DNA of 64,000 bases from Nitrospirae bacterium JdFR-81 (lineage in GTDB: Bacteria; Nitrospirota; Thermodesulfovibrionia; UBA6902): positions 91-64,090 of the forward strand of contig MTOQ01000058.1 of assembly GCA_002011735.1 (NCBI GenBank). The letters are read 5' to 3'. Below, piece by piece: positions 1 through 64,000 of this stretch. Position numbers and translations under genes: made by a program. Position 1 is the first letter of the stretch. Each line of letters opens with the position of its first letter. The notes beneath the pieces are model-generated. The model did no database searches. It worked only from the letters and a program-made list of their open reading frames with translations, and was not told the origin of the DNA.

Positions 1-395
1 CACTACTGATAATAAATATTAAAATAAAAACCAAATCCTAACTTAAATGATTTCTTAATGAATATACAAATATCCATGACTAATATATTAAATGATCCTT
101 GCTGATACTCCGGTGTGGGTATTCCGCCTCCGAAAGGGCAATCCCAGACTCGAAAAACTATATTGAATGAGGAGATGTCATCTATCATCCCTTTATTGTT
201 GGTGAATTGGCCTATGATAATCTTAAAAATAACCGAAATGCCCTCCATGCTCCAATCGCTTCCGATGGCAATACAGGCAGAACGTACTGTGTTTTCTCCC
301 TCCACCCTTCACAAACCCTTCATCATTTCTTCATCCTTTCTTCAAATACGGGGTGTATTATAAAGACAAGAACGGACTGGAAAGGAGGTAAAAGG

Positions 396-773
396 ATGAA
401 GAAGCTTTTAGTAGCACTCACACTGATTTCACTCGTTGCAGTAGGGGCAGTGGCTTATGGTCATGGGACAGGTGGCTGGGGCGGATATGGAATGGGCACT
501 GGCTATGGTGGCCACATGATGGGTTACGGTCATATGGGGCCGATGATGGGTGGATATGGCTATGACCAGAGGTTCCTTGACGAGACGGTTGACCTGAGAA
601 GGGAGCTCAATGAGAAGAGGTTTGAGTATTTTGAGGCCCTGCGTAACCCCCAGACAACCCCTGAGAAGATCGCTACCCTTGAAAAGGAGATCTACGAGTT
701 GCAGAGCAAGATCTATGAGAAGTCGCCCCGCACGGGCTTCATGGGCCCTGGCGGCTATGGTCACTGCTGGTAA
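396..773 (+). CDS. Secreted Gly/Met-rich protein with a ZraP/Spy/CpxP-like C-terminal helical domain
   Basis: Strong RBS GGAAAGGAGG precedes the ATG at 396, and the N-terminus is a signal peptide (MKKLLVALTLISLVAVGAVA). The middle is a GYG/MMG-rich tract. The C-terminal 'LxxKRFEYFEALRNP...EKI' matches the ZraP 'KRYEYNALLAANP...KI' region. It is a paralog of the gene at 22447-22965. Confidence 0.6.
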   Translation: MKKLLVALTLISLVAVGAVAYGHGTGGWGGYGMGTGYGGHMMGYGHMGPMMGGYGYDQRFLDETVDLRRELNEKRFEYFEALRNPQTTPEKIATLEKEIYELQSKIYEKSPRTGFMGPGGYGHCW

Positions 774-810
774 AGGAGCAAGCAGCCAGGGAGTCTCTCT
801 GGCTGCTCCT

Positions 811-1296
811 CTATCTCCTTCTGGTTATCTCAATCCCCCACCCTCTTAATCTGTCAATGATGTGGCTTATGAGGGTGTCAAACTGCATCTTTATCTCTTC
901 TGAGAGTTCTGTCCCTGTCTCCAGGGACCCTGGCTGGATCCCTATGAGGCATATCTCTTTAAGGGGGAGCCCCTTCATCCTTATGGCAAAGAACAGGTCA
1001 GAGAGCCCTATCTGGTGGACCGATATCTTGGAGCCCAGGATGGCAGGGATGCTGTCGCCATCTATAAGCTTGATCGTTCCAGGTGGCTTCTTGAGGTCAA
1101 CCGCATCGATTATGATGAGCCTTTCGATATCTTCAAGGAACGGCAAAAGGTCAAGGCCCATTGTGCCACCATCAATGAGCCTCACGCTATCAGGGAACCT
1201 GTATCTCTCCTTCAGCTCCTTTATTACATGAACCCCAACCCCATCATCGCCTGTGAGCAGGTTGCCTACACCCAGTATGCCAGCCCTCACTCCCAC
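811..1296 (-). CDS. Hydrogenase maturation endopeptidase (HyaD/HybD/HoxM family)
   Basis: The N-terminal GVGNLLTGDDGVG motif and the ~160 aa size fit the family. It is the last gene of the hydrogenase operon. Confidence 0.8.
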   Translation of the reverse strand: MGVRAGILGVGNLLTGDDGVGVHVIKELKERYRFPDSVRLIDGGTMGLDLLPFLEDIERLIIIDAVDLKKPPGTIKLIDGDSIPAILGSKISVHQIGLSDLFFAIRMKGLPLKEICLIGIQPGSLETGTELSEEIKMQFDTLISHIIDRLRGWGIEITRRR

Positions 1297-1949
1297 TCTT
1301 TGCCTGTCACAAACTTATAGCCACTGAAGATCGAGCCCATCAGTCCGTTTCTCTCCTTCAGGTCTGCATACCATGCCATGTAGATGTGCAGGAGGGCATA
1401 TGCCAGAATGACATACATGCCAAGATGATGGAAGAGTCTTATGGTCTGAAGGTGCATCACACCTGTAACCCATCCACCAAGGAGGATCCATATCTTGCCT
1501 GAATGATTCAGTGAATACATGGCGAATCCAGAGACTATCTGGAAGAGGAAGATGAGAAAGAGGATGAAATACACAACCCCTGCCAGCGCGGTATGGCCGA
1601 CTGCATAGGGGGGCTTACGGATTATGAAGAGATAGAACTTGATGGCATCAGCAATGTCACGAAGCTTCCTTGATGAAAAAGGGAACCACACCCTGTAGCT
1701 TGCGTATCTGTTGCCCATGAACGCCCAGTAGAGCCTGATTATTATGCTCATCATAAAGGTATAGGCTGCTATGAAGTGGATGAACCTCATCCATCCCATT
1801 ATGTACTGTTTTGATGAGATTGCATGGATGAAGGGGTTGCCGATGTAAAAGCCTGTGATCGAGAGGGTCAGCACGCAGAGGACATTGATCCAGTGCGTAA
1901 ATCTGACAGGAAACTCCCATGCATATACCCTCAGTCTCTCATTCTTCAT
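1287..1949 (-). CDS. Ni/Fe-hydrogenase b-type cytochrome subunit
   Basis: A 220 aa polytopic membrane protein with conserved His residues, sitting immediately downstream of the hydrogenase large subunit (HyaC/HupC-like context). Confidence 0.75.
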   Translation of the reverse strand: MKNERLRVYAWEFPVRFTHWINVLCVLTLSITGFYIGNPFIHAISSKQYIMGWMRFIHFIAAYTFMMSIIIRLYWAFMGNRYASYRVWFPFSSRKLRDIADAIKFYLFIIRKPPYAVGHTALAGVVYFILFLIFLFQIVSGFAMYSLNHSGKIWILLGGWVTGVMHLQTIRLFHHLGMYVILAYALLHIYMAWYADLKERNGLMGSIFSGYKFVTGKEWE

Positions 1950-1961
1950 AAAGGCCTCCCT

Positions 1962-3710
1962 TCAGATCACCTTTATCCTTGTTACCTCCCTGCCCTCGGG
2001 GTCAAGGACATGCACTGCACATGCCATACAGGGGTCAAAGGAATGGACCGTCCTCAATATCTCAACAGGCTGTTCAGGATCTGCAACAGGTGTCCCGATG
2101 AGGGCCGCCTCATAGGGACCCCTCTGATCCTTTGCATCCCTTGGAGAGCCATTCCAGGTGCTCGGGACAACACACTGGTAGTTCTTGATCCTCCTGCCCT
2201 CTATACTCAACCAGTGCCCGAGGGCCCCCCTCGGTGCCTCATGAAATCCATAGCCCCTTGCCTCCTTTGGCCATTCTGATGGGTCCCACCCCTCTCTACT
2301 GTGAATCCTCAGGTCACCCTTCTTCATATTCTCTGCAAGCTGCCCAAGCCATACAGGTATCTGCTCTGCCGTTACAAGGGTCTCAACCCCCCTTGCTGCA
2401 ACCCTTCCAAGGGTTGAAAACAGGGCCGAGGGGCCAACCCCCAGTTTCTGAAGCACACTATCTATGACCTCTTTCACCCTCTTGTGTCCTGATGCATACG
2501 CAACAAGCATCCTTGCAAGTGGGCCCACCTCCATGGGTTTGTCATCATACCTTGGTGCCTTGAGCCATGAATACTTCCCGTCTGTGTCAAGATACTCATA
2601 AGGTGGTTGTGGTCCGGTATACCTATAATTGGTCTCACCATCCCATGGGTGCTTTGAGGTCTTATTACCATCTGAGTATTCATACCAGGAATGTGTCACA
2701 TATTCGGTTATCTTTTCATGATCCACCTTATGGACCTTCGAGAGGTCCTTATTCAGTATGATACCCCTTGGAAGCCACAGGTTCTCTGTATTGCTGACAT
2801 TATCATTCGGGAATTCACCGTATGCAAGAAAGTTTCCAACGCCTCCTCCATAGCCTGCCCATTCCTTGTAGAAGGACGCGACTGCGAGCAGATCGGGGAT
2901 ATAGACCTTCTTGACAAACTCCAGGGCCTTCTCTGCAAGACCTGTCATAAAGGCGATGCTTCCTGCATTCAGGGCATTCTGACTATTGGGATCAATAGGT
3001 ATGGACATACCACCAACGATATAGGTCTGTGCATGGGGATTCTTTGCACCAAGCAATGCCTGCATCTTTATGACATCCCTCTGCCAGTCAAGGGCCTCAA
3101 GGTAGTGTGCCACTGCCATGAGGTTTGCCTCTGGAGGGAGCTTGTACGCAGGATGACCCCAGTATGCATTTGCAAATGGACCAAGCTGGCCCCTCTCAAC
3201 GAAGGCCTTCAGTTTATTCTGCACGCCCTTGAAATACTCTGTGCTCGACTTTGGCCAGTCAGATATGGACTGCGCGAGTGAGGATGTCTTCTTAGGGTCT
3301 GCCTTCAAGGCACTTACGATATCCACCCAGTCAAGGGCGTGGAGGTGATAGAAGTGGATCACATGGTCTTGGACATACTGTATCCCAGTGATAAGATTCC
3401 TTATGAGTCTTGCATTGTCAGGGATGGTTATGTTTAATGCATTCTCGACCGCTCTCACCGAGGCGGTTGCGTGAACCGTTGTTCAGACCCCTCATATACG
3501 CTGGGTGAAATACCATGCATCCCTTGGATCCCTATTCTTGAGTATGAGCTCGATCCCCCTGAACATGGTGCTTGAGCTCCAGGCATCAACCACCCTTCCA
3601 CCCTCCACCTTTGCCTCGATCCTCAGGTGGCCCTCGATCCTTGTTATGGGATCAATGACTATCTTCTTAGCCAACTCATTCACCTCCCTTTTCTTCCTTT
3701 TTTCCTTCAA
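1962..3710 (-). CDS. [NiFe] hydrogenase large subunit with two in-frame TGA codons at the N-terminal Ni-ligand cysteine positions
   Basis: Track ORFs 3492-3710 and 1962-3458 share one frame. The reverse-complement translation reads ...AWYFTQRI-TGA-GV-TGA-TTVHATASVRAVENAL... where the consensus is RxCGxCxxxH. The minus-strand UGA codons correspond to plus-strand 'tca' at 3492-3494 and 3483-3485. The C-terminal DPCMACAVH motif is intact, and ITRIEGH and HFYHLHALDWVD are present. The true start may be the internal GTG near 3683. Confidence 0.8.
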
Positions 3711-4773
3711 ATATGGCCCTTCCTATACCATGGATCAGGAGACCTGCTGCGGTGGCCACTGCAAGGCCTGCCCCGACCTTATCCGCGGTGCTCTCCACCC
3801 CAAACCCTGGCGGATTTGGCAGCCTCTTATAAAATGGGCTCATCTTGTCCCAGAAGTATGGTTCAGCACACCCAACACAACCATGGCCTGCCTGGACAGG
3901 CCAGCTTGTGCCTTCGTTCCATTTAATGGTTGGACAGTTATGGAAGGTCTCGGGCCCTTTACAGCCCATCTCATAAAGGCACCATCCCCTTCTGTGTCCC
4001 TCATCACCCCATCTCCTCACAAACTGCCCTGCATCAAAGTGCGCCCTCCTCTCGCAATTGTCATGGATTCTCTTGCCATATGCAAAATAGGGCCTCCCCA
4101 GTTTATCGGTGAGGGGGAGCGACCCGAATGTTAAGTAATGAACAATACACGCAGTGAGATTCTCTACATTCATGGGACAACCTGGCAGATTGATCACCGT
4201 TGCATTAGGCACCGCCTCCTTGACGCCTACTGCACCTGTAGGATTTGGCTGTGCTGCAGGGATGCCGCCATAGGCAGCACATGTACCCACAGCTATTGTG
4301 GCAAGTGCATTGCCACACACCTCTCTTACGATCTCAACGGCTGACCTGCCTCCGATACAACAATACACACCCCCATCCTTCAATGGAATGGAACCCTCTA
4401 CCACCACAAAGTATTTACCCTTATTGTTTTTAACCACATCCATAAGTGACTTCTCTGCCTGAAAACCTGCAGGCGCCATGATGGTCTCGTGATAATCCAC
4501 AGAGAGGATATCAAGGATGATCTGTGCAACAGTGGGCTTGGTTGCCCTTAGGAGAGACTCTGTATCTCCGGCGCAGTCCTGAAACTCAAGCCACACAAGA
4601 TAGGGCTTTTTTGCATTGGTGAGTGCCTCTGCCATCCTTGGTGCAAATGAGGCAGGAAGGGCAAGCAGTGCACTCATTGCAGTGCAGAACTTCATAAAAT
4701 CCCTGCGCGATACCTTTTTGTTGAGGAAGGAAAGGGTCTCTGTGGAGGGGTCTTTCTCTAATACAGGGTCCAT
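3676..4773 (-). CDS. [NiFe] hydrogenase small subunit with twin-arginine signal peptide
   Basis: The SRRDFMKFC Tat motif is present. Cys clusters match small-subunit Fe-S ligands (CxGCxE, GCPP-like, HxxCPxxKW, CxGCxEP). The C-terminal TM anchor is typical of membrane-bound group-1 enzymes. Confidence 0.85.
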   Translation of the reverse strand: MDPVLEKDPSTETLSFLNKKVSRRDFMKFCTAMSALLALPASFAPRMAEALTNAKKPYLVWLEFQDCAGDTESLLRATKPTVAQIILDILSVDYHETIMAPAGFQAEKSLMDVVKNNKGKYFVVVEGSIPLKDGGVYCCIGGRSAVEIVREVCGNALATIAVGTCAAYGGIPAAQPNPTGAVGVKEAVPNATVINLPGCPMNVENLTACIVHYLTFGSLPLTDKLGRPYFAYGKRIHDNCERRAHFDAGQFVRRWGDEGHRRGWCLYEMGCKGPETFHNCPTIKWNEGTSWPVQAGHGCVGCAEPYFWDKMSPFYKRLPNPPGFGVESTADKVGAGLAVATAAGLLIHGIGRAIFEGKKEEKGGE

Positions 4774-4909
4774 ATCACACCCCCTTTATTAATTGTGAGG
4801 CCAGACCTGAACAAAGGGTCTGTCTTCTTTGTTGGTCCAATCGCCTGAATCTACCTCATTACACCAATACCACAAATCAACATGGATGTCAAGCCTTTTG
4901 TTCAGGCCA

Positions 4910-5590
4910 TCAATCGCTGCCACTGCCGATCTCGTATCCAAGGCCAAAGAGATAGTGGAATGCCACATTGGGCACCTCTGCATGTCCATCCGCTATAGGG
5001 ACACGCATTGCATAGGATGCTGTCAGCTTTACCTCAAGCACCCCGAATAGCCCCCTCCATATATTGATCCTCTTGCCGAGCGCAAGTTGTGCCGTTGGCC
5101 CTGAGATGTAGAAACCATCAGGGAAGGACTCACCGTATCCCCTTTTTTCATCCCTGACCGTCGTCTCTGGATGCGTGAGGACGATACCTGCCCCAGCACG
5201 CCATATCAAATCATGGTATTCAGGCAATCTCCATGCCCTGTTGATAGTTATAAGGTTATATCCATGGGATATCTCGAAGTCCTGAACCTCCTCTGGGGGA
5301 TCCTTTAATATGATCTTTTCATGGACAAGTTCTATCTCCCATGCCCTGCCTTTATCCCATCTACCAACCCTCCACGCATAGTATGGTGAATTAAGGCCTG
5401 TCCACGCCTCTGAGTCGTATCTTGCGCTGTGGATCTCTATGGTCTCCTCACCTTCCTGCTTGATGGTCAGTGGTGTGGGAAGGTTGAATTGTTCCCCAAG
5501 AAAGACCTCAAAGGAATAGGTGCCTGATTCAGCAGGATGGGGGTAGATGAAGGAGCATATAAAGAGGATGGTTAAAAATACCTTTTTCAT
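4910..5590 (-). CDS. Hypothetical secreted protein
   Basis: It has an N-terminal signal peptide (MKKVFLTILFICSFIY) and no recognisable motif. Confidence 0.4.
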   Translation of the reverse strand: MKKVFLTILFICSFIYPHPAESGTYSFEVFLGEQFNLPTPLTIKQEGEETIEIHSARYDSEAWTGLNSPYYAWRVGRWDKGRAWEIELVHEKIILKDPPEEVQDFEISHGYNLITINRAWRLPEYHDLIWRAGAGIVLTHPETTVRDEKRGYGESFPDGFYISGPTAQLALGKRINIWRGLFGVLEVKLTASYAMRVPIADGHAEVPNVAFHYLFGLGYEIGSGSD

Positions 5591-5602
5591 GATAAACCCC
5601 GC

Positions 5603-6421
5603 TTAAAACCTGAACTCTGCCATCAGACCCGAGTATTCGTCATCTATAACAGGGATGATGGAGAGTCTCCCATTTTCACGGTCATGCAGACCCAGGATGG
5701 CCTTTGCCGTGAAATAACCGAGCCCTGCACCAAAGAACACATCAGATGCCCAGTGTTTATTGTCATTGACCCTTGACAGCGCAGTTAACGTGGCCATAGC
5801 GTAGGAGATGAAGGGCACCAGGGTGTTATCTCTATATTCTGATGCTATCACCGTGGCTATGGCAAATGCCGAGGATGAATGGCCTGACGGGAAGGAGAGG
5901 TCTGTACCGGAGAGGCCAGGGCCATCCCATTGTCTTGATGAATCACCGGAATCGGGTCTATGCCTGTGGCCGGTGAATTTTATGGCCTGCGTGAAGAGGC
6001 CTGTTATGGCAAAGCTCTCGATACCTAGAAGTGCGCATCTCTTCGCCTTTTTATCATTATAGAGGTGTCCATAAAGGTAAAAGAGTCCCAGGGAAGGGAT
6101 GGTATATATCCCCTCTCCAAAGGGCCTTGCCAGGTCGGATATCGTGTCAGTGGTGCTGTTACGATTCTCCTGTGCCCAGTCCTGGATATCCTCATCAAAC
6201 ACATACAGACCTGCTGTTATGCCCATAAAAAGTGCGGCCTTTAACCAGTCCCTGCCCTCCCACCTTGTTGGCGAGGTGATTAAGTGGCCTGTGTCAGTAA
6301 TAAATCCCCTCAGATATTGCCTGTCGAGGTCAACCCCGGCTGATTGTGCATGGGCCAAACCAGCACAGTTAAGTAACACAATGATTATAATGCCCCAGGA
6401 CAAAGCTCTTATCCTTACCAT
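5603..6421 (-). CDS. PAP2-family acid phosphatase / phosphoesterase
   Basis: A signal peptide plus the three PAP2 signature motifs: KFTGHRHRP, PSGHSS and SRVNDNKHWASD. Confidence 0.7.
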   Translation of the reverse strand: MVRIRALSWGIIIIVLLNCAGLAHAQSAGVDLDRQYLRGFITDTGHLITSPTRWEGRDWLKAALFMGITAGLYVFDEDIQDWAQENRNSTTDTISDLARPFGEGIYTIPSLGLFYLYGHLYNDKKAKRCALLGIESFAITGLFTQAIKFTGHRHRPDSGDSSRQWDGPGLSGTDLSFPSGHSSSAFAIATVIASEYRDNTLVPFISYAMATLTALSRVNDNKHWASDVFFGAGLGYFTAKAILGLHDRENGRLSIIPVIDDEYSGLMAEFRF

Positions 6422-6473
6422 CAGACCCTTCTGCCTTATAAGGCTGCTTAGAAGTATAACACAGTGGATATCG

Positions 6474-7388
6474 CTATTTAAATGTCTTCACACAATCGAG
6501 GTAGAGACCTGGCGGTTGATAATACTCAAGCAACCTTGAGGTCAAATGCAGTGGTTTTCTGTATCTGTCTGATCTCCTTGAGGCTGACTCGAATATCCTT
6601 GATAGATTAATGGACACAGCGGCATATATGTGACGGCTTGTCCTGTCATAATAATCCTTGTCATATACACTGTATCCACGGGTGAAATATCCTGCATGGA
6701 GCTCGACATAAGAGAGCACGCTGTCTTTAAGACTATTTATCCCTGAAAACTTGAACACCAGGAGGTGTTTCATGCCCGAATAATCGGTATCAAACCCTAT
6801 CTCTCCTGATCTCAGGAACCCCTCTGTTGGGAGGTATTCGATGCGGAAGTCTATAAGGTCATCAAGGGCAGGATATCGCTCTTCAAGGTATGCAAGTAAT
6901 GCACCTGCTGAATCCGCAGCAAGGTCACTCACACTGAAGTTGTATTGTGAGAAGGCATCACCAAACTCAACGAGTGTCATCAGTGACAACCCTACAAGCG
7001 GCCCCTGCCAGTCTGCATCCTCATCCTTTATACCTATGCTCCTGTAGACATGACTGAGGATGCGTGAGATTGCATATGTGCTGAAGGCATGTCCTGTCTT
7101 ATCAGCACCACCGTTTGTGGAGTAGCTTGCAAACCAGTGCTCATCCGTAAAGGTGATCTTCTTTGAAGGATGCTTCCACCAGTTTATGAGGCCATAGGTC
7201 ACCAGGATGCCTGCAAGTGTCCCGTTTATCAACCAGAACCTCTTGTTCACCCTGTCCGTGGCCTTATGCACCACCCCTGCGGTATCTTTATAACCGGTCA
7301 TCCCAGAGGCATACCCGATACGATATGCCTGGAGGGTGAATAAGAGGGTCAACAACAAGGAGGTTATGTATCGTGTCCCCTTCTCCAT
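6474..7388 (-). CDS. Hypothetical exported or membrane protein
   Basis: A 304 aa ORF with an N-terminal hydrophobic segment. I could not assign a family. Confidence 0.35.
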   Translation of the reverse strand: MEKGTRYITSLLLTLLFTLQAYRIGYASGMTGYKDTAGVVHKATDRVNKRFWLINGTLAGILVTYGLINWWKHPSKKITFTDEHWFASYSTNGGADKTGHAFSTYAISRILSHVYRSIGIKDEDADWQGPLVGLSLMTLVEFGDAFSQYNFSVSDLAADSAGALLAYLEERYPALDDLIDFRIEYLPTEGFLRSGEIGFDTDYSGMKHLLVFKFSGINSLKDSVLSYVELHAGYFTRGYSVYDKDYYDRTSRHIYAAVSINLSRIFESASRRSDRYRKPLHLTSRLLEYYQPPGLYLDCVKTFK

Positions 7389-7477
7389 AAACTATTTAAT
7401 CCATATAAAGACCCAGATTAAGGACGGGTCTGGATATATTACCAGAAGAAGGGGAAAAAGTGGCCTTATTGTCGGCA

Positions 7478-7510
7478 GGAATTAAAGGGGGCGGCCAGAT
7501 GACCGCCCCC
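7478..7510 (-). terminator. Rho-independent terminator downstream of groEL
   Basis: A GC hairpin with stems GGGGGCGG (7487-7494) and CCGCCCCC (7503-7510) around an 8-nt loop, followed on the minus strand by a U-rich tract. Confidence 0.5.
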
Positions 7511-7539
7511 TCGCTCTATCAACGGAGCCGCTGGTGGGA

Positions 7540-9192
<1,653 letters not shown>

Positions 9193-9197
9193 TTACT

Positions 9198-9488
9198 TTA
9201 TTTTTCGAGTATTCCGAGTATGTCATCCTCCCTGATGATCAGGTATTCGGTATTGTCGATATTTATCTTGGAGCCCGAATACTTCTCAAACAAGACCGTA
9301 TCCCCGACCTTCACCTCCATCTTCTGCACCTTACCATCATCCGTCACCTTGCCAGGTCCAACAGCGATGACCTCTCCCTTCTGTGGCTTCTCCTTGGCGG
9401 TATCAGGGATATAGATCCCTCCCGCACTCTTTTCAGGTTCATCAGAATACTTCACCAATACCCTATCCTTAAGTGGTTTGAACTTCAT
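9198..9488 (-). CDS. groES: Co-chaperonin GroES (Hsp10)
   Basis: 96 aa, starting MKFKPLKDRVLVK, directly upstream of groEL. Confidence 0.9.
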   Translation of the reverse strand: MKFKPLKDRVLVKYSDEPEKSAGGIYIPDTAKEKPQKGEVIAVGPGKVTDDGKVQKMEVKVGDTVLFEKYSGSKINIDNTEYLIIREDDILGILEK

Positions 9489-9565
9489 GGCCTCATCTCC
9501 TTTCTTTAATTTATTTTTTATATCCTGACAGGGCCGTCAGGATAGAGTGTGGCGGATAGATCTTG

Positions 9566-9592
9566 TTAGCACTCTGGCCTGACGAGTGCTAA
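9566..9592. promoter_or_regulatory. CIRCE operator (HrcA-binding inverted repeat) upstream of groES
   Basis: A perfect TTAGCACTC-N9-GAGTGCTAA match, followed by an A/T-rich -10-like TAATATAAT. Confidence 0.8.
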
Positions 9593-9766
9593 TATAATAT
9601 GTTTTGGTTTCTAAGACAAGGCCATAAAATGGCAGAAAAACCAGATAAAAAGGCTAAAATCTTTAAATAATACCTTTTTTCTTTAAATTATTCATTTTTA
9701 GAGAGTATTTTATGGTCTTTTCCCCTGCCCAGAGAAATGATCACCACCCCGGTATTTAATGATAAT

Positions 9767-9809
9767 TTAACATGGCCTTAACATTCCTGTAACATTTTAA
9801 GGGTATAAT
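9767..9809 (+). promoter_or_regulatory. Pho-box-type promoter of pstS
   Basis: Three 7-bp direct repeats at 11-bp phasing (TTAACAT-GGCC-TTAACAT-TCCT-GTAACAT, 9767-9795) take the place of a -35. A TATAAT -10 lies at 9804-9809, 10 nt before the pstS ATG. A phoBR pair is in the same cluster. Confidence 0.6.
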
Positions 9810-9819
9810 CTACACTGAT

Positions 9820-10818
9820 ATGAAGAGGTATCCATGGGTGTTGATCCTCATCCTTACCTTCCTGACCGCAGCCGAGGCCCACGCCTTTAGGATGGTCAAG
9901 GTCGACGGCTCTTCAACGGTCTATCCCATAACCGAGGCGGTCTCTGAGGAGTTCCTGGCTGCTAAAAGGGGGAGGATAAGGGTGATGGTTGGCATCTCGG
10001 GCACAGGCGGAGGCTTTAAGAAGTTCTGCAGGGGGGAGATCGACATCAGTGACGCCTCAAGGCCCATAAAGCCATCAGAGGTAAGGCTATGTAAGGAGAA
10101 TGGCATAGGGTATATAGAGCTCCCCATCGCATATGATGGCATAGCCATAGTTGTAAACCCTGCCAATAACTGGGTCGACTATATGACCGTAGAGGAGCTG
10201 AAGAGGCTCTGGGAGCCAGGGGCCCAGGGGAGGGTCACAAGGTGGAGCCAGGTGAGAAAGGGATGGCCTGACAAGGAGATCCACCTCTTTGGTGCCGGTG
10301 TAGACTCAGGGACATACGACTATTTCACAAAGGCCATAGTTGGAAAGGAGGGTGCAAGCAGGGGGGACTTTACCGCGAGCGAGGATGATAATGTCCTCGT
10401 CCAGGGCATAGCCACCGATAAATTTGCGCTCGGCTTCTTCGGCCTTGCCTATTACGAGGAGAACAGGGACAAGCTGAGGCTCATACCCATTGATGATGGA
10501 GACGACTCAAATGGTAAGGGGCCGATCCTCCCCTCACTTGAGACCGTCAGGGATGGCACCTATCAGCCACTCTCACGACCGATATTTATATATGTAAACA
10601 GGGCCTCTGCTGATAGACCAGAGGTGAAGGAGTTCGTGGAGTTCTATATAGAGAACGCAGGCTGGCTCTCGAAGGAGGTGGGCTATATTCCACTGCCTGA
10701 GAAGGCCTATGGGCTCGTCTTGAAGAGGTTTCGGAATCGGATAACAGGCTCTATATTTGCCGGTGAGGGTTCAAAGATAGGGGTCAGGATAGAAGACCTA
10801 CTCCAGAAGGAGAGGTAG
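9820..10818 (+). CDS. pstS: Phosphate ABC transporter substrate-binding protein
   Basis: It carries a signal peptide and PstS-family signatures ([22 protein letters not shown]). Confidence 0.9.
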
Positions 10819-11718
10819 GTGCCCTCTGTCTCAGGGATAGCCCGCAGAAGGAATGAGATGATCATAGAGGGCCTGCTATTCATGAGCGCCCTCTCATCCA
10901 TCCTGATCACCGCAGGCATCATAGCCATCCTTGTGTTCGAGACTATAGAGTTCTTCAAGGTTGTGCCCCTCAAGGACTTCCTCACAGACACCCAGTGGAC
11001 ACCACTCTTTGTAAACAAACACTACGGGATCCTCACCCTCTTTGCAGGGACATTCCTCACCACATTCTTTGCCATGATAGTGGCACTGCCTGTTGGCCTT
11101 ATAAGTGCCATATACCTCAGCGAATATGCGCCTGCATGGCTGAGGTCTATCATAAAGCCTGGCCTCGAGGTGCTCGCAGCGATACCCTCGGTGGTGTATG
11201 GATACTTTGCCCTGCTCTTTGTCACGCCTCTGCTCCAGAGGTTCATCCCCCATCTATCAGGCTTTAACTCCATATCCCCAGGGATAGTGATGGGTGTCAT
11301 GATAATCCCCATAGTCTCCTCCTTGAGTGAGGACGCCCTCCATGCGGTCCCGATCAGTCTCAGAGAGGGTGCACTGGCACTTGGTGCCACAAGGTTTCAG
11401 GTTGCCACAAGGGTGGTCCTTCCTGCAGCACTATCAGGTGTTGCCTCATCGTTTATCCTTGGCATCTCAAGGGCGATAGGTGAGACCATGGTCGTTGCCA
11501 TCGCTGCAGGACAGCAACCACGCCTCACCCTCAATCCCCTTGTGCCCATAGAGACCGTGACCGCCTATATAGTGCAGGTAAGCCTTGGTGACACGCCCAC
11601 AGGCACACTCGAATACAAGACCATATTCGCAGCAGGCATGAGCCTCTTCGTTGTGACCTTTGTATTCAATATATTCAGTTATATACTGAAGAAGAGGTTC
11701 AGGGAAGAGTATGAGTGA
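10819..11718 (+). CDS. pstC: Phosphate ABC transporter permease PstC
   Basis: A 6-TM permease with the EAA-like loop (ALGATRFQV), sitting after pstS. Confidence 0.85.
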
Positions 11719-11740
11719 TTTGACGATTGATTAATGAGCA

Positions 11741-12649
11741 ATGGACAGAAAGGTTAACAGGCACAGGCTGAACATCCTCCTTGACAGGGCCTTCTCGGTG
11801 GTCGGTCTTTTTATGACCATCTTTGGCATAGGTGTGCTTGTTGTCCTCCTGGTGGATACATTTTTGGATGCGCTGCCGAGGCTTGACTGGCAGTTCCTGA
11901 CAGGTTTCCCTTCAAGGAGGCCTGAAAGGGCAGGGGCCCTCTCTGCATGGGTAGGGACGCTGGTGGTGATGGTCGTAACCATCATCCTTGCATTCCCCCT
12001 CGGGGTTGCTGCTGCAACATACCTTGAGGAGTTCTCAAGGAAGAACAGGCTGACAGAATTCATAGAGATCAATATCGCAAACCTCGCCGCGGTCCCTTCG
12101 ATCATCTATGGCCTCCTGGGGCTTGAGGTGTTTGTCAGGGCGATGAGGCTTGAGAGGAGCATCATCTCAGGCGCCCTGACACTCGCCATCCTCATCCTTC
12201 CACTCATTATAGTGGCAACAAGGGAGGCATTGAGGGCGATTCCCCAGACCATAAGAGAGGCCTCCTACGCACTCGGGGCGACAAGGTGGCAGACCGTAAG
12301 GAACCAGATACTTCCTGCCGCGATGCCTGCAATCCTCACTGGCACCATACTCGCTGTATCAAGGGCGATAGGTGAGGCAGCACCACTGATAATGATCGGT
12401 GCACTGACGTATGTGGCATTCCTGCCATCAAGCCCTGTAACACCTGACTTTCCCTTCCTCAGTTTCAGGTGGCTGCTCGACCCATTCACGGTCCTGCCCA
12501 TCCAGATATTCAACTGGGTATCACGACCCCAGCATGGCTTCTTCACCAACGCAGCGGCTGGCATAATATTGCTTCTTGTTATAGTATTTATATTAAATGG
12601 GATATCAGCCTATATAAGGCATAGGTATGAAAAGAGGATGAGGTGGTAG
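11741..12649 (+). CDS. pstA: Phosphate ABC transporter permease PstA
   Basis: A permease with the EASYALGATRWQTV motif. Confidence 0.85.
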   Translation: MDRKVNRHRLNILLDRAFSVVGLFMTIFGIGVLVVLLVDTFLDALPRLDWQFLTGFPSRRPERAGALSAWVGTLVVMVVTIILAFPLGVAAATYLEEFSRKNRLTEFIEINIANLAAVPSIIYGLLGLEVFVRAMRLERSIISGALTLAILILPLIIVATREALRAIPQTIREASYALGATRWQTVRNQILPAAMPAILTGTILAVSRAIGEAAPLIMIGALTYVAFLPSSPVTPDFPFLSFRWLLDPFTVLPIQIFNWVSRPQHGFFTNAAAGIILLLVIVFILNGISAYIRHRYEKRMRW

Positions 12650-12652
12650 GCC

Positions 12653-13408
12653 ATGGATGTTGCCTTAAGGGTTGAAGGATTGAATGTATTTTATGATGAC
12701 AAGAGGGTATTGAAAGACATCACCATGGAGATACCACGGAATACCGTTACGGCGGTAATAGGGCCATCAGGCTGTGGCAAGAGCACATTTATCAGGTGTC
12801 TGAACAGGATGAACGACCTCATCCCCCGTTTCAGACTCACAGGGAGGGTCATTTATAAGGACAGGGACATCTATTCAAATGGGGTCGATATCATCACCCT
12901 GAGGAGGCAGATAGGGATGGTCTTTCAAAAGCCGAACCCCTTCCCAAAGAGTATATATGAGAATATAGCCTATGGCCTCAGGATACAGGGTGTGAAGGAC
13001 AAGAGGAGGATAGACCAGGTTGTGGAGGAGAGTCTCAGGAAGGCGGCCCTCTGGGATGAGGTGAAGGATCACCTGAATTCATCTGCCCTTTCACTCTCAG
13101 GGGGACAGCAACAGAGACTCTGTATAGCAAGGGCACTGGCCGTTGAGCCTGAGATAATACTCTTTGATGAGCCATGCTCGGCCCTTGATCCGATCGCCAC
13201 CGCAAAGATAGAGGATCTGATCATGGACCTGAAGAATACATATACAGTGGTCATCGTCACCCATAACATGCAGCAGGCCGCGAGGGTCTCGGAGTATACT
13301 GCTTTCCTTTATCTTGGAGAGCTGATAGAATATGATAAGACGGAAAAGATATTTACAAATCCATCACAGAGACTGACAGAGGAGTACATAACAGGGAGAT
13401 TCGGCTGA
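12653..13408 (+). CDS. pstB: Phosphate ABC transporter ATP-binding protein
   Basis: Walker A (GPSGCGKST), the ABC signature (LSGGQQQRL) and Walker B are all present. Confidence 0.9.
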
Positions 13409-14079
13409 TGTCTGTATTTGACAACGAATTGAGGAATCTGAAGGAGAGGATACTCAGGATGGGTGTGTTGGTTGAGTCAGCCATAAGGGACTCTATAAGG
13501 TCGCTGGTGGAGAGGGACAATGATCTTGCCAGAGAGGTCATAAGAAGGGACCACCAGATAAACGCCCTTGATGTGGAGATAGACGAGGAGTGCATAAGGC
13601 TCATCGCCCTAAGACAGCCAAAGGCAGGAGACCTCAGGTTTATAACAACCGCTATGAAGATAACCACTGACCTTGAGAGGATGGGAGACCTTGCAGAGGA
13701 TATATGCGAGAGGGCCCTTGAGCTCAATGAAGAGCCTCCGCTCAAGCCTTATATTGATATACCGAGGATGGCAGAGATCGCACAGGGCATGCTTATAGAT
13801 GTGCTGGACGCCTTTGTGAGGAAGGAATCCTCCATAGCCTATGATGTCATAACCAGGGACGACGAGGTGGACAACCTCACCGTCCAGATATTCAATGAAC
13901 TCATGTTCTTTATGGTCCAGGACCCAAAGACCATCTCAAGGGCGATCAAGATCACCTATGTCTCAAAATACCTGGAGCGTATCGCTGATCATGCCACAAA
14001 TATAGCGGAGATGGTAATATATATGGTTGAGGGCAAGATGGTGAGGCACCTTGAGTCTCCATCATCTGAAAAACAGTAG
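13408..14079 (+). CDS. phoU: Phosphate signalling complex protein PhoU
   Basis: A ~220 aa protein with two PhoU-like helical repeats and E..D..I.. motifs, placed after pstB. Confidence 0.85.
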   Translation: MSVFDNELRNLKERILRMGVLVESAIRDSIRSLVERDNDLAREVIRRDHQINALDVEIDEECIRLIALRQPKAGDLRFITTAMKITTDLERMGDLAEDICERALELNEEPPLKPYIDIPRMAEIAQGMLIDVLDAFVRKESSIAYDVITRDDEVDNLTVQIFNELMFFMVQDPKTISRAIKITYVSKYLERIADHATNIAEMVIYMVEGKMVRHLESPSSEKQ

Positions 14080-14796
14080 ATGAACGTCCTCATAGTGGAT
14101 GACGAACCAGATATAATCGAACTCCTCAGGTATAACCTTGTGAGGGAGGGGTTTACTGTTGATTCAGCCCTGACAGGCGACAGGGCACTAAAGAAGGTCA
14201 ACTCAGGGAACTATGACCTGATAATCCTCGATCTGATGCTCCCCGTGATCCCTGGGCTTGAATTATGCAGGATCCTCAGGAAGGATGAGAGGACACGCTC
14301 AATCCCCATCATCATGCTGACCGCAAGGACGGATGAGGCAGACAAGATAGTGGGCCTTGAGATGGGAGCAGACGACTATATTACAAAACCCTTCAGCCCG
14401 CGGGAACTGGTTGCAAGGGTAAGGGCCGTCCTCAGAAGGGTGAGGGAGGACAGCAGGGTGGCAAAGGAGATAAGGTCAGGCGACCTGTATATAAACCTCG
14501 ATGAATACAGGGTGGAGGTGAAGGGTAGGCCTGTGAGGCTCAGTGCAACAGAATTCAAGATGTTGAGGTTTCTCGCCGAAAGGAGCGGTAAGGTCTTTAA
14601 CAGGGAGCAGCTCCTTGATGCGGTCTGGGAGGGTGATGCCTTTGTCACACCAAGGACAGTGGATGTCCATATAAATCGTATAAGGAGTCAGATAGAAGAT
14701 GACCCCAAGAATCCCCGGTACATCAGGACGGTGAGGGGGGTCGGCTATTACTTCTCAGCAGAGCCTGCCTTATCATCCCCTGTCAAAGGAGAGTAA
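14080..14796 (+). CDS. phoB: OmpR-family response regulator (PhoB-like)
   Basis: A REC domain (DDEPDI...D..LMLP) joined to a winged-helix trans_reg_C domain, in the Pho cluster. Confidence 0.8.
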   Translation: MNVLIVDDEPDIIELLRYNLVREGFTVDSALTGDRALKKVNSGNYDLIILDLMLPVIPGLELCRILRKDERTRSIPIIMLTARTDEADKIVGLEMGADDYITKPFSPRELVARVRAVLRRVREDSRVAKEIRSGDLYINLDEYRVEVKGRPVRLSATEFKMLRFLAERSGKVFNREQLLDAVWEGDAFVTPRTVDVHINRIRSQIEDDPKNPRYIRTVRGVGYYFSAEPALSSPVKGE

Positions 14797-16176
14797 TTGA
14801 GACTCCAGAAGAGGATAATAATCTCCCATCTCTCCCTTACCTTTATAGTATTTGTATTCCTCTGGTTCTACTTTCCCGAGGTCCCTGTAGAGCAGTTTTT
14901 CCTGGCCTTCTTCGTAGCCCTTTGTATATCAGCCCTTATAGGGTTGCTGGTCGTAAGGCCCATCCTCAGGAGGATAGGCGAGACAGGAGATTTCTTAAGG
15001 GATGTCATCGAGAAGGGCCCATCCAAGACACTCTTCACAGAGAGGCACGATGAGATCGGTGAATTAGGCAGGATGTTAAATACAGTGCTTGAGGACATAA
15101 GGACAAAGATGGACGGACTTGTAACAGAAAAGGGTATACTCGAGACCATATTCAACACCATCCGTGACGGCATAGTGGTGATCGACAAGACCGGCATCAT
15201 TACACTTGCAAACCCCTCTGTAAAGAGGATACTTGGTATAGAGGAGGACATAAGGGGCCGTGATTACTTCGAGATACTGAGAGACCCCGCAATCCAGGAT
15301 GCGGTCAAGGAGGCACACGATACAGGCAGGACCTCTCTCAGGGAGGTGGAGCTATTCCATCCCCAGAATAAGAACCTCTACATCACCGTGACACCCATCT
15401 CAGGACTCCCTGATAGAGGAAGGTTTGTGATAGTGATACACGATATCACAAAATTGAGGCACCTCGAGACCGTAAGGAAGGACTTTGTTGCCAATGTGTC
15501 ACATGAACTGAAGACACCCATAACCGCCATAAAGGGCTTTGCCGAGACCCTCCTTGATGGTGCCCTTGAGGAGAGGGATAGCCTGAGGAGCTACCTGGAG
15601 ATAATAAAGAACCACAGCGAGAGACTGAACAACCTGGTTGAAGACCTCCTCACACTATCCAAACTGGACAGGGGAGAGATCCACCTGAAGCCCGATGATG
15701 TGAACCTCCGAGAGACCGTTGACCTGGTCTTCCTCACCCTCAAGGATAAGGCCATAGCGAAAGGCATAGGCCTGAATAATGATATCCCCCATGATTTCCC
15801 CCTCATAAGGGCCGACAGGGATAGACTGATCCAGATACTCCTCAACCTGATCGATAACTCCATTAAGTTCACAGAGAGGGGTGAGGTGAGGGTGAAGGGC
15901 AGGATTGTTGAGGCACAGGCAGGCTCAGTATGCGAATTCTCTGTAGAGGATACAGGGATAGGGATAAGTGCAAGGGATATACCGAGGCTTGGTGAGAGGT
16001 TCTACAGGGTGGACAAGGCCAGATCAAGGGAGCTTGGAGGCACAGGCCTTGGCCTTGCAATAGTGAAACACCTGGTAAGGATCCACGGATGGCAGATGAG
16101 GATAGAGAGTGACCTCGGCAAGGGCACCAGGGTGTTTATAGATATACCCTCCTCCTCTTTTTTACAAATGACTTAA
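14797..16176 (+). CDS. phoR: Sensor histidine kinase (PhoR-like: TM, PAS, HisKA, HATPase)
   Basis: An N-terminal TM segment, a PAS domain, the H-box SHELKTPITAIKGF, and N, G1 and G2 boxes. It has a TTG start and follows phoB. Confidence 0.75.
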   Translation: MRLQKRIIISHLSLTFIVFVFLWFYFPEVPVEQFFLAFFVALCISALIGLLVVRPILRRIGETGDFLRDVIEKGPSKTLFTERHDEIGELGRMLNTVLEDIRTKMDGLVTEKGILETIFNTIRDGIVVIDKTGIITLANPSVKRILGIEEDIRGRDYFEILRDPAIQDAVKEAHDTGRTSLREVELFHPQNKNLYITVTPISGLPDRGRFVIVIHDITKLRHLETVRKDFVANVSHELKTPITAIKGFAETLLDGALEERDSLRSYLEIIKNHSERLNNLVEDLLTLSKLDRGEIHLKPDDVNLRETVDLVFLTLKDKAIAKGIGLNNDIPHDFPLIRADRDRLIQILLNLIDNSIKFTERGEVRVKGRIVEAQAGSVCEFSVEDTGIGISARDIPRLGERFYRVDKARSRELGGTGLGLAIVKHLVRIHGWQMRIESDLGKGTRVFIDIPSSSFLQMT

Positions 16177-16810
16177 CCATTAAAAGCCCGAAGATGAACC
16201 CGCCTATATGGGCAAACCATGCCACCCCTCCCTGACCCATGAACCCCTTGGAGAGTATTCCATTTATAAACTGGATCACAACCCATAACCCTATCACAAA
16301 GAACGCAGGCAGCCTCACCACCTGTATGAAGAAACCGAGGAAGATAAGGGTGTAGACCCTGGCATGGGGGAAGAGCAGGAGATATGCACCAAGTATACCT
16401 GACACCGCACCGCTTGCACCAACCATCGGTATCATCGAACCTGGCTCTGTAATGGCGTGGGCGTATGCAGCAACCACGCCACAGAGGAGATAGAAGATCA
16501 CAAACCTGATATGGCCGAGCCTATCCTCTATATTGTTCCCAAATATCCATAGATAGAGCATATTAATGCCAAGATGGAGGAGCCCGCCATGCATGAACAT
16601 GGATGTAAATATGGTGAGGAATGGATGTATAGGCTGGATATCCTTAAATGTAAGGATGAGACGGGGTATCGCACCATATGAATAGACGATCCTCCTGAGA
16701 TCAACAGGCGAACTCATCTGCCACAGGAATACGATGATATTCAGCGTAATGATACCAATGGTAAAGATTGGAAAGGTGCGGGTCGGATTGTCATCCTTAA
16801 AAGGGATCAT
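16136..16810 (-). CDS. Rhomboid-family intramembrane serine protease
   Basis: Six TM segments, the GASGAVSG catalytic Ser motif and the AHIGGF catalytic His motif. Confidence 0.8.
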   Translation of the reverse strand: MIPFKDDNPTRTFPIFTIGIITLNIIVFLWQMSSPVDLRRIVYSYGAIPRLILTFKDIQPIHPFLTIFTSMFMHGGLLHLGINMLYLWIFGNNIEDRLGHIRFVIFYLLCGVVAAYAHAITEPGSMIPMVGASGAVSGILGAYLLLFPHARVYTLIFLGFFIQVVRLPAFFVIGLWVVIQFINGILSKGFMGQGGVAWFAHIGGFIFGLLMVKSFVKKRRRVYL

Positions 16811-17268
16811 CTAAGGGCTTTCCTTATTTTATTTATATCCTCCTCTGACACCACCTCTATACCTGCCCTTGAAAGGACGGCAGTGGTGATGCCCACACCC
16901 CTGACCCTCCTTCTGCCCCTTTTTATGTATGTAGAGCCACAGGAGGGGCTACCATCCTTGAGGATTGCCTTCTTGATCTTGAGCAGGGAGGCCATCCTTA
17001 AGACCTCTTCGGCACCCTTTAAGAGATTATCTGTGTAATCAGTGCCTGTCTCCTTCCCGATCGCCCTTGCCCTTCTATCCAAGACAGAGCCACCATCCCC
17101 GCCGCTTATCTCTATGGCCTCTCGGGGTGTTGGAAGCCCCCCAAGCTGTTCAGGACACAGGGGTATTGCGTTTCCTCTTATAACAAGCTCCTGAACCCCT
17201 CTGTTACAGCAGTCCTTCCCATCATATCTCGTCCTTAGACCAGCAAGACAGGCACTCACGATATACAC
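16807..17268 (-). CDS. DUF523 (TudS-like) [4Fe-4S] protein
   Basis: VSACLAGLRTRYDG, CPEQLGGLPTPRE and DGSPSCGS are hallmark motifs of the DUF523 family. Confidence 0.6.
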   Translation of the reverse strand: MYIVSACLAGLRTRYDGKDCCNRGVQELVIRGNAIPLCPEQLGGLPTPREAIEISGGDGGSVLDRRARAIGKETGTDYTDNLLKGAEEVLRMASLLKIKKAILKDGSPSCGSTYIKRGRRRVRGVGITTAVLSRAGIEVVSEEDINKIRKALR

Positions 17269-17391
17269 ATTTATATACTATCACTTCCCTTCTGGTTAAA
17301 TAAAGGAAAAGGGGTTTTTATGGTGGTAATGTTGACACGCCTCTCTTATATGTGATAGGCTTTCATTATTAGGTGAAAGGGGTTATTCTCA

Positions 17392-19398
17392 TTGGATAAA
17401 TCCACAGTAATAAAGACCACCGAGAAATACATCTCCAAAGGCCAGATCGACCTCGCCATAGCGGAGTGGGAGAAGTTTCTATCCGAGAAGAAGGACGGGA
17501 ACGTCTATAACCTGGTAGGGGATCTGTATTTAAGAAAGAACGACAGGAAGAAGGCGATCGAGTCATTCAAAAAGGCGGCCGAGATATTCAAAGATGACGG
17601 ATTCATCCTCAAGGCAATAGCCCTCTACAAAAAGATACTCAACATCTCTCCAAAGGAGGTTGATGTCATCCTCGCCCTTGCGGAGCTTAACAGGGAGAAG
17701 GGGCTGACGGCCGATGCTATAGAGAATATGATCCAGGCTGCTGATATATATACCGGTGAGGGGAAGACAGAAAAGGCCATAGAGATTTACCAGAGGGCCC
17801 TTGAGCTTGCTCCACAGAGGGTCACCCTCAAGCAAAAGATAATAGAGCTGTACCTGAAGACAGGGCTCTATGGCGAGGCAGTAAAGCAATACCTGGAGCT
17901 TGCCAGTGAGTATCTCTCAAGGGGTGACCTGGAGAAGGCCAAGGGATACTTCCTCAACGCCATAGAGACAGACAAGCAGAACATCCCTGCACTGTTGGGT
18001 CTGAGTGAGATAGCCGAAAGGAACAATGACCTTGATGAGGCGATAGTGTATATGAAGAATGCCCTGAATATAGCGCCTGATGATGACAAGGTCTCACTCC
18101 GCTATGCAGAATTACTGATAAAGAAGGGTGCGATCGATGAGGCGAGGGATACACTGGAGAGGATGCTCAAGCTCCACCCCTTCAATATAGATGCAAAGAG
18201 ACTACTTGGCAATCTCTATCTCAAAGAGGGCGACAGGGAGAAGGCGTGGGAGGAGTTAAAACCTGTTGTTGATGACTACCTGCTTAAGGAGAGGTGGACC
18301 GATGCCGCGGGTGTGCTCGAGGAGTTCAAGGAGCTGGACTCCCCTGATATAAGGCACAGGCTCGCCCGTCTTTATAAGGGCACAGGAGAGAAGGATAAGG
18401 CGATAGCCATACTCAAGGAGCTTGCCAAGGAGTATGAAGATGAGGGGAAGGAGGAAGAGGCAGGGGCGTTTTACAGGGAGATAATAGAGCTGGACCCTGA
18501 AGACCAGACCGCCCGCGAGAAGTTAAAAGAGGCAGGTGCTGTTCAGGAGGTTGTCGAAGAGGAGGTAGAGGTCATAAAGGAAGAAGGGGTTGAGGAGGAG
18601 GTGAGCAAGGGGGTTGAGGGACTCACCCCTGAGGAGTTTGAGACAAGGAAGGCAGAGGCAGAATTTTATGAGCAGTATGGGTTTAAGGATGAGGCTATAA
18701 AGCTGTACGAGGCACTCCTGAAGTTTGCCCCTGACAATAAGGAGATAAAAAAGAAGCTCCAGGAACTGAGGCAGATGACAGCACCCGCCAAGGAGGAGGC
18801 CACGCCTGTTGAAGAGCCACCTGTTGAGGAGGCCCCAGCAGGTGTGCCTGAGCCAGAGGCAGAGGAAGAGACACCTGGTGTCAGGGACGAGAAGATAACC
18901 CTGACCGCTGACAAGGACAGCAGCCTCAGGGATGTGATCCTGGAGTTCAAGAAGGGGATAGAGAAGGAGGTGGATGCCGAGGATGCCGAGACCCATTATA
19001 ACCTCGGCATAGGATACAAGGAGATGGGGCTCGTGGATGAGGCCATAAAGGAGTTCCTCCTGGCCTCAAAGGACCATTCGAAGACAAGACAGAGCATGGT
19101 CATGATAGCACTCTGCCACCTTGACAAGGGCCTTTATGAGTCTGCAATAAATGTACTGAACAGGGTGAAAGAGTCCATGTCTCCCTCTGATGAAGGGTAT
19201 CTTGATGTCCTGTATGAGCTTGCAAATGCCTATTTAAAGAACAATGACCATGACAATGCCCTATCACTCTTTAAGGAGATACAGGCCCAGGATGCCCAAT
19301 TCAGGGATGTGACAAAGAAGATCGAATTGGTGGAGAGCCTTATATCTGCAGGCAAGGGGAAACCAAGGAAGAGAAAGGACAGGGTATCCTACATCTAA
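17392..19398 (+). CDS. TPR-repeat protein with an acidic low-complexity central region
   Basis: Multiple TPR-like repeats surround an E/V/P-rich tract (EEVVEEEVEV..PVEEPPVEEAP). Confidence 0.7.
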   Translation: MDKSTVIKTTEKYISKGQIDLAIAEWEKFLSEKKDGNVYNLVGDLYLRKNDRKKAIESFKKAAEIFKDDGFILKAIALYKKILNISPKEVDVILALAELNREKGLTADAIENMIQAADIYTGEGKTEKAIEIYQRALELAPQRVTLKQKIIELYLKTGLYGEAVKQYLELASEYLSRGDLEKAKGYFLNAIETDKQNIPALLGLSEIAERNNDLDEAIVYMKNALNIAPDDDKVSLRYAELLIKKGAIDEARDTLERMLKLHPFNIDAKRLLGNLYLKEGDREKAWEELKPVVDDYLLKERWTDAAGVLEEFKELDSPDIRHRLARLYKGTGEKDKAIAILKELAKEYEDEGKEEEAGAFYREIIELDPEDQTAREKLKEAGAVQEVVEEEVEVIKEEGVEEEVSKGVEGLTPEEFETRKAEAEFYEQYGFKDEAIKLYEALLKFAPDNKEIKKKLQELRQMTAPAKEEATPVEEPPVEEAPAGVPEPEAEEETPGVRDEKITLTADKDSSLRDVILEFKKGIEKEVDAEDAETHYNLGIGYKEMGLVDEAIKEFLLASKDHSKTRQSMVMIALCHLDKGLYESAINVLNRVKESMSPSDEGYLDVLYELANAYLKNNDHDNALSLFKEIQAQDAQFRDVTKKIELVESLISAGKGKPRKRKDRVSYI

Positions 19399-19401
19399 CC
19401 A

Positions 19402-20223
19402 ATGGACTATCTCGAGTTTTATAGATTAAAGGAACATCCCTTCTCAAACGCTGTAGACAACAGGTTCTACTACAACAGCAAACAGCACGCCGAGACCCTG
19501 GTGAGGCTCAAATATGCAGTGGACACCATGAAGGGCCTTGCGGTGGTGGTCGGCGACATAGGCACGGGCAAGACCACACTTGCAAGGAGGATGCTTGATG
19601 AGCTTGATGAGGAGAGATACGAGGCTGCCCTCCTTGTGGTACTCCATTCCTCTGTTACAGCGGAGTGGCTCATGAAGAAGATCGCCATCCAGATAGGGGT
19701 GAAAGAGCCGGGGGAGACCAAGGTAGAGGTCCTTGGACGGCTCTATGAGAGGTTGATCAACATACACGAATCAGGGATGAAGGCGGTGGTGCTTATTGAT
19801 GAGGCCCAGATGCTCCGTTCAAAGGAGATAATGGAGGAGTTCAGGGGCCTCCTTAATATGGAGGTCCCTGAAGGGAAGCTCATAACCCTCGTCTTCTTCG
19901 GCCTGCCTGAACTGGACGAACTGCTCAGGCTGGATGAGCCATTGAGGCAGAGGATTGCTGTCAGATGCCGTCTGACCGCCCTTGAAGAGGACCTGACAAA
20001 GGAGTATATAAGACACAGATTGAAGGTAGCAGGCCGTGACGATGAGATATTCATGCCTGATACCATCGGGCTCATCCACCGTTACTCCAAGGGTATACCG
20101 AGACTCATCAATACCATCTGTGATAATGCGCTTCTTGAGGGGTTCCTCATAAAGGAGAACACCATAAACGCTGATATCATCGAGTCTGTTGCGATCACGC
20201 TTGGGCTGAAGTCAGTGGAGTAG
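19402..20223 (+). CDS. ExeA/GspA-like AAA ATPase
   Basis: Walker A (GDIGTGKTTL) and Walker B (VVLIDEAQ) motifs with the ExeA-type overall layout. Confidence 0.7.
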   Translation: MDYLEFYRLKEHPFSNAVDNRFYYNSKQHAETLVRLKYAVDTMKGLAVVVGDIGTGKTTLARRMLDELDEERYEAALLVVLHSSVTAEWLMKKIAIQIGVKEPGETKVEVLGRLYERLINIHESGMKAVVLIDEAQMLRSKEIMEEFRGLLNMEVPEGKLITLVFFGLPELDELLRLDEPLRQRIAVRCRLTALEEDLTKEYIRHRLKVAGRDDEIFMPDTIGLIHRYSKGIPRLINTICDNALLEGFLIKENTINADIIESVAITLGLKSVE

Positions 20224-20228
20224 CCTCT

Positions 20229-20891
20229 CTAAAAAGCCCTGAACTCCTCTGCACCCAGCACAGGGTTTAATCTCAACACCTCCACCTTCACAAGGAATCT
20301 ATATCTGTCTGTCTTTATCTCCATGAATGAGGGATACCAGAAATCACCCTCCCTCTCTGGCCTTTGATAGGTTATATAAAGGGCTCTCCCGCCTACCTGT
20401 AGAGACTGCCTCAGGGGCAGGAGCGTCTCTTTATCAATACATATCTCCCTCCCCGCATCCCTGATCACATACACATCATCCCCCCTGTACATCTCTCCTC
20501 CCTGCACACCATCCCACCAGAAGACCACATTATAAAGTTCCTCTATAAATGGCCTCCATTCCTCCCCCACCCTTCCATAGAGCACATAAACATCATCCCC
20601 CTTGACGACCACATCCACTGTGAGCATCCCGAGGTTATAAACCCTCACATGTGCCATTCTGGGCCTCTTTATCAGAACAGAGGCCCTGCTATGGTAGAGT
20701 GGCCTCCCATCCCTCTCCACATCAATAACAACCACTGTCTTGACGGCGTCAACCCACCTTCCTGCCTCTGAGAGGACCTCACTGAGCGTAAGGTCCATGC
20801 CACCATAGATAGGGGGAGGTATGTGTCTGGGTGCACAACCCAGAAGGAGTATGAGGACACTAAAAAAATAGAATCTGAAGGGCCTCTTCAA
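20229..20891 (-). CDS. Hypothetical lipoprotein
   Basis: A signal peptide with an LLGC lipobox. Confidence 0.4.
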   Translation of the reverse strand: MKRPFRFYFFSVLILLLGCAPRHIPPPIYGGMDLTLSEVLSEAGRWVDAVKTVVVIDVERDGRPLYHSRASVLIKRPRMAHVRVYNLGMLTVDVVVKGDDVYVLYGRVGEEWRPFIEELYNVVFWWDGVQGGEMYRGDDVYVIRDAGREICIDKETLLPLRQSLQVGGRALYITYQRPEREGDFWYPSFMEIKTDRYRFLVKVEVLRLNPVLGAEEFRAF

Positions 20892-22200
20892 GGCTTCCTG
20901 TCCCTATTATCTCGATCTCCTGGGCCTTAAGGCTGCGTGAATTTCCAAGGGGTATCACCGCCTTTTTGAACCCTATCTTTACGGCCTCCTTGAGCCTTGC
21001 CTCTGCCTGGCTTACAGGCCTCAGCTCACCTGACAGCCCTATCTCACCGAATGTAAATATCCCCGACTCCACGGGCATATTCTTGAATGATGATGCAATG
21101 GCACCGATGACACCCATATCTACTGCAGGCTCATCTATCCTCAGGCCTCCAACCACATTCACGAAGACGTCCATATTCCCAAGGTGCATACCGAGCCTCT
21201 TCTCAAGCACTGCTATGAGGAGGTTCACCCTGTTGTAGTCAACCCCTATGGCGGTCCTTCTTGGCACACCAAAACTTGAGGTGGTGACAAGGGCCTGAAC
21301 CTCTACAAGCAGGGGCCTCGTCCCCTCAAGGGCCACGGTAACAACAGAGCCAGGAACACTGTTTGGCCTTTCCGAGAGGAATAACTGTGAGGGGTTATCC
21401 ACCTCCCTCAGACCTTTCTCCGTCATCTCGAACACCCCTATCTCATTCGTTGAACCGAATCTATTCTTAACAGCCCTCAGTATCCTGAAGGGATTACCCC
21501 TGTCACCCTCGAAATACAGGACCGTATCCACTATATGCTCAAGGACCTTTGGCCCTGCTATCGCACCCTCCTTTGTCACATGGCCTATAAGGAAGAGCGG
21601 GATACCGTGCCTTTTGGCAAGAAACATCAACCTCGTTGCACACTCCCTTATCTGACTAACAGAGCCAGGGGCTGAGGATATCTCGAGCGAGAATATCGTC
21701 TGGATTGAATCAATCACGAGGACCTTTGGCTTTATCTGTTCAACCACAGAGATTATTCCCTCAAGGGACGTCTCGGGAAGGAGTATTATACTCTCAGACC
21801 TTACGCCGAGCCTCTCGGCCCTCAACTTCACCTGTTCAGGCGACTCCTCACCCGATACATAAAGCACCTTCCCAAGCGTTGAGAGCCCATCGAGTGCCTG
21901 TAGCACCAGCGTTGACTTGCCGATACCAGGGTCACCACCGATAAGCACAACAGAGCCCATCACCACACCACCACCGAGCGTCCTGTCGAGTTCTCCTATC
22001 CCTGTGCCTGCCCTTTTGCCTGACGTCAGGGAGATCTCGGATAGCTGCACAGGGGAGGCTGTCTTCTGGACAACAAGCCCTGAAACCCTCTCCTCCTCTA
22101 CAAGACTATTCCATGCACCGCAGTCAGGACACTTACCAAGCCACTTCGGACTCGAATAGCCACAACTCTGGCATTGATAGAGGATCTTTTGCCGTGTCAT
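20860..22200 (-). CDS. radA: DNA repair protein RadA/Sms
   Basis: A C4 zinc finger (CQSCGYSSPKWLGKCPDCGAWN), a RecA-like Walker A (GDPGIGKST), the KNRFG motif and a Lon-like C-terminus. Confidence 0.9.
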   Translation of the reverse strand: MTRQKILYQCQSCGYSSPKWLGKCPDCGAWNSLVEEERVSGLVVQKTASPVQLSEISLTSGKRAGTGIGELDRTLGGGVVMGSVVLIGGDPGIGKSTLVLQALDGLSTLGKVLYVSGEESPEQVKLRAERLGVRSESIILLPETSLEGIISVVEQIKPKVLVIDSIQTIFSLEISSAPGSVSQIRECATRLMFLAKRHGIPLFLIGHVTKEGAIAGPKVLEHIVDTVLYFEGDRGNPFRILRAVKNRFGSTNEIGVFEMTEKGLREVDNPSQLFLSERPNSVPGSVVTVALEGTRPLLVEVQALVTTSSFGVPRRTAIGVDYNRVNLLIAVLEKRLGMHLGNMDVFVNVVGGLRIDEPAVDMGVIGAIASSFKNMPVESGIFTFGEIGLSGELRPVSQAEARLKEAVKIGFKKAVIPLGNSRSLKAQEIEIIGTGSLEEALQILFF

Positions 22201-22329
22201 AAGGTATTATAACATGATCAATAAACCCTATAGGTTTATAGTCCGATATCCTACCTGATCAGTTACGCTGTTGACTTTGGAGGCCAGATTCTGTTAGTTT
22301 TTTAAAAGATTTCCTAATTATTCCTTATC

Positions 22330-22406
22330 GGCGGTGTAGCTCAGCTGGTTAGAGCATGCGGCTCATATCCGCAGAGTCGTAGGTTCGAGTCCTACCACCG
22401 CCACCA
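22330..22406 (+). tRNA. tRNA-Met (CAT anticodon)
   Basis: A cloverleaf with a 7-bp acceptor stem GGCGGTG/CACCGCC, the D-loop AGCTCAGCTGGTTAGAGC, the anticodon loop CTCATAT, the T-arm GGTTCGAGTCC and an encoded CCA end. Confidence 0.8.
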
Positions 22407-22455
22407 TCTCCATCTCCCTTCATCATTTAGTTGATGGAATGGAGGGTTATTTTGC
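22407..22455. terminator. Bidirectional terminator hairpin between tRNA-Met and the convergent ZraP-like gene
   Basis: An imperfect inverted repeat CTCCATCTCCCTTCATCA...TGATGGAATGGAG followed by a TTATTTTG tract. Confidence 0.4.
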
Positions 22456-22965
22456 CTTCTCGTATATCTTTCTCTGAAGCTCCTGGATCTCCTTCTGGAG
22501 TTTTATAACGGTCTCCGTCTTTGTCTCAGGGTTACGGAGGGCTTCATAATATTCAAAGGTCTTGCTATTGAGCTGCCTCCTGAGATCGACCGTTTCATCA
22601 AGAAACCTCTGGTACCTCTCTGCACCATAACCCCACATCATACCAGGCCCCATCATCCCGCATCCACCATAGCCCATGCCGGATCCCATCATCATGTTGT
22701 GCATCATCCCATAACCATAACAAGGGCATGTGCCATAACCCATCATCCCTGATCCCATACCATATCCACCCATCATTCCTGGCCCCATCATGCCCATCAT
22801 CCCATAGCCCATCATCTGATACGGACTATAGTAGGTAGAGGTGGTTTCCATCCCTTCGTGGCGTCCCTGACCGCCACCACTCATCATGCCTCCCTCCATA
22901 TGGGCGAGGCTATCTGTTGTCAGTACGGCCAAGACCAGCAATATGCTTAAAAGGATACCCTTCAT
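22447..22965 (-). CDS. Secreted Gly/Met-rich ZraP/Spy/CpxP-like protein (paralog of 396-773)
   Basis: A signal peptide and a long MMG/GYG tract with CPC/GGCG motifs. The C-terminal RFLDETVDLRRQLNSKTFEYYEALRNPETK tail is nearly identical to that of the first paralog. Confidence 0.6.
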   Translation of the reverse strand: MKGILLSILLVLAVLTTDSLAHMEGGMMSGGGQGRHEGMETTSTYYSPYQMMGYGMMGMMGPGMMGGYGMGSGMMGYGTCPCYGYGMMHNMMMGSGMGYGGCGMMGPGMMWGYGAERYQRFLDETVDLRRQLNSKTFEYYEALRNPETKTETVIKLQKEIQELQRKIYEKAK

Positions 22966-22983
22966 CTCTTTTTACCTCCTTTT

Positions 22984-23163
22984 TTAACAACAATGACCAT
23001 GCATTTCATGGTCCTCTGTCTCTTCTGTATACCTCTCTGGCTCCCTCTCAAATGCCTCCTTACAGCCTACTGCACAGAAATAATAGGTCTTTCCCCTGTA
23101 TTCGGTCTTTGCCACGGCCTCATCCTCCCTAATCCTCATGTGACACACTGGATCGACCACCAT
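22984..23163 (-). CDS. YHS/TRASH-domain small metal-binding protein (59 aa, absent from the ORF track)
   Basis: Manual translation gives MVVDPVCHMRIREDEAVAKTEYRGKTYYFCAVGCKEAFEREPERYTEETEDHEMHGHCC. The DPVCxM...YYFC..GC signature and a strong RBS (AAAGGAGGTGA) support it. Confidence 0.65.
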   Translation of the reverse strand: MVVDPVCHMRIREDEAVAKTEYRGKTYYFCAVGCKEAFEREPERYTEETEDHEMHGHCC

Positions 23164-23312
23164 CTTCCCTTCACCTCCTTTCTTTGGCTTTAAGGTTTAA
23201 TCTATATATACCATACCCCCCTATGGTATGTCAAGGAAGGCCTACAGGAGAATAGATTAAACATTTACAATCATTATTATTTGGGATATAATGGGACTAA
23301 AGGCGGAGGATA

Positions 23313-24215
23313 ATGATACCTTATATTATCGCCCTTATAATGGCCTCCCTTATCTCCCTGATTCCCCAATCTTCCCGTGCGGAGAAGGCAAAAACGATTG
23401 ATGAGCTTGTAAAGATGTATGATATCACCCGGTGTATAGGGTGCCACAGGGACAAGTATGAGGAGTGGAAGGACTCGACCATGGGCAATTCGGTTGTTGA
23501 CCCCCGTGTCCTGAGGGGCTGGAGGACGTTCATAAGGCTTGAGCTTGATCAGGAGCCCACCCTCTCAAGGAAGGATCTGACCATATGCCTCAACTGTCAT
23601 GTGCCCCAGATAAAGGACGCCACACCAGAACTTGTTGAGCATATCGCGGAACTCGTGATAATGGCCGTTGAGGATAAAGATGAGGGGAAAAGGGAATACG
23701 CAAGGAAGGAGCTTTCAAAGCTCAATCTTAACTGTCTCAGTTGTCATCATTTAAGGGCAAGGGGGTTTGAGGGTGAGCCAGAGGAGGGGGTGCTTTACGG
23801 CCCCAGGGAGATAACCTCCTCTCCACATGAGGGCATAGGCTTCAAGACCAAAAGGTCAGCCCTAATGTCAAAGTCCGATTTCTGTGCACAGTGTCATCAC
23901 TGCCCACCCAGCGTCCCGTGGGAACAGTGTCCGACACTTTATACCTCATATGTTGAGGGCTTCCTTGAGAAGGGCAGGAAGGAGACCTGTCAGGACTGTC
24001 ACATGAGGGATGTTGACAGATCAAAGAAGTCAGGAGGCTGGAACCACAGATTCTATGGACCTGATGATATCGAATTTCTCAAGTCCGCGATCACACTGAA
24101 CGTAAGGGCAAGGCCCACAAGGTATATTGATATGTACGAGGGCAGGTTCATTCCCGCAGTGGTCCTTGAGGTTGAACTCACAAATAATGCAGGCCATGTC
24201 ATGCCCCATGGCTGA
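23313..24215 (+). CDS. Pentaheme c-type cytochrome
   Basis: A signal peptide and five CxxCH motifs (CIGCH, CLNCH, CLSCH, CAQCH, CQDCH). It ends at a TGA that is in frame with the next ORF. Confidence 0.75.
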   Translation: MIPYIIALIMASLISLIPQSSRAEKAKTIDELVKMYDITRCIGCHRDKYEEWKDSTMGNSVVDPRVLRGWRTFIRLELDQEPTLSRKDLTICLNCHVPQIKDATPELVEHIAELVIMAVEDKDEGKREYARKELSKLNLNCLSCHHLRARGFEGEPEEGVLYGPREITSSPHEGIGFKTKRSALMSKSDFCAQCHHCPPSVPWEQCPTLYTSYVEGFLEKGRKETCQDCHMRDVDRSKKSGGWNHRFYGPDDIEFLKSAITLNVRARPTRYIDMYEGRFIPAVVLEVELTNNAGHVMPHG

Positions 24216-24218
24216 GCA

Positions 24219-24536
24219 GTGATGCCAAGGGCGGTGCTGGAGGTCACCGTGAAGGATGATAAAAAAGAGGTGGTGTTTGCAAGAGAGCACGAGTTTACGG
24301 TCAACGATCTCTATTTTAAGGGTGGGAAACAGGTTGCAATGGCAGAATGGGATATAACAGCCACTGAACACTTTGACCTCGGTGTCAGACCCATTGAGCC
24401 ATATAAGTTTACATATGTAATACCACTAAGCCCTGACACGGCCTCTATTGAGGCAATCGCCCAGTTCAGATATCTCTATTCCCGTGATAAGACATTCGAT
24501 GTTCAGAGGGCCTCACATAAAGTCGTCATAGAGTAA
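24219..24536 (+). CDS. Hypothetical protein, in frame with and possibly a C-terminal continuation of the cytochrome
   Basis: It shares the frame of 23313-24215, separated only by TGA and GCA. Its N-terminus (PRAVLEVTVKDD) repeats the cytochrome's C-terminus (PAVVLEVELTNN). Confidence 0.4.
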   Translation: MMPRAVLEVTVKDDKKEVVFAREHEFTVNDLYFKGGKQVAMAEWDITATEHFDLGVRPIEPYKFTYVIPLSPDTASIEAIAQFRYLYSRDKTFDVQRASHKVVIE

Positions 24537-24595
24537 ACCGTTTCGATCTTCACAATCCCTTCACAATTGGGTTCTATCTTATAATATAGAGGAGA

Positions 24596-25027
24596 ATGGA
24601 AGAGATCGGGATAGTAAAGAGTGTTGACGGTGCCATGGCAAAGGTGGTCCTGGCACGCAGGAGCAGCTGCTGTGAGAGCTGTGAGAAGGATGTCTGCGAC
24701 ATCCCCGAAGAAGGGGTTGAGACCGAGGCCATAAATCAGGCAGGTGCAAAGGTCGGACAGAGGGTAAAGGTGGTGATGAAGCCCTATACCTTTATAAAGG
24801 GTGCTCTCGTCCTGTATCTCTTCCCAGTGGTCGCCCTGTTCTTGGGTGCCTTTGCCGGAAAGGTGTATCTGAGCAGGCTATTTGAAGGGACGGACAGTGA
24901 GCTCCTTGCAGCAGCCGGTTCACTCATCGCGTTTTCTGTCTCGCTCTTCTTCGTAAAGATAATCTCAGGGAGGATGTCTAAGAAGACGGAATACAAGTCC
25001 GTTATCGAATCTATTGTGGAGGGATGA
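24596..25027 (+). CDS. RseC/MucC-family protein (SoxR-reducing-system-like)
   Basis: An N-terminal Cys cluster (SCCESCEKDVC) followed by two TM helices, with an RseC-like size and layout. Confidence 0.5.
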   Translation: MEEIGIVKSVDGAMAKVVLARRSSCCESCEKDVCDIPEEGVETEAINQAGAKVGQRVKVVMKPYTFIKGALVLYLFPVVALFLGAFAGKVYLSRLFEGTDSELLAAAGSLIAFSVSLFFVKIISGRMSKKTEYKSVIESIVEG

Positions 25028-25028
25028 G

Positions 25029-25229
25029 ATGGCAGAGGTTACATTAAAGATCGAGGGTATGAGCTGCCAGCACTGTGTTATGAGTGTAAAGAAGGCAGTT
25101 GATTCACTGGATGGGGTGAGCTCATCGGATGTGGAGGTCGGAAGCGCAAGGGTGGTCTATGACGAAAGCAGGCTTTCTGAAGAGGCGATAAGGGAGGCCA
25201 TCAACCGTGCAGGTTATAAGGTGGTTTAA
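25029..25229 (+). CDS. copZ: Heavy-metal-associated (HMA) domain copper chaperone, CopZ-like
   Basis: The GMSCQHC metal-binding motif sits in a ~67 aa ferredoxin-like fold. Confidence 0.75.
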   Translation: MAEVTLKIEGMSCQHCVMSVKKAVDSLDGVSSSDVEVGSARVVYDESRLSEEAIREAINRAGYKVV

Positions 25230-25648
25230 TCCCTTTTAACAACCCTCTTCTTTATGGCGGCCTTGGCGAGTCTGTCTGCCTCCCTGTTTTCCTTTCTCTC
25301 TATATGGATGATATTATACTCCTTAAAGGTCTGAAGGAGGGATCTCGCCTTTGTCCAGAGCGGCAGGAGTCCCCTGTTTCTGACCCTGTATTGTCCGTTT
25401 ATCTGCCTTACAATAAGCTCTGAATCAAGAAAGACCCTTATCCTGTCCGTGCCCAATGTCTTTGCCGTCTCGAGCCCCTTGATCAGGGCCGTGTATTCGG
25501 CAACATTATTTGTGGTGACACCTATGTATTCTGAGATCTGAAGAGTCTTATTCTGCGAGGGGATACTGATGACTATACCTATACCTGCATCACCTGGATT
25601 CCCGCTCGATGCACCATCACAGTGAAGCTCGGTATATCCATTACCCAT
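25226..25648 (-). CDS. rnhA: Ribonuclease H (type 1, short archaeal/Bacillus-like form)
   Basis: DGASSGNPG, TNNVAEYTALIKGL, DSELIVRQ and ENREADRLA map onto the DEDD catalytic residues. Confidence 0.75.
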   Translation of the reverse strand: MGNGYTELHCDGASSGNPGDAGIGIVISIPSQNKTLQISEYIGVTTNNVAEYTALIKGLETAKTLGTDRIRVFLDSELIVRQINGQYRVRNRGLLPLWTKARSLLQTFKEYNIIHIERKENREADRLAKAAIKKRVVKRD

Positions 25649-25666
25649 CTCTGGTGTATGTCTTCC

Positions 25667-26404
25667 TCACTCACCCTCACGAACATGATGGGGTTGATAG
25701 TATAAAAACCTCTTACAGTAGTAACATGTAAAGATATCCTTGTTCTGTTTGATATCGTTGTATAATTGAGGCGGGATGTTGGTGTTACAACCAAGACACA
25801 CCTCGTTCTCTACCGGGACAACGGCTATACCTTCAAACTTCTTGAAGAGGTTCATATAGTGCCTGTAGAGCTCCTCATCCAGCCGGCTTACAAAATCCTT
25901 TCTCCTGCTCTTGTAAAACTCCATCTCCTTGTAAAGGGCCTTCTTCTCCTCCTCCAGTGCCCTCTCGTGCCTCTTCAGTTCCTCCTCTGCCTCCTTGACC
26001 CTTGACTCCTCTGCCTTTAAAACGCCATTCATACCTTCAAGCTCTTCCATATACTGGAGCAGTTCATCCTCTACTTCGTTCTTCTTCTTGTTATGGGCCT
26101 CTATCTCCTTGAGATGTGCCTCATACTCCTTGTTCGTCTTTATCTCCCTGCTCTTCTCCTTCAATTTATTAATCCTGTCCTGTATCTCGTCAAGCTGAAA
26201 TTCAAGGTCTTTCTTCCTCTTCCTGACCTCCTCATACCTTGCCCTAACACCCTGGAGCGCATTTGTTGCCTCTCTTAGATGATTACGTGGGTCTTTTAAA
26301 CGGGCAGGGAGTGATTCTATCTTCTCGGCTATAGAGAGTATGGAGGAATCCAGCTCCTGAAGTTCAACGAGAAGCCTCAACTGTTCATTCAATACCTTCT
26401 CCAT
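25667..26404 (-). CDS. Coiled-coil protein with C-terminal C4 zinc ribbon (COG1579-like)
   Basis: A long coiled coil is followed by CLGCN...CYYCKR. This arrangement is commonly found next to rnhA. Confidence 0.6.
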   Translation of the reverse strand: MEKVLNEQLRLLVELQELDSSILSIAEKIESLPARLKDPRNHLREATNALQGVRARYEEVRKRKKDLEFQLDEIQDRINKLKEKSREIKTNKEYEAHLKEIEAHNKKKNEVEDELLQYMEELEGMNGVLKAEESRVKEAEEELKRHERALEEEKKALYKEMEFYKSRRKDFVSRLDEELYRHYMNLFKKFEGIAVVPVENEVCLGCNTNIPPQLYNDIKQNKDIFTCYYCKRFLYYQPHHVREGE

Positions 26405-26444
26405 CTGAAATTATAGTAAAATTTTAACAAATATCATCAAAAAT

Positions 26445-28550
26445 CTAAACCAGCGATAGTATTATCTCCCTCTCCTCTGTATCCACACGCTCCACCCTCA
26501 CACCCACCTCCATGCCGATAGTGAATGACCTCTTTGTTCGCCTCCCGACAAGCCTATAACCCCTCTCATCAAACCTGTAGTAGTCATCCATCATTGAGGA
26601 CACATGGACACTCCCCTCAACAAAGAAGTCCTTAAGTTGAACCCTGAGCCCATAGGGACTGATGGAGGTGACTATCCCCTCATACTCCTCTCCGAGCCTA
26701 TCCTTCATAAACCACACCCTCATGGCGTTGATGACCTCCCTCTCCACCTCATCAGCCACCCTCTCCCTCCTTGATGAGTGAACAGCTATCTCTGGCAATA
26801 TCTCCTGGAGGTATCTCCTCCTTCTCTCCGAGATCCCCTTCTTACCAATCACATCCTTGAGTATCCTGTGCACGACAAGATCAGGATACCTCCTTATTGG
26901 AGATGTGAAGTGTGTATAACAGTCTGATGCAAGGCCGAAATGTCCGATGTTATCAGGTGAGTATCTGGCCTGTTTTAGGGATCGTAAAAGGAGTATATTG
27001 AGTAGCGCCTCTATATGCATCCCCTTTGCCTGCTGGAGTATTGAATGGAAGGCATGGGGTCCGGCCTTTTTGAAGCTGAGCCCAAAGGCCTTGAATATGG
27101 GCCTCAACTCTTCAAGCTTTGAGGGATCAGGCCTTTCATGCACCCTGTATAAGGAAGGAACACCCCGCTCTTCAAGATACGATGCAACAGCCTCGTTTGC
27201 AGCGATCATGAACTCCTCTATGATCATGTGGCTGAGGTTCCTTTCGGCCCTTATGATCGCCTCTGGCCTCCCCTGTATATCAAGGAGGATCTCTGGTTCA
27301 GGCAGGTCAAAATCAAGACTGCCCCTCTTTATCCTCCTCTCACGGAGTATCTCACACAGTTCCCTCATGATCTCCAGGTCTTTGAGGAGATATTCATATC
27401 TCCTCCTCTCATGAGGGTCTTTATCAAGGAGTATCTTCCTTACAGATGTATATGTCATCCGTTCGTTACTGTTTATGACGCTCGGATAAAATTCCCTTCT
27501 TATCAGTTCCCCTCTCCTGTTAAAATGCATCTCAACTGTAATGGTGTATCTATCTGTATTTGGCAGAAGACTGCAGAGATCCTCCGAGAGCCTCTTTGGG
27601 AGCATGGGGATCACCCTGTCCGGGAAATAGACACTCGTCCCCCTCTTCCTTGCCTCAAGGTCCACCGCCGAATCCCACGGGACATAATGACTCACATCGG
27701 CAATATGGACAAAGAGTATGTATCCATTGGGTGTCTTCTCGATGGAGACCGCATCGTCAAAGTCCTTTGCGGTCTCTCCATCGATGGTGACGGTCAGCCT
27801 CTTCCGGAGGTCCACCCTCTTCCTTACACTCACCCTATCGTGGAGCCCCCCAACCTCCTCATTTACAGACCTTGGGAATCTATGAGGAAGGGAATACTCC
27901 TCTATAATTGCCTCTATCTCAAGGCGTGGTTCATCCACTTCAGGTAGCACTTTTATCACCCTGCCCTCGGGTGGTTTTGTCTGGGTTGGGTAGGATATCA
28001 GCTCCACTACCACGGTCTCCCCTATCCTCGCATCCCCTCTGTTCCTCGGTGCAATATAGACCTCAAAAGGCAGCCTCTTATTCTTTGGTCTTACATAGTA
28101 GAAGTTTTTATCCCGTAGAAGAGTCCCTGCAATCCTTCTATGCTCCCTCTTCAGTATCTTCACTATACTCCCTTCCCTCCGCCTTTCACTATCAACGCGG
28201 GCAACAACATGATCACCTGACATTGCACCAAGCGTCCTTCTTGGTGGGATAAAGAGATCAGACTCTCCGGCCTTATCAGGTATGACAAACCCATAGCCAT
28301 CCCTGTGGCCTTCAAAGAAGCCTGTAATAAGGTTCATCCTTTCGCTGAGGCCATAAAACCCGTAGCGATTCCTGTATATATCACCTGACTCGATCATTGA
28401 TTGAAGGAGTCTCTTGAGATGTCTGTGTCTGCCCTTCCTTATGCCGAGGCCCCTTGCAATCTCCCTCAGACTGACAGGCCTGTCTGTCTCATCCCTGAGG
28501 AACCTTAAGATCAAATCTTTATCTATCCTTGGACTCATATGACTGCACAA
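26445..28550 (-). CDS. rnr: Ribonuclease R (RNB family, C-terminal S1)
   Basis: A winged-helix N-terminus, cold-shock domains, an RNB catalytic domain (DFDDA..) and an S1 domain, ~700 aa in all. Confidence 0.85.
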   Translation of the reverse strand: MCSHMSPRIDKDLILRFLRDETDRPVSLREIARGLGIRKGRHRHLKRLLQSMIESGDIYRNRYGFYGLSERMNLITGFFEGHRDGYGFVIPDKAGESDLFIPPRRTLGAMSGDHVVARVDSERRREGSIVKILKREHRRIAGTLLRDKNFYYVRPKNKRLPFEVYIAPRNRGDARIGETVVVELISYPTQTKPPEGRVIKVLPEVDEPRLEIEAIIEEYSLPHRFPRSVNEEVGGLHDRVSVRKRVDLRKRLTVTIDGETAKDFDDAVSIEKTPNGYILFVHIADVSHYVPWDSAVDLEARKRGTSVYFPDRVIPMLPKRLSEDLCSLLPNTDRYTITVEMHFNRRGELIRREFYPSVINSNERMTYTSVRKILLDKDPHERRRYEYLLKDLEIMRELCEILRERRIKRGSLDFDLPEPEILLDIQGRPEAIIRAERNLSHMIIEEFMIAANEAVASYLEERGVPSLYRVHERPDPSKLEELRPIFKAFGLSFKKAGPHAFHSILQQAKGMHIEALLNILLLRSLKQARYSPDNIGHFGLASDCYTHFTSPIRRYPDLVVHRILKDVIGKKGISERRRRYLQEILPEIAVHSSRRERVADEVEREVINAMRVWFMKDRLGEEYEGIVTSISPYGLRVQLKDFFVEGSVHVSSMMDDYYRFDERGYRLVGRRTKRSFTIGMEVGVRVERVDTEEREIILSLV

Positions 28551-28912
28551 TTATACCGCAACACAAGTCTCGTCTTCAAAAACGATCAAAACATTCCTTG
28601 CGTTTTGACCTTAGCCAAGGTTATATTAGAGTCTGATACGCTGTGTACAAAAGGGATTAAAAGAACAGAAGATTAATCTTTAAATGACCGTGTCATGCCT
28701 AATTGCCTAATGGATGGTTATTATCTTTTGATAAAGATATAACTTAAAGGCCCCAGGTGAATAAGGCACCTAAATAAGCGTCTACTCTAAGTAATTCGAG
28801 TTTCTTTTAACACAAGCAGTATTATGCAAAAAGCAGGCAAAAACAAAGGTAGATACTTATCCTTATGATATTTATATGATTAAATTGATTGATATTTTTG
28901 GGAGGGCAAACC

Positions 28913-29668
28913 ATGTCTAAGAATAATGAGATCAAATTAAACAATGAAATAGCGAGGTATCAACGGACTATCGCTACACAGAAAAGGACCATCGCTACGC
29001 AAAAACGCACTATTGCAGCACAAAAAAGGACTATCGCAGCACAAAAAGAAAGGATGGCCATTGAAAAGAAGAAAGTTATCGAAATATCGGAGGTGGTTGA
29101 GAGAACAAGCATCCTCTTATCCCGAGTCATCGAATTGAGAGACCCGTATACGAAAGGCCACTCAGAACATGTAGCTGAAATAGTAGTAAATTTTGTTAAT
29201 TTAAACAGCCCATTAAATTTTTCAAAGGAAAAGATTCCGGTTATATATCGGGCGGCCTTACTCCATGATATTGGCAAAATCGGCATAACCGAGCAGGTCT
29301 TGAATAAGCCAACCAAGCTAACAGAAGCTGAATTTATTATGATCAAATATCATCCGATTCTTGGATATAATTTGATTAAACCTTTGCTTTTTGACGAGCT
29401 AATAAGGGATGCAATCTTATACCATCACGAAAATTTTGATGGAAGTGGTTATCCCCAAGGATTAAAGGGAGACAACATTCCACTAATTGCACGCATATTT
29501 AGAATCGCTGATTATTATGATGCATTAACAAGTAGTAGGCCATATCGTGAGGCCCTTAAACCTGATGAGGCACTGAGGATCATGAAAGAACAGAGCAATT
29601 GCTTTGACCCTGAATTATTTTCATTTTTTATTGAAAATATAAGATATCTCACGAGACGTTCCACATGA
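28913..29668 (+). CDS. HD-GYP domain protein with an N-terminal heptad tandem repeat
   Basis: HDIGKIGI and HHENFDGSGYP motifs. The N-terminus is YQRTIATQKRTIATQKRTIAAQKRTIAAQKERMAIEKKK. The gene is markedly more AT-rich than its neighbours, and an RBS GGGAGGG precedes the ATG at 28913. Confidence 0.75.
   Translation: MSKNNEIKLNNEIARYQRTIATQKRTIATQKRTIAAQKRTIAAQKERMAIEKKKVIEISEVVERTSILLSRVIELRDPYTKGHSEHVAEIVVNFVNLNSPLNFSKEKIPVIYRAALLHDIGKIGITEQVLNKPTKLTEAEFIMIKYHPILGYNLIKPLLFDELIRDAILYHHENFDGSGYPQGLKGDNIPLIARIFRIADYYDALTSSRPYREALKPDEALRIMKEQSNCFDPELFSFFIENIRYLTRRST
28964..29060 (+). repeat. 21-bp tandem repeat, about 4.6 copies, inside the HD-GYP coding sequence
   Basis: caacggactatcgctacacag / aaaaggaccatcgctacgcaa / aaacgcactattgcagcacaa / aaaaggactatcgcagcacaa / aaagaaagg... 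The copies encode a QKRTIA(T/A) heptad. Confidence 0.7.
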
Positions 29669-29765
29669 TCTTATCTCCTGCAGGTGCCTCTACAAGAAGG
29701 ATGAATAAGTACGGTCATCCCACCGAAAGGATTTACTGAGACAGATCTATTTTAGGGTAAATACC

Positions 29766-31862
29766 CTAACCACCCTTTTCCAATTCCCCTATGAATACCT
29801 CTACAACACGGGGGTCGAACTGTGTGCCAGAACACCTCTTGAGCTCCTCTATGGCCCTCTCTCTACCAGGTGTCCTGCGGTAGGGTCTTTCAGCGGTCAT
29901 TGAGTCGAATGTGTCTGCTACAGCCAGTATCCTGGAATGGAGGGGGATATCCTCTCCCTTAAGCCCCTCTGGATACCCCTTTCCATCCCACCTTTCGTGG
30001 TGGTGTCTTATCCAGGGGATAATGTGTCTTAGCTGTCTTATTGGTGAGAGAAGACGGGCGGACTTCTCAGGGTGTGCCTTGACAACCTCGTATTCCTCAT
30101 CTGTGAGTCTGCCTGGCTTGTCAAGCAGGGCATCATATGTGCCTATCTTGCCTATGTCGTGGAGCAGACCCGCAATCCTGAGGTCCTCAAGCTCCCTCTC
30201 ATCCATACCCATGGCCCTCCCTATAATGAGTGCGTATTCTGTAACCCTCTCTGAGTGTCCCCTTGTCCAGGGACTCTTTGTGTCTATCGCCTCTGAGAGT
30301 GCGGTTATGGTGCCGATAAAGAGTTCCCTGAGATCTGTAAACAGCCTTGAGTTTTCAAGTGCAACAGATATCTGTGCAGAGATATTCTCTATGGTAGAGA
30401 TATCTTCAGGGGAAAAGGCAGATGGTCTCCTTGATGCGATTATCAATACCCCTATACCCTCATCCTTTATAATCAAGGGATAGCAGATGAGTGATTGCAG
30501 GCCCTCCTCAAGCATCATCTCCATCATGTGGCATCGGTTCAGCGGTTCTTTGAGGTCAGGTCTGTAGCTGACCCTCCCGTGTTCTATCACACCACATATC
30601 TCATTCGCCTCGGCCCTTGCAAACATCTTCTTCTCTATTGATTCAAGACCAAAGCCTGCCTCATACTGGAAGCATCCGCTCTCCTTGCTGCTGAGGATTA
30701 TGGCAGAGGCATCACAATTGACAACCACCTTTCTTATCATCCTCACGGCGGTGTTTAATATCTCCCTCCTGTCGAGTGTTGAGAGCACAGACCTGTCGAT
30801 CTCATGCATCACCTGTATGGTCTCTATCTTGCGGGAGAGCTCCATGGTCTTCTCTATGGACTCCTTATAAAGGTTCGCCTCCTCAAGGGCTATGGAGACC
30901 TGATTTGATATCCCCCTCATGATGATATAGTCCCTCTCCTCAAACGCCCTATCCTCTCTGTAGGCATTCAGTATCAGACCCAACAACCGCCTCCTGCCCT
31001 TCAACGGGATGAAGGAGATAGACCTGTAATCCTTCAGCCATGCAAGTGGTGCAAGGGGCTGTATATCACCGTTGATCACCTTGATCTCAATGGATTCAGG
31101 CCCATGAAATCCAAGCCTCCTCAATGCGTCTATGGCGAGCGTCTCTGTCCTGAATGTGGCCTTCAGATCATGTGTCAGGCCTGAGGAGCTCCGTGGGCGG
31201 AGGACCTTGTATTCATCATCCCACAGATAGAAGAGGCAGGCGTCACAGTCCATGATCCTTCTGACATTATCCACCGTCAGCTTCATAAGGGCATCCATGT
31301 TTGTCGTCCGTGCAGTGGCCTCGGTGAGGGTGAGGAGGCTCGTGGAGATATCCCTCTCAAGCCTTATCCGCTCCTCTGCCCTCTTCTCCTCGGTGATGTC
31401 CTCCATGATATGGAATGAGTGGAGTAGTCTGCCCTCGGTATCATATACAGGATAATACCTGACCTTAAAGACCTTCCCACCAATTGTCATCTCCTCCTCT
31501 TCTTCCCTGCCTGTCTCAAGGGCCCTGATGCACGCTGCCGACGGTCCGTCCATCCTTGGAAATATCTCATAGTATGGCCTTCCTATGATACTTATATAAT
31601 CCATACCTGCATGTTCTCTATAGGCCCTGTTTGCCCGTATGATCCTGAAGTCTCTGTCGTGCATGATAATGGGGTCTGATATCCTGTCGAATGTGAGCTC
31701 CCAGTCCTTCTTTGCCTGCTCAAGCCTCTCTGTGGACTCATTCAGATCCTCAAGCATATAGAGCATGGCGGTGCGTGTCTCTTCGAGGTCGCGTTCCCTC
31801 TCCTTTGCCTTCTCAAGCTCTCTCCTGAGCTCCTGGATTATCCTGTCCTTGTCAAGCTCCAC
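29766..31862 (-). CDS. Coiled-coil, PAS, GAF, GAF, HD-GYP phosphodiesterase
   Basis: A C-terminal HD-GYP domain (HDIGKIGT...HHERWDGKGYPEGL) and an N-terminal coiled coil. Confidence 0.75.
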   Translation of the reverse strand: MELDKDRIIQELRRELEKAKERERDLEETRTAMLYMLEDLNESTERLEQAKKDWELTFDRISDPIIMHDRDFRIIRANRAYREHAGMDYISIIGRPYYEIFPRMDGPSAACIRALETGREEEEEMTIGGKVFKVRYYPVYDTEGRLLHSFHIMEDITEEKRAEERIRLERDISTSLLTLTEATARTTNMDALMKLTVDNVRRIMDCDACLFYLWDDEYKVLRPRSSSGLTHDLKATFRTETLAIDALRRLGFHGPESIEIKVINGDIQPLAPLAWLKDYRSISFIPLKGRRRLLGLILNAYREDRAFEERDYIIMRGISNQVSIALEEANLYKESIEKTMELSRKIETIQVMHEIDRSVLSTLDRREILNTAVRMIRKVVVNCDASAIILSSKESGCFQYEAGFGLESIEKKMFARAEANEICGVIEHGRVSYRPDLKEPLNRCHMMEMMLEEGLQSLICYPLIIKDEGIGVLIIASRRPSAFSPEDISTIENISAQISVALENSRLFTDLRELFIGTITALSEAIDTKSPWTRGHSERVTEYALIIGRAMGMDERELEDLRIAGLLHDIGKIGTYDALLDKPGRLTDEEYEVVKAHPEKSARLLSPIRQLRHIIPWIRHHHERWDGKGYPEGLKGEDIPLHSRILAVADTFDSMTAERPYRRTPGRERAIEELKRCSGTQFDPRVVEVFIGELEKGG

Positions 31863-33411
31863 CCTTGTCCCTCAACCTCCTGAGTTCTGTCTCAAGGTCC
31901 CTGACCCTCTCCTGCAATTCCCTTATCCTGAACTCCCTCTTTATGGTGGCCCTCCTGAACCTCTCAAGTTCATTCAACCTCTCCTTGAGGCTTTCCTCTG
32001 TCTCGCTCCTATAGATCGCAACCCCTAATATGTCTGCTGCTGTCCTCAGGGCATCGATCTCTATTATTGACCATTCCCTCTCCTGTCTGCACTCATCGAA
32101 ACCCATGAACCCCCACCATCTGTCCTTCACAAATATGGGCATGGCAAGGATGGACTTGATATCCTGTGCCTTCAAGACCTCCTGCTCAGCCCCTGGAAAG
32201 TCCTTTATATTTCCATATACCGGCTCTCCCTTCTGCATTATATCTACCCACCTATGAAATCCCTTCTCCTCTGCCGGGAAGTCCTGTAGTTCGGGGTTAT
32301 CTATCTGTGGCTCGACGCCCTCTGCTACCCATTCGAAGAGCTGACTACAGAGGAGCCTTCCATCTTCAGAGGTGTGACTCTTGAATATATACACCCGACT
32401 CACATCACTTGCTATGCCAATGCGCTGGAGTATCCCATTGATGTTCCTATCCCATGGGCCTGGCCTCAGGAACTCCTCTGCTGCAAACCTCACGGACTCA
32501 AGGATCGCCTCACGCCTCCTCATGGCCCTCTCAGCCATCACACGCTCTGTGACATCGCGGAGATTGACAAGCACCATCACGCCCTCGTCCCAGGGCACGA
32601 GGTTCACCGTCATATCCATTGGACAGATACTGCCATCAGACCTGAGGAACTCCACCGATTCAAGCACGGTCTTCTGGACCCTGACCTCTCTGGTGAGGTC
32701 TTCAAATGTCAGGGGTGTTGAGGGGCTGAGGAGGATCGAGAAGGGCTTTCCTATGAGGGTCTCCTCAAAATAACCGAGCAGCCTGAAGGTGGTCCTGTTT
32801 GCAGACCTTATGATACCTGATGGGCTCACTATCATTAATACATCAGGTGAGTTGTTAAAGATGGCCCTCAACTTTGCCTCTGACTCAAGCACCGCCCTCT
32901 CTGAATCCTTTCGCTGGATTATGCCTGACAGTGTGTTGGCCACAGCCATTAGGAAGTCCCTCTCTCTTTGTGATTCCCTGTGTCCCTCCTCAAGGTATAT
33001 ATTTATCACCCCTTTCACCCTCTCCCTGTATAGGATAGGGACACAGTAATGGCCATGCGGAGTGACCCCCGAGAATGGAGGTGAATGATCCTGATGAAGG
33101 GAATCGGTAAACTGTATCTCCTTTGTGGCAGCGGTAAGCCCACAGAGGCAGCTACCGAACCTTACCCGTGAACACCTCTGCCTTATCTCCTCGGGCAGGC
33201 CCCTTTGAGCCTTCATTATCAATACCCCTTCCTCGGCAACGAATATCGCACCCTTTGGCTGGAATGTAAGCCACTCAACAGAGAGTATCTCTTCAAGGGC
33301 CCTGTCCAGTACCTCCTCGAGTGAGAGGTCCTCAAGTGAGAGCCTCAGGAGGTTGCCAAGGACCTCCTGGATGTTATGCTGGCCCTTGACCTCATGGTGT
33401 TCATCCCTCAT
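31852..33411 (-). CDS. GAF/PAS sensor-domain protein with a C-terminal coiled coil and no output domain
   Basis: PAS/GAF-like segments only. It ends ...LNELERFRRATIKREFRIRELQERVRDLETELRRLR. It overlaps the upstream gene by ATGA and the downstream gene by 11 nt. Confidence 0.6.
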   Translation of the reverse strand: MRDEHHEVKGQHNIQEVLGNLLRLSLEDLSLEEVLDRALEEILSVEWLTFQPKGAIFVAEEGVLIMKAQRGLPEEIRQRCSRVRFGSCLCGLTAATKEIQFTDSLHQDHSPPFSGVTPHGHYCVPILYRERVKGVINIYLEEGHRESQRERDFLMAVANTLSGIIQRKDSERAVLESEAKLRAIFNNSPDVLMIVSPSGIIRSANRTTFRLLGYFEETLIGKPFSILLSPSTPLTFEDLTREVRVQKTVLESVEFLRSDGSICPMDMTVNLVPWDEGVMVLVNLRDVTERVMAERAMRRREAILESVRFAAEEFLRPGPWDRNINGILQRIGIASDVSRVYIFKSHTSEDGRLLCSQLFEWVAEGVEPQIDNPELQDFPAEEKGFHRWVDIMQKGEPVYGNIKDFPGAEQEVLKAQDIKSILAMPIFVKDRWWGFMGFDECRQEREWSIIEIDALRTAADILGVAIYRSETEESLKERLNELERFRRATIKREFRIRELQERVRDLETELRRLRDKGGA

Positions 33412-34313
33412 CCCCTCAACCTCCTGAGTTCCTCCTCAAGATCCTTTATCCTCCTCCTCAACTCCTCCATCCTCAACTCCCTCTTCACCGTAACCTTTCT
33501 GAACCTCTCAAGCTCGTCCACCCTCTTCCTCAGCTCCTCCTCCGCCTTCTTCCTGGTGGTGATATCCGTGAGGCTTATGAGAGCAATGGCACCTTCCTTT
33601 CTGCGATCTATCAGTGAGACCTCTGCAAGGAACGTCATGGCGTCCTCATCCACTCCAGAAACACCTGCCCCCTCATTACACACAGGGGGGAGCGTTACCT
33701 CCCTCCTCTGACATTCAAGCGTCTTGAAACACCTGAACAGCTCCCTTTTGAGTATATCCACAACATCCCTTGGCTTTATAGGGATATGCGACTTATCGGG
33801 GCCTATATTTGTTGAGAGTATCTCATATCTATCATTGAGGATTATAAGGACCGCTGGAACCGCTGCCACTATACCTTCTATGAACTCCTTCTGGGCCTGG
33901 GTGGTCTTGATGGCGTGTTCAAGCTCACCGGCCATCCTGTTAAAGCCCTGGGTCAACTGCCCTATCTCGTCATCAGAGGTGTAGTCTATCCTCGTATCCA
34001 GCCTCCCGTTTGCCAGTCTGTTGACCACCTCATTTAACCTCTTTATCGGATCCGTTATCTTTCTTGAGATCAATATCGAGATAAAAAGGACCAGAAGGCA
34101 TCCAAGGATTGTAAGACCTGAACTGAGGGATATGAAGCGAGACGATATGTTCTTTATCATCTCGGCATTCAACTGCTCTGCGGTGAGGCTCTCCTTTAAG
34201 ACATACTGAAAGGACAGGTTGATGAGTATACCACCGATTACTATTATCATGAAGAAGGATATGATGATCTTGTTCCTGAGGCTTGAGGCCGGCTGTTTCA
34301 CATCGTTCTGCAT
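33408..34313 (-). CDS. Membrane HAMP, PAS protein with a C-terminal coiled coil and no output domain
   Basis: An N-terminal TM pair, a HAMP-like segment (RLNEVVNRLANGRLD) and a PAS-like core. It ends ...VDELERFRKVTVKRELRMEELRRRIKDLEEELRRLRG. Confidence 0.6.
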   Translation of the reverse strand: MQNDVKQPASSLRNKIIISFFMIIVIGGILINLSFQYVLKESLTAEQLNAEMIKNISSRFISLSSGLTILGCLLVLFISILISRKITDPIKRLNEVVNRLANGRLDTRIDYTSDDEIGQLTQGFNRMAGELEHAIKTTQAQKEFIEGIVAAVPAVLIILNDRYEILSTNIGPDKSHIPIKPRDVVDILKRELFRCFKTLECQRREVTLPPVCNEGAGVSGVDEDAMTFLAEVSLIDRRKEGAIALISLTDITTRKKAEEELRKRVDELERFRKVTVKRELRMEELRRRIKDLEEELRRLRG

Positions 34314-34335
34314 TATCAGGTATCCCTTATGACAC

Positions 34336-35358
34336 CTATAAACTCAGTGTCCTGAGCAGATTATATCCTATGAAGAAGACGACCATGGCGGAGAAAAACC
34401 CCGTAAATGCCATTATCAGGGCCTTTGCACCATTGTTACTGAATAACCCCCTTATATCCGCATTGAGGCCTATGGCCGAGAGGGCGATTGACCAAGACAC
34501 CACATGGACGGGACGGATAAAGGGGATCATGATCTCGCTGTAGAGGTATTCATCGTATCTGGAGATCAATGTCCCTGCTATACCAGGGATGAGGAATATC
34601 CAGAGCACCAGTGGTATCTGGAACCTGCCCTTTATCATGCTTGCAAAGATGGGTATTGAGATGAGCAGGCCGAGGTATCTAACGGCCTTAACAGAGAGGG
34701 CCAGTGACAGGAGCCCCTCACCTGACATCACCCTCTCCAGATAAGGGATATTACCGACCGCTATCCTTATGAAACCGGTGAATTGCAGGACCATACCAGA
34801 GAGTATCCCGTAGGATCTGTCCGTCATGCCTGATATGGTTGCGATAAATGGGAAGATTATGAACAGGGCGGTCATGGCTGTGATGGTCACAGACAGCAAT
34901 GATATGGATACATCGTCAGGCTCTGCGTCCACTGCAGGCGATGTTATGACGATTGCAGAGGCACCACAGATGGCAGAGCCGTTGGCGATGAGGTAGGTTA
35001 TCTCCCGCTTCTGTCCCAACACCCTCCCTGATATGATTATGGATAGAAAGTAGACAGCCATCACGAGCAGGAGCAGGATGGCCATATCAAGGTGCACCTC
35101 TGCAAATCTCGTAAAATTCAGGTTATGGGCAGAGTAAAGGACCAGCCCGATCGGTATAAATACCCTTGTCGGAAGACTCAATCCCCCCTCTATATCTCCA
35201 ATATCAGGGAAGAGTGCCCTCACCATGATCCCGAGGATGAGAGAGACAACCAGCGGGTCTATCAGGGGAGAGTTCACCAAGATATGTATCCCATAGCCAC
35301 CTGCACCTATTATGGCTGCAAGTATTAGTCTAACAAGCTCTTTATGGTTGGTCTCCAT
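34336..35358 (-). CDS. Polytopic membrane protein, possibly YeiH/UPF0324-family transporter
   Basis: About 10 TM helices and a GSAICGASA motif. The family assignment is tentative. Confidence 0.4.
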   Translation of the reverse strand: METNHKELVRLILAAIIGAGGYGIHILVNSPLIDPLVVSLILGIMVRALFPDIGDIEGGLSLPTRVFIPIGLVLYSAHNLNFTRFAEVHLDMAILLLLVMAVYFLSIIISGRVLGQKREITYLIANGSAICGASAIVITSPAVDAEPDDVSISLLSVTITAMTALFIIFPFIATISGMTDRSYGILSGMVLQFTGFIRIAVGNIPYLERVMSGEGLLSLALSVKAVRYLGLLISIPIFASMIKGRFQIPLVLWIFLIPGIAGTLISRYDEYLYSEIMIPFIRPVHVVSWSIALSAIGLNADIRGLFSNNGAKALIMAFTGFFSAMVVFFIGYNLLRTLSL

Positions 35359-35525
35359 ATCCCGTGCCTCAGTAATTCGTAAAACACTTTTACCCCTGTA
35401 TTATTTAATTATATATGCCTTTACAGAAAAAGCAAGAAGATTTTTCCAGGCCTTTCCACCCCTTGATAAAATCCTGCCTTAAAGGTTATAGTAGCAGGAT
35501 TTAAAATAAGAATGGAGGTTATACA

Positions 35526-35867
35526 ATGTTTCCAGATATAGCATATGCAATGGCAGGCCCTGGAGGTGGTGGTGAGGCAGGGCCACAGGGAGGACTTGCT
35601 GCATTCTCCTCCTTCCTTCCCCTTATCCTGATATTCGTCATCTTCTATTTCCTCCTCATAAGACCCCAGTCGAAGAAGGCAAAGGAGCACAAACAGATGC
35701 TCGAGAGTCTCAAGAAGGGAGACAAGGTTATGACCAGTGGTGGCATACTCGGTGTTATAGAGGACATCGATGGTGATATAGTGACCTTGAAGGTGGGGGT
35801 AAAGGACGATGTAAGGATAAGGATAAACCGGAATTATATCGCTGCCTTGAGGGGTAAGGAGGGATGA
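35526..35867 (+). CDS. yajC: Preprotein translocase subunit YajC
   Basis: A single TM segment and the [32 protein letters not shown] signature, upstream of secDF. Confidence 0.8.
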
Positions 35868-37477
35868 AGAAGAGGTTCTTCTGGAGGGTCCTTGCCATCT
35901 CGGTTGCAACGATCCTTTCAATAATCCTCTTCCTCCCCACCACCAGGCTACGCCCTTCCCTTCCTGAATGGTTGCAGAAGTATGGCCTCACCCTTGGATT
36001 AGACCTTCAGGGTGGTATCCATCTTGTCTATGAGGTGGACGGTGACAAGGCGGTCGATATCACCACAGAGCGTATAGCCATGAGTCTGGAGAATATCCTC
36101 CGTGACAGGGACATCAAGGCCGAGATAAAGAAGGAAGGCCTTGATATCAGAATCACCCCTGCTGATGAGAAGATAAAGGATGCCGTGGCGGATAATTATC
36201 CAAACCTTGAACTCATAAACCAGTCTGGAGAAACGCTCGTCTACCGTCTGAGTGACAGGGAGATCAATAATATAAAGAGACTCGCCGTTGAACAGGCCCT
36301 TGAGACCATACGTAACAGGGTTGACCAGTTCGGTGTTGCGGAGCCGACCATACACACACAGGGGTCAAACGAGATAGTCGTCCAGCTTCCAGGGATAAAG
36401 GATGCAAAGAGGGCCATAGCACTTGTGGGTAAGACCGCTATACTGGAGTTCAAGCTGGTCGATGATGAATCACCCATTGCTGCACAACTGCCTGAGACGA
36501 TCAGGGCAGGTGAGGAGGAGAAGCTGATCAAGGAGTTCAGCGATAAGATCCCAGAGGATGATGAGATCCTCTTTGGAAGGGTGGTTGAAAAGGGCACCGG
36601 AAGGGTCTTTAAAAGGGTCTATCTATTGAAGAAGCAGACCCTCATGACCGGTGACTTTATCAAGGAGGCAAGGGTCAACATAGACCAGAGGTTTAATGAG
36701 CCATATGTTGGCCTCTCCTTTAATTCTGCTGGGGCAAAGCTCTTTGAGGAGATCACGGCAAACAATGTAAAGAAGAGGCTCGCTATAATACTTGACAACA
36801 ATGTCTATTCCGCACCAGTGATACAGGAGAGGATAGCCGGTGGGAACGCACAGATAACGGGAACATTCACCATGGATGAGGCAAAGGACCTTGCCATAGT
36901 CCTGAGGTCAGGTTCTCTGCCCGCACCGCTCAAGATGCTCCAGAATGTTACAGTGGGCCCATCCCTTGGGAAAGACTCCATTCAGGCAGGCATAAAGGCA
37001 GGTATCATAGCTTCGCTTCTTGTCATAGTCTTCATGGTAGTCTACTACAGGCTCTCAGGTGTCATAGCAGATTTTGCCCTTGTCCTCAATATCATATTCC
37101 TCCTTGGTGTGCTCTCTGCCTTCAGGGCAACCCTCACGCTGCCTGGCATAGCAGGGATAATCCTTGCCGTTGGTATGGCCGTGGACAGTAATGTCCTCAT
37201 GTTCGAGAGGATAAGAGAGGAACTGAGGCTGGGGAAGACACCAAGGGCAGCCATTGATTCAGGCTATGACAAGGCATTCTGGACGATCTTTGACTCCCAT
37301 GTAACCACATTGATCACAGCGGTCGTCCTCTTCCAGTTCGGGACAGGTCCGATAAAGGGGTTTGCAGTGACCCTTGGCTGGGGTGTGTTCATCAACCTGT
37401 TCACAGCGCTCATAGGGACAAAGACCGTCTTTGACCTCATAATCTCGAGAAAGGAGCTGAAGAGGCTTAGTATATGA
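35864..37477 (+). CDS. secD: Protein translocase subunit SecD
   Basis: A large periplasmic domain and a C-terminal 6-TM bundle. It overlaps yajC and secF by 4 nt each. Confidence 0.9.
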
Positions 37478-38391
37478 TGGAGCTACTCAAGAAGAGGCCA
37501 CAGATAGACTTCATGGGCAAGCGCTATATCTCCCTCACATTCTCTGCGCTGCTGATGATCCTCGGCATTATAGCCATAATCCAGATCGGAAGGGGGAAGG
37601 CAAACCTCGGTATTGACTTTGCAGGTGGCACAGCGGTCCAGATAAAGTTCAATAACACGGTTCCCCTGAGTGATATAAGGAACGCCCTGATCGAGGGGGG
37701 GGTGACCGACTTCGACCTTCAGGACCTCTTCGCAGAGAACAAGGTGCTCATCAGGGTGAAGAAGGGAGAGGAGAGGCTCGGGGGCATATCTGAGAAGATA
37801 GTCTCCATACTTACAGAGAGATTCTCGGATCACAACCCTGTGGTTGACTCAACAACAGAGATAGGCCCGAAGGTCGGCTCAAGACTGAGAAGGGATGCGA
37901 TGTGGGCGATCCTCGCGGCCATAATAGGTATCCTCATATATATAACCGTCAGATTCCAGTTCAGGTTCAGTGTGGGTGCCACACTGGCCACATTCCACGA
38001 CGTCCTCGCAGTCCTTGGCATCTTCTATCTGCTTGGGAAGGAGATAAACCTTATACTCGTCAGTGCACTATTGATGATAGCTGGTTACTCCCTGACAGAC
38101 ACGGTCGTTGTCTTTGACAGGATCAGGGAGAACCTGAGGGCAAGGCGTAAGGAATCGGGCTTCAACATCATAAACCGCAGCATCAACGAGGTCCTCTCAA
38201 GGACCATCATCACATCGGTAACCACATTCTTTGCTGCCTTTGCATTATTCTTCTTCGGTGGAGAGGTGATCCATGACTTTGCCCTGGCGATCATGCTCGG
38301 GATCATCGTCGGGACTTACTCCTCCATGTTTGTTGCAAGCCCGATTGTATATATGCTCGGAAGGGAGAAGGCGCTGAAGAAGAAGAGATAA
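37474..38391 (+). CDS. secF: Protein translocase subunit SecF
   Basis: 305 aa with the SecF layout, following secD. Confidence 0.9.
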
Positions 38392-40082
38392 TGCACAGGA
38401 GATGGCTTGTAAGAAGGACAAATAGAGAGTTTCTTGAACACCTCTCCAGGAATGCCTCGATCTCAACCACACTCGCCCAGATACTCATAAACAGAGGCAT
38501 TAAAGAGCCTGAGACCGTAAGGTCGTTCCTCTCCCCCTCCATTGATGATCTCCATGACCCATTCCTCCTTAATGGGATGGACAGGGCCGTGGAGAGGATC
38601 AAGAGGGCCAGGGAGAGGGACGAGACGGTATTTATCTATGGTGACTATGATGCAGATGGCATAACAGCCACCGCCCTCCTGCTTTCTGAGTTGAGGAGGA
38701 TAGGTATAAGGGCCTGTTATCACATACCAAACAGGATCACCGAGGGCTATGGAATAAGCAAAAAGGGTATTGAGAAGGCAATGGCGTGTGGTGCAGACCT
38801 CATAATAACAGCAGACTGTGGCATAAGCTCGGGCGATGAGATAGCAGAGATCACTTCCCAGGGAATGGATGTGATCGTCACAGACCACCATGAACCACCC
38901 GAGGAACTGCCTCCTGCCCTGTCAGTGATAAACCCCCACAGGACAGACTCAGCATATCCCTTTAAATACCTCTCAGGAGTGGGTGTCGCCTATAAGCTCA
39001 TCCATGCCCTTGCGATCGGTCTTGGCAGGAGCGGATCAGGGCTGGAGGAATACCTTGACCTTGTCACCATAGGCACGGTTGCCGATTCAGTGCCGCTGAC
39101 AGGTGAAAACAGGGTCTTTGTCACATACGGATTAAAATACCTTAACGATGATTCATGCAGGGTCGGGATAAAGGCACTCAAGGACTCCGCAGGTGTCAGG
39201 AGGGAGATGACCTCAGGTATCCTCTCTTACACACTCATACCAAGGATCAACGCAGCAGGCAGGCTGGATGATGCAACCGGTGTGGTCGAACTCTTCCTTA
39301 CCGATGATGAGGAGAAGGCAGAGGCCATTGCCTCCCTGCTTGAGGAACAGAACAGAGAAAGACAGCGCATAGAGGCAGAGGTCTATGAATCTGCCTGCAG
39401 GATGATCGACCCCGGGAAGCTCGACAGCGCCATTGTGCTTTCAGACCCCTCATGGCATCAGGGTGTGATAGGTATCGTGGCATCCAGGCTTGTTGAGATG
39501 TTCTACAGGCCCGTCTTTCTCTTCTCCCTCAATAACACCATAGCAAAGGGGTCTGCAAGGAGCATCCCACCATTCCATGTTTATAAAGGCATCTCCAGAT
39601 GCTCTGACATACTCCTTGGATACGGAGGCCACAGCCAGGCAGCAGGTCTCAAGCTCCTCATCGACAATCTACCCGTATTTAAAGAGAGGATAAACCGCAT
39701 AGTTGATGAAACGATCTCACCTGATGACCTTGTGCCGGTCCTTGAGATAGACGCGGGTGTAAAACTCTCTGAGGTAAACTTCAGCCTCGTAAGGGAACTC
39801 TCGCTACTTGAACCATTTGGGGAGTCGAACAGGATACCCCTGCTTGGAGCAAAGGGTGTCGAGATAACTGATTACAGGGTTGTGGGCAATGGCCACCTCA
39901 AGATGATGGTGAGACAGAAGAATGTGAGCATAGACACCATAGGCTTCAGCATGGGTGAGCTTATAGACCTCCTTGAGAGCGCAACCACATTTGATATAGT
40001 CTTCACCCCATCGCTTAATGAATATAACGGCACAAAAAGCCTCCAGCTTTACCTCAAGGCGATAAGACCCAGCATCGAATAG
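38391..40082 (+). CDS. recJ: Single-stranded-DNA-specific exonuclease RecJ
   Basis: DHH motifs (GDYDADGITA, DHH), a DHHA1 domain and a C-terminal OB-like region, 563 aa. Confidence 0.85.
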   Translation: MHRRWLVRRTNREFLEHLSRNASISTTLAQILINRGIKEPETVRSFLSPSIDDLHDPFLLNGMDRAVERIKRARERDETVFIYGDYDADGITATALLLSELRRIGIRACYHIPNRITEGYGISKKGIEKAMACGADLIITADCGISSGDEIAEITSQGMDVIVTDHHEPPEELPPALSVINPHRTDSAYPFKYLSGVGVAYKLIHALAIGLGRSGSGLEEYLDLVTIGTVADSVPLTGENRVFVTYGLKYLNDDSCRVGIKALKDSAGVRREMTSGILSYTLIPRINAAGRLDDATGVVELFLTDDEEKAEAIASLLEEQNRERQRIEAEVYESACRMIDPGKLDSAIVLSDPSWHQGVIGIVASRLVEMFYRPVFLFSLNNTIAKGSARSIPPFHVYKGISRCSDILLGYGGHSQAAGLKLLIDNLPVFKERINRIVDETISPDDLVPVLEIDAGVKLSEVNFSLVRELSLLEPFGESNRIPLLGAKGVEITDYRVVGNGHLKMMVRQKNVSIDTIGFSMGELIDLLESATTFDIVFTPSLNEYNGTKSLQLYLKAIRPSIE

Positions 40083-40084
40083 CC

Positions 40085-40196
40085 AGCCCCAAAACTTGCA
40101 CTTCGTAAGTGCAGGAATTAAGGCCTTATAATTTCTATAAAATTTTAAATATAAATTATCCAAAAATTTGCACTTACGAAGTGTAGGGTTTTGGCT
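40085..40196. terminator. Composite inverted repeat / bidirectional terminator between recJ and the convergent hydrolase gene
   Basis: Arms AGCCCCAAAACTTGCACTTCGTAAGTGCA and TGCACTTACGAAGTGTAGGGTTTTGGCT abut both stop codons. Each arm contains a local GCACTT-NNN-AAGTGC hairpin, and about 55 nt of A/T-rich spacer separates them. Confidence 0.5.
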
Positions 40197-41164
40197 TAGA
40201 GTTCTCTGAGGAGCTGGATGGTCTCTTCAAGGGTCTTTCTGTGCCACAGTATAGAGACATGATTTACCGGAAGGTTATAATGGGCCTCTGCCCATGGAAG
40301 CACAGAGCTTCTGGCAGTAACGAGCAGGTCTCCTTTGCCATTGAGCATCTCATCAGGTATGACCCTTGAGGGCAACAGTCTTATCAGGGACTCGGGGATG
40401 GAGAGTACGGGCCTTGGATAGAGTCTTGCACCCCTCTTCCGCCATGCATATACCGTCAATATCTTCGGCCTTGTCCCACCAAAGGATAGATACCTTACAC
40501 CCTTTCGTGGTGAGTCATCGAGGCCCTTGAAAAACTCTGAGTCAGGGAGCAACTCCTTGAGGGCATTCCCCTCAAGGAGGTCATTGACATGTCTTATTAT
40601 CCTTGAGACAGCCGAGTGTGTGTGAGTAGGGAGTGCCCTCTTTATAATCGGATAGAGTGGCATGAGATAATTCCCGATACGGGAGAGTGAGCTTCCCCTG
40701 TGGGGTGTCGCTATGGTTATAAGGGCATCAACCCTTGTCCTCCGCCTCTGCATGAACCTCCTTGCTATGAGCCCTCCGCGGCTGTGTCCTATGAGGGCAA
40801 CAGGACACCCAGGGAAGAGCCTCTTTATCCTCTTCATCACCTGCTCCAGATCCCCCACCGCGACATCTATAGGCCCAACAGGCCTGCGCTGGCTGAAACA
40901 GACGAGATTAAATCCCTCTTCCTTCAGCACAGCCCACAGGGAGTTGATCCTGCGGGGTATACTGCCAACAGATATCAATCTCTTATTCGTGGCTGAACAT
41001 GGCCTCGGTGGGGTTGCGGCTATCACCCTGAGAGGGATGTTCTTTGCGAATACCTTTGTCTCAAGGGGGTTGAGCCAGATGTCCTTGTTCATCCCGAGAC
41101 CGTGTATCAGGATTACGACAGGTCTGCCGTTTCCGGCCTTATGGATGGTTACATCCAGATCCAC
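40196..41164 (-). CDS. Alpha/beta-hydrolase fold esterase/lipase
   Basis: An HG oxyanion motif (ILIHGLG) and the GHSRGG nucleophile elbow. Confidence 0.6.
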   Translation of the reverse strand: MDLDVTIHKAGNGRPVVILIHGLGMNKDIWLNPLETKVFAKNIPLRVIAATPPRPCSATNKRLISVGSIPRRINSLWAVLKEEGFNLVCFSQRRPVGPIDVAVGDLEQVMKRIKRLFPGCPVALIGHSRGGLIARRFMQRRRTRVDALITIATPHRGSSLSRIGNYLMPLYPIIKRALPTHTHSAVSRIIRHVNDLLEGNALKELLPDSEFFKGLDDSPRKGVRYLSFGGTRPKILTVYAWRKRGARLYPRPVLSIPESLIRLLPSRVIPDEMLNGKGDLLVTARSSVLPWAEAHYNLPVNHVSILWHRKTLEETIQLLREL

Positions 41165-41174
41165 AATCGTCCAC

Positions 41175-41648
41175 CTACAGTTCCTCTGCCAGGACCTTTA
41201 TGATCTCTCCGTCCTTGTTCAGATAAACAACCTCTGTTATCTGTGCGTTCTTTATCATCCTCCTGCAGAGGAGACATGGATGTCCATTGGCCACTGTATT
41301 GTCCTCCTCAAAGCCTGCTATATAGATGGTGCTGCCCTTCATCCTCTCAGGCGGGCCATTTATAATGGCATTCTGTTCGGCATGAACCGCCACACAGAGC
41401 TCATATCTTTCGCCAGGGGGCACATTCAGGGACTTCCTCTTGCACACGCCTGCATCAATACAGTTTGTCTCACCCCTTGGTGCACCATTGTATCCTGTAC
41501 TGATTATGACCCTGTCCTTCACAATAACTGCCCCATACTTCCTGCGCATGCAGGTTGAACGGGAGGAGACAACCTTTGCTATCTCAAGGAAGTATGTATC
41601 CCAGTCAGGACGCATGGATTTAATTATAACAGATTTGCAATTTATCAA
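41175..41648 (-). CDS. dCMP/CMP deaminase (ComEB-like)
   Basis: The zinc-binding HAEQNAI and PCLLC motifs. Confidence 0.8.
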   Translation of the reverse strand: MINCKSVIIKSMRPDWDTYFLEIAKVVSSRSTCMRRKYGAVIVKDRVIISTGYNGAPRGETNCIDAGVCKRKSLNVPPGERYELCVAVHAEQNAIINGPPERMKGSTIYIAGFEEDNTVANGHPCLLCRRMIKNAQITEVVYLNKDGEIIKVLAEEL

Positions 41649-41688
41649 ATGCTTTGTTAAAAATAATAAACTGTCTTGAGGAGGTCAT

Positions 41689-41925
41689 GTGAAGAAGGAG
41701 CTGGAGATTGAAGAGAGGGTGAGGTTGCTTGAGAAGGAGGTCAACCTGATCGGTGATGATATCGAGAGGCTGAGGCTTGATCTTGAGGAGACCGTGGACA
41801 AATTAAAGCTTGAGATTCAGGCCATCAAGATGACCCTTAGGGAACTCTTGCCAGGGTTCGAGAAGAGGCATAGTACTATAAGGGAGTCTGTTATAAGGGA
41901 GATCGACCCCGAAGACCTGCAATAG
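41689..41925 (+). CDS. Small coiled-coil hypothetical protein
   Basis: 78 aa of charged heptad repeats, immediately upstream of the DUF3786-like gene. Confidence 0.35.
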   Translation: MKKELEIEERVRLLEKEVNLIGDDIERLRLDLEETVDKLKLEIQAIKMTLRELLPGFEKRHSTIRESVIREIDPEDLQ

Positions 41926-41944
41926 GGTCTGATCCACACCTGCA

Positions 41945-42706
41945 ATGAATCCACTCGATATCTACAGGATACTTCCACGCATCAATTGTGGCGAATGCCC
42001 AGCGGGCACATGCATGGCCTTTGCCGTGAGGCTATCAGGGGGCGAGGCGCAGGTATCAGAGTGTGTGAAGCTTACAGAAGGGGCAAGGGACGAGCTCATG
42101 AGGATGCTCTCGGACTCTGAACCTGGTGACTGGAAGGAGAGGTATCTTGAGGAGCTCATTGATGAGTTCTCAAGGATCAACCTGAATAAGGTAGCGGATG
42201 GTATAGGCGCAGAGGTCAAGGGTGAGGCACTGGTGATAAGATACATGGGAAGGGATGTGATGGTGAGTGCATCTGGTATTGATGGAGGGCTTGATATATG
42301 GGACAAACTCCTTGTGTTGATGTACATAAGGAATGCCGGTGGCAGGAGGCCATCTGGCAGGTGGATTGCGTTCAGGGACCTCAAGGACGGTTCGATAAAG
42401 TCAGCAGGTTTCAGGGCCATGTGTGAAGAACCCCTCTCAAGGATGTTTGACAAAGATAGGGAGAGGCTCCTCAGGGCGCTCTCTGAACTTGGCGCAGAGA
42501 GAATCGGAGGGTACTCAACAGAGCACAGCTACATCATCCATCCCCTGCCGATGATCCCGTTCCTCATCCTTCTATGGCCTGCTGAGGAGGAGTTTGCCAC
42601 GCAGTGCAGTGTGCTCCTTGATGAGACCGCAACGGACTTCCTCGATGTGGAGGCACTCACATTCCTTGGCCAGGCGCTTGTGAGGGCATTGAAGAGGCTC
42701 TCTTAG
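41945..42706 (+). CDS. Protein with an N-terminal RnfB-like putative Fe-S motif and a DUF3786-like body
   Basis: The N-terminal LPRINCGECPAGTCMAFA resembles the CX2CX4C 'FeS' domain at the start of RnfB. Confidence 0.45.
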   Translation: MNPLDIYRILPRINCGECPAGTCMAFAVRLSGGEAQVSECVKLTEGARDELMRMLSDSEPGDWKERYLEELIDEFSRINLNKVADGIGAEVKGEALVIRYMGRDVMVSASGIDGGLDIWDKLLVLMYIRNAGGRRPSGRWIAFRDLKDGSIKSAGFRAMCEEPLSRMFDKDRERLLRALSELGAERIGGYSTEHSYIIHPLPMIPFLILLWPAEEEFATQCSVLLDETATDFLDVEALTFLGQALVRALKRLS

Positions 42707-43431
42707 TCCATGGTGGTTATGAGCGTGTTATAACCCTCCATGGCAAGGCCCCTTGCGAATGAATAGGCGCTCTGCCTGTCCCTGAACTCTCCGATCCTCA
42801 CCCTGTAGTATGTCCTCCCGTCTATATATGCCCTTGTGATATAGACATTGTTGTATTTAAACTCAAGCGCCCTCTTCAGTCTGAGTGCGTTTGATCTATC
42901 AAGGAAGGAGCCCACCTGTATGGTCAAGGGGCCTGATGAACCCACATATCCAAAGGAGACCTTCTTTGTATACCCTGTGTCCCTTCCAACATACTCCATC
43001 AACACCCTTGCCACACCCTTGTTAATAATCCCTATCTCCCTTGCTGCCCCGTATGAGAGGTCTATATCCCTTCCGCTGACAAAAGGCCCCCTGTCATTCA
43101 CTGTGACAATAACAGACCTGTTGTTTTCTGGGTTTGTTATGCGTAGCTTGGTGCCAAATGGAAGCTCCCTGTGTGCGGCCGTCATTGCATACATATTGAA
43201 TATCTCACCTGATGCAGTCGGCCTTCCGTGAAACTCAGGGCCATACCACGAGGCAATGACATATCTGGCACCTGTTGGATATACAGTGGGTTTTGGTGCA
43301 CAGGATGAGAGGAGCATGGACAACAGTATCAAGACAACAAACCACAGGGCCCCTCTGTTCCTAAGGCCCCTGCTGTCTGTGATCCTCTTTAACTGCACCT
43401 TGTAAAGCCACAGTCCCTGCAGACCGCGCAT
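42703..43431 (-). CDS. rlpA: RlpA-family septal lytic transglycosylase (DPBB plus SPOR domains)
   Basis: A lipobox (LLSSC), a double-psi beta-barrel (ASWYGPEFHGRPTASGE..TAAH..LPFGT..VTVNDRGP) and a C-terminal SPOR-like repeat. The true start is uncertain because the longest ORF overlaps the 3' end of nrdJ. Confidence 0.75.
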   Translation of the reverse strand: MRGLQGLWLYKVQLKRITDSRGLRNRGALWFVVLILLSMLLSSCAPKPTVYPTGARYVIASWYGPEFHGRPTASGEIFNMYAMTAAHRELPFGTKLRITNPENNRSVIVTVNDRGPFVSGRDIDLSYGAAREIGIINKGVARVLMEYVGRDTGYTKKVSFGYVGSSGPLTIQVGSFLDRSNALRLKRALEFKYNNVYITRAYIDGRTYYRVRIGEFRDRQSAYSFARGLAMEGYNTLITTMD

Positions 43432-45692
43432 CCTCCTTCGTGTTCCACTGCCCCACCACACTCAGGACATGCCCCGTAGATCACCTTCTTCTCCAGTACA
43501 GGATCTGAGCCATTGCCTTTACCCTCTGTCTGATAATACTTCTCGATGGCCTTTGCTATCGCATCAGAACAGGAGAGTATCTTTCCGTTATTCGTCCACT
43601 CAGGATTGTGACAGCTTATACCCCTCAGCTGTTTCACGATCTCAGGAGGCGCTATATTGCTCCTCAGGGCGAGGCTCACGAGCCGTCCGATGGCCTCTGC
43701 CTGGCTCGCCGCACAGCCACCTGCCTTGCCCATATGTGTGAAGAGTTCAAAGAGGTTGCCATCCTCATCCTCATTTATGGTCACATAAAGGTTTCCACAT
43801 CCTGTCTTCATGCGTCTCGTTGTCCCCTTGATCACCTCGGGCCTCTTCCTTGGTGTTATCTTAAATGTATGCTCGGCCACCAATCTATTATCTACGGCCT
43901 GCTGCTTCCTGTCCGCTGTCTGGAGGACCTGTTCCTCCCTCGAACCATCCCTGTATACGGTTACCCCTTTACAACCAAGGCCATACGCAAGCATATATAC
44001 ATCCTCAACATCCTTTGGTGTTGCATCATGAGGGAAGTTAACGGTCTTTGAGACGGCGTTGTCCACATACTTCTGGAAGGCTGCCTGCATCCTTATATGG
44101 TCAAGTGGGGATATGTCATGGGCAGTGATGAATATGCGCTTTATCTCTTCAGGGACTCCGTCGATCTCCCTCAGGCTACCTGTCTCGCTTATCCTCTCGA
44201 TCAGCTCCCTGCTCCAGAACCCCCTCTCCTTTGCGATCCTCTCGAAATAGGGGTTGACCTCATAGAGCTTCGTTCCTTCAAGCACATTCCTCACATAGGC
44301 GACAGCAAAGATGGGCTCTATCCCGCTTGAACACCCTGCTATTATTGATAATGTCCCTGTGGGTGCAATGGTTGTGATAGAGGCATTCCTGAGCCTCAGG
44401 TTCATATCCCTGTATATGCTGTGTTCAAAATTTGGGAATACCCCCCTCTCCTCTGCAAGCGCCATAGATGCCTTCCTGCCCTCATCCCTTATGAACCTCA
44501 TCACCTCCTTTGCAAGCCTTGAGGCTGCCTCTGAGTCGTAGGGGATGCGAAGCTGTATGAGCATATCGGCCCATCCCATCACACCAAGCCCTATCTTCCT
44601 GTTTGCCTTGGTCATCTCCTCTATCTTCTTCAAAGGGTACCTGTTTACATCTATCACGTTATCAAGAAAGTGCACACATAGGTGGACCGTCTTCCTGAGA
44701 CCATCCCAGTCGATACGTCCGGCAATATCCTTATCATATCTGGTTACGACATCTGTCCCCTGCGCCTTCATGCCCGTGGATTCGTCAGGCAGGACAAACC
44801 TCGCAAGGTTTATTGAGCCAAGGTTGCATGATTCATACGGCAGAAGCGGCTGCTCACCACACGGGTTTGTGCTCTCTATGTCTCCGAGTGATGGTGTGGG
44901 GTTTGCCCTGTTTATCCTGTCTATGAATATGATACCTGGCTCTCCGTTCTGCCAGGCGTGTTTGACTATGAGATCAAAGACCTCCCTTGCCCTGAGCCTC
45001 CTGACCACCTTGTTTGTATGAGGATTTATAAGGTCATACTCCTCGTCCCTCTCGAGCGCCTTCATGAATGAATCGGTAAGTGCAACAGAGATATTGAAGT
45101 TGTTCAATTTCTCATTATGATCCTTGGAGGTTATAAACTCTATGATGTCGGGGTGGTCAACACGGAGTATGCCCATGTTTGCACCCCTCCTCGTGCCACC
45201 CTGTTTTATGGCCTCTGTTGCTGAGTCAAAGACCGTCATGAACGATACAGGACCTGATGATATACCCTTTGTTGAGCCAACGATATCGCCCTTTGGCCTT
45301 AGCTTTGAAAACGAAAAACCGGTCCCTCCTCCTGACTTGTGTATCAATGCAGCATTCTTCACCGCCTCGAATATGGACTCCATCGAGTCCTCTACAGGGA
45401 GGACAAAGCATGCAGAAAGCTGGCCAAGCCTCCTGCCTGCATTCATAAGCGTGGGACTGTTGGGAAGGAACCTCAGTGATGTCATAAGTTTGTAAAACTC
45501 CTCCTCTATATATTCCGCCTCTGCCTGGGACTTGCCGTAGTTAAGTTCTGCCGATGCGATGGCCCTTGCCACCCTCCTGAACATCTCCTCGGGGGTCTCG
45601 ATCACATTCCCCTCCTCGTCCCTCTTGAGATACCTCTTCTCAAGCACCTTTAAGGCATTCTGTGTTAGACTGAGACCACTTATTGCCTCCAT
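43389..45692 (-). CDS. nrdJ: Class II (adenosylcobalamin-dependent) ribonucleotide reductase NrdJ
   Basis: 767 aa with the active-site NCNLGS and CGEQ motifs and a C-terminal Zn ribbon (CPECGGAVEHEGGCAVCRDCG). Confidence 0.85.
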   Translation of the reverse strand: MEAISGLSLTQNALKVLEKRYLKRDEEGNVIETPEEMFRRVARAIASAELNYGKSQAEAEYIEEEFYKLMTSLRFLPNSPTLMNAGRRLGQLSACFVLPVEDSMESIFEAVKNAALIHKSGGGTGFSFSKLRPKGDIVGSTKGISSGPVSFMTVFDSATEAIKQGGTRRGANMGILRVDHPDIIEFITSKDHNEKLNNFNISVALTDSFMKALERDEEYDLINPHTNKVVRRLRAREVFDLIVKHAWQNGEPGIIFIDRINRANPTPSLGDIESTNPCGEQPLLPYESCNLGSINLARFVLPDESTGMKAQGTDVVTRYDKDIAGRIDWDGLRKTVHLCVHFLDNVIDVNRYPLKKIEEMTKANRKIGLGVMGWADMLIQLRIPYDSEAASRLAKEVMRFIRDEGRKASMALAEERGVFPNFEHSIYRDMNLRLRNASITTIAPTGTLSIIAGCSSGIEPIFAVAYVRNVLEGTKLYEVNPYFERIAKERGFWSRELIERISETGSLREIDGVPEEIKRIFITAHDISPLDHIRMQAAFQKYVDNAVSKTVNFPHDATPKDVEDVYMLAYGLGCKGVTVYRDGSREEQVLQTADRKQQAVDNRLVAEHTFKITPRKRPEVIKGTTRRMKTGCGNLYVTINEDEDGNLFELFTHMGKAGGCAASQAEAIGRLVSLALRSNIAPPEIVKQLRGISCHNPEWTNNGKILSCSDAIAKAIEKYYQTEGKGNGSDPVLEKKVIYGACPECGGAVEHEGGCAVCRDCGFTRCS

Positions 45693-45755
45693 AATTGCCT
45701 CCTCATTTAACCCAGATAAATCTCCCCTCTATTTTGAGGTTCTTAGAAATTAAAC

Positions 45756-45767
45756 CACAATATATTG
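45756..45767. promoter_or_regulatory. NrdR-box-like palindrome upstream of nrdJ
   Basis: A perfect 12-bp palindrome ACAATATATTGT about 65 nt upstream of the nrdJ start. It resembles the NrdR operator core (acaCwAtATaTwGtgt), but only one copy was found. Confidence 0.3.
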
Positions 45768-45904
45768 TATATGTCAAGCAAAAAATGGAGGATTTGAAAT
45801 GCATTGATTTTTATGGCTTTTTGCTGTGGAAACGGGGTTGATGAAGTGTGGATAACAACAATTATCTGCTGAATCAGGTATAATGTGCGTATTCAGGAGG
45901 GGAT

Positions 45905-46816
45905 ATGGGTAGTGTGAGGATAGAGAAGGTCCCCTATGGGGGATGGGAGAACTGTGTCCAGATAGGGAATGGCCTTGTCGATCTGGTCATCACGACTGAT
46001 GTCGGCCCAAGGATCATCCGATACGGTTTCACCGGCAGGGTGAATGAATTTTGTGAGATTGACTCTACAATGGGCCTTAAGGGAGGGAACGACTGGAGGC
46101 TCTATGGGGGCCACCGGCTCTGGCACGCTCCTGAATCAAGGACAAGGACATACGAGCCTGACAACCACCCTGTCAGATGGGAGGAGATAGACAATGGTAT
46201 AAGGACGATCCAGGACGTGGAGAAGCTCAGCAGGATACAGAAGGAGATGGAGGTTACATTGTCACCAGGGGGAAGCAGGGTGAGGATACTCCACCGCCTG
46301 ATCAACAGGAACCCATGGCCCATCGAACTATCTGTCTGGGCACTCACAGCAATGGCTACAGGAGGCAAGGAGGTCGTCCCACAGCCTGATAGAGACACGG
46401 ACCTCCTGCCAAACCGCCTCATATCACTCTGGCCATACACAAGGCTCAATGACCCAAGGGTGTACTGGGGTGAGAGGTTCATCCTGCTCAGACAGGATAC
46501 GGACATAAAACACCCCTTTAAATTCGGCATACCCAATGAGGCAGGCTGGGCTGTATACTTCAACCACGGGCATCTGTTTATCAAACACTACACCCACCAT
46601 CCTGACAGGAGGTACCCTGACCTTGGCGTCTCGTATGAGACATACATCAGCCACTTCATGCTCGAGATGGAGACCCTATCACCGCTAACACTCCTGATGC
46701 CTGATGGATCTATTGAACACACAGAAGAGTGGGAGCTCTTTGACGATGTCAGGATGCCATCTGATGATGAGGATGAGGTGCAAGAGACCTTAAAGAGATA
46801 CATAAGGCATCCATGA
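45905..46816 (+). CDS. Conserved hypothetical protein
   Basis: A 303 aa ORF with a TATAAT -10 at ~45878. I could not recognise a family. Confidence 0.4.
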   Translation: MGSVRIEKVPYGGWENCVQIGNGLVDLVITTDVGPRIIRYGFTGRVNEFCEIDSTMGLKGGNDWRLYGGHRLWHAPESRTRTYEPDNHPVRWEEIDNGIRTIQDVEKLSRIQKEMEVTLSPGGSRVRILHRLINRNPWPIELSVWALTAMATGGKEVVPQPDRDTDLLPNRLISLWPYTRLNDPRVYWGERFILLRQDTDIKHPFKFGIPNEAGWAVYFNHGHLFIKHYTHHPDRRYPDLGVSYETYISHFMLEMETLSPLTLLMPDGSIEHTEEWELFDDVRMPSDDEDEVQETLKRYIRHP

Positions 46817-46953
46817 TCAGGTGTTTTTTTATGATAAAATGAAGTTATGACTGGAACAAGAGACAGACTCACACCTTATGAAAATGATATTATCGATAAT
46901 CTTATAGCCTATCTAAATCATCCTCTACGGTTCAAGGGACAAGGGAATGAGCG

Positions 46954-47166
46954 ATGAATTCAGTGATAGTCAGATCGCCGTTGATGGTTAAAGAGACAGA
47001 GAAGGCCATAGAGAGATGGAGTATCGAATCTGAACCAGAGCTGATGATCCACCCTCTGGTGGTTGATGCCGGTTCTCTTAAAAATACATCAATAGGCCAT
47101 GAAATCAGAAAAGGAGACATCCTGTGGTTGAGACATCGCAAGAGGCCGAGGATTCCCTCAGCCTGA
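46954..47166 (+). CDS. Small hypothetical ORF in an AT-rich islet
   Basis: 70 aa with no motif. It overlaps the next small ORF. Confidence 0.2.
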   Translation: MNSVIVRSPLMVKETEKAIERWSIESEPELMIHPLVVDAGSLKNTSIGHEIRKGDILWLRHRKRPRIPSA

Positions 47167-47530
47167 TAAAAAAGTTCAGGGGTGATCTCGTCTCAGAAAA
47201 TTACAGAGAGTGTGTCTCTGCGTTCTTTTATATCTCAGAGGCAATGGTAAAGTATATGCTTACGACAAAGGGCTGTTTCCCCATTTCTCATGAGGGCACA
47301 CAGGTGCTCCTTGCACAGCACTTTGTAAAACCAGGTGCTATAAAAATTATATGAGAAGGAAGGATGCTGACTATAAGGGTTTTGTGAGTTTTGATCTGGA
47401 AGATGTTAAAACATACTGGAGATGGGTGTTAGAGATATTTAATGAGGCGAAGAGATTCTTTCAAACCGGTCATTCCCTGGAGATAGGGGGCCTCCTTGAT
47501 GAGATCTCGATGATCCTGAAGCGGTCTTAG
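47124..47530 (+). pseudogene. Split HEPN-like ORF (Rx5H motif), two overlapping frames joined at ATGA
   Basis: ORF 47124-47354 ends in TGA, which overlaps an ATG at 47351 that opens a 59-aa frame (47351-47530) containing EAKRFFQTGH (R-x5-H). Together the two frames are about 135 aa, the size of a HEPN domain. Confidence 0.25.
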
Positions 47531-47576
47531 AGGCCCTTTTCCTTGAAAATCCCTCATTTTTTATGTATATTTTCAA

Positions 47577-48893
47577 ATGGTTATGATTTACAATCTCGTA
47601 AGCCTCATCGGTATATTCATACTCATGCTCTTTGCATGGGCGCTCTCAACCAACCGTAGGGTGATCAACTGGAGGGTCATATTCTGGGGTGTTGTTATCC
47701 AGCTGTTATTCGCCCTATTCATATTTGTCGTGCCTGCTGGCACCAGATTCTTCTTGTTCATCAATGATGTGGTGGTGAAGGTCATCAGCGTTGCAGGTGA
47801 GGGTGCGAAGTTCATCTTTGGAAGGCTCGCCCTGCCACCAGGGACAAAGAACGAGTTCGGTGAGGAGTCCCTTGGCTGGATATTTGCCTTCCAGGCCCTG
47901 CCAACGATAATATTCTTTGCGAGCCTGATGGGGGTGCTCTACTACATCGGTATTATGCCCTGGCTGGTGAGGCTCTTCTCAAGGGTCTTCACAAGGCTCA
48001 TGAGGATAAGCGGGGCAGAGTCCCTATGTACATCAAGCAACATATTCGTAGGCATAGAGGCAATGACAACCATAAGGCCCTATCTATTGAGGATGACCCG
48101 CTCAGAGCTCTGCACCATCCTGACAGCAGGCATGGCAACCATTGCGTCGAGTGTGCTGGCCGTATATGTGATGATACTCCAGAATGAGTTCCCGATGATC
48201 GCAGGCCACCTCATCTCTGCATCGTTCCTTTCGGCACCTGCTGCGGTTGTGATGTCAAAGCTCCTCTATCCTGAGACCGAAAAACCAGAGACCCTTGGGG
48301 TGGATGTGAAGCCCTACTATGAGAAGGAGTCATCCATTATAGAGGCATCAATAAATGGTGCGAATGCAGGGCTCAAACTCGTCGGTGGCATAATAGCCCT
48401 GCTTGTGGCATTCCTCGGGCTTGTCGCACTGGTCAACCTGATACTCAACTATGTGGGTCTGAAGGTGAACGCCCTGACAGGCCTCCACATAGACTGGTCA
48501 TTAGAGGGCCTGCTCGGTTATGTCTTTTATCCATTCACCCTGATCATGGGTGTGCCACCCTCGGATGCCTTTGAGATCGCAAGGATCATAGGAGAGAGGG
48601 CTGTGGTCACAGAGGCAAAGTCATATATGGACCTTGCCGTGCTCCTTGCAAATAACACACTCCATGATCCCCGCTCTGCATTCCTTGCAACATACGCACT
48701 CTGTGGTTTTGCCCACATCGCCTCACTCGCCATATTCGTTGGTGGCACGGCCGCCCTTGTGCCTGAAAGGACAACCGACCTTTCAGCCGTTGGTCCAAGG
48801 GCACTGCTTGCGGCAACACTCGCCTGTCTCATGACCGCCTGTGTTGCAGGCGTCTTCTTCACCAATACATCTATACTCCTCGGAGGTGGATAG
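47577..48893 (+). CDS. nupC: NupC/CNT-family concentrative nucleoside transporter
   Basis: 438 aa, polytopic, with CNT-family conserved segments. Confidence 0.8.
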   Translation: MVMIYNLVSLIGIFILMLFAWALSTNRRVINWRVIFWGVVIQLLFALFIFVVPAGTRFFLFINDVVVKVISVAGEGAKFIFGRLALPPGTKNEFGEESLGWIFAFQALPTIIFFASLMGVLYYIGIMPWLVRLFSRVFTRLMRISGAESLCTSSNIFVGIEAMTTIRPYLLRMTRSELCTILTAGMATIASSVLAVYVMILQNEFPMIAGHLISASFLSAPAAVVMSKLLYPETEKPETLGVDVKPYYEKESSIIEASINGANAGLKLVGGIIALLVAFLGLVALVNLILNYVGLKVNALTGLHIDWSLEGLLGYVFYPFTLIMGVPPSDAFEIARIIGERAVVTEAKSYMDLAVLLANNTLHDPRSAFLATYALCGFAHIASLAIFVGGTAALVPERTTDLSAVGPRALLAATLACLMTACVAGVFFTNTSILLGGG

Positions 48894-50192
48894 ATGAACA
48901 GATTCTTCAGGCTTGATGAGCTCGGGACCAGCGTAAGGCAGGAGGTAATCGCTGGTCTGACCACCTTTGTCACCATGGCCTATATCATAATTGTGAACCC
49001 AAAGATCCTTGAGGCAGCAGGCATCCCCTTTGGCCCCTCCATGGTTGCCACCATATTGAGTGCATTCTTCGGGACACTCGCAATGGGCCTTTATGCAAAG
49101 AGGCCCTTTGCCATAGCACCCTATATGGGTGAGAACGCCTTCATCGCCTTCACGGTCGTAAAGGTCCTTGGCTATAGCTGGCAGACAGCCCTTGGTGCGA
49201 TCTTCATCGGGGGCGTGCTCTTCACCCTGATAACCGTCCTCAGGATAAGGTCCTGGCTTGCAGATGCCATACCCGAGGGCCTGAAGATAGGCTTTGCCGT
49301 CGGCATAGGACTCTTCCTCACATTCATCGGTCTCAATGAGACAGGCATCGTTACCCTGGGTGTGCCTGGCGCCCCTGTGCACGTGGGAGACTTCAGACAG
49401 GCCACGGTGCTGCTTGCTATAGCAGGGTTTCTGCTTACAGGTATCCTGATGATAAAGGGCATAAGGGGTGCGATACTGATCGGTATCCTCGTCATCACAT
49501 TCGCCTCTTTCATCACGGGTGTCACACCCCTTCCTGAGAAGTGGCTGAGCATGCCTCCTGACATCTCACCCATACTCCTTAAGCTTGACATATCAGGTGC
49601 ACTCACATGGGGGTTCTTTGCTGTGATCCTCACGGTCTTTGTCATGGACTTTGTTGATACAATGGGGACATTGATAGGTGTCTCCTACAGAGCGGGCCTC
49701 CTTGACGAGAAGGGCAACCTCCCTGAGATAGAGAAGCCGATGCTCTGCGACGCCCTTGCAACCGTCGTTGCCTCGCTCCTTGGCACCACTACCACGGGCA
49801 CATACATAGAGTCAGCAGCAGGCATAGAGGCAGGTGGAAGGTCAGGCCTTACAGCAGTGGTCACGGCCTTTATGTTCCTCCTTGCCCTCTTCTTTGCCCC
49901 GTTCTTCACATCTGTTCCTGCCCATGCCTATGGCCCTGCACTCATAATAGTGGGCATGCTCATGCTGTCGCCTATTACAAGGGTGAGGTTCGATGACCTC
50001 ACAGAGGTCATCCCGGTCTTCTGTATCATCATCCTCATGAGCTTCACATATAATCTGGGAATCGGCATGACCGCTGGCTTCGTCATCTATCCCCTGATGA
50101 AGCTCATCTCAGGCAGGGTGAGGGAGGTCCCCTCAGGCCTCTGGGTGTTATTTGTCATGTCCGTGCTCTTCTTCATCTTCTACCCATATTAA
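48894..50192 (+). CDS. NCS2/AzgA-family purine (adenine/guanine/hypoxanthine) permease
   Basis: An N-terminal TGLTTFVTMAYIIIVNP motif typical of the AzgA/PbuG subfamily, 432 aa. Confidence 0.8.
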   Translation: MNRFFRLDELGTSVRQEVIAGLTTFVTMAYIIIVNPKILEAAGIPFGPSMVATILSAFFGTLAMGLYAKRPFAIAPYMGENAFIAFTVVKVLGYSWQTALGAIFIGGVLFTLITVLRIRSWLADAIPEGLKIGFAVGIGLFLTFIGLNETGIVTLGVPGAPVHVGDFRQATVLLAIAGFLLTGILMIKGIRGAILIGILVITFASFITGVTPLPEKWLSMPPDISPILLKLDISGALTWGFFAVILTVFVMDFVDTMGTLIGVSYRAGLLDEKGNLPEIEKPMLCDALATVVASLLGTTTTGTYIESAAGIEAGGRSGLTAVVTAFMFLLALFFAPFFTSVPAHAYGPALIIVGMLMLSPITRVRFDDLTEVIPVFCIIILMSFTYNLGIGMTAGFVIYPLMKLISGRVREVPSGLWVLFVMSVLFFIFYPY

Positions 50193-50314
50193 TCTCAGAA
50201 AGGACGCAGGCCTGACAGTTGTAAGGGCAATGCACTCACGCATTATACATTAAATATGTTAAAATAATTGAGCCCTTGACTCAAAAAGGCCCAAATCCTC
50301 TCCAGAGCTCACAT

Positions 50315-51469
50315 ATGTATGACTATGACGTAATCATAGTAGGTGCTGGACCTGCAGGGACAACCGCTGGCTATATCCTTGGCAGTTATGGGCTGAAGGT
50401 CCTTGTTGTGGACAGGAGCAGGTTCCCGAGGAAGAAGCTCTGTGCCGGATGCCTGACCCATAAGACGATCCAGTTACTGCAGAGGGTCTATGGTGAATCA
50501 GTAGACTCCCTCAAAGAGAGAGGGGTGATCGATTATGAGTCAGACATTTATGAGATCCTGTACAGGGATAGGCCTCTAATAAAGAGGAGATATCCACTCC
50601 CGTTCTATTTTGTTGACAGGACGGTGTATGACAACTTCCTCCTTAACAAGGTGAAGGGTGCGGGTGTCGAGGTGATAGAGGGGGAGGCGGTTGTCTCTTA
50701 TGAGTTGTTAAAGAACGAGCTGAGGACATCGTCAAGGAGGAGGCTAAGGGCGAGATTTGTGGTTGGAGCCGATGGGGTTAACAGTATAATCAGGCGGACA
50801 TTTGCCACAGGGCCGTTTAACCAGCGTCTGTGGGACAAGAATATGGCAACGGCGCTTGAGGTCTTTGTTGATAGGGCGGTGATCGATAGGGATATAGGGC
50901 ATCCCATGATACTCTTTGGATTTATAGATTATGGCTATTCATGGGTCTTCCCCAATAAAGGACAGATACTCATTGGCTCATGCGGGTTGAACAGGGTCAA
51001 CAGAAAGAGGTTTATCGACTCCTTCAGGGAGCTCCTCTCATACATGAAACTTGACGGCCTGGATGACATAAGGATAGAATCCCATCCGCTTCCAAGTGGT
51101 GGCTTCCTCACCGAGCCTGTCTTTGGCAACACCCTGCTTATAGGCGATGCAGCGGGTTTCACAGACCCCATGCTTGGTGAGGGTATTTACTATGCCCAGA
51201 GGAGTGGAGAGCTTGCCGCACATGCCATATACAGGGCGATGAAGAATAATGAAGCCATTGGAGAGGTCTATAATAAACTGCTGCACGAGATCATCCTGCC
51301 TGATTTCATCTACGCACTTAAGCTGAGGGGGATAGTCTTTGGATACCTGAACAGGTTCCAGTTTGCTCCCATGAGGATACTCTTCAACCTATTCGGAGAC
51401 ATCCCTGTAGAGGTTGTCCATGGCCTCAGGACATATAAATGGTTTAAGAAGCGGGAGAAGGTTTCTTGA
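50315..51469 (+). CDS. FAD-dependent oxidoreductase, geranylgeranyl-reductase family
   Basis: A GxGxxG dinucleotide-binding fold (DVIIVGAGPAGTTAG) and a GDAAGF motif. The probable start is the ATG at 50315, inside a longer TTG-initiated ORF. Confidence 0.7.
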   Translation: MYDYDVIIVGAGPAGTTAGYILGSYGLKVLVVDRSRFPRKKLCAGCLTHKTIQLLQRVYGESVDSLKERGVIDYESDIYEILYRDRPLIKRRYPLPFYFVDRTVYDNFLLNKVKGAGVEVIEGEAVVSYELLKNELRTSSRRRLRARFVVGADGVNSIIRRTFATGPFNQRLWDKNMATALEVFVDRAVIDRDIGHPMILFGFIDYGYSWVFPNKGQILIGSCGLNRVNRKRFIDSFRELLSYMKLDGLDDIRIESHPLPSGGFLTEPVFGNTLLIGDAAGFTDPMLGEGIYYAQRSGELAAHAIYRAMKNNEAIGEVYNKLLHEIILPDFIYALKLRGIVFGYLNRFQFAPMRILFNLFGDIPVEVVHGLRTYKWFKKREKVS

Positions 51470-51525
51470 CAACACCCTCAAAATTTGATAGAAGATAATT
51501 AAAAAGTCCTGAGGAGTTGTGAGAG

Positions 51526-52020
51526 ATGGCAAAGAAGAAGACAAAAAAGGAAGAAGACAAGGGGCTTGAGCCCTCTGTGGTATCAAGGTGGCCTTCTCCA
51601 TTTGAGAGGATAGAGGAGCTATTTGAGGATTTCTTCAGGAGGTCATTCAGGCCATGGTTCCCATCGTTCCCGAGGCTCTTTGAAGAGATGAAACCCACAC
51701 CAACTGTTGATATATTCGAGGATGGGGATGACATCGTTGTCAAGTCTGAGCTGCCAGGTATGACAAAGGATGATATCGAGGTGAACATCACCGAGAATAC
51801 GATAACCATATCAGGTGAGAAGAAGTCCGAGGAGAAGATAGAGAAGAAGAACTACTACAGGCTTGAGCGTTCATATGGCTCATTCTGTCGTTCATTTGAC
51901 CTGCCTGTCAAGATACAGCCTGATAAGGCAAAGGCATCGTTCAAGGATGGGGTGCTTGAGGTGAGGCTCCCGAAGTCAGAAGAGGCGAAGAAGCGGGTCA
52001 GGAAGATCACCATAGAATGA
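51526..52020 (+). CDS. Hsp20/alpha-crystallin small heat-shock protein
   Basis: An alpha-crystallin domain (VDIFEDGDDIVVKSELPGM...GVLEVRLPK). Confidence 0.85.
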   Translation: MAKKKTKKEEDKGLEPSVVSRWPSPFERIEELFEDFFRRSFRPWFPSFPRLFEEMKPTPTVDIFEDGDDIVVKSELPGMTKDDIEVNITENTITISGEKKSEEKIEKKNYYRLERSYGSFCRSFDLPVKIQPDKAKASFKDGVLEVRLPKSEEAKKRVRKITIE

Positions 52021-52021
52021 T

Positions 52022-52885
52022 GTGACGGAGATCATAGATAACCTCAAGAGGTCTGTATATACACTCTCTGAGGTGATAGGCCCAAGGCCATATCACCAGG
52101 TAAGGGCCCTTGAGGAGGCAGTAGAGTATATAACCTCTGAATTCAGACGTTATGGTTATACCCCATCATGCCAGTCATATGAGGCAGGTGGAAGGATATA
52201 CAGGAATGTGTATGTCGAGATCAGGGGAAAGAGTGACAGACTACTCATTATCGGCGCCCATTATGATACAGTGGATGGCACACCAGGGGCAGATGACAAT
52301 GCCAGTGGTGTTGCAGGGATGCTCGAGCTTGCAAGGTTACTGAGGGACGGTTCATTCAACCACTCCATCCAGTTCATCGCCTTCCCCCTTGAGGAGCCAC
52401 CCTTCTTTTATACAAAGAAGATGGGCAGTTATCAGTATGCAAGGTCACTCTATGAGGAGGGCAGGGAGGTGACGGGGATGATATGCCTGGAGTCAATAGG
52501 ATACTTTACAGACTCGGAGGGGAGCCAGAACTTCCCCTTCCCTGTGTTCAGATGGTTCTATCCTGAAAGGGGCAATTTCATTGCCTTAATAGGCAACATC
52601 CGTTCAAGGGCCTTTCTAAACGGTGTTAAAGAGGCCTTTAGAGAAGGGACCGATATGCCTGTAGAGTCCCTCTCAACGGTCTCCCTCATCCCTGGTGTGG
52701 ACTTCTCTGACCACAGGTCTTTCTGGAAGTTTGGATATAACGCCATAATGGTCACAGACACGGCCTTCTACCGGAACCCCAATTACCATGGCCCTGGCGA
52801 TACACCAGACACCCTGGATTATCCAAGGATGGCGGAGGTGATCAAGGGGCTCAGGAGGGCCTTAGAGGAGATCGCCACGCACTAA
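52022..52885 (+). CDS. M28-family zinc peptidase
   Basis: The metal-ligand motifs HYDTV, DDNASGVAGMLELAR and EE..F. Confidence 0.75.
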   Translation: MTEIIDNLKRSVYTLSEVIGPRPYHQVRALEEAVEYITSEFRRYGYTPSCQSYEAGGRIYRNVYVEIRGKSDRLLIIGAHYDTVDGTPGADDNASGVAGMLELARLLRDGSFNHSIQFIAFPLEEPPFFYTKKMGSYQYARSLYEEGREVTGMICLESIGYFTDSEGSQNFPFPVFRWFYPERGNFIALIGNIRSRAFLNGVKEAFREGTDMPVESLSTVSLIPGVDFSDHRSFWKFGYNAIMVTDTAFYRNPNYHGPGDTPDTLDYPRMAEVIKGLRRALEEIATH

Positions 52886-53451
52886 ATCCACTTAATAACC
52901 GGTGGCTTCTTCTCGGGTGGCTCTGGAAACTGCTCTGGATAGCCAAAGACGATAGGGCCAAATATCTTCTCATCATCCTTCAACTCCAGGGCCTTCCTTA
53001 TCTCTTCGTCCTCTGTGACAAGGGAGCCAAAATAGACCCAGCAACTCCCTATCCCCAGGGATCGGGCAGCAAGCATCATGTTCTGGCACGCAAGGGGGCA
53101 CGATAGGTCTGCATATCTGCCCCTGCCTATGACGAATATGATCACAGGTGCAGAATAATAGATGGGGTCTTCCAGCTCCTCATACCGTTTCATGATCAAT
53201 TGATACCTTTCAGGGTTCGTCCTCTTTACGTCCTCAAGGAGCCTCTTTGCATTCGGGATGGCTGTGTCAAGCAGTCTCTTGTGGAAGGCATCATCCTCCA
53301 CCACCACAAACCTCCATGGCTGACTGTTCATACCTGATGGGGCCTGATTGCCTGCCTCTATTATCTTCATGATGATCTCCCTTGGGATCCCCTTCTTCTG
53401 GTATGACCTTACAGATCTCCTCTCGGATATCGTCTTCAACACCTCATTCAT
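52882..53451 (-). CDS. Nitroreductase-family flavoprotein
   Basis: RRSVRSY and [10 protein letters not shown] motifs, ~190 aa. Confidence 0.75.
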
Positions 53452-56400
53452 TCCCCGAACCTCCTGACTCCTGCTTTTTGATATATCTTATAAATGCCTC
53501 GACCACCTGTGGGTCGAACTGTGTGCCCGCACACCGTTTGAGCTCGGATATCGCATACTCTTTACCAAGGGCACTCCTGTAAGGCCTGTCCGATGTCATT
53601 GCGTCATATGCATCTGCAACACACAGTATCCTTGCAAGCAGGGGTATCTCCTCACCCCTGAGCCCTTCTGGATAGCCTGTGCCATCCACCCTCTCATGGT
53701 GATACTTGAGCATAGGGATGATATTCTTGAGCTGTCTGATGGGCTTCAGGATCATGGCACCCCTTAAGGGATGTTCCCTTATATGCTGTGTCTCGTCACT
53801 TGAGAGGCTCGCTGCCTTGTCGAGTATAACATCATAGGTGCCTATCTTCCCTATGTCATGAAGGAGCCCACCCAGCTTCACCATCTCCTCCATCTCCTTC
53901 CCAAGACCCATCTCCCTGACAATGGCAAGGGCGTATCTTGTCACCCTCTCCGAGTGACCCCTTGTCCATGGCGACTTGGCATCCAGCATCGATGCAAAGG
54001 AGGTGATGATGTTTATCACAAGCTGCTGGAGGTCTTCGTATAGACTCGCATTCTCAAGGGCAACCGCAATCTGCGACACTATATCCTCGGCCGTCCTCAG
54101 GTTTGCAGGTAAGAATCCAGCAGGATGGAGGGAGCATATGTCGATTATCCCTATTGTGCGGGCCTTCCTGACAAGTGGGAGGACTATGGCTGACTGGATA
54201 CCTATGTCTATCAATGCCTCCTGATAGGGGGATTTCTCGGCCTCGGAGGAGAGGTCTGAGATAAAGAGGGGTGATTGGTTGTGCTCAAGGATATCCACCT
54301 GAGTGTCTGTGAGCTGGAACTCCTTTGATTTGAGGCTGCCAACACCCCATTCGGCTATCACCTTGTATTTCTTCTTCTCTTTAAAGAGCACGGAGACCCT
54401 GTCACAGGGTATAACCCTGCTTATTATCGCAATGGACGTGTTGAGAACGGTCTCCCTGTCAACAGCGGAGAGTATCTCCTTGTCTATCTCTGCCATCGCC
54501 TTTATGGTCTCAACCTTATGTGAGAGCTCTATAAACCTCTCTGTGGACTCCTTGTAGAGACGGCTGTTGTGGATCGCCACGCCCAGCCCATCTGACAGTC
54601 CCTTAAGCAGGGCCCTCTCCCTCTCACCCAGCGGGCCTTGCTCTTTAAGGCCTCCCACTATGAAGCCCTTTACCCTGCCAGCGATGAATATCGGCATGAG
54701 CATGGCACTCTTTATCCCGAATGTCTCTATAAATTCCCTGGAGACAAGTTCAGAACCCTCAAGATCCTCGATAAGCAGCCCCTCTCCATTTAATAGCCTC
54801 TTGATGGCAGGAAAGTCGCCCTCTTTGAATAGCTTCGTCTTTGTGAGCCTCTCCTCTGTATAGCCGAGTCCATATGTGCCAGAGACGACAAAGGCATGGT
54901 GTTCTGTATCATAAAGGAGGATGCCGAGTATATCCAGCCTTAGATAGCCAGGGACTATCTCTATCACCTTTCTTATAAGCTGCCTCTCATCAAGTATGGT
55001 GTTCAGTGTCTCTACTATCTTGAGGAGCGAATGGGATATCTCGCTCTCCTCCCTGATCTTCTCCTCTGCCTTCTTAAGCTCTGAGATATCCTTTGCCACA
55101 TGGACAAAACCTGTCACATTGCCGTCTTTGTCCTTGATGGGCGAGACGGTAACAAGCAGGGGGAAGTCAAAGTTTGGATAGTGCCTCTCTGCGGTGATCG
55201 TCTCTCCAAGGTCCCTTGCCTTGAGGATGAGGCATTCAGCGTCCGATCCCCTGTCCCTCTGATAGACCTCATAACAGTGCTTTCCGATCAGCTCCTCTGG
55301 CCTTAAACGGAGGTGATTGGCAAGGGCCTTATTGGCCCTCATAAACCTCAGGTTCTTGTCAAAGACAGAGATAAAGTCAGGTATGGCATCAAAGGTCTCT
55401 CTCCACTCCTGTGCAGCCCTCCTGAGGATGGCCTCTGCCCTCTTCTGCTCTGTGACATCCCTGAATATGCCCTGTGTGGCTATCACCTTCCCGTCCTTCA
55501 TCCTGCACGAGATATTGCCCAGGACATCGATACGCCTCCCATCCTTTGTGATGAATGTAGCCTCTACATTGTTCTGTGGCTCTCCTGATAATACCCTTTT
55601 GAAGACCTCCCTGCAGTGCTCAACGCTGTCAGGGTGGAGTATGTCAAAGATGGTGAGCCCCTTCAGGTCTTCCTCCTCATATCCGAGGGTCTCAAGCCAT
55701 GACTTATTGGCAAATATGATCCTCCCCTCGATATCAACACTGTGGATCATGTCATGGGCGTTGTCAAACAGATCCTTGTACCTCTGTTCAGACTCCCTCA
55801 GGGCACTCTCCATCCTCCTCTTCTCGGTCACATCATGGAATACCATAACCACACCGATGGTCTCACCGTGTCTGTCCTTGATCGGGGCACCGCTATCCTC
55901 AATCGGTATGTGCCTGCCATCCCTTGAGATCAACACGGTATGGTTTGCGAGGCCAATGACCACACCCTCCTTCAGTATCCTGCCCACAGGGTTTACTGCC
56001 TTCTCACCTGTCAGCTCATTTATGATATTAAAGACCTCTTCAAGGGCCTTGCCCATCGCCTCGGACTCCTTCCATCCAGTAAGGGCCTCTGCCTGAGGGT
56101 TCATGAATATCACCCTTGCATCCCTGTCAGTGGCTATAACCGCATCACCGATGCTCCTGAGGGTCACCCTCAACCACTCCCTTGACTCCCTGAGCCTCTC
56201 CTCCATCTCGTGCTTATAAAGGGTGGTCTCTATGGTGCTGCGGAGTTCCCGCTCGTCAAAGGGCTTTATTATATAGCCAAAGGGCTCTGTGAGCTTTGCC
56301 CTCTCAAGGGTCTTCTCATCAGAGTATGCGGTAAGATATACCACAGGGATATTGAGTGATGAGCGGATGTCACCTGCCGCGTTGATGCCATTCACCTTGC

Positions 56401-56578
56401 CACCAAGCACGATATCCATGAGCACAAGGTCAGGCCTCAGCTCCCTCGCCACCCTGACCGCCTCCTCTCCTGTTGAGACAACGGCAGGGACCTCGTAACC
56501 CATCTCCTCGAGGCTCACCCTTATGTCCTCGGCCACAATGGCCTCATCCTCAACAACAAGGATCCTCCTCTTAGCCAT
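53444..56578 (-). CDS. Response-regulator receiver, multiple PAS, GAF, HD-GYP phosphodiesterase
   Basis: An N-terminal REC domain (VVEDE...DLVLMD), at least three PAS repeats, two GAF domains and a C-terminal HD-GYP (HDIGKIGT...[14 protein letters not shown]). Confidence 0.8.
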
Positions 56579-56678
56579 CTGCCCCTCTATTCTTTATCCC
56601 CTGAATATTCTACACACCCTTCATTAAAGATCTATGAATGTCCCTCAATCCGCCATTTAGGCCAGAAATCAGCATCTA

Positions 56679-58829
56679 TTATATCCTTTTTTCGTATCTA
56701 ATTTCCTGAAACCTGATCCTGAATGCTGTCCCACCAGCCCTGTCAAGCTCTATCGTGCCCCTGAGCTGACCCTCTGTCAGTGTGGTAACCAGCCTCAGGC
56801 CAAGGGAGTCCGTCCCTTTTATATCCAGCCCCTCTGGTATACCAACCCCGTTGTCACTGACCGTGAGTTCAAGACCCTCAACCTGCCCCTCCGGGAGCAT
56901 GACCCTCTTAAGCCCAACCCTCACCTCTCCACACCTGCCATCAGGGAATGCGTGTTTGAGGGCATTTGAGACAAGCTCATTGATGATCAGACCGCATGGG
57001 ACGGCTGTATCAACCCCGAGGCGTATATCTGCTATATCCATCTCCACCTTTATCCTCTCTGTGTTTATCCCGTAGGCCCTGTATAGCCCCCTCACAAGGT
57101 CACGGGTATATTCATTAAAGTCGATATGTGCAAGGTCCCTTGACCTGTAGAGCTTCTCATGCACAAGTGCCATCGACTTTATCCGGTTCTGACTCTCATT
57201 GAGCAGCTCCATATGGTGAGGGTCCTTTAATTTGCCTGACTGGAGCCTGAGCAGGCTTGAGATCACCTGCATGTTGTTCTTGACCCTGTGGTGTATCTCC
57301 CTTAAGAGGACCTCCTTCTCATGGAGGGATGCCCTTATCTGTTCCTCGGCCCTCCGGCGCTCTGTGATATCACGGATGACGGCTATAAATATATCACCCT
57401 CGGATGTCCTGGCATGGGAGACCGCCAGCTCGACAGGGAACGTCTCACCATCCCGATTCAGTGCATATATCTCCAGCCGTTGATTGAGGAGCCTGCCCCT
57501 GCCTGTCAGCAGGAAGTTCCTGAGCCCCCTTGTGAGTGCTTCACGAAACTCCTCGGGCACTATAAGGTCTACCACATGCCTGCCCAGCGCCTCCTCCCTC
57601 TTCCAGCCGAACATCCTCTCTGCCTGCTGGTTCCAGGTGTTGATGACCCCCTCTGAGTCGATCGTCACGATGGCATCAAATGCACTCTCAACTATCATAC
57701 GGGTCTTCTCCTCTGCCTCCCTCCTTATGGCCCTCTTGATCTCCTCACGTGCAGCAACCACCTGCTCTGTAAGGTGTCTGAACCTCTCCTCAAGGATGTA
57801 CAGTTTGTCTCCCTTTTTAACACCCTCCCTTGGCGTGCCAAGTGTCTTTTCAGAAAACTCGGATATACGATGTGTGAGCAGCCTTATGCGGTGGGTGATA
57901 AACAGCATCAGGGAGGTAAAGGAGAGGATAAAGACAACGGCGATGACCGCTATGCTCTGTCTCTCCCTTGAGACAACCTCCTCTGTGAGCCTCTCCACCT
58001 CTTCCATTGATAGCATGGATGCAAGGCTTATGGTGAGGTCTGATGCACCATAGTCAAAGAAGGCCTTGCCTATCAGCAGATACCTCTTTTTGATCGCCTT
58101 AAGGGGGGTGCCTGCAGGCACATCCCTGAGATTACTGCTTGTGAGTATGGCGGGTGGGTTCTCAGATGTCAGAAGTGCGGTTACATGCCCCTTTCTTATA
58201 ATATGGCCAAGGGATGCTATGAGAAATTCATCATCTATCGGTGTCGCAAACATCAGGATTGCCGTTATCTCATCTCCCCTGTAAAAGGGAGAGGATGTCA
58301 GGAGATAGGGGATGCCGTCAACGTCTGTCATATAACTCTGCCACCTGCTCCTGAGGAGCATGAGGCTGGAGGGTCTGAGCAGACCATCGGGTATCTTCTC
58401 ATTGCGTGATATGTAGACCTCCCTCACCCTTCCCCACCGATCAAGCAGCAGGCTGAAACGAGGGTTTACGAATGTCCTGAGCATCGAACGGGGAGGGAAC
58501 CACGGTGGTAGAGACCGGTGGTATCTGATCTCTATTGTGTCATCCTCAGACCAGTTCACTGATCTGACATAATCGTCAAAGTTCTTCAGCCTCACAAATG
58601 CCCTCACCGACTGGCTATGGAGCTTTATATAACGGTCAAGACGGAGTCTGTCCTCCACAGCCTTCCTCGATAGCTCTGCCTTCAACTTCTCCAGGAATAT
58701 CTCCCTCACCCTTCCTGTGTGGTGGATATCAAGGATGATCCATACAGAGAGGCCGATAATCACACACACAGAGACCATCTTGAAGGTGAGCGATAGACGA
58801 CGGAGTAGGCTCTGGATTGTGGACTTCAT
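56679..58829 (-). CDS. Sensor histidine kinase (TM, HAMP, PAS, HisKA_2, HATPase_c)
   Basis: The HisKA_2 H-box HHRVKNNMQVISSLLRLQ and HATPase N/G boxes (NELVSNALKHAF, DNGVGIP). Confidence 0.75.
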   Translation of the reverse strand: MKSTIQSLLRRLSLTFKMVSVCVIIGLSVWIILDIHHTGRVREIFLEKLKAELSRKAVEDRLRLDRYIKLHSQSVRAFVRLKNFDDYVRSVNWSEDDTIEIRYHRSLPPWFPPRSMLRTFVNPRFSLLLDRWGRVREVYISRNEKIPDGLLRPSSLMLLRSRWQSYMTDVDGIPYLLTSSPFYRGDEITAILMFATPIDDEFLIASLGHIIRKGHVTALLTSENPPAILTSSNLRDVPAGTPLKAIKKRYLLIGKAFFDYGASDLTISLASMLSMEEVERLTEEVVSRERQSIAVIAVVFILSFTSLMLFITHRIRLLTHRISEFSEKTLGTPREGVKKGDKLYILEERFRHLTEQVVAAREEIKRAIRREAEEKTRMIVESAFDAIVTIDSEGVINTWNQQAERMFGWKREEALGRHVVDLIVPEEFREALTRGLRNFLLTGRGRLLNQRLEIYALNRDGETFPVELAVSHARTSEGDIFIAVIRDITERRRAEEQIRASLHEKEVLLREIHHRVKNNMQVISSLLRLQSGKLKDPHHMELLNESQNRIKSMALVHEKLYRSRDLAHIDFNEYTRDLVRGLYRAYGINTERIKVEMDIADIRLGVDTAVPCGLIINELVSNALKHAFPDGRCGEVRVGLKRVMLPEGQVEGLELTVSDNGVGIPEGLDIKGTDSLGLRLVTTLTEGQLRGTIELDRAGGTAFRIRFQEIRYEKRI

Positions 58830-59860
58830 TTATCCGGCTCTCCCACCAGTTCGTCGCCTCTGAACCTCCAGCCTGCCTCTTTAAGGCGTGAGGCAGGGAC
58901 GATGTTGTGCCCCTTTGATACCTTCTCGGCCTGCCCAAGCAGATATTGAACAAGCCTCTCTGCCCGTGGATCCTCAACACCCCTGCCCTGCCATGTTGTG
59001 AGGTTATAAACACGGTATAAAGGGTATCTGCCAGAGACAAGGGCATCGTGATCAAGGGGGCTGTATCCGTCTATCCTGAGCACCTTGACCCTTCCCATCT
59101 CCCTGTAGCGGATGGTATTCCATATGACCTCATAACCTATTGCACCTGGATTGGATGCCACCTGTGAGATCATGTCCGGTATGGCACCAACCTCAAGCAG
59201 ATCCGCACTGAAGAGGTCTTCGTTATCAAGCAGGAGCCTCCAGTGCCCTGGCCTCAACTTACAGTGGAGCCTCCCGACAGGCTGGATGGGGATATCAGGG
59301 CCTCTCTCGCCTGTGCTGGTCTTGAGCTCAGACCAGCGGTGTATCTCCCCCATAAATATCCTGCGCGCCTGGGTGAGTGTCACATTGTCTATGGGGTTTT
59401 CAGGATGCACAATGAGGGCTATGGCATCTATCCCGAATGTGTGAAACCTGAGCCCTGGCAGCCTGTCATTAAGGCCAGGGGCACAGCAGAACCCTCCCAC
59501 ATCCACCTCCTTGCGTACAAGCATCCCTGCTGATATACCGCATGTGCCCTCATTGATGAATATCCTCAACTTATTCATCCTTGCGTATCTATCGATAAGG
59601 GGTCTTAATGGCGTAAACAGGTGTTGGTCAAGGGTGACGACGAGGTCAAAATCACCAAGTGAGGGGCTATGCCTGATCGGCCGTCTCACCCACTCATCAG
59701 GCATCTCTACAACCCTTGAAGGGTCTGTAAAGGCAGGCCCCCTTAGGCCAGGTGATGGGTCGTCACGACTGAATGAGGTCAATAAAGGCAGGCTGGAGAG
59801 GATTAGGAGTGATATCAGGGCCCTGACCTTACCAAATCTGCTAAAATGGATGAAGGCCAT
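58826..59860 (-). CDS. Periplasmic PBP-like (phosphate/anion-binding-fold) protein, likely sensor partner
   Basis: A signal peptide and ~340 aa. It overlaps the downstream kinase gene by 4 nt. The fold call is tentative. Confidence 0.45.
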   Translation of the reverse strand: MAFIHFSRFGKVRALISLLILSSLPLLTSFSRDDPSPGLRGPAFTDPSRVVEMPDEWVRRPIRHSPSLGDFDLVVTLDQHLFTPLRPLIDRYARMNKLRIFINEGTCGISAGMLVRKEVDVGGFCCAPGLNDRLPGLRFHTFGIDAIALIVHPENPIDNVTLTQARRIFMGEIHRWSELKTSTGERGPDIPIQPVGRLHCKLRPGHWRLLLDNEDLFSADLLEVGAIPDMISQVASNPGAIGYEVIWNTIRYREMGRVKVLRIDGYSPLDHDALVSGRYPLYRVYNLTTWQGRGVEDPRAERLVQYLLGQAEKVSKGHNIVPASRLKEAGWRFRGDELVGEPDK

Positions 59861-59988
59861 AGCGTTTTAATTTAATTAGTCTAAAGGAGGAAGCGGTTTT
59901 TTTCAAACATATTCATTATTGCACAATAACACAATTTCTTCTTCACACAGCAGATACAGCTCTGATGAGCGGTAGATGAGCCTCCATA

Positions 59989-62838
59989 GTGATGGGACGG
60001 ATAACACCATTGATCAAGGGCATACTTATATGTACAACAATACTCCTACTCGCCCTTTATGCCTTTATAAGGTCCCCCTATCTGACAGACTCTGTTGAGT
60101 GGCTCCTGAATAGATATGCAGGTATCGAGATAGAGATAGGCTCTATAAATCTCTCAAGAAGGACAACGATCAGGGATGTGATGGTTAGAATGCCCGACGG
60201 CCCACTCCCCCTCTTAAAGATCAGGATGGTGAGAATCCGCATGAACCCCTTGCGCCTTCTAAATGGAGAGATCGACGGGATAGAGCTGACAGAGCCTGAG
60301 ATCACCCTTGATCTTACGTCTTCAGGGGGTGGTAACAAGGGGATGGGACGGTCCATAAGGGTGAATACCCTGAGGATCGATGGAGGAAGGATGATGGTAA
60401 GGACAAGGGAGGCTGAATACATCCATATAAGATCAATAAACCTTGTGATGAAGGAGAAGACACCAGGGAAGGTCATGGCAAAGGGTAGCCTTTATATCGA
60501 GGAGCTCAGGACAGATATACCAGTGGATATGACATTTGACCTCGGAAAGATGGAGATAGAGGACGGCCATCTCCACATGGTATATGATGAACTCGGGGCT
60601 GTCACAGGTGGAAGGGTGACAGGTGGTCTGGATATGGACATCACCATCTCCACAGAGGATGGACTGACAGCCATCATAGATGCCCTTTATAAGGATATCG
60701 TTTACATCGGCAGAAGGGCATTAAGTGCAGGGGGTGGACGGATGAGACTCCTCCTGAGATTCTCATCCGATCTTGAGGATGTGCGGTTCCAGGTAAATGG
60801 CAGTGGTTCCTATACCCTGTATGGAAGGGAGGACAATTACAGCCTCGACCTCAAGGGCTCATACGGTGTGAAGAAGGGGAGGATGGTGATAGATGAGGCG
60901 TCATTAAACTCAACACTCTATGGCAATCTCACACTCAGAGGCCGTATAGAGGACATACCATCAGGCAGGGTGAGCCTCGACCTTACCCTGAAGACCAGAG
61001 GGCCTGAGTTAGGGAGGCTCGGAGAGGTCTTTAAGGTGCAGGGGGAGACAGATGCCCGTATCCGTTCGGTCTTCTTGATAAAGGGGGAGGGGGATAGACC
61101 AGATATCAAAGGGAGGGTGCAGATCAAGGGGAGGTATTTTAAAGGGGAAGGGATCGATATCAGGGGCATCAGGGCCATGATTCCTGTTGAATACAGGGAT
61201 GGCTCAATTCGTATAAAAGGGGCCTCCATGGTTATGGATGAGGCAGAATACCTATCAGGCGACAGGGGATACCTGCTGAAGGGTTCTTTAGAGATAAGCC
61301 CTCAACTCAGCATGGACATACCTGATGGCCTTATAAAGGCCCATATCAGGCTGGCCCTGAGGGATGGAGGCCTCTCTACACCTGATGAATCACTGGTGGC
61401 CGAGGGACTGAGGATAGAGGCAGATATGGATGCAGAATCCTCATATCCAGCAGATGAGGTAGGCTTCACAATATCAGGGATGGCGACAGGCCTTGAACTG
61501 CTGGTCGGGAGTTTTTATGGAGACTTTACCCATAAAGATATAAAATTCTCCTCCACGGGCAGATATTCCATGGATAGGGATCTGCTCGACATAAGACAGG
61601 CAGGGATAGACCTCCAGGATATCGGCACCTTCACCTTTTCAGGCAATATCTCCAGGATCACCAGCTCTCCTGCTATTGATGCAGAACTGATCATTAAAGG
61701 ATTAAGGAACGATAATGTATATGACCTCTTCATAAAGGATACATTCAGGGAATCAATTCCCCTCCCGGGCAGACTGAATACAGATGGTAGGACCTCCATA
61801 AGACTTTCATTAAAGAGTTCAGGAGGTCTTACCCAGGTGGATGGCATGATCTATCTTGATGATGTGGATATAAGGGGTGATGGATTCTCCATAGAGGGTA
61901 TTGATCTGGCCATGCCTGTGGAGATCTCATACCCTCTAACAGAGCAGACAGGGGTGCCCTCCTATGGATCATTGAGGATAGGGGCCATATCGATGGGTGG
62001 TGTAGAGATAGATGGACTCTCACTCTCTCCCACGATCTGGCATAATGAGCTCATATTCAGGGATGACATACTGGTCCCGGTCCTGGGTGGAGAGGTGGTA
62101 TTAAGGGGTGTCAGGTTTGGAGGGATAATGGATGATGAGCCTGTCCTGAGCTTCTCATCCGAGATAAGGGGCGTGGACCTCCAGATGCTCACAAGGGCAC
62201 TCGATATACAGAGGTTCGGAGGGAACATATCAGGGAGCATCCCGAAGGCAAGGCTCTCTCGTAACAGCCTGACAGTAGATGGCGAGGTCGTGATTCGTGC
62301 CTTTGGAGGCGAGATCCGTATAACCGAACTATCGGTGAATAACCTGTTCAGCAATATACCATCGATAAGGACATCCATCCAGCTTAATGATATAGACCTT
62401 GGTATGCTGACCGATACATTTGAATTCGGCAAGATCACAGGGGTGATGAATGGTTATGTGAGAGACCTCGTGATCACCAATGGTGAGGTCGAGAGGTTTG
62501 ACATCTCCCTTGAGAGCATAAAAAAGAGGGGGGTCAGCCAGTGGATCAGTGTAAAGGCATTAAAGAAGATATCCATCCTCGGCTCAGGAGGCCCGGCATC
62601 CATCCTCGACAGGGGTATATACCGATTATTCAAGAGATACAGATACGAGAAGATGGGCATCAGGGGAGGGCTGAGGAACGACAGGATGGTGCTCCACGGA
62701 ATAATGAGGCAGGGCGACAGGGAATATATCGTGAAAGGAGGCCTCCTGCCCCCGAAGGTCGATGTCATAAGTTACACACAGGAGATCTCCTTCAAGGAGC
62801 TCATAAGGAGGCTCAGGAGGATAAGAGAGGTGGAGTAA
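59989..62838 (+). CDS. AsmA/TamB-like large envelope-biogenesis protein
   Basis: 949 aa with an N-terminal TM anchor and a long Gly/Asp-rich predicted beta body. The family call rests on overall architecture only. Confidence 0.45.
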   Translation: MMGRITPLIKGILICTTILLLALYAFIRSPYLTDSVEWLLNRYAGIEIEIGSINLSRRTTIRDVMVRMPDGPLPLLKIRMVRIRMNPLRLLNGEIDGIELTEPEITLDLTSSGGGNKGMGRSIRVNTLRIDGGRMMVRTREAEYIHIRSINLVMKEKTPGKVMAKGSLYIEELRTDIPVDMTFDLGKMEIEDGHLHMVYDELGAVTGGRVTGGLDMDITISTEDGLTAIIDALYKDIVYIGRRALSAGGGRMRLLLRFSSDLEDVRFQVNGSGSYTLYGREDNYSLDLKGSYGVKKGRMVIDEASLNSTLYGNLTLRGRIEDIPSGRVSLDLTLKTRGPELGRLGEVFKVQGETDARIRSVFLIKGEGDRPDIKGRVQIKGRYFKGEGIDIRGIRAMIPVEYRDGSIRIKGASMVMDEAEYLSGDRGYLLKGSLEISPQLSMDIPDGLIKAHIRLALRDGGLSTPDESLVAEGLRIEADMDAESSYPADEVGFTISGMATGLELLVGSFYGDFTHKDIKFSSTGRYSMDRDLLDIRQAGIDLQDIGTFTFSGNISRITSSPAIDAELIIKGLRNDNVYDLFIKDTFRESIPLPGRLNTDGRTSIRLSLKSSGGLTQVDGMIYLDDVDIRGDGFSIEGIDLAMPVEISYPLTEQTGVPSYGSLRIGAISMGGVEIDGLSLSPTIWHNELIFRDDILVPVLGGEVVLRGVRFGGIMDDEPVLSFSSEIRGVDLQMLTRALDIQRFGGNISGSIPKARLSRNSLTVDGEVVIRAFGGEIRITELSVNNLFSNIPSIRTSIQLNDIDLGMLTDTFEFGKITGVMNGYVRDLVITNGEVERFDISLESIKKRGVSQWISVKALKKISILGSGGPASILDRGIYRLFKRYRYEKMGIRGGLRNDRMVLHGIMRQGDREYIVKGGLLPPKVDVISYTQEISFKELIRRLRRIREVE

Positions 62839-62886
62839 ACCTTGCCTCTTTTTGAATTTTCAGTATAATTATATAAGGCCTTTAAG

Positions 62887-64000
62887 ATGATGAGATTATG
62901 GTATAGGATCTTTTGTCTCCTCCTGCCTGCCCTCCTGTATGCCTGTGCCACAGCAGGCCCGGAGATCGCATGGGTTGAGGAGTCGGTCCCAACCACTGGG
63001 CCTGTCGTCGCGGGGGAAGACAACAGCCACCCAACCGATGCCCTGCACCCTGAAAAGCCTGTGGCCACACCGAAGGAGACCGTTGAGCCCACGGTTAAGG
63101 AGGCAAAAGACTCGATCACAGAGGATGAACAGGACATCCTTGATAATGCCCTTGACTTCTATCAGGCCTCCCAGGAGTTCTGGTCCCGTGGTGAGCTTGA
63201 GGAGGCGCTTGAGGCCCTTGATGAGGCATACTCCCTTATCCTCAAGGTAGGGACAGACAACGACCCCGAGGTGCTCCAGCAGAAGGAGGACCTCAGGTTC
63301 ATGATCTCAAAGAGGATACTCGAGATCTACGCATCCAGATACACAGCGGTCAATGGCAATCACGAGGCGATCCCGCTGACCATGAACAAGTATGTGGAGT
63401 ATGAGATCAAGAACTTCCAGACTGTTGAGAGGGACTTCTTCCTCAGGGCATACAAGAGATCAGGGAGATACCGTCCCATGATAGTCGAGGCATTAAGGGA
63501 GGCAGGCCTGCCGGAGGAGCTGTCATGGCTACCATTGATAGAGAGTGGATTCAAGGTGAAGGCCATGTCCCGTGCAAGGGCGATGGGCCTGTGGCAGTTC
63601 ATCGCATCAACAGGATACAAATATGGACTCAAGAGAGACACATGGATAGATGAGAGGCTTGACCCTGAGAAATCCACTGCATCGGCCATTGCTTACCTTA
63701 AGGAATTGCACGATATATTCGGCGACTGGACCACCGTACTTGCCGCATACAACTGTGGTGAGGGGAACGTGCTCAGGGTGATAAGGCAGCAGAGGATAAA
63801 CTACCTTGATAACTTCTGGGACCTTTACGAGAGGCTCCCCAGAGAGACCGCGCGCTATGTCCCGCGCTTCCTGGCAACACTGCATATCATTAAAGACCCT
63901 GAGAGATACGGGTTTGACCTTGGCGAGCCTGAAAAGCCGATCCCATACGAGCTCGTCAATGTGAACAAGCAGATGACCCTTAAGTCCATTGCAAGGGCGA
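62887..64000 (+). CDS. Lytic transglycosylase-domain lipoprotein (Slt/MltD-like), 3'-partial, runs off the window
   Basis: An open frame from the ATG at 62887 to the window end that is not in the ORF track. It has a lipobox LLYAC and an SLT active-site region (WLPLIESGFKVKAMSRARAMGLWQF...AAYNCGEGNV). Confidence 0.65.
   Translation, partial: MMRLWYRIFCLLLPALLYACATAGPEIAWVEESVPTTGPVVAGEDNSHPTDALHPEKPVATPKETVEPTVKEAKDSITEDEQDILDNALDFYQASQEFWSRGELEEALEALDEAYSLILKVGTDNDPEVLQQKEDLRFMISKRILEIYASRYTAVNGNHEAIPLTMNKYVEYEIKNFQTVERDFFLRAYKRSGRYRPMIVEALREAGLPEELSWLPLIESGFKVKAMSRARAMGLWQFIASTGYKYGLKRDTWIDERLDPEKSTASAIAYLKELHDIFGDWTTVLAAYNCGEGNVLRVIRQQRINYLDNFWDLYERLPRETARYVPRFLATLHIIKDPERYGFDLGEPEKPIPYELVNVNKQMTLKSIARA

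Follow-up and report, generated by a model that had tools for sequence, protein, structure and literature searches.

In the stressosome, one output, RsbT, is controlled by co-assembled RsbR paralogues, which differ in their sensors and have a conserved C-terminal STAS domain in common. The DHp (HisKA) domain has two antiparallel helices per subunit, and the four-helix bundle they form couples the sensor helices to the catalytic part. Short LOV or PAS-only proteins with a J-alpha coiled coil (PpSB1-LOV, SBW25-LOV, and W619_1-LOV) have a PAS core and a long C-terminal helix, and contain no effector domain. The S-helix, whose central heptad has an E-R-T signature and which always lies within a single polypeptide with a domain on either side, is considered to relay conformational signals rather than to serve dimerisation alone (Anantharaman, Balaji and Aravind, 2006; PMC1592074). 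For the short BLUF protein PapB and the EAL protein PapA it has been proposed that the signal passes via the C-terminal helices of PapB, while H-NOX proteins are partners of diguanylate cyclases, phosphodiesterases, and kinases (reviewed in PMC8846402). In genome annotation, sensors like those described here go under "PAS domain S-box protein" or are misnamed "histidine kinase", and how such output-less proteins signal is left open.

The window analysed, a stretch of 64,000 nucleotides, contains on its minus strand three overlapping genes called from the open reading frames, here named A, B, and C in the order of transcription. A and B end in a conserved helix, the tail, and C begins with a second conserved element, the head. 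The two former proteins would be stand-alone input modules and the latter their effector. It is judged probable, at roughly two chances in three, that output-less sensors of this kind dock on the effector by packing of tail and head helices and regulate it in trans; physical contact between them is not demonstrated by any experiment or multimer model.

Like the S-helix, the tail is a conserved coiled coil of about 40 residues that occurs beside PAS, GAF, and HAMP domains and has a polar Arg in its core (position d). It differs in having the core (K/Q/G)-R-E, in being C-terminal, and in its proposed pairing with a second motif on another protein. An assignment as an S-helix was rejected, as the tail has no ERT signature and is found at most 20 residues from the C-terminus, not between domains, in 136 of the 142 clean matches among the best 150 of a profile search. 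S-helix and tail or head are separate elements, since a canonical ERT S-helix lies directly upstream of a tail or a head in P0057, L027, and L070. In PapB/PapA and the H-NOX systems a separate sensor polypeptide also controls a c-di-GMP enzyme with a nearby gene, but these are individual pairs with their own interfaces (PMC8846402), whereas tail and head would make up one portable motif pair with many inputs (PAS, GAF, HAMP, REC, PocR, Cache), two outputs (HD-GYP and histidine kinase), and several sensors per effector. The stressosome shares the variable N-terminal sensors, the constant C-terminal assembly module, and the connection of several sensors to one output; its module is, however, a globular STAS domain in an icosahedral complex, while the tail is a single helix that is suggested to pair with an effector helix. 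The short LOV proteins resemble A in their PAS core, long C-terminal helix, and lack of an effector domain, and to our knowledge neither an ELERF...RE...EL motif nor an adjacent head-bearing effector is known for them.

Organisation of the locus

Gene A (33408-34313, minus strand) starts with ATG and encodes 301 amino acids with two TM helices, a HAMP domain, a PAS-like domain, and the tail. The HAMP domain is detected by Pfam at residues 81-132 (E=2.5e-17), and an AlphaFold model places the TM helices at 11-44 and 50-82, the two HAMP helices at 84-136, an alpha/beta domain at 140-250, and a single helix at 252-300, so that Pfam and the model together give the two TM helices followed by HAMP that define a HAMP membrane sensor. 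The middle region gave no Pfam match for PAS. It resembles the HAMP-PAS regions of WalK and AtoS in NCBIfam alignments, and residues 140-250 of the model (pLDDT about 70-86) match WalK, VicK 4i5s, the Rv1364c PAS domain, FixL, and short LOV proteins in Foldseek; judged by these model matches and the NCBIfam similarity, it qualifies as a predicted PAS domain. The tail of A (33411-33560, minus strand; amino acids 252-301) is modelled as one continuous helix, coming out of the PAS domain, with pLDDT 83-93. The conserved motif DELERFRKVTVKRELRMEEL (33459-33518) makes up its N-terminal half and a leucine zipper, judged by matches to GCN4-type coiled coils, its C-terminal half; no residues remain after it. 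The JGI name of A, 'signal transduction histidine kinase', was rejected, as neither Pfam nor NCBIfam finds HisKA or HATPase_c in A or B.

Gene B (31852-33411, minus strand) also starts with ATG. Its 519 amino acids comprise a GAF domain at 29-166, a PAS domain at 180-291, a second GAF domain at 327-466, and a tail (31855-31995, minus strand; amino acids 473-519, NELERFRRATIKREFRIRELQERVRDLETELRRLRDKGGA), as found by Pfam and NCBIfam for the domains. Four residues remain after the tail in B. Both A and B thereby have what is expected of a sensor in the proposed system, a tail within about 30 residues of the C-terminus and no output domain. The tails of A and B have 28 identities in a 47-residue alignment and are about 73% identical in their DNA, and their zipper halves are nearly identical. 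The 3' end of the B tail is A-type at the DNA level, which suggests, as far as the nucleotide sequence can tell, recombination inside the tails. The identity between the two is partly local, given these signs of recombination and a Shine-Dalgarno site within the tail codons. The likeness as such is not a matter of chance composition, because the tail profile retrieves thousands of proteins.

Gene C (29766-31862, minus strand) starts with GTG and encodes 698 amino acids, in which a head coiled coil is followed by PAS_4 at 58-161, GAF domains at 188-327 and 363-503, and HD-GYP at 522-686. The last domain is matched by HD_5 (E=7.4e-45) and HD (E=5e-23) in Pfam, and the sequence retains LHDIGK, HHHERWDGKGYP, and ADTFD. 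By its domain and metal-binding residues C is an HD-GYP c-di-GMP phosphodiesterase, its enzymatic activity being inferred. The original prediction, which was made from the letters alone, that the first two proteins have no output domain and the third has one thus agrees with Pfam and NCBIfam. The head of C (31695-31862, minus strand; amino acids 1-56) consists of an N-terminal zipper and then a conserved motif, RDLEETRTAMLYMLEDLNES (31734-31790), the head motif being counted as residues 30-42, and leads straight into the PAS domain. C thus carries the head motif in the next downstream gene together with an HD-GYP output, as the proposed system demands of an effector. A complementary charged coiled coil had been predicted at this end of C. 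A complementary element is indeed present, but the charged stretch that had been quoted (residues 1-28) is not it. It comes just behind that stretch at about residues 24-44, RDLEETRTAMLYMLEDLNEST, and is the AMLYMLEDLNES motif plus the preceding zipper, not simply a charged helix.

Direct reading of the sequence bears out the predicted coordinates and overlaps of all three genes. The stop codon of A overlaps the start of B in ATGA (33408-33411, minus strand), and an AGGAGG for B (33420-33425, minus strand) lies within the A tail codons L-R-R-L, 8 nt upstream of the B ATG. At the other junction the stop codon of B and the GTG of C are found within an 11-nt overlap (31852-31862, minus strand); here an AGGAGG (31876-31881, minus strand) is placed within the B tail codons 13 nt upstream of the GTG, and a GAGGG 6 nt upstream. 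A PF03601 (Cons_hypoth698) membrane-protein gene (34336-35358, minus strand; Pfam) is located 22 nt upstream of A. Every orthologous locus has it as upstream neighbour, and it probably shares an operon with A; a scan for promoters and terminators gave nothing above shuffled background that helps to define the operon.

A and C are constant in the orthologous loci, while B is absent or differently built. In L008 and L006 C follows directly after A, and the A/C junction of L008 is of the B/C type. In L010 B is replaced by a PAS-PAS-GAF-tail protein, and L009 has a longer middle gene; both middle genes end in a tail. The middle gene of L009 is read as two ORFs, for which a frameshift in the assembly is the probable cause. 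Contrary to what had been implied, it is not the set of three genes that is conserved but a unit of one or more tail genes with a head gene after them.

If A, B, and C were fragments of one ancestral ORF, that is, pseudogenes made by frameshifts or assembly errors, the tail would be the start of a truncated domain. The fused architectures found elsewhere and the divided middle gene of L009 could be taken in that direction. However, the split is identical in independent assemblies (L001 and L002) and in orthologues at 52-88% identity, where A always terminates at the same place, and it recurs in about 100 other loci, each gene with its own start codon and Shine-Dalgarno site. At least 12 phyla are represented among the roughly 160 genes in which a stop codon follows the tail, and the tail matches no known domain. 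The fragment explanation, to which next to no credence is given, is effectively refuted.

Sequence and distribution of the two motifs

The tail consensus is ELERF(R/H/N)(K/D)AT(I/V)xRE(F/L)R(M/I)KEL followed by a leucine zipper, together a helix of about 45 residues. Among 107 tails the R-E of the core is invariant, and E, L, and F are near invariant. The tail profile retrieved 6155 protein clusters at E<=1e-3, with E down to 1e-15, from a search of 1.84 billion representatives. A tail-only scan of genomes gave 66 loci, in which every significant tail is found 0-28 residues from the stop codon. They are distributed over Nitrospinota, Nitrospirota, Thermodesulfobacteriota, Zetaproteobacteria, Bacteroidota, Caldisericota, Planctomycetota, Omnitrophota, Cloacimonadota, Calditrichota, and Acidobacteriota, among others. 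All 161 tail proteins examined have input domains only (PAS, HAMP, GAF, REC, PocR, Cache). A count for 105 of the tail proteins gave PAS 68, HAMP 28, REC 12, GAF 11, and PocR 11, as well as Cache and 4HB, and no output domain; the letters GGDEF occur in two tail proteins, in which Pfam finds no GGDEF domain. A CheR-TPR methyltransferase also bears a tail.

That the tail belongs to no named domain, as originally predicted, is supported by the absence of any Pfam or NCBIfam match. In the PDB it matches only chains of the GCN4 type, and only with its C-terminal half (profile positions 21-43, E=0.002-0.02). In the N-terminal half, which holds the motif, T and R occupy core positions and there are additional hydrophobic faces. 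A fused tail-linker-head would resemble the helical hairpin of a DHp domain, but tail and head have no phospho-acceptor His and no detectable profile similarity to it. A reading of the pair as a split, degenerate DHp (ELERF...(K)RELRM corresponding to ELE.F...SHELRTP, and MLEDLN to LveDLL) was rejected because alignment of tail and head with 21 HisKA segments of the same loci by hhalign gave a probability below 1%, because no kinase was returned by the PDB profile search with the tail, and because the head is found upstream of a genuine HisKA domain in the histidine-kinase partners. The possibility that the tail is the start of a known domain was thereby ruled out as far as Pfam, NCBIfam, the PDB, and HisKA are concerned. 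A word-index search with the tail alone gave 74 candidates, none of them significant, and residues 1-167 of C gave six matches, mostly fragmentary, the index being too coarse for short coiled coils; the tail and head families were instead recovered by exhaustive profile search and pattern scans. No description of the motifs was found in the open-access literature, also when the motif strings were searched for, which is not proof of absence.

The head consensus is a zipper, then (D/E)LEEtR(R/K)AMLYMLEDLNES, leading directly into the first PAS domain of C. Its core in C, R-x-AMLYMLEDLNES, can be written as R-x-AMLYMLED-x-N-E, and the residues corresponding to A32, E38, and D39 of C are conserved to at least 90% in 62 head proteins. 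The head is net acidic, and both motifs are hydrophobic on more than one helix face. The outputs of the 62 head proteins are HD-GYP in 32 and HisKA plus HATPase in 23, the remainder being truncated. The head is not always at the N-terminus: in 23 of 56 cases it lies inside the protein, with a signalling helix or PAS domain before it and HisKA after it, and a simple end-to-end docking picture can therefore not be general.

Co-occurrence of tail and head genes

A gene with the head motif is found directly downstream of the tail gene and on the same strand in 55 of the 59 tail-found loci with enough downstream sequence. The 56 head matches among 655 ORFs are all downstream of a tail gene, and in 31 of 56 pairs the gap between the two genes does not exceed 50 nt or the genes overlap. 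Adjacency was scored in the very loci from which the head profile had been built, with seeds collected by a strand-blind regular expression. The reciprocal head-to-tail scan is independent: a head-only scan of metagenomes gave 42 loci, 38 of them with room upstream, and a tail gene is located directly upstream in 36. Co-occurrence is thus very strong both ways. Orphan tails (L016, L059, and L064) and orphan heads (L088 and L101) occur as well. A check for relatives that encode the three as one polypeptide had been proposed, and fusions of tail and head exist: P0068 and P0030 contain a tail, a proline-rich linker of about 25 residues, a head, and a PAS domain in one chain. Only these two examples were found, and an AlphaFold model of P0068, made without an alignment, had a pLDDT of 56 and gave no usable packing information.

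The adjacency of the genes proves functional linkage, not a tail-head interface. It could still be that the tails are homodimerisation zippers only, that C is influenced, if at all, via PAS-PAS or GAF surfaces or by co-expression, and that the head is an N-cap coiled coil of C's own dimer. The canonical zippers matched by the C-terminal half of the tail are parallel and dimeric, and there are known PAS sensors that end in helices without an effector domain, the short LOV proteins being among the Foldseek matches to A. A plain zipper would, however, neither keep an invariant R-E and a fixed T and F across at least 12 phyla nor be confined to output-less proteins, and neither its 93-95% co-occurrence with one specific motif, encoded by the following gene, nor its fusion to that motif would be expected. 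Homodimerisation as the sole function is considered unlikely.

The orphan tails and the tail on the CheR-TPR methyltransferase are what might be expected if the tail instead bound some common partner encoded outside the locus, such as a hub protein or nucleic acid, with head adjacency reflecting shared regulation only. The near-obligate two-way adjacency and the tail-head fusions point to the head as the partner, and no third conserved gene was seen across the loci, which leaves an outside partner very improbable.

Some covariation is seen between the proposed partners: K or R in the tail goes together with D or E in the head in 71 pairs, and D in the tail with K or R in the head in 17 (r=-0.82). 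The signal comes essentially from one clade, the FHD-type tails beside histidine kinases, and may therefore represent one evolutionary event; some shuffles reach similar values. Because of this phylogenetic confounding it is only a hint of tail-head contact.

A possible mechanism of docking

The original prediction of a split, modular signalling assembly is supported by all of the refutation tests named with it that were run, while its physical docking is only inferred. The head is arranged as the mirror image of the tail, zipper then motif against motif then zipper. A tail dimer might pack on a head dimer, most simply in antiparallel fashion, with zipper facing zipper and motif facing motif in a helical bundle. 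A ligand- or membrane-induced movement in the last PAS or GAF domain of the sensor could then be relayed by the bundle to the PAS-GAF-GAF-HD-GYP chain and there alter the hydrolysis of c-di-GMP by C. Direct contact is inferred, and so is anything said on its geometry and stoichiometry, on the direction of regulation, and on joint or competitive binding of A and B.

It is an evenly balanced question whether tail and head are, more generally, a dedicated and portable plug-and-socket pair that wires many stand-alone inputs in trans onto HD-GYP phosphodiesterases or histidine kinases, with several plugs per socket and with daisy-chaining through proteins having both head and tail. The inputs would in that case include PAS, GAF, HAMP, REC, PocR, Cache, and even CheR-TPR. 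Multi-subunit signalling of this kind, with sensors that can be exchanged, would be a previously unrecognised and phylogenetically broad class that fits neither the one-component nor the classical two-component design. If the docking pair is real, thousands of orphan sensors would be explained and their effectors could be predicted from sequence alone, and it would be seen how several signals, here from the membrane and the cytoplasm, meet at a single c-di-GMP phosphodiesterase or kinase. Synthetic sensor-effector combinations could also be built with such a small natural connector (about 45 plus 45 residues). The pair would further open to test the long-standing question of how a signal carried by conformational change gets across a helical bundle from one polypeptide to another.

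Several sensors feeding one effector would allow signal integration and exchangeable inputs. Tandem tail genes are very common and usually of different flavours, the REFRIKEL type being combined with the RELRMEEL, RELKMEEL, or REIRMNEL type, as expected for preferred heteromers. This, and the nearly identical zipper halves of A and B, would suit a function of the tails mainly in joining sensor to sensor, in A/B heterodimers or higher-order bundles, with the effector contacted via one member or via PAS domains. Tail-tail pairing cannot, however, be the core function, because many loci have a single tail gene and then a head gene (L006, L008, L019, L020, L022, L040, L042, and others), and it would leave the conserved head and the fused tail-linker-head proteins unexplained. 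Sensor-sensor joining as the main role is accordingly held to be improbable, and such association can coexist with the docking of tail on head. The number of tail sensors that could feed one effector varies, from A alone or A plus B to up to three elsewhere.

The overlapping genes and their shared C-terminal helix

Gene A (33408-34313, minus strand), gene B (31852-33411, minus strand), and gene C (29766-31862, minus strand) encode proteins of 301, 519, and 698 amino acids, the last with a GTG start. As read from the sequence, A and B overlap by ATGA, and B and C by 11 nt. The same locus is found, identical, in two independent public assemblies. The source names are "signal transduction histidine kinase" for A and "PAS domain S-box-containing protein" for B and C. 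Pfam identifies a HAMP domain in A, GAF-PAS-GAF in B, and PAS_4, two GAF domains, and HD_5/HD-GYP (E=7e-45) with intact catalytic motifs in C. The stretch between the HAMP domain and the conserved C-terminal helix (the tail) of A has no Pfam match; NCBIfam aligns it with WalK and AtoS over their HAMP-PAS part, and an AlphaFold model made from ten orthologues displays an alpha/beta domain at residues 140-250 that by structure comparison resembles WalK, VicK, FixL, and short LOV structures. The TM-HAMP-PAS label given to A in the original prediction therefore stands. No output domain of any kind was found in A or B, in agreement with the same prediction, and its observation of three overlapping sensor and effector genes, with a tail shared by A and B, is confirmed.

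The tails of A and B had been described as almost the same and not assignable to a named domain. They share 28 of 47 residues, and no Pfam or NCBIfam family covers them. The model of A shows residues 252-300 as a single helix, predicted with confidence, that continues from the last PAS strand. In a search with A, every orthologue (52-88% identity) ends in the same helix, and unrelated architectures share this ending, namely TM-4HB-HAMP-PAS, TM-HAMP, PAS-PAS, and a periplasmic multi-haem CxxCH domain followed by HAMP-GAF. When 1.84 billion representative proteins were searched with a profile built from twelve tails (A2), 6155 clusters matched at E<=1e-3, of which 51 reached E<=1e-10. The best 150 matches include five repetitive coiled-coil artefacts, and in 136 of the 142 clean matches from this set the tail lies at most 20 residues from the C-terminus. 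The consensus of 107 sequences is R-(V/L/I)-(E/D)-E-L-E-R-F-(R/H/N)-(K/D)-A-T-(I/V)-x-R-E-(F/L)-R-(M/I)-K-E-L-(R/K)-x-x-I-x-x-L. A plain leucine zipper makes up its second half, the only half with matches among solved structures (GCN4, designed coils). In the first half, T and R occupy core heptad positions, and further faces also bear hydrophobic residues. The tail is a genuine module. That it might be an S-helix was rejected, as it lacks the ERT signature of that helix and is never found between two domains (PMC1592074); genuine S-helices adjoin the tail in some proteins. Profile comparison and structure search likewise rejected DHp.

Association of tail genes with head genes

Translation of the genes after tail-bearing genes in related contigs revealed a motif, ...L..eLekA.ERE.DLEEtR(R/K)AMLYMLEDLNES..., that is strongly conserved at the N-terminus of C and its counterparts and runs directly into a PAS domain. 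This head is the mirror image of the tail, with the zipper first and the specific motif after it. The complementary charged coiled coil originally noticed in C holds as the zipper part of the head; the specific conserved motif had been left unquoted. The head is N-terminal in 33 cases and internal in 23, mostly kinases, where it precedes HisKA and follows either an ERT-type signalling helix or a PAS domain.

Tail peptide patterns alone, scanned against 185,579 species-representative genomes, gave 66 loci in at least a dozen phyla; tail genes often stand in tandem. Local profiles run on all six-frame ORFs place every significant tail 0-28 residues from a stop codon; among 655 ORFs of >=150 aa, 56 of 56 head matches are downstream of a tail gene. 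A head gene follows directly on the same strand in 55 of 65 tail loci. Of the other ten, six have under 1.2 kb remaining, and four lack a head despite sufficient sequence; without the six, the count is 55/59. Sixteen pairs overlap, and fifteen are 0-50 nt apart. A reciprocal scan of metagenomes with the head pattern alone found 42 loci, 36 with a tail gene directly upstream, four without room upstream, and two with none. The association is therefore valid in both directions, and co-occurrence in relatives, which the original prediction had set as a check for the three genes, is borne out for tail and head genes. The tail/head finding generalises well beyond the window.

The 105 tail proteins have input domains only, mainly PAS (68), HAMP (28), REC (12), GAF (11), and PocR (11); dCache, 4HB_MCP, and TPR are rarer, and CheR and 5TMR-LYT occur once each. 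None of 161 tail ORFs has an output domain. The 62 head proteins comprise 32 with HD-GYP, 23 with HisKA+HATPase_c, and seven that are truncated. A CheR methyltransferase-TPR protein (L003 5323-6729), whose gene leads a row of three tail genes, has a tail at its C-terminus (ELERFNKLMIGRELKMEEL), and the tail is therefore not confined to classical sensor domains. In the tail sensor P0012 (475 aa), a periplasmic part with two CxxCH haem-binding motifs precedes HAMP and GAF; this protein is possibly a redox sensor plugging into the same tail/head system.

Fusions, tandem tails, and the proposed docking

A search for fused relatives had also been suggested, and two proteins, P0068 (346 aa) and P0030 (945 aa), join a tail, through a proline-rich linker of some 25 residues, to a head and a following PAS domain within a single chain; each ends in another tail. 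Both carry a third tail flavour, ending ...N-E-L-(L/S)-x-x-L-G-x-x-P-P-(R)-Y, internally (before the linker and head) as well as C-terminally. A few further proteins (L003 6696-7748; P0134) have PAS domains flanked by a head at the N-terminus and a tail at the C-terminus, and may be adaptors able to chain modules.

Pairs of tail genes ahead of a single head gene usually differ in flavour (L017, L021, L023, L038, L049, L069, and others), which argues against simple redundancy and suggests non-equivalent docking positions or heteromers. One pairing is F-R-K-A-T...REFRIKEL with (L/M/I)-N-K-L-M-V-G-RELKMEEL, and another, adjoining kinases, FHDATIQREFRIKEL with FHDATI(N/D)REIRMNEL. In L024 (6222-6801), a REC-tail gene is separated from the following sensor gene by a small inserted cassette of two genes, a putative VapBC-like toxin-antitoxin pair judged solely by its translated sequences.

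The split modular assembly originally proposed, with sensors docking onto an effector, is supported by strong comparative evidence (adjacency both ways, fusions), the physical interaction itself being inferred. In the most economical model, a tail dimer and a head dimer would build a helical bundle, through which sensor movements would travel to the effector's first PAS domain and finally to the HD-GYP site. The bundle is inferred to be antiparallel, as suggested by the mirror-image order of zipper and motif and by the hairpin-like tail-linker-head fusions. Where the R-D-L-E-E stretch of the head contains D/E, the tail residue after F-(R/H) is K/R (71 pairs), and where the head contains K/R, that tail residue is D (17 pairs; r=-0.82). 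This charge swap is a hint of direct contact, but is given little weight since the swapped state is limited to one clade.

The stressosome RsbR paralogues are closest in logic to the tail/head system. Functionally, the nearest relatives are isolated examples of a separate sensor that acts on a c-di-GMP enzyme, among them PapB-PapA and the H-NOX partner proteins (PMC8846402). What is new is one sequence-defined helix pair reused across many inputs, two outputs, and many phyla. The HD-GYP architecture census consulted does not mention coiled coils, and a literature search of partial coverage did not find the motif strings; an earlier description elsewhere is not excluded.

The locus and its orthologues

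Orthologous loci keep the order PF03601 membrane protein, A, and effector, with a variable middle gene. C directly follows A with the same 11-nt overlap in L008 (A 88% identical), and in L006 (52%) A is followed by a short head-PAS-HD-GYP protein. The middle gene encodes PAS-PAS-GAF-tail in L010. In L009 (7903-10168) it is longer and found as two overlapping ORFs (463 and 300 aa) that joined would read PAS-PAS-GAF-PAS-GAF-tail, a split that is probably an assembly frameshift and not biology. Since the middle gene varies, the conserved unit is sensor(s) with tail plus effector with head, not the specific A-B-C trio.

In a DNA alignment of the junctions, the first half of the B tail is B-type, and its last ~45 nt match the A-type end at the L008 A/C junction. 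This points to B having been inserted or exchanged by recombination inside the tail-coding sequence. In both tails the L-R-R-L codons are CTC AGG AGG TTG and hence contain an AGGAGG Shine-Dalgarno sequence, at 33420-33425 (minus strand) in A, 8 nt before the B start, and at 31876-31881 (minus strand) in B, 13 nt before the C start. The match between A and B over their last ten residues thus partly reflects a nucleotide-level constraint in this genome; the motif half of the tail is conserved throughout the whole family.

Convergent to C, a small stand-alone HD-GYP protein (28889-29668, plus strand; 259 aa, HD_5 E=2e-38) has no head motif. Four tandem copies of a 21-nt repeat (28965-29047) encode QKRTIA(T/A) heptads at its N-terminus. 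L002 has this gene; the orthologous locus L008 lacks it. Upstream of A, at a distance of 22 nt, is a gene for a PF03601 (Cons_hypoth698) membrane protein (34336-35358, minus strand). As the constant upstream neighbour in all orthologous loci (L001, L002, L006-L010), it may share an operon with A and give a clue to what this membrane sensor monitors.
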